This document shows, piece by piece, positions 1 to 14,154 of a stretch of 14,154 nt of DNA (positions are counted from its first letter, which is position 1; each line of letters starts with the position of its first letter). The stretch is taken from IMG/VR virus record IMGVR_UViG_2695420403_000006, positions 1 to 14,154 of that record; one strand, given 5' to 3'. The notes under the pieces were generated by a model, which worked only from the letters and a program-made list of their open reading frames with translations, made no database searches and was not told the DNA's origin. Source of the stretch: a virus (taxonomy: Duplodnaviria > Heunggongvirae > Uroviricota > Caudoviricetes). Position numbers and translations under genes: made by a program.

Positions 1-747
1 CTGAACGATCTGCATCGCGCAGCAGTAGCATCTGGTGCAAATGCCAGAACCAAGGAGCCAGGAAAGTTTCTTTCCAGCCAACAAACTGTTGAGCTTGTTC
101 ATGAATTGACCAACACCCAGAATTTGGGTGTTGACCCGGTGAGTGTGATTCATGGGGGAAATGAAAGGGGAACGTATGTCTGCAAGGAACTGGTGTATGC
201 CTATGCAATGTGGATCAGCCCGTCATTCCATCTGAAGGTGATCCGTACTTTCGACATGGTAACCAGCGCACCGGAAAAATTATCCGGGCAGGCTGCTGAC
301 AAGATGCAGGCTGGTGTGATTCTGCTGGACTTTATGCGCAGGGAGTTAAACCTGTCTAACTCATCAGTGCTTGGTGCCTGTCAGAAACTCCAGGAGGCTG
401 TTGGCTTACCGAATCTGGCACCGCGCTATGCCATTGATGCTCCTGCTGACGCGCCTGATGGCTCAAGTCGCCCCACGCTGTCGCTGAGTGCACTGCTGAA
501 ACAGTATGGTATCCGCCTTACGGCTAATCAGGCATATCACCAGATGGTGAAGCTGGGGATCGTCGAGCAGCGCGAACGATACAGCCGTACCGCGATTAAC
601 AACATCAAAAAATTCTGGTCGCTGACAGCGAAAGGCTGCATGTTCGGCAAGAACATCACCAGTCCCGCAAATCCGCGCGAGACGCAGCCGCATTTCTTCG
701 AATCCCGATTCCCTGAGCTGTTAAAGCTGCTCGATACCGTTCATTGA
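1..747 (+). CDS. KilA-N domain phage protein (Roi/antirepressor-like), 5'-partial
   Basis: Reading frame is open from base 1 in frame with the ATG at 106, so the true start probably lies upstream of the window. N-terminal region carries the KilA-N-like signature (...RGTYVCKELVYAYAMWISPSFHLKVIRTFD...). Stop TGA at 745-747. Confidence 0.6.
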   Translation: MNDLHRAAVASGANARTKEPGKFLSSQQTVELVHELTNTQNLGVDPVSVIHGGNERGTYVCKELVYAYAMWISPSFHLKVIRTFDMVTSAPEKLSGQAADKMQAGVILLDFMRRELNLSNSSVLGACQKLQEAVGLPNLAPRYAIDAPADAPDGSSRPTLSLSALLKQYGIRLTANQAYHQMVKLGIVEQRERYSRTAINNIKKFWSLTAKGCMFGKNITSPANPRETQPHFFESRFPELLKLLDTVH

Positions 748-748
748 G

Positions 749-1744
749 GTGACCGTGAGAGCGCTACTGACCCCTGAAATTGCCCCGCGTATGGGGATCG
801 TATTGTTCAGGCCAGGTTCAGAGCTGATGCCCCTGTTTATGCAGGGGCGTGTCCTGCTGGAGCCTGAGCCGGAACGTTATTCATCTTTCGCCAGTGGTGC
901 TGTTCCGGCGGCATCACAACCGCTGGCGGATGATCCTGCCGTTCGGGCCGTGTTCCGCAATGAGGCAGTGATCCGTCGTGCTGGTGGCGTGGAATGTCTT
1001 GAAAGCTGGTTACTTCGTGAAAAAGGCTGCCAGTGGCCTCATTCCGACTGGCACAGCGAGAACATGACAACAATGCGACACGCGCCGGGCGCAATCCGTC
1101 TGTGCTGGCACTGCGATAACCAGCTGCGCGATCAGTTCACGGAACGGCTGGAATCAATGGCAACGGATAACTGTGCCCGCTGGGTGTTGTCTGTTGTGCG
1201 TCGGGATCTCGGTTTTGATGACAGTCACGTTGTGACAATGCCGGAACTGTGCTGGTGGCTGGTTCGTAATGACCTAGCGGATGCCTTACCGGAAAGTGCA
1301 GCCCGTAAGGCACTGAGATTACCGAAGCCTGTTGTGCCGTCTGTCACCCGGGAAAGTGACCTTGTGCCTTCGGTTCCTGCCACCAGCATCATCCAGGATA
1401 AGGCGAAAAAGGTGCTGGCGCTGAAAGTGGATCCGGAGTCGCCGGAGTCTTTTATGTTACGCCCAAAACGTCGCCGCTGGGTTAATGAAAAGTACACACG
1501 CTGGGTTAAGACACAGCCGTGTGCATGTTGTGGAAAGCCTGCTGATGATCCCCACCACCTGATAGGCCACGGTCAGGGGGGAATGGGTACAAAAGCGCAT
1601 GACCTCTTTGTGTTGCCTTTGTGCAGAAAGCATCACGACGAGCTGCATGCGGATACCGTGGCATTTGAAGAGAAGTATGGCTCCCAGCTGGAGCTGATAT
1701 TTCGTTTTATCGATCGCGCGCTGGCGATTGGTGTGTTGACCTGA
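749..1744 (+). CDS. DUF968-family phage protein (YdfU-like) with C-terminal Cys/His-rich HNH-like motif
   Basis: 331-aa ORF starting at GTG 749 (or in-frame GTG 755, preceded by GAGG at 746-749), one base after the upstream stop. C-terminus CACCGKPADDPHHLIGHG...LCRKHHDELH resembles the metal-binding motif of DUF968 nin-region proteins as I remember them. Confidence 0.6.
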   Translation: MTVRALLTPEIAPRMGIVLFRPGSELMPLFMQGRVLLEPEPERYSSFASGAVPAASQPLADDPAVRAVFRNEAVIRRAGGVECLESWLLREKGCQWPHSDWHSENMTTMRHAPGAIRLCWHCDNQLRDQFTERLESMATDNCARWVLSVVRRDLGFDDSHVVTMPELCWWLVRNDLADALPESAARKALRLPKPVVPSVTRESDLVPSVPATSIIQDKAKKVLALKVDPESPESFMLRPKRRRWVNEKYTRWVKTQPCACCGKPADDPHHLIGHGQGGMGTKAHDLFVLPLCRKHHDELHADTVAFEEKYGSQLELIFRFIDRALAIGVLT

Positions 1745-1761
1745 TTTGGTGGAGAAAGTTG

Positions 1762-2124
1762 ATGCGTGATATTCAGATGGTTCTGGAGCGTTGGGGAGCA
1801 TGGGCGGCGAGTGATAGTTCTGGAGTAGACTATTCGCCTATAGCTGCTGGGTTTAAGGGGCTTCTTCCCTACACAAGCAAAACACGTCAGGCTTGTTCAG
1901 ATAGTGATGCATTAATTATTGAAGGTTGTCTTGCTCTTCTTAAAAAGCGAAAACCGTACGAGCATTCTTTGATTGTGGCCCATTACCTGTATGGTATCTC
2001 GAAAAGAAAGCTTGCAAGAGCTCGCAAAAAAGATGAGAAATTGATACGTATAGAGATACAGATGGCTGAAGGGTTTATTGATGGATGCCTTTCAATGCTG
2101 GATGTTAAACTTGAAATGGAGTAG
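1762..2124 (+). CDS. Late-gene antitermination protein Q, small QuuD-like type
   Basis: ATG at 1762 preceded by GGAG at 1751-1754 (the ORF track begins at TTG 1759). The ~120-aa product MRDIQMVLERWGAWAA... matches the N-terminus of DLP12-type small Q antiterminators as I remember them. Position immediately upstream of the lysis region is canonical for Q. Confidence 0.75.
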   Translation: MRDIQMVLERWGAWAASDSSGVDYSPIAAGFKGLLPYTSKTRQACSDSDALIIEGCLALLKKRKPYEHSLIVAHYLYGISKRKLARARKKDEKLIRIEIQMAEGFIDGCLSMLDVKLEME

Positions 2125-2149
2125 AAAAAAGGGCATTTCTGCCCTTTTT
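2125..2149. terminator. Bidirectional rho-independent terminator between convergent Q and the minus-strand cassette
   Basis: AAAAAA-GGGCA-TTTC-TGCCC-TTTTT: 5-bp GC-rich stem (2131-2135/2140-2144), 4-nt loop, A-run upstream and T-run downstream, so it works on both strands. The T-run overlaps the TAA stop (complement of 2148-2150) of the minus-strand membrane-protein gene. Confidence 0.7.
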
Positions 2150-2591
2150 AAATGTGGGGGAGTATCCAGTTTACTTTTCTCCATGTAAAGGCAAAAGTTA
2201 TTACTGAAATGATAAGAAGAGATAAAGATTCGATAATTAAAATAAATTCTATTTTTTCTCCATGTAACAATGTCTTTTCATTGGCAAACATTGCTATCAA
2301 AGCAATAACGCATGCCGTAATTAAAGATGCACCTGCGGTTAATAGATTTACAATAATAACTTGAAGTATGTTGTTGTTTTTTAATGCTTTTATTATTCCA
2401 TTTGAGTTTTCGCTGGCAGCACTAAAAATTGATATTGTGGCTAAAATAAAACCAAATAAAATACCGGATACAGTTGAAATAACCCCGGAGGCTGTAAGTA
2501 TGTCAGCATGCCCCATCTGAGGGATATACCTCAGTAGGAACAAGGTGCAAAAAACACTTACAATCAGGTTTCTTAAGTATTTCAATAACAT
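2148..2591 (-). CDS. Small polytopic inner-membrane protein (about 4 TM helices), RexB-like candidate effector of a two-gene exclusion module
   Basis: 147-aa ORF with four long hydrophobic segments (about residues 9-23, 31-60, 75-103, 114-137). Start lies 3 nt downstream of the stop of the upstream minus-strand gene, with a GAAGG RBS inside that gene's 3' end. AT-rich codon usage distinct from the backbone. Size, topology and the motif LLRYIP resemble lambda RexB as I remember it. Confidence 0.6.
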   Translation of the reverse strand: MLLKYLRNLIVSVFCTLFLLRYIPQMGHADILTASGVISTVSGILFGFILATISIFSAASENSNGIIKALKNNNILQVIIVNLLTAGASLITACVIALIAMFANEKTLLHGEKIEFILIIESLSLLIISVITFAFTWRKVNWILPHI

Positions 2592-2594
2592 ATC

Positions 2595-3536
2595 CTATAC
2601 CTTCTTTTTGCTGATATCGTATTGCTTAAGGTATTCATTGTTATCAATTTTAGCAGAAATCATGGCTTGCAGAACATCACTATCAGTGCCATAACCATTA
2701 ACGGTATATATGTTTTTTTCTGAAATGAGTACCTGATCAAGAAGACTTTGTTCAACGGTATTTTTGGGCTGTGTTACTGCCGCTTTTTTTACAATTCCCG
2801 GCATTTTTTCAAGGAGTTCTTTAATACCATCCTTAACGAGATCTGATAAATAACCTTTGACTTTTACTCTCCCTGATGCACGTCCCCTTAGATTTAACTT
2901 GAGACGTGTTCCACCCAGCCCTACCATCATATTTACCAGTTCCTTAGAAAATGAACTATTTAGCTGGTAATTTGTTGCATCAAAGTTCCTGGGAGCAGCC
3001 AGGACAATATCACAACTTCTCAAAGTACTTCCTGTTTCAAGTAGCTCTTTGACGCTCTCTTTTTTCCAGATGGCTTGGAATGAAAAGTTATTTCCAGGAT
3101 TACCACTCTGGCTGTAAAGCAGATAAGCTAAATCCGATTCTTTCGGCCCAAGATGATTTTGAGTTAATATTAAAATATCACTATCGTAATAATATAAAAA
3201 ATAGGTTCTTTCGACTATGTATTTTTTATCATCTAGTGGTATGTTGTGCTCATTCCAGTGTTCATCACCAATATAAGGAAGGAGATACTCTTCTCGTGAG
3301 CATGACATGTAGCCGAAGAAATATTTAGCTTTTGTATCTTTATTTATAAAAGCTATTTTTAACTTTTTATTTCTATAGATGGTATCAAAATGATTATTCG
3401 TAACGGTTACGCAAGTATTATACAGATTTTCAATTGCTTGCTTAGCAACTGAATGGCTGCGGATAGTCCCAGAACTGCTGGTGTAAAAACCAATTTTAAG
3501 TTTTTTTTGTTTCTTTGATTGCGCAATAGTAGCCAT
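2595..3536 (-). CDS. Soluble 313-aa protein, RexA-like candidate sensor/activator of a two-gene exclusion module
   Basis: ORF with AAGG RBS 6 nt upstream of the ATG (complement of 3534-3536); no hydrophobic segments; AT-rich. N-terminal KIGFY and internal LGPKESDLAYLL are reminiscent of lambda RexA (GFY..., FGPTTSDLTDFL) as I remember it. Operonic with the downstream membrane protein gene. Confidence 0.55.
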   Translation of the reverse strand: MATIAQSKKQKKLKIGFYTSSSGTIRSHSVAKQAIENLYNTCVTVTNNHFDTIYRNKKLKIAFINKDTKAKYFFGYMSCSREEYLLPYIGDEHWNEHNIPLDDKKYIVERTYFLYYYDSDILILTQNHLGPKESDLAYLLYSQSGNPGNNFSFQAIWKKESVKELLETGSTLRSCDIVLAAPRNFDATNYQLNSSFSKELVNMMVGLGGTRLKLNLRGRASGRVKVKGYLSDLVKDGIKELLEKMPGIVKKAAVTQPKNTVEQSLLDQVLISEKNIYTVNGYGTDSDVLQAMISAKIDNNEYLKQYDISKKKV

Positions 3537-3668
3537 GTTAAACCTTAGTATACTAATAATTTCTTATGGGGCTTATTTTTTATATGGCTTTAATTTAGCA
3601 AAAAAAATTACCGCGGTCCGCAAATTTTATCTTAATCTGTTAAGAGTGGTTACTTCGCCACACAGCTT
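3537..3668. promoter_or_regulatory. AT-rich intergenic control region: expected promoter for the minus-strand cassette and expected Q-dependent late promoter/qut for the + strand lysis operon
   Basis: Inferred from gene arrangement. Possible -10-like hexamers are TATACT (3551-3556, either strand) and CTTAAT (3631-3636, +) with a TTACCG -35-like element 17 nt upstream, but none is strong. No transcript data. Confidence 0.3.
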
Positions 3669-3700
3669 AAACCCGCCGTCGAGCGGGTTTTGTCGTTTCT
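3669..3700 (+). terminator. Rho-independent terminator resembling lambda tR' (late-promoter-proximal terminator)
   Basis: ACCCGC (3671-3676), 6-nt loop CGTCGA, GCGGGT (3683-3688), followed by TTTTGTCGTTTCT. Stem sequence and position upstream of the holin match my memory of lambda tR' (ACCCGCCGAAGCGGGTTTTT). Confidence 0.55.
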
Positions 3701-3841
3701 GGGCCTAGGGATTCGTTGGGCCTGGTCTATCCCGCAGTTATCCATTGGCTCGGCTTCTTTGACGTTTCCGCTTCTGATTTGCGGTACATGATGTTCCCTC
3801 AATTTGCACCTCCTGTATTGCGAGGTGAGAGATAACTACAA

Positions 3842-4168
3842 ATGCCTCATAACCCAAATACCTGGCTGGAGTTGGTCCAGAGCTGGTGGCGTGGAGACAC
3901 ACCGCTGGGCGCAGTGATTATGTCGATTGTTATGGCTGGTTTACGTATTGCCTATTTTGGCGGTGGTGGCGGCTGGAAGCGAAAAACACTCGAAATTCTA
4001 CTCTGTGGCGCTCTGACGCTGACTTTTGCATCCGCTCTTGAGTATGTCGGATGGCCTAAATCACTATCTGTTGCCATTGGTGGTGGGGTGGGGCTGATCG
4101 GTGTTGATGCTATTCGTGGGGCTGCAATGAGAGTAATCGGTAATAAGTTTGGTGGCTCTAAGGAGTAA
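3842..4168 (+). CDS. Holin (class I-like, three predicted TM helices, charged C-terminus)
   Basis: 108-aa ORF immediately upstream of the endolysin gene (3-nt gap). Three hydrophobic segments and a basic C-terminal tail (RGAAMRVIGNKFGGSKE). Position is canonical for S. Confidence 0.7.
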   Translation: MPHNPNTWLELVQSWWRGDTPLGAVIMSIVMAGLRIAYFGGGGGWKRKTLEILLCGALTLTFASALEYVGWPKSLSVAIGGGVGLIGVDAIRGAAMRVIGNKFGGSKE

Positions 4169-4171
4169 TTT

Positions 4172-4648
4172 ATGCAGGTACTAAATTCCCAGCGTAAAGC
4201 TTTCCTCGATATGGTGGCATGGTCAGAAGGAACGGATAACGGGCGACAACCGACACGTAATCACGGTTATGATGTTATTGTTGGCGGCGAACTGTTTACT
4301 GATTACTCTGATCACCCTCGCAAACTTGTCACGCTAAACCCCAAACTCAAATCAACAGCCGCCGGACGTTATCAGCTTCTTTCACGCTGGTGGGATGCCT
4401 ACCGTAAGCAGCTTGCTCTGAAAAACTTCTCCCCCAAAAGCCAGGACGCTGTGGCACTGCAACAGATTAAAGAGCGTGGCGCTTTACCGATGATTGATCG
4501 CGGTGATATTCGTCAGGCTATCGACCGTTGCAGCAATATCTGGGCGTCGTTACCCGGTGCAGGTTACGGTCAGTATGAACATAAAATCGGTGATTTGATT
4601 GCCCGGTTTAAAGAGGCTGGTGGGGTGGTAAATGAAGCTGAGCTATAA
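4172..4648 (+). CDS. R: Endolysin, lambda R-type lytic transglycosylase
   Basis: 158-aa product shares long identical runs with lambda R as I remember it (QRKAFLDM.AWSEGTDNGRQ.TRNHGYDVIVGGELFTDYSDHPRKLVTLNPKLKST.AGRYQLLSRWWDAYRKQL...ALQQIKERGALPMIDRGDIRQAIDRCSNIWASLPGAGYGQ), including the catalytic Glu in the AWSEG context. Confidence 0.92.
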   Translation: MQVLNSQRKAFLDMVAWSEGTDNGRQPTRNHGYDVIVGGELFTDYSDHPRKLVTLNPKLKSTAAGRYQLLSRWWDAYRKQLALKNFSPKSQDAVALQQIKERGALPMIDRGDIRQAIDRCSNIWASLPGAGYGQYEHKIGDLIARFKEAGGVVNEAEL

Positions 4649-5024
4649 GCTGGTTATCGCTGGTTTCTTCGTTACTGTCATTGGTTCTTTCATCTGGTCG
4701 GCCAACCACTACTACAGCAAATATCAGTACGAAAAGAAACGTGCTGATGAGGCTGTACGAAATGCTGAATCAGCAACTGCCATTACCAATAACGTCCTGC
4801 AATCAATACAAATCGTAAATACAGTTCTGGAGGCTAACCAGCATGCAAAACAGCAGATCGCACTGGAGTCACAGAGAACCCAGGAAGATATCAAAGTGGC
4901 TGTTGAGAATGATGATTGCGCTTCCCGTCTTGTTCCTGCTCGTGCAACTGAGCGGCTGCGCCGGTACGCGGACAATTTACGTGCCAGTTCCGGCGGTACC
5001 ACTACCGGCGAACCTGACCGCTGA
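4632..5024 (+). CDS. Rz: Rz-type i-spanin (inner-membrane spanin subunit)
   Basis: 130-aa ORF overlapping the endolysin stop. N-terminal TM anchor (LVIAGFFVTVIGSFIW) followed by a charged, coiled-coil-like periplasmic domain. Canonical position after R. Confidence 0.75.
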   Translation: MKLSYKLVIAGFFVTVIGSFIWSANHYYSKYQYEKKRADEAVRNAESATAITNNVLQSIQIVNTVLEANQHAKQQIALESQRTQEDIKVAVENDDCASRLVPARATERLRRYADNLRASSGGTTTGEPDR

Positions 5025-5166
5025 AACCCCACAGCCAGCTATTCCTGATCCGCTGACTTACAGAGATAGTCTGGATTTAAACGTGAGCCTGCTGTCAGTG
5101 CTGGCTGCCTGTAATAGGGATAAGGCTGATATTCGTAAAATTGAAGCAGAGAAGAGTGAGCCATGA
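4909..5166 (+). CDS. Rz1: Rz1-type o-spanin (outer-membrane lipoprotein), overlapping the 3' end of Rz in the +1 frame
   Basis: Start chosen at the ATG-ATG pair at 4909 within the track ORF 4843..5166. Product begins MMIALPVLFLLVQLSG-C with a lipobox (LSGC) and a Pro-rich mature region. It extends 142 nt beyond the Rz stop, i.e. overlapped rather than fully embedded. Confidence 0.7.
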   Translation: MMIALPVLFLLVQLSGCAGTRTIYVPVPAVPLPANLTAETPQPAIPDPLTYRDSLDLNVSLLSVLAACNRDKADIRKIEAEKSEP

Positions 5167-5360
5167 AGCAGTAAAGTGGAAAGACCGCAGCAAGAAGTGC
5201 CTGTTCAGCATTAATGAAGATGCCTCAAATACCTAAAATAGCGAGTAGCCAGATGCACGTCAACTACGAGTGTGTGGCCAGCATAACGTTGTATAAACTA
5301 AGTGATAGCAGAGTTCAATATACGTATACTGAGAGAACTATTTCTATTTGAGAACTGAAA

Positions 5361-5954
5361 ATGACGGACTATACTTTTTTTTACTGGATAGAGATGCTTC
5401 TTAAAGAAGGCAATGTTTTATTTATTGTTCTTGCTTGTTTGATTGTCTTTTTTACTTTAAAAAAAGAAATAATAATGGTTTTAGGTCGTCTTAATACAGT
5501 TAAGCTAGGTGACTATGAGATTAAATTTAAAAAAGAAATGTTTGAAATAGAATCTAAAAGTATAGAGGTTATTAAAAATTTACCTGGAACAAATCTTGTC
5601 CTGCCGACACAACTCATTGAGAATTTCAATATTTTTGAGAGTCTTGCTAGTACTCAGCCTAATGTTGCTGTACTTTCAGCTTGGCGCGAATTGGAGTTAA
5701 CCGCTATAACGCTTGCATCTAAAAAGGGGATTGAGATCAACGGGACATCTTTAGGGCGGGCTTCAGGTATCGCTGCCTTGAAAAATGTCCAATCTGCAAA
5801 CAAAATTTCTAGTGACATTGTTAAGCTTTATGAAAAAACAGGAGAGTCTATTAAGCCTATATCCCAAGGAAAGCTCTTATGTACTCAGGAAGATGCTTTG
5901 GCATTCTGTAAGAATGCAAAAAGACTTAGCAATTATTTAACATCCATATTTTAG
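5361..5954 (+). CDS. Hypothetical membrane-anchored cargo protein (N-terminal TM helix plus about 150-aa soluble domain), function unknown
   Basis: 197-aa ORF in a strongly AT-rich island at the bor-equivalent position between spanins and packaging genes. Hydrophobic segment VLFIVLACLIVFFTL near the N-terminus. Weak RBS; start could alternatively be the in-frame ATG at 5394. Confidence 0.6.
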   Translation: MTDYTFFYWIEMLLKEGNVLFIVLACLIVFFTLKKEIIMVLGRLNTVKLGDYEIKFKKEMFEIESKSIEVIKNLPGTNLVLPTQLIENFNIFESLASTQPNVAVLSAWRELELTAITLASKKGIEINGTSLGRASGIAALKNVQSANKISSDIVKLYEKTGESIKPISQGKLLCTQEDALAFCKNAKRLSNYLTSIF

Positions 5955-5996
5955 TATGTATCCATAGAGCATCCATTATTATTGGAGTAGTCGTTA

Positions 5997-6023
5997 CAGC
6001 AGGCATTCACTGAGTGCCTGCTG
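5997..6023. other. Perfect 9-bp inverted repeat/hairpin between convergent ORFs (possible U-tract-less terminator or protein-binding palindrome)
   Basis: CAGCAGGCA (5997-6005), 9-nt loop TTCACTGAG, TGCCTGCTG (6015-6023). No T-run on either side. Confidence 0.4.
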
Positions 6024-6030
6024 CTGAACT

Positions 6031-6243
6031 CTAATAGCAAGATGGAGAATCTGCATTAAATTTTTGAGAGAGATTACTTATTTCATTCACTCCCTTATGA
6101 TTAAGTAATCGCCTAATATTTTCTGGAGCCTTGAATATAAATGGGCCTTTTAGATCCTCGATGATTCCTCCTGCGACGCAGATCAAATGCTTGAAATCAA
6201 CATCTTCAATTGTGGGCTTGGAGTCCAGATTATCGCTTGTCAT
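6031..6243 (-). CDS. Small hypothetical protein (70 aa), AT-rich cargo ORF
   Basis: Minus-strand ORF with a plausible RBS (AAAGGA, about 9 nt upstream of the ATG on the minus strand) and the same AT-rich composition as the neighbouring 197-aa gene. No recognisable family. Confidence 0.35.
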   Translation of the reverse strand: MTSDNLDSKPTIEDVDFKHLICVAGGIIEDLKGPFIFKAPENIRRLLNHKGVNEISNLSQKFNADSPSCY

Positions 6244-6307
6244 TTAAAAACATCCTTTCTTGCCATTAGCAGCATTGAGCATGTTATGGAATCTGTAATT
6301 TAGGATG

Positions 6308-6330
6308 CTGGTACTACCAGTACTTTTTTT
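6308..6330 (+). terminator. Weak candidate intrinsic terminator upstream of the HNH gene
   Basis: Palindrome CTGGTA-C-TACCAG (6308-6320) followed by a 7-T run (6324-6330). The stem is short, so the call is tentative. Confidence 0.3.
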
Positions 6331-6372
6331 GTTTCATTTTGTGAATCACCTCATTTACGAGGGGAGCCTATC

Positions 6373-6723
6373 ATGCCACCACGAACACCAAAAGCCTGCC
6401 GTGTTCGCGGCTGCCGCTCTACAACCACAGACCCTTCAGGCTACTGCGAAAGCCACAAAAGCGAAGGCTGGAAGCAATACAAACCTGGACAATCCCGTCA
6501 TCAGCGCGGCTACGGTTCGAAGTGGGACAGTATCCGCGCGCGTGTCCTGAAGCGTGACAAAGGCCTGTGTCAGTTATGTCTGCGTGCTGGTGTGGTGCGT
6601 GAGGCGAAGACCGTTGACCACATCATCCCTAAATCGCATGGCGGCACTGATGTCGACAGTAATCTGCAGAGTTTGTGCTGGCCGTGTCATAAGGCGAAGA
6701 CGGCCCGTGAACGGCTGAAGTAA
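6373..6723 (+). CDS. HNH endonuclease (terminase-associated, HK97 gp74-like)
   Basis: 116-aa product with Cys-rich N-terminus (CRVRGCRSTTTDPSGYCESH) and HNH core (DHIIPKSHGGTDVDSNLQSLCWPCH). Strong RBS GAGGGGAG upstream. Location immediately before terS is typical of HK97-type packaging modules. Confidence 0.85.
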   Translation: MPPRTPKACRVRGCRSTTTDPSGYCESHKSEGWKQYKPGQSRHQRGYGSKWDSIRARVLKRDKGLCQLCLRAGVVREAKTVDHIIPKSHGGTDVDSNLQSLCWPCHKAKTARERLK

Positions 6724-6749
6724 GAACCAGTTCCCACTGCCAGAGGGGA

Positions 6750-6809
6750 GGGGCGGGTCAAATCCCTGTGACCTGACGTCTTCCGGACTGCCCGCCCCAT
6801 CGTTTTTTT
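6750..6809 (+). other. GC-rich long hairpin plus T7 run in the HNH-terS intergenic region; candidate terminator and/or part of the cos/packaging-site region
   Basis: GGGGCGGG (6750-6757) pairs with CCCGCCCC (6791-6798) around a 33-nt loop containing the GACGTC palindrome, followed by ATCG-TTTTTTT (6803-6809). In HK97-type phages cos lies between the HNH gene and terS. Confidence 0.4.
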
Positions 6810-6848
6810 ATACCCGCGAAAAATGAAATTTAACCAGGAGAGCCGCAT

Positions 6849-7343
6849 ATGGCTGGAACGGCGGGGCGTTCCGGGCGTCGCCCCAAGCCAACGGCGCGCA
6901 AGGCGCTGGCCGGAAACCCCGGCAAGCGAGCCCTGAATAAAGATGAACCTGTTTTTACGCCCATCAAAGGTGTTGACCCACCGGAGTGGTTCGCTGAAGA
7001 AGATCTCCCTCTCGCCACGATCATGTGGCAACTGACAACCAAAGAACTCTGCGGTCAGGGCCTGCTGTGCGTGACTGACCTGGCGGTACTTGAGCGGTGG
7101 TGCGTGGCCTATGAGTTCTGGCGACGTGCCGTGAAAAATATTGCCAGACAGGGCAACACCATCACCGGTGCAATGGGCGGTATGGTCAAAAATCCGGAGC
7201 TGACCGCCAAAAAAGAACAGGAGTCCGAGATGAGCAGTACGGGGGCAATGCTCGGACTCGACCCCAGCAGCCGCCAGCGTCTGATTGGCCTGGCGGGGCA
7301 GAAGAAAGCCACTAACCCGTTTCTGAAAATCATCGAATCATGA
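6849..7343 (+). CDS. terS: Terminase small subunit (P27 / HK97 gp1 family)
   Basis: 164-aa product with basic N-terminus ([34 protein letters not shown]...) characteristic of P27-family small terminases. RBS AGGAGA 7 nt upstream. Stop overlaps the terL start (ATGA at 7340-7343). Confidence 0.85.
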
Positions 7344-9073
7344 GCCGGAAATCTTACCCCAACGTAAATGCTGCCAATCAGTATGCCCGTGATGTCGTGC
7401 GCGGAAAGATTGTGGCCTGCCAGTTTGTGATTCAGGCCTGCCAGCGCCATCTTGATGACCTGATGGAGGAAAAAAGTAAGTCGTTTCGTTACCGCTTCGA
7501 CAAGGACCTGGCTGAACGGGCCGCCAAATTTATTCAGCTGTTGCCGCACACTAAGGGGGAGTGGGCATTCAAGAGGATGCCCATCACGCTGGAGCCGTGG
7601 CAGCTCTTTGTGATCTGCTGCGCGTTTGGCTGGGTCAATAAAGGCTCCCGGCTGCGCCGCTTCCGTGAGGTGTATACCGAAATCCCCCGTAAGAACGGCA
7701 AATCGGCAATCTCTGCCGGTGTCGCCCTGTATTGTTTTGCCTGTGATAACGAATTCGGCGCGGAAGTGTATTCCGGTGCCACGACGGAGAAACAGGCATG
7801 GGAAGTCTTTCGTCCGGCAAGACTGATGTGTAAACGCACACCCATGCTGACGGAAGCGTTCGGGATTGAGGTTAACGCCTCAAACATGAACCGTCCGGAG
7901 GATGGTGCGCGTTTTGAACCGCTGATCGGTAACCCCGGTGATGGTTCATCACCCCACTGTGCGGTGGTGGATGAATATCACGAGCACGCCACAGATGCGC
8001 TTTACACCACGATGCTTACCGGGATGGGGGCGCGACGTCAGCCACTGATGTGGGCTATCACTACCGCCGGGTACAACATTGAGGGGCCGTGCTACGACAA
8101 ACGGCGGGAAGTCATCGAGATGCTCAACGGCTCGGTGCCTAACGATGAACTGTTCGGGATCATCTATACCGTTGATGAAGGTGACGACTGGACCGACCCG
8201 CAGGTGCTGGAAAAAGCTAACCCAAATATTGGCGTGTCGGTTTATCGCGAATTTTTGTTAAGTCAGCAGCAGCGTGCGAAAAATAACGCCCGTCTGGCAA
8301 ACGTCTTTAAAACAAAACACCTCAATATCTGGGTGTCGGCGCGTTCGGCGTATTTCAACCTGGTGAGCTGGCAGAGCTGCGAGGATAAATCACTGACCCT
8401 TGAGCAGTTCGAGGGGCAGCCGTGCATTCTGGCCTTTGACCTGGCGCGTAAGCTGGATATGAACAGCATGGCGCGACTTTATACCCGCGAGATTGACGGT
8501 AAAACGCATTACTACAGTGTGGCCCCGCGTTTCTGGGTACCGTATGACACGGTGTACAGCGTCGAGAAAAATGAAGATCGACGGACAGCCGAACGCTTTC
8601 AGAAATGGGTGGAAATGGGCGTTCTGACCGTTACCGATGGTGCGGAGGTGGATTATCGCTACATCCTCGAGGAGGCCAAAGCGGCGAACAAAATCAGCCC
8701 GGTCAGTGAGTCACCCATCGACCCCTTCGGGGCGACCGGGTTGTCACATGACCTTGCTGATGAAGACCTGAACCCCATCACTATCATTCAGAACTACACC
8801 AACATGTCCGACCCGATGAAAGAGCTGGAAGCGGCAATTGAATCGGGGCGCTTTCATCATGATGGCAATCCCATCATGACCTGGTGTATCGGCAACGTGG
8901 TCGGCAAAACCATTCCGGGTAACGATGATGTGGTGAAGCCCGTCAAAGAGCAGGCGGAAAACAAAATCGATGGTGCAGTTGCGCTGATTATGGCGGTTGG
9001 CAGAGCCATGCTGTACGAGAAAGGAGACACGTTGTCTGACCACATTGAGTCCTATGGGATCCGCTCGCTTTAA
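7340..9073 (+). CDS. terL: Terminase large subunit (HK97 gp2-like ATPase/nuclease)
   Basis: 577-aa product with Walker A-like motif ([14 protein letters not shown]) and a downstream acidic motif (AVVDEYHEH). Size and position are typical. Confidence 0.93.
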
Positions 9074-9084
9074 CTGAGGTAATT

Positions 9085-9267
9085 ATGATCATGCTGATTC
9101 TCGCGCCTCTGGTGGGCGTGCTGGGGGCGCTTTTGCTGGCGTATGGTGCCTGGCTGATTTATCCCCCGGCGGGGTTTGTTGTTGCCGGGGCGTTGTGCCT
9201 GTTCTGGTCGTGGCTGGTGGCGCGATATCTTGACCGTACACAGTCGTCTGTCGGCGGAGGTAAATAG
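9085..9267 (+). CDS. Small membrane protein (two predicted TM helices) between terL and portal
   Basis: 60-aa ORF with GAGG RBS (9077-9080) and two hydrophobic segments. Its TAG stop overlaps the GTG start of the portal gene (TAGTG at 9265-9269), suggesting translational coupling. Confidence 0.5.
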
Positions 9268-10508
9268 TGTTCTTTTCGGGATTATTTCAACGAAAAAGTG
9301 ACGCACCGGTGACCACGCCAGCAGAGCTGGCGGAGGCTATCGGGTTGTCCTACGACACCTATACCGGAAAGCAGATCAGCAGCCAGCGGGCCATGCGACT
9401 GACGGCGGTTTTTTCCTGTGTCAGGGTGCTGGCGGAGTCGGTCGGGATGTTGCCCTGCAACCTGTATCACCTGAACGGCAGCCTGAAGCAGAGAGCCACC
9501 GGCGAGCGTCTGCATAAGCTGATCTCCACGCATCCCAATGGCTATATGACGCCGCAGGAGTTCTGGGAGCTGGTGGTCACCTGTCTGTGCCTGCGGGGAA
9601 ACTTTTACGCCTACAAAGTGAAAGCATTTGGCGAAGTGGCTGAACTGCTGCCCGTCGATCCCGGCTGTGTGGTACCGAAGCTTAACAGTAGCTGGGAGCC
9701 GATCTATCAGGTCACATTCCCGGATGGCTCCACGGATGTACTGAGCCAGGAGGATATCTGGCATGTGCGCACGCTGACGCTGGACGGACTGGTGGGGCTG
9801 AATCCCATCGCCTATGCCCGCGAGGCAATATCGCTGGCAGCTGCGACCGAAGAGCACGGGGCCAGACTGTTCAGCAATGGCGCGGTGACGTCGGGTGTGT
9901 TGCGTACAGAGCAGACGCTGTCAGATCAGGCTTATGAGCGCCTGAAGAAAGATTTTGAGGAGCGTCACACCGGGCTTGGCAATGCTCACCGCCCGATGAT
10001 CCTTGAGATGGGGCTGGACTGGAAGTCGATGGCGCTGAACGCCGAGGACAGCCAGTTCCTGGAAACCCGCAAGTTTCAGCTTGAAGAAATCTGTCGTCTG
10101 TTCCGGGTGCCGTTGCACATGGTGCAGAACACCGATCGCGCCACCTTCAACAATATCGAAGAGCTGGGGCTGGGATTTATCAACTATTCACTGGTGCCGT
10201 ATCTGACCCGCATCGAACAGCGGATCAACACCGGACTGGTACGAAAAAGTAAGCAGGGCGTTTATTACGCCAAATTTAACGCCGGGGCGTTACTGCGCGG
10301 GGATATGAAGTCCCGTTTTGAAGCCTACGCCACCGGGATCAACTGGGGAATTTACTCTCCCAATGACTGCCGCGACCTGGAAGATATGAATCCGCGTCCC
10401 GGTGGTGATGTCTATCTCACACCGATGAACATGACCACGAAACCCTCCGATGGCAGTAAAGCCGGTAAGCAGAAGGATAACGCCAATGCAGACGAAACAA
10501 CGTCTTGA
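9267..10508 (+). CDS. Portal protein (HK97 family)
   Basis: 413-aa product starting at GTG 9267 with GGAGG RBS at 9255-9259. Size, position after terL and internal motifs (...FRVPLHMVQNTDRATFNNIEE...) fit HK97-type portals. Confidence 0.92.
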   Translation: MFFSGLFQRKSDAPVTTPAELAEAIGLSYDTYTGKQISSQRAMRLTAVFSCVRVLAESVGMLPCNLYHLNGSLKQRATGERLHKLISTHPNGYMTPQEFWELVVTCLCLRGNFYAYKVKAFGEVAELLPVDPGCVVPKLNSSWEPIYQVTFPDGSTDVLSQEDIWHVRTLTLDGLVGLNPIAYAREAISLAAATEEHGARLFSNGAVTSGVLRTEQTLSDQAYERLKKDFEERHTGLGNAHRPMILEMGLDWKSMALNAEDSQFLETRKFQLEEICRLFRVPLHMVQNTDRATFNNIEELGLGFINYSLVPYLTRIEQRINTGLVRKSKQGVYYAKFNAGALLRGDMKSRFEAYATGINWGIYSPNDCRDLEDMNPRPGGDVYLTPMNMTTKPSDGSKAGKQKDNANADETTS

Positions 10509-11136
10509 TGTACCGCTGAGTCTGAAATCTGTCAGTGACTCCGGTGAGTTTGAAGGGTATGGCTCCGTCTTTGGTGTAAAGGACAGCCACGATGATGTGG
10601 TGATGTCCGGGGCATTTGCTGCTTCCCTGCGGGCGTGGAGTGACAGAAAATCGTTACCTGCGCTGCTCTGGCAGCACCGCATGGATGAACCCATCGGTGT
10701 TTACACCGAAATGAAGGAAGACGATGTCGGGCTTTACGTCAGGGGACGGTTGCTTATTGATGATGATCCCCTCGCAAAACGCGCACATGCACACATGAAG
10801 GCCGGTTCGTTAACCGGCCTTTCTATTGGGTACGTCCTGAAAGACTGGGAATACGACCGGAGCAAAGAAGCCTTTCTGCTGAAAGAAATCGACCTCTGGG
10901 AAGTCAGCCTGGTGACGTTCCCGTCTAACGACGAGGCGCGGATCAGCGACGTCAAGAACGCACTGGCCCGCGGGGAAATCCCCGAACAGAAAAAAATCGA
11001 AAGAGTCCTGCGTGATGTCGGACTCTCCCGTACCCAGGCCAAAGCATTCATGGCCGGGGGCTATGGCGCACTGTCCCTGCGCGACGCTGAGGATGTGGGC
11101 TCTGCACTGAATGCACTGAAAAATCTGAACTTCTAA
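10486..11136 (+). CDS. Prohead maturation protease (HK97 gp4 / S78 family)
   Basis: Start chosen at ATG 10486 (GAAGGA RBS 8 nt upstream, 23-nt overlap with the portal gene) rather than the track start 10450, which lacks an RBS. Product (...GYGSVFGVKDSHDDVV...LWQH...) fits the HK97 protease family. Confidence 0.88.
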   Translation: MQTKQRLDVPLSLKSVSDSGEFEGYGSVFGVKDSHDDVVMSGAFAASLRAWSDRKSLPALLWQHRMDEPIGVYTEMKEDDVGLYVRGRLLIDDDPLAKRAHAHMKAGSLTGLSIGYVLKDWEYDRSKEAFLLKEIDLWEVSLVTFPSNDEARISDVKNALARGEIPEQKKIERVLRDVGLSRTQAKAFMAGGYGALSLRDAEDVGSALNALKNLNF

Positions 11137-11150
11137 TCAGGAGAAATACG

Positions 11151-12356
11151 ATGGCGGTTGATATTAAAGATGTCGAACAGGTCGCGCAGGAGCTGCAGCA
11201 GAAGTTTGACGACTTCAAAGCAAAGAACGACAAGCGCGTGGATGCGATTGAGCAGGAAAAAGGCAAGCTTGCCGGGCAGGTGGAAACCCTGAACGGGAAA
11301 CTCAGCGAGCTGGAAAATCTCAAAAGCGACCTTGAAAAAGAGCTGCTTGAGCTGAAACGTCCGGCAGGTGGAGCGCAAAATAAACTGGCCACCGAGCATA
11401 AAGAGGCGTTTGTGGGCTTCCTGCGTAAAGGCCGTGAAGACGGTCTGCGCGATCTGGAGCGTAAGGCATTGCAGGTGGGTACCGATGAAGACGGTGGCTA
11501 CGCCGTGCCGGAAGAACTGGATCGCAACATTCTTAACCTGCTGAAAGATGAAGTGGTGATGCGTCAGGAAGCCACGGTGATCACCGTTGGCGGTTCCGAC
11601 TACAAAAAACTGGTGAATCTGGGCGGTACGGCTTCCGGATGGGTGGGGGAAACGGATACGCGATCCCAGACTGCCACCTCCAGACTGGAGCTGATTGAAC
11701 CTCTCATGGGGGAAATCTACGGCAACCCGCAGGCTACCCAGAAAATGCTGGACGATGCCTTCTTCAACGTGGAGGCCTGGATCAACAGCGAGCTGGCAAC
11801 CGAATTTGCCGAACAGGAAGAAATTGCCTTTACCACCGGCGATGGCACCAAGAAGCCGAAAGGGTTCCTGGCGTATGAATCCACTGATGAAACCGACAAG
11901 GTCCGGGCGTTCGGCAAACTTCAGCATATTGTATCCGGCGAAGCGACCGCGGTGACCGCAGACGCCATTATCAAACTGATTTACACGCTGCGTAAGGCAC
12001 ACCGCACTGGCGCGAAGTTCATGATGAACAACAACAGCCTGTTTGCCATCCGTCTGCTGAAAGACACCGAGGGTAACTATCTGTGGCGTCCGGGGCTGGA
12101 ACTGGGGCAGCCGTCCTCTCTGGCGGGTTACGGTATCGCTGAAAACGAACAGATGCCGGATATCGCCGCGGATGCGAAAGCCATTGCATTTGGTAACTTC
12201 AAACGGGGTTACACCATCGTTGACCGTATCGGCACCCGCATTCTGCGTGACCCGTACACCAATAAACCGTTTGTCGGTTTTTATACCACCAAGCGCACCG
12301 GCGGGATGCTGGTCGATTCGCAGGCCATCAAACTGCTGAAGATTGCAGCGGCGTAA
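11151..12356 (+). CDS. Major capsid protein, HK97 fold with N-terminal delta (scaffold-like coiled-coil) domain
   Basis: 401-aa product. The N-terminal ~100 aa are highly charged and coiled-coil-like (delta domain). Strong RBS AGGAG 7 nt upstream. Position after the protease is canonical. Confidence 0.93.
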   Translation: MAVDIKDVEQVAQELQQKFDDFKAKNDKRVDAIEQEKGKLAGQVETLNGKLSELENLKSDLEKELLELKRPAGGAQNKLATEHKEAFVGFLRKGREDGLRDLERKALQVGTDEDGGYAVPEELDRNILNLLKDEVVMRQEATVITVGGSDYKKLVNLGGTASGWVGETDTRSQTATSRLELIEPLMGEIYGNPQATQKMLDDAFFNVEAWINSELATEFAEQEEIAFTTGDGTKKPKGFLAYESTDETDKVRAFGKLQHIVSGEATAVTADAIIKLIYTLRKAHRTGAKFMMNNNSLFAIRLLKDTEGNYLWRPGLELGQPSSLAGYGIAENEQMPDIAADAKAIAFGNFKRGYTIVDRIGTRILRDPYTNKPFVGFYTTKRTGGMLVDSQAIKLLKIAAA

Positions 12357-12405
12357 TCACTCAGGGGCGCGGAACCGCGCCTCCTGTTCTGACGGGTGAA
12401 GAATC

Positions 12406-12606
12406 ATGATCCTGAAACAAGATCTGAAATGGTCACCGGACGGTATGCGTGTTGAGGTCATTCGGGCCGGTGAGTATGACGACGGGGCGCTTCCTGCCCG
12501 GGTGCAGGAGATTGCACTTCAGGCCGGGTTAGCAGAGCGCGGAACCAGTGCAAAAAGCAGTAAAGCGACAAAAGAGAAAAAAGCCACGACCAGTAAAGAG
12601 GGCTGA
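12406..12606 (+). CDS. Small hypothetical head-module protein with Lys/Ser/Thr-rich C-terminal tail
   Basis: 66-aa ORF directly after the capsid gene, in the codon usage of the backbone. C-terminus SAKSSKATKEKKATTSKEG is low-complexity and basic. Confidence 0.45.
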   Translation: MILKQDLKWSPDGMRVEVIRAGEYDDGALPARVQEIALQAGLAERGTSAKSSKATKEKKATTSKEG

Positions 12607-12608
12607 GT

Positions 12609-12932
12609 ATGCTTCTGACAATGGAAGAGATTAAAGCCCAACTCCGGCTGGATGAGGATTTCGATGCTGATGACCGCCATCTGCAACTGCTGGCCTGTGC
12701 GGCGCAAAAGCGGACGGAAACGTATCTGAACCGGAAGCTCTATGCACCGGATGAAACCATTCCGGACAGCGACCCGGACGGACTACACCTGCCGGATGAT
12801 ATTCGTCTGGGGATGCTGATGCTTATCAGCCATTTTTACGAAAACCGCTCGTCGGTTACGGAAGTGGAGAAACTCGACATGCCGCAGAGTTTTGGCTGGC
12901 TTGTTGGCCCGTACAGGTACTTTCCGCAATGA
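12609..12932 (+). CDS. Head-tail connector protein (HK97 gp6-like)
   Basis: 107-aa product with the N-terminal signature EEIKAQLRLDEDFDADD...LL..AAQ...E.YLNR typical of gp6-like connector proteins. RBS AAGAGGG upstream. Stop overlaps the next gene's start (ATGA). Confidence 0.72.
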   Translation: MLLTMEEIKAQLRLDEDFDADDRHLQLLACAAQKRTETYLNRKLYAPDETIPDSDPDGLHLPDDIRLGMLMLISHFYENRSSVTEVEKLDMPQSFGWLVGPYRYFPQ

Positions 12933-13339
12933 AAATTCGTCAGGCGCAGACCAGCGCAACCTACATTCTGCCGGACCCCGGCGAACTGAATAAACGCGTC
13001 CTGATCCGCCAGCGGGTGGATATGCCCGCGGATAACTTTGGCGTGGAGCCTCAATACCCGGTTGCGTTCCGGGCATGGGCGAAGGTTGTCCAGACCAGTG
13101 CCACCACCTGGCAGGAAACCGCGCAGACCGGAGACGCCATCACCCATTACATCACCATTCGCTACCGCCGGGGGATCACCGCTGATTATGAGGTGGTCTG
13201 CGGTGACAGTGTGTACCGGGTGAAACGTCAGCGCGATCTGAACGGTGCGCGGCGCTTTCTGCTGCTGGAGTGTACGGAGCTGGGCGAATTTACGCAGAGT
13301 CACGGAGGCAGCAATGGCGACTCCCTTTTTTCACGTTGA
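12929..13339 (+). CDS. Head closure / head-tail adaptor protein (Phage_H_T_join-like)
   Basis: 136-aa ORF in canonical position after the connector gene. Overlaps the next gene by 26 nt. Confidence 0.65.
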   Translation: MKIRQAQTSATYILPDPGELNKRVLIRQRVDMPADNFGVEPQYPVAFRAWAKVVQTSATTWQETAQTGDAITHYITIRYRRGITADYEVVCGDSVYRVKRQRDLNGARRFLLLECTELGEFTQSHGGSNGDSLFSR

Positions 13340-13820
13340 TGTTCAGCAGCCCGCGGAGATGCGCTTTAACCGCGCCCGTGTCCGGCGGGCGTTTGTCACG
13401 ATTGGGCAGCGTCATATGCGTGATGCTCGTCGGCTGGTGATGCGCCGTGCGCGGTCGGCACCGGGTGAAAACCCCGGTTATCAGACCGGACGCCTGGCTC
13501 GTTCGATTGGTTACATGGTGCCGGGAGCCAGTAAAAAGCGAGCCGGTTTTATGACACGCATTGCCCCTAACCAGCGCAACGGGAAGGGGAACCGGATGAT
13601 CTCTGGTGACTTCTATCCGGCGTTTCTGTTTTTTGGTGTCCGGGGAGGAGCAAAACGTCGTCGTAGTCATCATCGTGGTGCATCCGGTGGCAGCGGCTGG
13701 CGGCTGGCTCCACGTAATAACTTTATGGTGGAAACTCTTGAAAAGAACCGCAGCTGGACACGCTATTTTCTGGCGCGGGAATTACGTAAATCACTGAAGC
13801 CGGAGCGACGACGCAGATGA
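13314..13820 (+). CDS. HK97 gp10-family neck/tail-completion protein
   Basis: Start chosen at ATG 13314 (GGAGG RBS at 13304-13308, 5-nt spacer) rather than track start 13245. Product MATPFFHVDVQQ... has the arginine-rich composition of gp10-like proteins. Confidence 0.7.
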   Translation: MATPFFHVDVQQPAEMRFNRARVRRAFVTIGQRHMRDARRLVMRRARSAPGENPGYQTGRLARSIGYMVPGASKKRAGFMTRIAPNQRNGKGNRMISGDFYPAFLFFGVRGGAKRRRSHHRGASGGSGWRLAPRNNFMVETLEKNRSWTRYFLARELRKSLKPERRRR

Positions 13821-14154
13821 AACTGACGCCTGTTATTGCTGCGCTGCGTGCCCGCTGCCCGTATTTTGAAAACCGGGTGGCAGGCGCGGCACAGTTCAAA
13901 AATCTGCCGGAGGTCGGAAAGCTGAGACTCCCGGCGGCGTATGTGGTACCGGGTGATGACTCTCCGGGAGAAAACAAAAGCCAGACCGACTACTGGCAGG
14001 AGCTGAAAGAGGGCTTCTCCGTGGTTGTCATACTGAGTAACGGGCGTGATGAGCGCGGTCAGTTTGCCTCGTATGATGTGGTGGACGATGTCCGGCAGAT
14101 GCTCTTTAAGGCTCTGCTGGGCTGGAACCCGGAAGCGTGCGGTAACCCGATTAC
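13817..14154 (+). CDS. Phage tail-side structural protein (possibly tail terminator / DUF3168-like), 3'-partial
   Basis: ATG at 13817 overlaps the upstream stop (ATGA). Frame stays open to the window end (MKLTPVIAALRARCPYFENRVAGAAQFKNLPEVGKL...), which is why it is absent from the ORF track. Confidence 0.5.
   Translation, partial: MKLTPVIAALRARCPYFENRVAGAAQFKNLPEVGKLRLPAAYVVPGDDSPGENKSQTDYWQELKEGFSVVVILSNGRDERGQFASYDVVDDVRQMLFKALLGWNPEACGNPI

Follow-up and report, generated by a model that had tools for sequence, protein, structure and literature searches.

Two adjacent AT-rich genes on the minus strand of a viral genome fragment, here called A and B, probably, although far from certainly, make up a two-gene exclusion (abortive-infection) cassette of the RexAB type, carried as a 'moron' with a putative terminator of its own between the antiterminator gene Q and the presumed late promoter of a lambdoid prophage. 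The pair is a previously unrecognised relative of lambda RexA/RexB. Since neither protein matches the Pfam RexA/RexB or the PADLOC models, we regard it as a known kind of system represented by a new sequence family, DUF6731 plus phrog_8552. Protein sizes and the range of relatives suggest that this family is separate from Pseudomonas putida RexABpp and Vibrio cholerae Sucellos. By analogy with characterized systems, the cassette would most likely stop other phages by damaging the membrane of the infected cell. A first-pass annotation of the same DNA had proposed that gene B encodes the RexB-like membrane component of a candidate abortive-infection system. This proposal is supported by the controlled alignment to RexB, by the predicted RexA/RdgC fold of the partner, by the constancy of the pairing and by the gene order in Pseudomonas phage AUS531phi.

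Genomic context and insertion site

The stretch of DNA analysed, referred to as the window, is 14,154 nucleotides long and represents a lambdoid prophage's late region. Its relevant features are as follows.

106-747: KilA-N gene
749-1744: DUF968/HNH gene
1759-2124, plus strand: antiterminator Q gene (Pfam Phage_antitermQ, E 1.5e-52), convergent with the cassette; left insertion boundary
2125-2149, no strand given: symmetrical hairpin, from RNA folding and sequence
2148-2591, minus strand: gene B, 147 aa, predicted four-helix inner-membrane protein, phrog_8552; proposed effector
2592-2597, minus strand: A-B junction, read from the sequence
2595-3536, minus strand: gene A, 313 aa, Pfam DUF6731, phrog_7651; predicted RexA/RdgC fold, probably cytoplasmic; proposed sensor and activator
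3537-3596, minus strand: AT-rich, cassette-specific region upstream of A, from the sequence
3597-3690, plus strand: block common to phages with the same Q type, from conservation; terminator-like hairpin at 3669-3690
3842-4168: holin S
4172-4648: 158-aa ORF in the lysozyme position
following the 158-aa ORF: Rz/Rz1-like ORFs
5361-5954, plus strand: AT-rich ORF, 197 aa

For the ORFs past 5361-5954, both their order and their relatives at related loci fit an HNH endonuclease, terminase, portal, protease and capsid, and the phage possesses a complete S/R/Rz lysis set. At 33-35% GC, A and B differ in composition from Q (43%) and from the neighbouring structural and lysis genes (about 49-56%).

Where does the cassette begin and end? 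On the left, it is convergent with Q, an arrangement with the same type of Q that recurs in 77 of 88 related loci. On the right, the sequence at 3537-3596 varies with the cassette allele, and the adjoining block is conserved: positions 3597-3690 are kept across loci whose A genes are just 43-88% identical, and lambdoid phages without the cassette, SfII and SfIV among them, match these positions as well. We infer that 3597-3690 comprises the Q-dependent late promoter, a Q-utilisation (qut) site and tR'; the cassette would accordingly be an insertion between Q and the target of Q, with its right boundary at the block. At its end (3669-3690), the block has a GC-rich hairpin and, behind this, a tract rich in T. 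The Rex-like cassette thus stands back-to-back with the presumed late promoter block, and the promoter of the cassette and the late promoter may overlap or interfere.

Upstream of A, a ribosome-binding site (AAGG, 3546-3543) is accompanied by the candidate promoter elements TATACT (3552-3547) and TTGCTA (3601-3596). A consensus scan found no strong minus-strand promoter upstream of A, and a short TA-ACTAAGG element near the ribosome-binding site is all that the aligned upstream regions have in common. At the other end of the cassette, directly past B and 1 nt past the stop codon of Q, lies the hairpin AAAAAGGGCA-GAAA-TGCCCUUUUUU (2125-2149), whose stem is flanked by A and U tracts. Its predicted RNA fold has a free energy of -13.4 kcal/mol (z -4.45), and none of 200 shuffled sequences was equally stable. 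Judged by these features, the hairpin is the putative intrinsic terminator of the cassette, probably a bidirectional one.

Gene B encodes a predicted four-helix membrane protein

Gene B is an ORF of 147 codons with an ATG start on the minus strand (2148-2591). Klebsiella, Citrobacter and Atlantibacter possess full-length homologues with 63-72% identity; by this distribution over several enterobacterial genera, the gene can therefore be taken as genuine and conserved. The four hydrophobic helices with short loops that the first-pass annotation had read from the sequence are borne out both by hydropathy, with four peaks centred at about residues 10-18, 40-52, 83-96 and 121-128 (Kyte-Doolittle, 19-residue windows), and by an AlphaFold2 model (mean pLDDT 87.7), in which long helices spanning residues 2-22, 28-62, 75-102 and 114-146 are joined by short loops. 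Basic residues are found at the N-terminus (K4, R7), in the central loop (K68, K71) and at the C-terminus (R138, K139), and because of this distribution an N-in/C-in topology fits best, as in lambda RexB. The model and the hydropathy profile identify B as a four-helix protein, predicted to reside in the inner membrane. It combines the features by which a RexB-like component is recognised, namely a length of about 140-180 aa, four transmembrane helices, cytoplasmic termini and a basic central loop, and it resembles lambda RexB (144 aa) in size, helix number and charge pattern.

In family alignments, the most conserved parts of B are the intramembrane SGILFGF-LA motif of helix 2 and the central cytoplasmic loop, which is the most conserved of its loops. 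B matches no Pfam, NCBIfam or PADLOC model and is covered only by phrog_8552, a family to which no function is assigned. With the threshold relaxed to an E value of 1, PADLOC-DB 2.0.0 returned no component match for A, B or the ORF at 5361-5954. Bestrophin-like Pfam matches in 3 of 23 relatives of B (E 0.017 or worse) were put down to noise, and weak Tmemb_14 and holin-family matches among some relatives were judged likewise.

Sequence similarity between B and lambda RexB

The first-pass annotation had likened one segment of B to a stretch of lambda RexB. The string it gave is correct and corresponds to RexB residues 24-57, and it is exactly this segment that BLASTP aligns with B (15 of 49 residues identical; E 0.012 for the single comparison). 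To what extent does the resemblance hold at the level of families? Exhaustive HMMER searching of 1.84 billion representatives with the B family profile yielded 25 relatives, down to about 20% identity. In an hhalign-type profile-profile test, narrow alignments (Neff 1.5 and 2.3) produced no signal (probability 1.5%), and a RexB signal emerged only once distant relatives had joined the B alignment. The B family then aligns to the RexB profile with a score of 30.9 and an E value of 1.6e-4, at a probability of about 50%, which lies below the usual standard of 90-95%. The alignment pairs B residues 14-80 with RexB 20-85 and is thus confined to the N-terminal half. It begins in the last part of helix 1, takes in loop 1, where a His/Asp is shared, then helix 2 and the central loop, and reaches just into helix 3; within helix 2, the small residues stay in register.

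A reversed RexB alignment scored 12.2 in the same procedure, and 120 column shuffles that keep local hydrophobicity averaged 13.3-13.7 (standard deviation 2.6-2.7) with a maximum of 21.4. When decoys were drawn from about 130 phage loci (2,466 six-frame ORFs) and searched with the B family HMM, RexB orthologues accounted for 14 of the 16 best non-family matches. Because the signal lies above the reversed, shuffled and decoy controls alike, the similarity exceeds what chance would produce for a hydrophobic protein. The first-pass annotation had been ready to abandon its proposal if B aligned with RexB no better than with random four-helix proteins; the alignment outperforms both the hydrophobicity-preserving shuffles and the phage decoys. 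Taken by itself, the Pseudomonas member of the B family is 32% identical to RexB over 41 columns, in unchanged register. The Pfam RexB model (PF15968, gathering score 27 bits) gave no match for the window protein at E values up to 1, and among 23 B-family members scanned it found a single distant match (E 0.032); lambda RexB scores 305 bits against this model. Overall, the profiles point to a relationship between B and RexB that is weak, and is probably real, reproducible and specific.

Gene A and its predicted RexA fold

The product of gene A matches Pfam DUF6731 (PF20505) with 41.4 bits against a cutoff of 27. Of the 22 A-family members scanned, 14 match this model, and RefSeq lists the product of A as 'DUF6731 family protein'; a search of the full-text literature for 'DUF6731' matched no paper. 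The AlphaFold2 model of A (pLDDT 80.9) starts with a beta-sheet domain, continues with a central beta-alpha domain and ends in a strand and helices. This plan matches that of RexA, in which the N- and C-terminal parts form a split globular domain around a central beta-alpha domain. A Foldseek search of the PDB with the model returned lambda RexA (8twq) as the top match (E 2.9e-7, probability 1.0), followed by RdgC (E 8e-5) and then CENP-N, a kinetochore protein of the CENP-N/CENP-L fold. RdgC and CENP-N are the structural relatives reported for RexA itself in the RexA structure paper (PMC11077077), such that the A model has the same structural relatives as those published for RexA. The TM-scores to RexA are low (0.36-0.40), which may be due to the closed conformation captured in the RexA crystal form (PMC11077077). 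On the strength of the model, we predict that A has the RexA/RdgC fold. By analogy with RexA, and with a pI of 9.25, A is probably cytoplasmic, dimeric and DNA-binding.

At the sequence level, the similarity between A and RexA is borderline (E 0.003-0.1, with a probability of at most 10%) and involves a local 'GP...DL' element. With the distant partners added, hhalign aligned A and RexA over 107 co-linear columns (score 29.2, E 0.003), and the corresponding shuffle control gave 15.4 +/- 2.9 with a maximum of 24.6. A global hhalign of A against RexA failed to align the two, the Pfam RexA model (PF15969) matched none of the 22 A-family members, and a search of PDB sequences with the A-family profile did not retrieve 8TWQ. 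In phages vB_EcoS-733R5 (ON470608.1 30253-31191) and vB_EcoS-716R3 (ON470622.1 15461-16399), a homologue 87% identical to A carries the label 'portal (connector) protein', almost certainly a mis-annotation.

A and B as a unit

In the window, B lies directly downstream of A in the same direction, at a distance of 3 nt. The stop codon of A (TAG, 2597-2595) is found 3 nt ahead of the ATG of B and inside the Shine-Dalgarno-like sequence TAGGA; this arrangement suggests that the two genes are probably translationally coupled. All 88 related loci show a co-directional relative of B immediately behind a relative of A, over a range of A identities of 39-100% and usually with a spacing of 2-28 nt; a genome scan with the A alignment yielded only 3 loci. 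Upstream of each of the four distant B relatives examined, which are about 24-28% identical to the window protein, lies a gene for a protein of some 300 aa that is homologous to A (hhalign E 3.9e-64); two of these partners are recorded as DUF6731. The best viral structural matches of A and of B stem from one and the same uncultured phage, ctylc9. The arrangement is that by which RexAB-type pairs are recognised, with a membrane gene directly 3' of a co-directional gene for a protein of RexA fold, the fold being predicted in our case.

Distribution

In the Cdt-I-converting phage cdtI, orf53/orf54 match the 1.6-kb stretch of A and B with 99.7% identity, and both are annotated as 'hypothetical'. 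Among 5,426 complete E. coli genomes, 25 contain the cassette, labelled as 'DUF6731 family protein' and 'hypothetical protein'. In one E. coli contig (L004, 1-3800), where A is 44% identical, the lysis-side flank consists of tail, protease and terminase fragments and a methylase, without holin and lysozyme, which suggests a rearranged or degraded prophage that has retained the cassette.

In Pseudomonas phage AUS531phi (MN585195.1), cI, A and B follow each other on one strand. Its B homologue (L136, 4336-4782) is annotated with a GTG start, giving a protein of 118 aa with three hydrophobic segments; starting from an upstream ATG that overlaps the end of A, it would be 148 aa long, regain the first hydrophobic helix and reach the length typical of the family. 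The start given in the record is probably incorrect.

Further afield, the pair is present at a Vibrio chromosomal locus and in Vibrio phage 10N.286.54.F4_PE001 (PQ189356.1; L137, 1389-2896), where A and B are 38% and 32% identical and located beside an integrase. The latter is a 14.6-kb element classified in the Vinavirales, which are non-tailed; this kind of cassette is therefore not restricted to tailed phages. Three further distant pairs adjoin, respectively, a gene with a Shedu domain (SduA_C; L133, 2103-5554), an integrase and a CI-like repressor (L134, 2012-4946), and a Gp49/HTH_3 (HigBA-like) pair, here with transposases on either side (L135, 256-3850). These neighbourhoods are defence-island or mobile-element settings. 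The A-B pair is thus mobile, and its carriers include tailed prophages and chromosomal islands as well as the non-tailed Vibrio element.

Comparison with known Rex-like systems

RexAB is the oldest known abortive-infection system, and its mechanism is still unsolved. Like the cassette described here, lambda RexAB is prophage-borne and consists of two co-directional genes with a short gap. The first product is cytoplasmic and about 280-310 aa long, and the second, with about 145 aa, is a membrane protein of four helices; the faint sequence signal that B has in common with RexB falls on helices 1-2 and the central loop. The lambda order cI-rexA-rexB is mirrored by cI-A-B in AUS531phi. The window proteins, however, escape the Pfam models of lambda RexAB, A belonging instead to DUF6731. 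Whereas lambda rexAB resides in the immunity region behind cI and is expressed together with the repressor in the lysogen, the window cassette is found between Q and the presumed late promoter, and it differs further in being oriented opposite to its neighbours and in having its own putative terminator.

According to a 2026 paper (PMC12894663), only five Rex-like systems have been described so far, in four of which the membrane protein is the effector. The validated actinobacteriophage systems, gp30/gp31 of mycobacteriophage Sbash and gp44/gp43 of Gordonia phage CarolAnn, pair a cytoplasmic with a four-helix membrane protein, as seen here. Validated experimentally as an analogue of RexB, the four-helix protein gp31 of Sbash works with gp30 in a defence system modelled on RexAB, and defence is lost when the central cytoplasmic loop of gp31 is mutated; in the window protein B, the corresponding central loop is the most conserved one. 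When viral structures were searched with the B model, a 165-aa Sbash protein ranked second (TM 0.55, probability 1.0, E 0.058). As Sbash gene 31 encodes 165 aa, the matched protein is almost certainly gp31, an identity that follows from length and organism only. All of the best 50 viral structural matches to B have E values above 0.001, and lambda RexB is absent from these 50. The Rex-like genes of Sbash are located away from the repressor, directly behind the lysis genes. Differences exist in the hosts, which are actinobacteria for Sbash and CarolAnn, and in the larger size of gp30-type proteins (372 aa); gp30/gp31 have no sequence similarity to window A/B.

P. putida RexABpp (PP_5643/PP_5644), which exhibits B-dependent toxicity and membrane damage, and V. 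cholerae Sucellos (SclA/SclB), of which both genes are needed, are classed as RexAB-type by fold or HHpred. Both were thus recognised without Pfam models, following the same logic as applied to the window cassette. RexBpp is longer than window B, with mutations described up to residue 181, and RexApp-His has a mass of 37.5 kDa. No protein from a V. cholerae pandemic strain is among the relatives of A or B, and the clusters of distant B relatives contain none from V. cholerae N16961. Size and relatives, rather than direct sequence comparison, suggest that RexABpp and Sucellos are separate from the window family; for Sucellos, judged in the same indirect manner, this is probable. RdgC, a recombination-associated protein to which A is related by predicted fold, is a stand-alone DNA-binding ring without a membrane partner, whereas A is always followed by B; RdgC-like phage proteins also appear in the viral fold search with A.

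Discussion

How could the two proteins exclude a phage? Modelled on lambda RexAB, Sbash gp30/gp31 and P. putida RexABpp, a lysogen would make both A and B. B would rest inactive in the inner membrane, and A would serve as a cytoplasmic sensor, probably dimeric and DNA-binding. Infection by another phage would activate A, which might then engage B at its conserved cytoplasmic loop, the one that joins helices 2 and 3 (residues ~61-74). In response, B would depolarise or permeabilise the membrane, the ATP level would drop, growth would stop and the infection would be aborted.

Other explanations for the pair have to be weighed against this scenario. B could be a generic small membrane protein that has converged on the topology of RexB and works by another mechanism, such as a Sie/Imm-like block of DNA entry or a toxin-antitoxin-like addiction module. 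Such convergence would accord with the weakness of the RexB signal (a probability of about 50%, with no Pfam match), with the commonness of four-helix bundles, with structural matches of B that all have E values above 0.001, and with the locus at which the pair adjoins a HigBA-like pair and transposases. However, the signal surpasses hydrophobicity-preserving shuffles and real phage decoys, the cI-A-B synteny of AUS531phi parallels lambda, and A maps independently to the RexA fold, which a chance match of B would leave unexplained; we consider convergence unlikely. The roles of the two proteins could also be reversed as in gp30/gp31 of mycobacteriophage Butters, with A as the toxic or antiviral effector and B anchoring and sequestering it until infection. 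The architecture would be the same, and inversion is documented among Rex-like systems (PMC12894663), although the membrane protein is the effector in four of the five systems described. The strict coupling of A and B would suit an effector and its neutraliser equally well, but the conservation of B in the SGILFGF-LA motif of helix 2 and in the cytoplasmic loop suggests more than a passive anchor, and a reversal seems to us less probable again than convergence.

RexB has been reported in the older literature to protect proteins from ClpP proteolysis, and the cassette could serve mainly the life cycle of the prophage, with A biasing the switch between lysogeny and lysis and B shielding phage proteins from ClpP. 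The cassette abuts the presumed late-promoter region, and lambda RexA acts on the bistable switch independently of RexB (PMC11077077). The pair is nevertheless also present outside prophages, in the Vibrio chromosomal locus and beside Shedu, where switch functions are implausible, and its strict co-conservation favours a joint function; defence is compatible with a role in the life cycle. As the main function, such a role ranks below a reversal of roles in our estimate. Finally, the position of B by the lysis genes, not far from the holin gene (3842-4168), and a weak Pfam holin match of one distant B member (E 0.006) could suggest a lysis-timing protein of the holin or antiholin kind. This is very improbable: B itself matches no holin family, its gene is not part of the late operon but runs against it on the other strand, upstream of the presumed late promoter, and the phage already has its complete S/R/Rz set. 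B is moreover constantly paired with a 300-aa protein of predicted RexA fold and occurs in non-phage loci.

Starting from the preferred reading of A and B as a RexAB-type exclusion cassette, a more far-reaching proposal can be formulated, which we regard as doubtful and offer tentatively. DUF6731 and its four-helix partner might represent a large, unrecognised branch of a Rex superfamily, built from an RdgC-fold sensor and a four-helix transmembrane effector, spread throughout the Gammaproteobacteria and endowed with its own trigger specificity, and in enterobacterial lambdoid phages fixed back-to-back with the Q-dependent late promoter. If this were true, the branch would circulate among tailed prophages, Autolykiviridae-like non-tailed Vibrio elements, defence islands and transposon-flanked loci, and the back-to-back arrangement could couple expression or activity of the cassette to late transcription of the prophage.

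What would the assignment to the Rex systems imply? By analogy, it would give a function to genes that are annotated as 'hypothetical' or mis-annotated in cdtI, in the 25 of 5,426 E. coli genomes and in many other Gammaproteobacteria. The diverse sequences added here reveal positions that hold across families, namely the face of helix 2 that carries small residues, the central loop and, in the sensor, the 'GP...DL' element. They widen the comparative basis for the old, unsolved Rex mechanism, with an architecture that a specialist would expect and a function proposed by analogy. In Stx phages, the interval between Q and the late promoter is occupied by the Shiga-toxin genes; in lambdoid prophages, this interval also houses putative defence cargo.

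Further observations in the late region

Two more ORFs of the window deserve mention. The plus-strand ORF at 5361-5954, which follows Rz/Rz1 and precedes the ORF at the HNH/terminase position, has a GC content of 33.8% and a hydrophobic N-terminal segment. Its sole match is phrog_30030, a family of unknown function, with none in Pfam, NCBIfam or PADLOC. It looks like another add-on gene and is possibly a further candidate for exclusion or defence. At 4843-5166 (plus strand), an ORF in a different frame overlaps the end of Rz, extends beyond the Rz stop codon and contains a lipobox-like LSGC motif; it appears to be an ordinary overlapping Rz1 o-spanin.

What the first reader, a model, noticed from the sequence alone, without database searches (positions are those of the whole stretch)
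2595..3536. Soluble component: RexA-like motifs in a 313-aa protein of otherwise unknown family
N-terminal KIGFY and central LGPKESDLAYLL echo the RexA N-terminus and its FGPTTSDLTDFL segment as I recall them. The rest of the protein is too diverged for me to place, so it may be a new branch of Rex-like sensors or an unrelated sensor paired with a Rex-like effector.
Basis: partly seen in the sequence, partly recalled or inferred. Interest (0 to 1): 0.6.

Follow-up and report, generated by a model that had tools for sequence, protein, structure and literature searches.

The report
RexAB-like phage-exclusion gene pair in prophage
The 313-residue protein is a distant structural relative of phage lambda's RexA, encoded next to a small four-helix membrane protein, so the pair is most likely another Rex-type "abort the infection" defence module carried by a lambdoid prophage; this kind is known, but this family is still annotated as unknown.

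Summary
The ORF at 2595-3536 (minus strand, 313 aa) exists, and both motifs are there.

Pairwise similarity is not significant (BLASTP E=0.25). However, the motifs fall on the best-conserved columns of both families and align to each other in every profile comparison.

A 147-aa four-TM protein follows 3 nt downstream. This pairing is kept in all 12 other loci examined, including a Pseudomonas phage with the lambda order cI-A-B. Homology of the partner to RexB is only suggestive.

Best reading: a Rex-type sensor plus membrane-effector abortive-infection module, sitting as a low-GC insert between Q and the lysis genes. PADLOC does not detect it.

It may be the same family as the published RexAB-like Sucellos system; I could not test this. 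It is a new member of a known kind, of moderate interest.

The parts
2595..3536 (-). Gene A: 313-aa soluble protein (pI 9.25), DUF6731 family, RexA-like two-domain fold; proposed sensor/activator
2148..2591 (-). Gene B: 147-aa membrane protein with four hydrophobic helices, starting 3 nt after the stop of A; proposed RexB-like effector
   Evidence: ORF. Hydropathy peaks at 8-24, 37-53, 83-99 and 116-132, against RexB 9-25, 50-66, 84-100 and 117-133. AF2 four-helix model pLDDT 85. phrog_8552. The 3-nt gap is seen.
3483..3497 (-). Motif KIGFY (aa 14-18), first beta-strand; aligns to RexA K2-N-G-F-Y6
   Evidence: strand 8-18 of the model (model numbering is one lower than protein numbering)
3117..3152 (-). 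Motif LGPKESDLAYLL (aa 129-140): loop plus start of the helix that follows the last strand of the N-terminal sheet; aligns to RexA FGPTTSDLTDFL 108-119
   Evidence: helix 132-143 in the model
2349..2513 (-). Segment of B (aa 27-81: second TM helix plus the central loop). This is the only part with specific profile similarity to RexB.
   Evidence: hhalign E=0.0013-0.0018. Block-permutation and reversal controls. Invariant N61, G64, A68, L69, K70 and N72 among close homologues.
3543..3546 (-). AAGG ribosome-binding site 6 nt upstream of the ATG of A
   Evidence: read directly from the sequence
2125..3600 (.). Low-GC island (genes A and B 35% and 33% GC, against 51-54% for the holin and terL genes), antisense to the late operon, between Q and the lysis cassette: a moron-type insertion
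   Evidence: The same slot is occupied by a 44%-identical pair in other E. coli prophages. Phage cdtI carries the identical pair.

Best explanation
Genes A (2595-3536, minus) and B (2148-2591, minus) form a two-gene Rex-type abortive-infection/exclusion operon, carried as a low-GC moron between Q and the lysis genes of a lambdoid prophage (phage cdtI type).

A is a cytoplasmic, basic protein of the DUF6731 family with the RexA fold: a split globular domain with an inserted dimerisation domain. By analogy with lambda RexA, Sbash gp30, P. putida RexApp and V. cholerae SclA, it would act as the infection sensor, probably as a DNA-binding dimer.

B is a RexB-sized membrane protein with four TM helices. 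When stimulated by A it would open or perturb the membrane, so that the superinfecting phage cannot complete its cycle.

Shown here:
- the fold of A and its remote homology to RexA;
- membership of A in DUF6731;
- the conserved A-then-B operon;
- the topology and size of B.

Inferred, not shown:
- dimerisation and DNA binding of A;
- the A-B interaction;
- channel activity of B;
- expression in the lysogen;
- any defence phenotype and its trigger.

For: 2. Topology. The order of secondary-structure elements in the model fits the published RexA description: an N-terminal multi-stranded sheet with helices, an inserted four-strand-plus-helices domain, and C-terminal helices.

3. Sequence. hhalign of a 177-sequence DUF6731 alignment against 29 RexA sequences gives probability 90.8%, E=1.2e-6 and 255 collinear columns. 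Forty column-shuffled RexA profiles score 14.6 +/- 2.7 (maximum 24.1), against 50.1 for the real one. The DUF6731 HMM scores real RexA proteins up to 19.9 bits (P=2e-8); 609 shuffled or reversed sequences reach at most 5.8 bits.

4. Synteny. A small hydrophobic protein (118-153 aa) lies immediately downstream of the A homologue (overlapping it or within 22 nt where I checked the spacing) in all 12 other distinct loci examined. These run from 99% down to about 20% identity.

5. Position. In Pseudomonas phage AUS531phi the order is cI-type repressor, then A, then B, as in lambda cI-rexA-rexB.

6. Partner. B and RexB have the same length and four hydrophobic segments at equivalent positions. There is local profile similarity in TM2 plus the central loop at E=0.0013.

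7. Precedent. Equally remote RexAB-like pairs have been shown experimentally to defend against phages and to need both genes: Sucellos (bioRxiv 10.1101/2024.07.02.601686) and RexABpp (PMC12894663).
Against: - No match to the RexA or RexB models of Pfam or PADLOC, although those models exist and score lambda's own proteins strongly.
- Profile-profile significance is unstable: E=0.055 with 27 sequences and 0.003 with 84 sequences.
- The B-RexB relation is weak (probability 15-18%). HMM scores are barely above shuffles (17.2 against 13.8 bits).
- The pair is not in the immunity region here.
- No sigma-70 consensus promoter was found upstream of A.
- The residues aligned to the RexA DNA-binding residues R219/K221 are not conserved in the alignment.
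- There are no functional data for any DUF6731 protein (0 papers).
Confidence: 0.62

Rival explanations
1. Reversed logic, as in mycobacteriophage Butters gp30/gp31. The soluble RexA-like protein A is itself the toxic or antiviral effector. The membrane protein B only sequesters it until infection releases it.
For: The Butters system is described as a Rex-like pair in which the cytosolic protein is the effector and the membrane protein is not required for defence (PMC12894663 discussion). Nothing computed here tells which of A and B is the effector. The tight A-B coupling fits either logic.
Against: In four of the five Rex-like systems summarised, and in Sucellos, both genes are needed and the membrane protein is the effector. 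B has a conserved four-helix bundle with an invariant central loop, as expected of an active component.
Confidence: 0.1
2. A is mainly a DNA-binding regulator or recombination-associated protein, like RdgC or like the RexB-independent role of RexA in biasing the lambda switch. It would serve the prophage's own life cycle rather than defence. B would be accessory.
Against: In this window the pair lies far from any repressor, antisense within the late region. The strict co-occurrence with the membrane partner across about 20-99% identity argues that the two act together. RexA scores far better than RdgC.
Confidence: 0.1
3. A lysis-related or other membrane function. B would be a holin/antiholin-like or superinfection-exclusion membrane protein associated with the neighbouring lysis cassette. 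A's resemblance to RexA would have no functional meaning.
For: The pair sits directly upstream of the holin, endolysin and Rz genes. B is a small multi-helix membrane protein. Weak Pfam noise hits for partner proteins include a holin-like toxin.
Against: The pair is on the opposite strand, has a GC content about 18 points lower than the lysis genes, and is found elsewhere next to integrases and repressors, or in non-phage context. The window already encodes a complete lambda-type holin, endolysin and spanin set. hhalign of the partner profile against the window's holin scores 10.6 with 1 aligned column.
Confidence: 0.05
4. The resemblance to RexA is convergent or an artefact of the predicted model. 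DUF6731 would then be unrelated to RexA, and its function cannot be inferred from Rex.
For: There is no hit to RexA HMMs. The narrow-profile hhalign probability is 1% and the 84-sequence run gives 10%. Sequence identity in the structural alignments is 9-13%. The structure is a prediction from a 27-sequence alignment.
Against: Independent lines agree: fold rank 1 by two methods with a large gap; a collinear full-length profile alignment in the same register in three runs; a z of about 13 over shuffled profiles; the same partner type and gene order; and a relative in the same cI-adjacent position.
Confidence: 0.06

Closest known systems
Bacteriophage lambda RexA/RexB exclusion system (Pfam PF15969/PF15968; PDB 8TWQ)
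   Same: - Two-gene operon: a soluble protein of about 280-310 aa followed by a membrane protein of about 145 aa with four TM helices.
- A has the RexA two-domain fold, and the conserved N-terminal GF and GP..(D/E)L motifs align.
- Carried by a lambdoid prophage.
- A family relative in Pseudomonas phage AUS531phi sits directly after cI, as rexA does.
   Different: - Only 9-13% identity; not recognised by the RexA/RexB HMMs.
- A is 34 residues longer.
- Here the pair lies between Q and the lysis genes, antisense to the late operon, not in the immunity region co-transcribed with cI.
- The DNA-binding residues R219/K221 are not conserved in the alignment.
- Homology of B to RexB is unproven.
Sucellos (SclA/SclB), Vibrio cholerae N16961 superintegron cassette, apparently VCA0367-0368 by its primer name (bioRxiv 10.1101/2024.07.02.601686)
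   Same: - Described as structurally similar to RexAB yet not matched by the Rex Pfam domains.
- Two genes, both required. SclB is predicted to form a membrane pore.
- Homologues are reported mostly in prophages of enterobacteria.
- The family studied here also has Vibrio members (P0044; Vibrio element PQ189356).
   Different: I could not obtain the SclA/SclB sequences, so whether the window pair is a Sucellos homologue (the same family under a published name) or a parallel branch is untested. Sucellos lies in an integron cassette with its own promoter.
RexABpp (PP_5643/PP_5644) of Pseudomonas putida prophage P1 (PMC12894663)
   Same: - Paired with a four-TM protein and prophage-borne.
- DNA binding and RexB-dependent toxicity were shown experimentally.
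   Different: RexBpp is longer (substitutions up to residue 181) than the 118-153-aa partners here. The N- and C-terminal residues of PP_5643 deduced from the published primers match none of the 254 proteins collected here. The relationship was not tested further.
Actinobacteriophage Rex-like pairs: Sbash gp30/gp31, CarolAnn gp44/gp43, Butters gp30/gp31 (PMC6426596, PMC7542560)
   Same: - Soluble protein plus four-TM protein, prophage-expressed defence.
[quoted passage not shown] The equivalent loop is the conserved part of B here.
- The second-best BFVD structural match of the B model is a 165-aa uncharacterised Sbash protein (probability 0.99, E=0.09).
   Different: - The soluble partners are larger (337-372 aa) and were reported to share a DUF4747 motif, which A does not hit.
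- I could not verify that the Sbash hit is gp31.
- Butters uses reversed effector logic.
RdgC (recombination-associated DNA-binding protein, PDB 2OWL)
   Same: Shares the fold class that RexA shares with it. It is the second family found by Foldseek (E=2.6e-4).

Membership tests
Pfam DUF6731 (PF20505) | Score above the curated gathering threshold of the family HMM | tested here: met
   41.4 bits against a cut-off of 27, E=1.7e-10, residues 34-260. 76 of 84 relatives also match. RefSeq annotates the identical E. coli gene as 'DUF6731 family protein'.
Lambda RexA family (Pfam PF15969 / PADLOC RexA) | Match to the family HMM | tested here: not met
   No RexA hit at E<=1 in Pfam or PADLOC, while lambda RexA scores 323 and 360 bits. 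None of the 84 relatives hits RexA at E<=1.
Lambda RexA family (Pfam PF15969 / PADLOC RexA) | RexA fold: split globular domain with an inserted dimerisation domain | tested here: met
   [not shown]
Lambda RexA family (Pfam PF15969 / PADLOC RexA) | Remote sequence homology by profile-profile comparison | tested here: inconclusive
   E=0.055 (probability 1%) with 27 sequences. E=0.003 (probability 10%) with 84 sequences. E=1.2e-6 (probability 91%, 255 columns) with 177 sequences. The register is the same each time. Shuffle control z is about 13.
RexAB-type two-gene system | Soluble RexA-like gene immediately followed by a small four-TM membrane protein gene in one operon | tested here: met
   3-nt gap in the window. 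The same arrangement is found in 12 other distinct loci.
RexAB-type two-gene system | Location in the immunity region, co-expressed with the repressor | tested here: not met
   In the window the pair lies between Q (1759-2124) and the holin gene (3842-4168), on the opposite strand. It is met by a family relative in phage AUS531phi (cI-A-B). The literature shows this is not universal for Rex-like systems (Sbash).
RexAB-type two-gene system | Both genes required for exclusion; the membrane protein causes loss of membrane potential when activated | not testable with these tools
   Needs plaque assays with A, B and A+B constructs, plus membrane-potential measurements.
RexAB-type two-gene system | The RexA-like protein dimerises and binds DNA non-specifically | not testable with these tools
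   Only a monomer could be modelled. The basic pI of 9.25 is compatible but proves nothing.
Lambda RexB family (Pfam PF15968 / PADLOC RexB) | Match to the family HMM | tested here: not met
   No RexB hit for B at E<=1. Among nine partner proteins, one (L012) hits Pfam RexB at E=0.13, 13.2 bits against a cut-off of 27.
Lambda RexB family (Pfam PF15968 / PADLOC RexB) | About 145 aa with four transmembrane helices and a conserved central loop | tested here: met
   147 aa against 144 aa. Hydropathy peaks lie at equivalent positions. The AF2 model has four long helices. The central loop is invariant among close homologues.
Lambda RexB family (Pfam PF15968 / PADLOC RexB) | Sequence homology by profile comparison | tested here: inconclusive
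   hhalign E=0.0013-0.0018, probability 15-18%, confined to TM2 plus the central loop. The similarity is specific to that block in permutation tests, and a reversed profile scores 12.2 against 26. HMM scores are only slightly above shuffles.
Sucellos (SclA/SclB) | Sequence similarity to V. cholerae SclA and SclB (the authors used blastp E<1e-5, coverage >=50%) | not tested
   No SclA/SclB sequence was reachable.
RdgC | Best structural and sequence match is RdgC; stand-alone chromosomal gene | tested here: not met
   RdgC ranks below RexA. There is no RdgC Pfam hit. The gene is paired with a membrane protein in a prophage.

The most novel reading that the evidence does not exclude
DUF6731 proteins with their four-TM partners form a large, so far undescribed branch of the Rex superfamily, distinct from lambda RexAB, from RexABpp and from Sucellos. 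At least 233 clusters at 50% identity were found, from Pseudomonas, Vibrio, Aeromonas, Pseudoalteromonas and Enterobacterales, plus unnamed metagenome-derived proteins. The pair moves between prophage slots (after cI, after the integrase, between Q and the lysis genes) and non-phage islands. The 2023 PADLOC models tested here do not detect it.

If so, it would give a natural E. coli prophage member of the family for working out how a RexA-fold sensor switches on a RexB-type membrane effector, which is still unresolved for lambda after 70 years.
Probability: 0.3. Interest if true: 0.55.

Novelty: new member of a known kind. Interest (0 to 1): 0.38.

Why it matters
RexAB is the oldest known abortive-infection system, yet its trigger and the way RexA activates RexB are still unresolved. 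Only about six Rex-like systems have been studied.

This work links a Pfam family of unknown function to the RexA fold. The family has at least 233 clusters at 50% identity and is present in 25 of 5426 complete E. coli genomes and in phage cdtI. The work also shows that the family always travels with a RexB-sized four-TM partner.

That gives a testable functional annotation for genes now labelled 'hypothetical', and in two phage records mislabelled 'portal protein'. It widens the set of natural variants available for comparative mechanistic work. It also shows that the 2023 PADLOC models tested here miss this pair.

The gain is incremental. Remote RexAB-like pairs (Sucellos, RexABpp) have already been recognised and validated in the same way, and this pair may belong to one of them.

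Tried and rejected
1. Direct sequence routes to RexA gave nothing significant: BLASTP (E=0.25); phmmer against PDB sequences (only noise: mercuric reductase, ankyrin); Pfam, NCBIfam and PADLOC scans.

2. A narrow-profile hhalign (27 against 22 sequences) was not significant. I enlarged the family with the representative-library search.

3. Partner against RexB. The partner HMM against RexB sequences does not exceed shuffles (4.8 against 6.9 bits). The RexB HMM against the best partner is only marginally above shuffles (17.2 against 13.8 bits). I therefore do not claim homology.

4. The fold search of the B model against AFDB was unavailable. The BFVD search gave only weak hits, and lambda RexB was not among the 50 listed hits.

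5. Attempts to get Sucellos (VCA0367/0368) sequences failed: supplement searches, literature, and cluster names of ten representatives. The Vibrio locus L007 is not flanked by integron attC repeats.

6. For P. putida PP_5643, termini deduced from primers (MHRTATFV......VYNKQSRLMV) matched none of the collected proteins.

7. Two guessed GenBank accessions for phage Sbash were wrong. The identity of the Sbash BFVD hit with gp31 therefore stays unverified.

8. A promoter for the A-B operon was not found with the sigma-70 consensus scan; 6 sites were found against 6.4 expected by chance, and none lies upstream of A.

9. The genome-collection scan returned only 3 loci, because the derived peptide patterns were specific to the enterobacterial subfamily.

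Full report
**What is in the window.** The window is the late region of a lambdoid prophage. Its genes, in order:

| Coordinates | Feature | Source |
|---|---|---|
| 106-747 | KilA-N protein | |
| 749-1744 | DUF968/HNH protein | |
| 1759-2124 | Antiterminator Q (Pfam 1.5e-52) | |
| 2148-3536 | Two minus-strand genes, studied here | |
| 3842-4168 | Lambda-type holin | |
| 4172-4648 | Endolysin (named by position and by the annotated cdtI counterpart; no Pfam hit) | |
| 4632-5166 | Overlapping ORFs at the Rz/Rz1 spanin position (named from neighbouring records) | |
| 5361-6243 | A second low-GC insert | |
| from 6373 | HNH gene, terminase and (by position and size) portal, protease and capsid genes | |

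The two minus-strand genes have 33-35% GC, against 51-54% for the holin and terminase genes. The stretch 2100-3691 is 99.7% identical to phage cdtI (NC_009514). There the genes are orf54 and orf53, both 'hypothetical protein', in the same place after Q. The pair occurs in 25 of 5426 complete E. coli genomes, annotated 'DUF6731 family protein | hypothetical protein'. It also occurs at 99% identity in Citrobacter braakii ATCC 51113.

**Checking the observation.** The ORF 2595-3536 (minus strand, 313 aa) is real and has an AAGG ribosome-binding site 6 nt upstream. KIGFY is at aa 14-18 and LGPKESDLAYLL at aa 129-140. I fetched lambda rexA and rexB from NC_001416.

- Pairwise, the resemblance is not significant. 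BLASTP aligns precisely that GP..SDL segment, but at E=0.25.
- In family context it is different. Among 27 homologues (35-87% identical), G15/F16 and N126-H-L-G-P-K131, D134 and L139 are invariant or nearly so.
- Among 22 RexA homologues, the equivalent F, G108-P109 and L114 are also invariant or nearly so.

**Family assignment.** The protein matches Pfam DUF6731 above threshold (41.4 bits against 27) and phrog_7651. It matches nothing in NCBIfam or PADLOC. PADLOC and Pfam do hold RexA and RexB models, which score lambda's proteins at 202-360 bits. The pair is therefore invisible to those models rather than merely untested. No paper in the searchable library mentions DUF6731.

**Fold.** An AlphaFold2 model built on the 27-sequence alignment has mean pLDDT 81.5 and pTM 0.75. 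Its numbering is one lower than the protein's, because I omitted the start codon.

| Search | Best hit | Next hits |
|---|---|---|
| Foldseek, 350,542 PDB chains | The two RexA chains, E=2.8e-7 and 6.5e-6 | E. coli RdgC 2.6e-4; nothing else below 1e-3 |

RdgC is the structural relative that the RexA crystallography paper reported (PMC11077077).

The order of elements in the model matches the published description of a split globular domain interrupted by a dimerisation domain. An N-terminal sheet of several strands with helices comes first (strands 8-124, helices 29-41 and 132-143). A middle unit of four strands and three helices follows (162-278). Two C-terminal helices close the chain (284-305).

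Full-length TM-scores are low (0.34-0.37). This would follow from a different hinge angle, but it also means the similarity of the middle domain is less firmly shown than that of the globular domain.

**Sequence-level homology.** A profile search of 1.84 billion representatives with the 27-sequence alignment found 233 clusters at E<=0.001, mostly proteins of 280-310 aa.

| DUF6731 alignment | Result against the RexA alignment |
|---|---|
| 27 sequences | E=0.055, probability 1% |
| 84 sequences | E=0.003, probability 10%, 220 columns |
| 177 sequences | E=1.2e-6, probability 90.8%, 255 columns (query 13-308 on RexA 1-271) |

The register is the same in all three: KIGFY falls on KNGFY, and LGPKESDLAYLL falls on FGPTTSDLTDFL.

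Controls:
- Forty column-shuffled RexA profiles scored 14.6 +/- 2.7 (maximum 24.1), and the reversed profile 16.6, against 50.1 for the real one.
- The wide DUF6731 HMM gives RexA proteins up to 19.9 bits (P=2e-8). The best of 609 shuffled or reversed RexA sequences reached 5.8 bits.

I conclude that DUF6731 is a remote homologue of RexA. The sequence signal alone depends on the alignment. The case rests on sequence and fold together.

**The partner gene.** Gene B (2148-2591, 147 aa) starts 3 nt after the stop of A. It has four hydrophobic segments (8-24, 37-53, 83-99, 116-132), which compare with lambda RexB (144 aa; 9-25, 50-66, 84-100, 117-133). Its model is a four-helix bundle with pLDDT 85.

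The pairing is conserved. A hydrophobic protein of 118-153 aa lies directly downstream of the A homologue in every other locus I examined; where I checked the spacing the two genes overlap or lie within 22 nt:
- two Xenorhabdus genomes;
- E. coli prophages with a 44%-identical A in the same Q-holin slot;
- a Vibrio chromosomal island;
- five metagenomic contigs at about 20% identity;
- Pseudomonas phage AUS531phi;
- a Vibrio element classified in Vinavirales.

The AUS531phi partner scores 76 bits against the partner HMM, so the partner family is as old as the A family. In AUS531phi the order is cI-type repressor, A, B, which is the lambda arrangement cI-rexA-rexB.

**Is B a RexB homologue?** This is suggestive only.
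- BLASTP of B against lambda RexB gives E=0.012 over the N-terminal third.
- hhalign gives E=0.0013-0.0018 (probability 15-18%), restricted to TM2 plus the central loop.
- When the four RexB blocks are permuted, the partner profile always finds that same block. A reversed RexB profile scores 12.2 against 26. The similarity is therefore not just generic hydrophobicity.
- HMM scores barely exceed shuffles. Pfam RexB touches only one partner, at E=0.13.
- In BFVD the B model's second-best hit is a 165-aa uncharacterised protein of mycobacteriophage Sbash (probability 0.99, E=0.09). Sbash gp31 is the RexB-like four-TM effector, and its central loop is essential (PMC6426596). I could not verify that the hit is gp31.

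**How it most likely works.** By analogy with the characterised Rex-type pairs, A (probably a DNA-binding dimer) would sense a product of the infecting phage. It would then activate B, whose oligomer would depolarise or permeabilise the inner membrane and stop phage development.

Tight translational coupling would set the A:B ratio, which is known to matter for lambda Rex. Its antisense orientation, low GC content and separate position mark the pair as a moron, presumably expressed from its own promoter in the lysogen. No consensus promoter was detected.

All of this is inference. What is shown is the fold, the family, the operon and the membrane topology.

**Comparison with what is known.** Rex-like systems studied so far are lambda RexAB, Sbash gp30/31, CarolAnn gp44/43, Butters gp30/31, P. 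putida RexABpp and V. cholerae Sucellos.
- Sucellos is described as structurally RexAB-like but not matched by the Rex Pfam models. It needs both genes, and its homologues lie mainly in enterobacterial prophages. That description would fit the present family, which also has Vibrio members.
- I could not get the SclA/SclB sequences, so identity with Sucellos is untested. I estimate it as more likely than not.

**Verdict.** The pair is a new, or possibly already named, member of the known RexAB-like kind. It fails the narrow RexA and RexB family HMM tests but meets the fold, operon and topology criteria. Interest is moderate.

Noticed in passing
window 5361-5954 (+) and 6031-6243 (-): A second low-GC insert (34-36% GC) lies between the Rz/Rz1 spanin region and the HNH/terminase genes. 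It holds a 197-aa protein with a hydrophobic N-terminus (phrog_30030, no Pfam hit) and a convergent 70-aa protein (phrog_22590). Both are of unknown function and could be another moron or defence candidate.
   Followed up: partly
window 3597-3800: This stretch is 86-90% identical to the Q 3'-end and downstream region of other lambdoid phages (SfII, SfIV, Stx2 phages, PhiR5_1). It contains a plus-strand terminator-like hairpin at 3669-3690. This suggests the A-B moron was inserted between Q and the late promoter/terminator region, or next to a remnant of another Q gene.
   Followed up: partly
window 3611-3623 (-): A short GC hairpin followed by a T-run lies on the minus strand about 75 nt upstream of gene A. 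It could insulate the A-B operon from antisense read-through. The scan found 2 terminator-like sites against 1.5 expected by chance, so it may be nothing.
   Followed up: no
L020 (Pseudomonas phage AUS531phi MN585195) 2596-4782: A DUF6731 protein (298 aa, 320 bits to the wide family HMM) and its membrane partner lie directly downstream of the Cro/CI-family repressor gene, the same order as lambda cI-rexA-rexB. The annotated 118-aa partner has only three hydrophobic peaks and may be called too short at its N-terminus.
   Followed up: partly
L021 (Vibrio phage 10N.286.54.F4_PE001, PQ189356) 1389-2896: A 351-aa DUF6731 homologue plus a 150-aa four-TM partner sit right after the integrase-like gene of a 14.6-kb element classified in Vinavirales (Tectiliviricetes). 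The module is therefore not confined to tailed phages.
   Followed up: no
phage records ON470608.1 (30253-31191) and ON470622.1 (15461-16399): The 87%-identical homologue of gene A is annotated there as 'portal (connector) protein', which is almost certainly an annotation error.
   Followed up: no
L007/L008 (Vibrio cholerae / V. fluvialis contigs) 4001-5478: The 39%-identical pair (341 aa plus 150 aa) lies in a non-phage chromosomal context. In L008 it is about 3 kb from ToxS-family (PF17323) and Trans_reg_C-family genes (possibly toxRS), next to an HTH_7 recombinase-like gene. No attC-like direct repeats flank it.
   Followed up: partly
window 749-1744 (+): A 331-aa DUF968 protein (272 bits) with a weak HNHc_6 nuclease match lies immediately upstream of Q. 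The same KilA-N, DUF968, Q order recurs in the related E. coli prophages L009-L011.
   Followed up: no

Follow-up and report, generated by a model that had tools for sequence, protein, structure and literature searches.

A bitopic DUF4145-type HEPN protein with a degenerate catalytic motif, encoded in the bor/iss slot of a lambdoid Escherichia coli prophage

Introduction

An AT-rich gene between the lysis and packaging genes of a lambdoid Escherichia coli prophage (here, the target gene) encodes a bitopic protein. From the N terminus, it has a short acidic tail, one transmembrane (TM) helix and a long helical stalk, and it ends in a HEPN domain of the DUF4145 type. Stand-alone TM-HEPN proteins form a large family, within which this protein falls into a small monophyletic clade restricted to prophages. 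It is a relative of the HEPN RNases employed by bacteria and phages in conflict. Alignments show that the clade has lost both the arginine and the histidine of the RNase motif. Our leading interpretation, to which we give about an even chance, is an inner-membrane, cytoplasm-facing pseudo-HEPN moron product that acts by binding in conflicts between phages or between phage and host, as a lysogenic-conversion factor serving exclusion or defence.

Parts of this picture were already known: the HEPN/DUF4145 superfamily, TM fusions of DUF4145 and the bor/iss moron slot. What is new is the stand-alone TM-HEPN family as a coherent unit, for which we found no report of characterisation in the literature. 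Also new is a prophage-restricted clade of putative pseudo-enzymes with a conserved predicted promoter–gene–terminator cassette.

The DNA analysed (the window) is a stretch of 14,154 nt. It belongs to a lambdoid E. coli prophage, as seen from its list of open reading frames, from Pfam matches and from an annotated genome that is 99.9% identical. Its features are listed in Table 1. Beyond the HNH endonuclease gene follow genes for a P27-type small terminase subunit (TerS) and the large subunit (TerL), and then portal, protease and capsid genes.

Table 1. Coordinates of features in the window, with residue numbers for segments of the target protein
Feature	Position	Strand	Remarks
DUF968 protein gene	749-1744		
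Q antiterminator gene	1759-2124		
First AT-rich island	2148-3536	minus	
Lambda-type holin gene	3842-4168		
GH24 endolysin gene	4172-4648		
Rz gene	4632-5024		
Rz1/LysC o-spanin gene	4843-5166	+	End of lysis cassette; left flank of cargo island
AT-rich cargo island (moron slot)	5176-6372	no strand	1.2 kb, between Rz1 and HNH genes; from 5167 if counted from Rz1 end
Candidate sigma70-like promoter	5302-5330	+	GTGATA-17-TATACT; consensus scan 9/12; -10 hexamer ends 30 nt before ATG
Palindrome, possible operator	5315-5332	no strand	TCAATATACGTATACTGA; 16/18 positions; overlaps -10 candidate; only one in the window (0 expected by chance)
Target CDS	5361-5954	+	197 aa; ATG start; TM-anchored DUF4145-like HEPN protein with degenerate catalytic motif
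Residues 1-17, short acidic N-terminal tail	5361-5411	+	Predicted periplasmic; conserved F7, W9, EMLLKEG; alignment and charge count
Residues 18-33, predicted TM helix	5412-5459	+	C26 invariant in clade; hydropathy and positive-inside rule
Residues 34-82, basic juxtamembrane segment and long helical stalk	5460-5606	+	Motif K-x-G-D-x-E-I-x-F
Residues 83-197, HEPN-fold domain	5607-5951	+	Helices 83-95, 100-121, 136-145, 151-168, 176-196
Residues 164-169 (IKPISQ)	5850-5867	+	Degenerate site of the family R-N-x-x-x-H RNase motif
GC-rich hairpin, candidate terminator or stabiliser	5997-6023	no strand	12-bp inverted repeat between stop codons of target gene and ORF70
ORF70, convergent candidate gene of 70 aa	6031-6243	minus	Same island; matches phrog_22590
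HNH endonuclease gene	6373-6723	+	Start of packaging module; right flank of cargo island

Results

Family and fold. Direct scans of the target protein found no match in Pfam, NCBIfam, PADLOC or PDB sequences (Pfam and PADLOC at E up to 1). Among PHROGs it matched one family only, which is unannotated. An exhaustive profile search then gave 265 representative relatives (E up to 1e-3), nearly all 180–200 aa long and aligned over most of their length. They share a layout of an N-terminal ‘LAWP’ hydrophobic helix, a K-Y-x-D-x-E-x-x-F motif, a linker and a helical domain. Two motifs mark this domain, S-P-x-A-A-I-x-E-A-W-R-x-x-E close to the start and L-R-x-L-R-N-x-A-x-H close to the end.

The Pfam model PF13643 (DUF4145) was matched by 37 of 54 aligned family members at E up to 0.1, the best at 6.3e-8. 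Other members matched further HEPN models (such as RiboL-PSP-HEPN, Swt1-HEPN and HepT), and matches of the wider family in PADLOC-DB 2.0.0 were weak and scattered, to HEPN or TM models. When the prophage clade was aligned to the catalytic family by hhalign, the match spanned 186 columns with 99.9% probability (E 3e-32). The link from the target protein to PF13643 is transitive, leading from the clade to the wider family by hhalign and from there to the Pfam model. The target protein itself has the four-helix up-and-down arrangement of the HEPN fold. The soluble domain, which the original prediction could not place in any family, is therefore assigned to a DUF4145-type HEPN fold within a large TM-HEPN family.

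An AF2 model built on seven sequences (mean pLDDT 78) has a helix at residues 4–15, followed by a single continuous helix from 17 to 72. Foldseek searches of BFVD and the PDB, a check proposed with the original prediction, returned no significant match.

Loss of the catalytic motif. At about residue 150, R-N-x-x-x-H is present in ~80% of 150 relatives among the matches listed, which agrees with the ~80% retention of Rx4-6H in DUF4145 (PMC3710099). The Rx4-6H motif is missing from all eight members of the prophage clade (P0001–P0008). In the hhalign alignment, family residues R152, N153 and H157 stand opposite I164, K165 and a gap in the target protein, and MAFFT columns agree on the loss. There is no histidine anywhere in the target protein, and none is conserved in the clade. 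A neighbour-joining tree places the motif-less clade as a monophyletic group nested among catalytic members. The catalytic subgroup most similar to it, recognisable by ‘AWRELELAA’ and ‘VSGIAA’, contains intermediate stages with the R kept and the H lost.

Many polar residues are invariant across the clade (R109, E110, E112, R133, S135, K141, Y157, K165, S168, D178, N185 and K187), and so is the cysteine pair C174/C183. The invariants acquired by the clade are R133-A-S-G, K141, Y157, K165, S168, C174, D178, C183, N185 and K187.

With two catalytic residues lost, the protein probably acts by binding and not by cutting RNA. The same conserved positions could be read in another way, as signs of an enzyme with a rewired His-free or Cys-based metal or redox site, which would serve as an infection-triggered membrane nuclease or toxin and abortive-infection effector. 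Invariant polar residues inside the former motif (K165, S168) and beside it (C174/C183) fit such a site, as does strong purifying selection on the domain, and HEPN families that cleave RNA via alternative residues are on record (PMC3710099). We nevertheless regard an enzyme as improbable. The clade has neither a conserved His nor an Arg at the motif position, our literature search found no precedent for a His-free HEPN RNase, and the gene has no antitoxin-like partner. ORF70 is an orphan that is not conserved with the target gene.

Beyond this E. coli island no homologue of ORF70 was found, and PGAP does not call it. A two-gene or toxin–antitoxin reading of the island was rejected because ORF70 lacks outside homologues and is not linked to the target gene in other lineages.

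Reading frame, start codon and selection. At the base composition of the island, the probability that 197 codons stay open by chance is ~5e-7. Against a homologue with 72% DNA identity, dN/dS is ~0.15 for the target gene as a whole and 0.148 for the first 40 codons alone, so purifying selection extends over the entire frame, including the hydrophobic N-terminal part. PGAP places the start of the gene at 5394, and in the PHROG family it is at M39. Conservation of residues 1–17 in six of seven aligned clade proteins, the seventh having been called from a later ATG, favours the ATG at 5361 over both. The AT-rich open reading frame thus exists as originally described, at 33.8% GC within an insert of foreign composition, and it is a real gene under purifying selection.

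Membrane topology. The only strongly hydrophobic segment of the protein lies at residues ~18–33, with a 19-residue Kyte–Doolittle mean of up to 2.2. Its counterpart in the wider family is the ‘LAWP’ hydrophobic helix. The net charge is -2 on the N-terminal side of the segment and +3 to +4 on the C-terminal side, which predicts an N-out/C-in orientation. Hydropathy thus bears out the earlier proposal of a membrane anchor formed by one N-terminal TM helix ahead of a soluble domain, as a prediction. The topology itself, also to be predicted under the original proposal, comes from hydropathy and charge alone. By this orientation the HEPN domain would be cytoplasmic and tethered at the inner membrane.

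We also considered a bor-like lipoprotein and rejected it, since the n-region is acidic and there is no lipobox context. The first seven residues contain no K or R. The sequence ‘VLAC26’ sits in the middle of the hydrophobic helix, with seven more hydrophobic residues after C26.

The bor/iss slot. GC content is 33.8% in the target gene and 36.5% in the whole insert, compared with 49% in the lysis genes and 55.8% downstream. The segment from the lysis genes to TerS, used as a query, found ~3000 E. coli genomes with related prophages. Similarity to these prophages ends at ~5104–5175 on the left and restarts on the right precisely at the HNH start codon (6373). One relative, NZ_AP041805, has an empty slot, with a gap of 26 bp between Rz1 and HNH instead of the 1206 bp found here. 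In other related prophages the slot is filled by iss, a homologue of bor that lies on the opposite strand directly after Rz/Rz1, or by two hypothetical genes, a DUF6236 gene, a DUF2441 gene or a GrlR-family gene. The empty site and the varied cargo identify the Rz1/HNH slot as a genuine moron hotspot. The ‘bor-equivalent position’ named in the original prediction turned out to be literally true, with iss in the same slot of one related prophage and nothing in that of another. The GC contrast, together with empty and alternative-cargo slots in relatives, likewise confirmed a compositionally foreign cargo at the lysis/packaging junction. A search with Rfam found no RNA element in the island.

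Distribution. The 1.3-kb region around the target gene is rare, with 20 of the 5426 complete E. coli genomes carrying it, always on the chromosome and always between LysC and HNH. The carrier strains came from chickens, pigs and humans. The cargo island was not found among 50,697 GenBank phage records by megablast and tblastn, and tblastn with the target protein gave no match among 72,556 PLSDB plasmids. Scans of IMG/VR and JGI metagenomes returned the E. coli allele and one fragment, and nothing else. Close relatives of the protein form seven clusters in 5.8 billion proteins. The earlier description of the gene as an orphan therefore stands as far as close relatives are concerned, which are rare in protein space and in E. 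coli, and falls for the family as a whole, with its 265 representatives.

Genomic context of the prophage clade. The homologous lineages have diverged to 34–69% amino-acid identity, and at the DNA level the homologous loci resemble the window only within the open reading frame. The gene has 33–36% GC in all seven lineages, with flanks at 40–53%. In five of the seven it lies directly 3' of one or more spanin genes on the same strand, while the holin, endolysin and spanin families and the downstream packaging modules vary among those five. The other two lineages have the gene next to a UmuD-like phage gene in one case and next to other PHROG families in the second. Co-directionality with the late operon and the post-spanin position in five lineages are also consistent with a role late in the lytic cycle.

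One such role would be that of a lysis-associated membrane protein, made together with holin, endolysin and spanins. Late in infection it would adjust the timing of lysis or, at the membrane, switch off RNA or translation functions of the host. The post-spanin, same-strand position persists in five lineages down to 34% amino-acid identity and despite differing lysis families, and the product is a predicted inner-membrane protein. Even so, we consider it very unlikely. Closely related prophages lyse without the target gene, their slot being empty or holding other cargo; two lineages carry it away from lysis genes, and the wider family has no link to them. The predicted promoter and terminators and the persistent AT-richness mark a moron and not a member of the lysis cassette. 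Finally, bor/iss is equally faithful in position, yet is no lysis gene.

Predicted promoter and terminator. A candidate promoter precedes the target gene (Table 1), and a comparable sigma70-like site (AAGTGnnA, 17 nt, TAnAnT) is found in seven of seven homologous lineages with a defined ATG. The -10 hexamer ends 29–32 nt before the ATG in all seven. These are consensus matches with a per-locus chance of 1.4–6.6%, and the lineages form at least four groups with little upstream DNA similarity to one another. A promoter scan of the whole window gave no enrichment over shuffles (6 found versus 3.6 +/- 2.1). The hairpin after the target gene has a dG of -28.4 kcal/mol (z -3.8) and no U tract. Canonical terminators with a stem and a U run follow the stop codon directly in three homologous loci (L003, L008 and L106).

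A moron is classically defined as a promoter, a gene and a terminator, of foreign composition, between genes that are adjacent elsewhere. The target gene fits an autonomous moron of this kind, with the promoter and terminator being predicted from consensus matches. It would be transcribed from its own predicted promoter, which makes transcription in the lysogen probable; bor, for comparison, is expressed from the lambda prophage. Late transcription antiterminated by Q probably also reads through the target gene.

Genomic context of the wider family. We retrieved 80 loci of wider-family members from species of many phyla, 73 of which could be analysed. No neighbour gene is conserved across these 73 loci. 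Neighbours range from housekeeping genes to scattered genes of defence or mobile-element type (SMODS, SLATT, AbiEii, DUF4238, AAA_13, YafO and transposase genes). The wider family is thus a stand-alone gene in variable regions.

Members with the catalytic motif also occur in temperate phages. The P1-like E. coli phage D6 carries one, orf24, with the dar/ddr anti-restriction genes on one side and the portal gene on the other, and in a Pseudomonas P2-like phage (UFJF_PfPro) the relative adjoins the integrase. Genes of the D6 type are present in 20 of 5426 E. coli genomes (0.4%), in D6-like plasmid prophages and as 11 chromosomal copies. Catalytic relatives from Citrobacter and Morganella had no counterpart in E. 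coli in a DNA-level search.

Comparison with known systems

Close architectural parallels are D6 orf24, annotated as a DUF4145 domain-containing protein, and the UFJF_PfPro homologue. Both have the same architecture at 186–189 aa, with the ALAWP TM helix, a K-x-x-x-E-x-x-F motif and the HEPN domain, and both occupy accessory slots of temperate phages. They differ from the target protein in phage type and slot, are ~20–30% identical to it, and keep LRSLRNEAAH and VRNDAVH, respectively, so that unlike the target protein they are predicted to be active RNases. In its conserved first-helix signature (A-W-R-E-x-E) and its domain order, the target protein agrees with family members that match PF13643, and TM fusions of DUF4145 were already described by Anantharaman et al. 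2013 (PMC3710099).

Among defence proteins, RAZR (PD-T7-4) combines a zinc finger with DUF4145 and has the same helical HEPN fold as the target protein. RAZR is a single-protein defence that is abolished by substitutions at R146 or H154 (PMC13017515). The target protein has an N-terminal TM helix where RAZR has its zinc finger, and lacks the R and H that are essential to RAZR. HepS of Gifsy-1 and Tha of Staphylococcus aureus prophages are single-protein HEPN abortive-infection systems of prophages; according to the accessible text of the two reports, both need an intact Rx4-6H and sense tail proteins (PMC13043305, PMC11087260). The accessible text on HepS adds that it cleaves tRNA anticodon loops and that H105A abolishes its defence (PMC13043305). 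That text describes no membrane anchor for either protein (PMC13043305, PMC11087260), whereas the target protein is predicted to be anchored and lacks the motif.

The defence or fitness role suggested in the original prediction gains plausibility from the HEPN ancestry and from the precedents of HepS, Tha and RAZR. With Rx4-6H lost, the standard HEPN abortive-infection mechanism, of the HepS, Tha, RAZR and AbiV type, does not apply as such. To our knowledge, all characterised single-gene HEPN defences need Rx4-6H, and the mechanism of the target protein must therefore differ from theirs. A HEPN and TM combination on an enterobacterial mobile element, the anti-phage ‘HEPN-TM’ encoded by PICIs, was reportedly described by Fillol-Salom et al. 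in 2022 (cited in PMC11087260 and PMC12948488). The system is said to consist of two genes, one for a HEPN protein and one for a TM protein, with an active HEPN, in contrast to the single gene here.

Lambda bor and E. coli iss are small AT-rich morons, and they sit in the same slot of related prophages as the target gene. Their products are outer-membrane lipoproteins encoded on the opposite strand, whereas the target protein lacks a lipoprotein signal, its predicted orientation is towards the cytoplasm, and its gene runs in the direction of the late genes. Bor/Iss and the target protein have no sequence or fold similarity.

Non-catalytic HEPN domains can serve as binders, as in MtlR (PMC3710099). 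Unlike the target protein, MtlR/YggD and the HEPN-containing proteins sacsin and Swt1 are soluble, lack a TM anchor and come from hosts or eukaryotes, outside any phage context. By analogy with MtlR, which binds HPr, the target protein might be a host-fitness or regulatory factor that has nothing to do with phages. Its non-catalytic HEPN domain would then hold on to some protein or RNA of the host at the membrane and alter the physiology of the lysogen. We think this highly improbable, because similarity to MtlR goes no further than the common fold and the family relatives lie in variable, partly defence-like contexts.

Proposed mechanism

An exclusion or defence role is most likely, given the moron architecture, the slot, the precedents of HEPN defence in prophages and those of non-catalytic HEPN binders. 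As a pseudo-enzyme, the protein would bind instead of cleaving RNA. At the membrane, the dead HEPN domain may bind a protein or nucleic acid of phage origin. Sequestration at the point of genome entry would then block an incoming competitor; alternatively, the TM helices would perturb the membrane.

An anti-defence decoy is possible, though we hold it to be unlikely. HEPN RNases require dimers for their composite active site. As a dominant-negative mimic of catalytic TM-HEPN abortive-infection proteins, the dead HEPN would heterodimerise with such a protein of the host or of a rival prophage and poison it, which would protect its own phage during late gene expression or after induction. The descent of the clade from within a catalytic family of the same architecture and membrane targeting speaks for a decoy, as does a gene that is co-directional with the late operon and embedded in it. 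Catalytic family members are present in E. coli (the 20 genomes above), and the accessible text of the reports concerned names late structural proteins as the trigger of known HEPN defences (PMC13043305, PMC11087260, PMC13017515). However, catalytic relatives are rare in E. coli (0.4% of genomes), and an identity of only ~20% casts doubt on a specific heterodimer. For two other catalytic members, both from enterobacteria, a DNA-level search found no counterpart in E. coli. Moreover, anti-defence genes are typically early, while this gene has its own predicted promoter and terminator, as lysogenic-conversion morons do.

A related scenario, to which we give only a small chance, has the gene as a dead paralogue of a TM-HEPN abortive-infection RNase that the prophage domesticated, acting either as a dominant-negative anti-defence decoy against active TM-HEPN proteins of competing mobile elements, for example D6-like plasmid prophages, or by a new kind of RNase-independent exclusion at the inner membrane. 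If true, this would define an uncharacterised, widespread single-gene TM-HEPN immune family together with a pseudo-enzyme offshoot.

Significance

Should the target gene prove to have no phenotype, it would be one more rare moron. If the exclusion or defence reading is right, the cargo types of the bor/iss slot in lambdoid prophages would gain a cytoplasm-facing product that is not a lipoprotein, and a mobile element would carry a natural HEPN pseudo-enzyme under strong purifying selection. This can be tested directly, since the family offers active as well as dead paralogues of identical architecture that can be compared and in which the motif can be restored or swapped. Stand-alone TM-HEPN proteins are also found in P1-like and P2-like temperate phages. 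The family of ~190-aa stand-alone TM-HEPN proteins, with 265 representative clusters in many phyla, would then be a candidate single-gene conflict system.

Start codon and integrity of the gene

Public sources disagree on where the gene for the membrane-anchored DUF4145-like HEPN protein begins; the competing starts are 5361, 5394 and 5475. PGAP selects M12 (5394), giving 186 aa, and the PHROG family selects M39 (5475), giving 159 aa; with the latter start, the TM helix would be lost. Both sequence conservation and dN/dS speak for the 197-aa form, which starts at 5361. The protein collection also includes a truncated 62-aa E. coli variant (P0009), which matches the HEPN protein exactly for about 57 residues before going out of frame. 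The gene is thus disrupted in at least one strain. Among catalytic relatives, orf24 of Escherichia phage D6, which encodes a TM-DUF4145 protein predicted to be active, has counterparts with 60-80% DNA identity in 11 E. coli chromosomes.

Neighboring elements and annotation

Features around the gene and in related prophages are collected in the table. The palindrome TCAATATACGTATACTGA occurs once in the window and may be an operator. At the right edge of the island, the hairpin would stop non-Q-modified transcription ahead of the packaging genes. ORF70 is absent from the PGAP annotation and no homologues were found outside this E. coli island; we treat it as a candidate gene only. Annotation of the i-spanin gene also varies: the near-identical RefSeq genome NZ_CP134370 lists lysC alone, leaving Rz unannotated, and a related genome has Rz as a DUF2570 protein.

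Features of the window and of prophage loci L106 and L107, which carry a relative (P0008) of the HEPN protein
Feature	Position	Strand	Description
Palindrome TCAATATACGTATACTGA	5315-5332		Near-perfect, 18 bp; overlaps the candidate -10 element of the HEPN gene promoter
Terminator-like hairpin, then CTTTTTTTGT	6306-6332	+	Right edge of the HEPN gene's island, just 5' of the HNH gene
ORF70	6031-6243	-	Convergent with the HEPN gene, inside its island; match to phrog_22590
Rz (i-spanin)	4632-5024		130 aa; N-terminal TM helix; overlaps Rz1/LysC
First AT-rich island	2148-3536	-	34.5% GC; between Q antiterminator and holin genes
Second variable slot	L106 9672-10141; L107 9480-10193		Flanked by the gene of the Terminase_2 family and by a 547-aa gene immediately upstream of the portal gene

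Other variable slots

Two genes that appear to form one operon lie in the first AT-rich island: one for a DUF6731 protein of 313 aa (phrog_7651), the other for a multi-TM protein of 147 aa (phrog_8552). Neither protein matched any PADLOC model. The equivalent slot of the L106 prophage holds an AAA_15/AAA_21 ATPase and a 380-aa protein, a pair that looks like a defence system. The second variable slot of L106 and L107 has two alternative contents, DUF6953/DUF2158 genes and a PemK-like toxin pair, and is a further cargo hotspot of the P0008-carrying phage.
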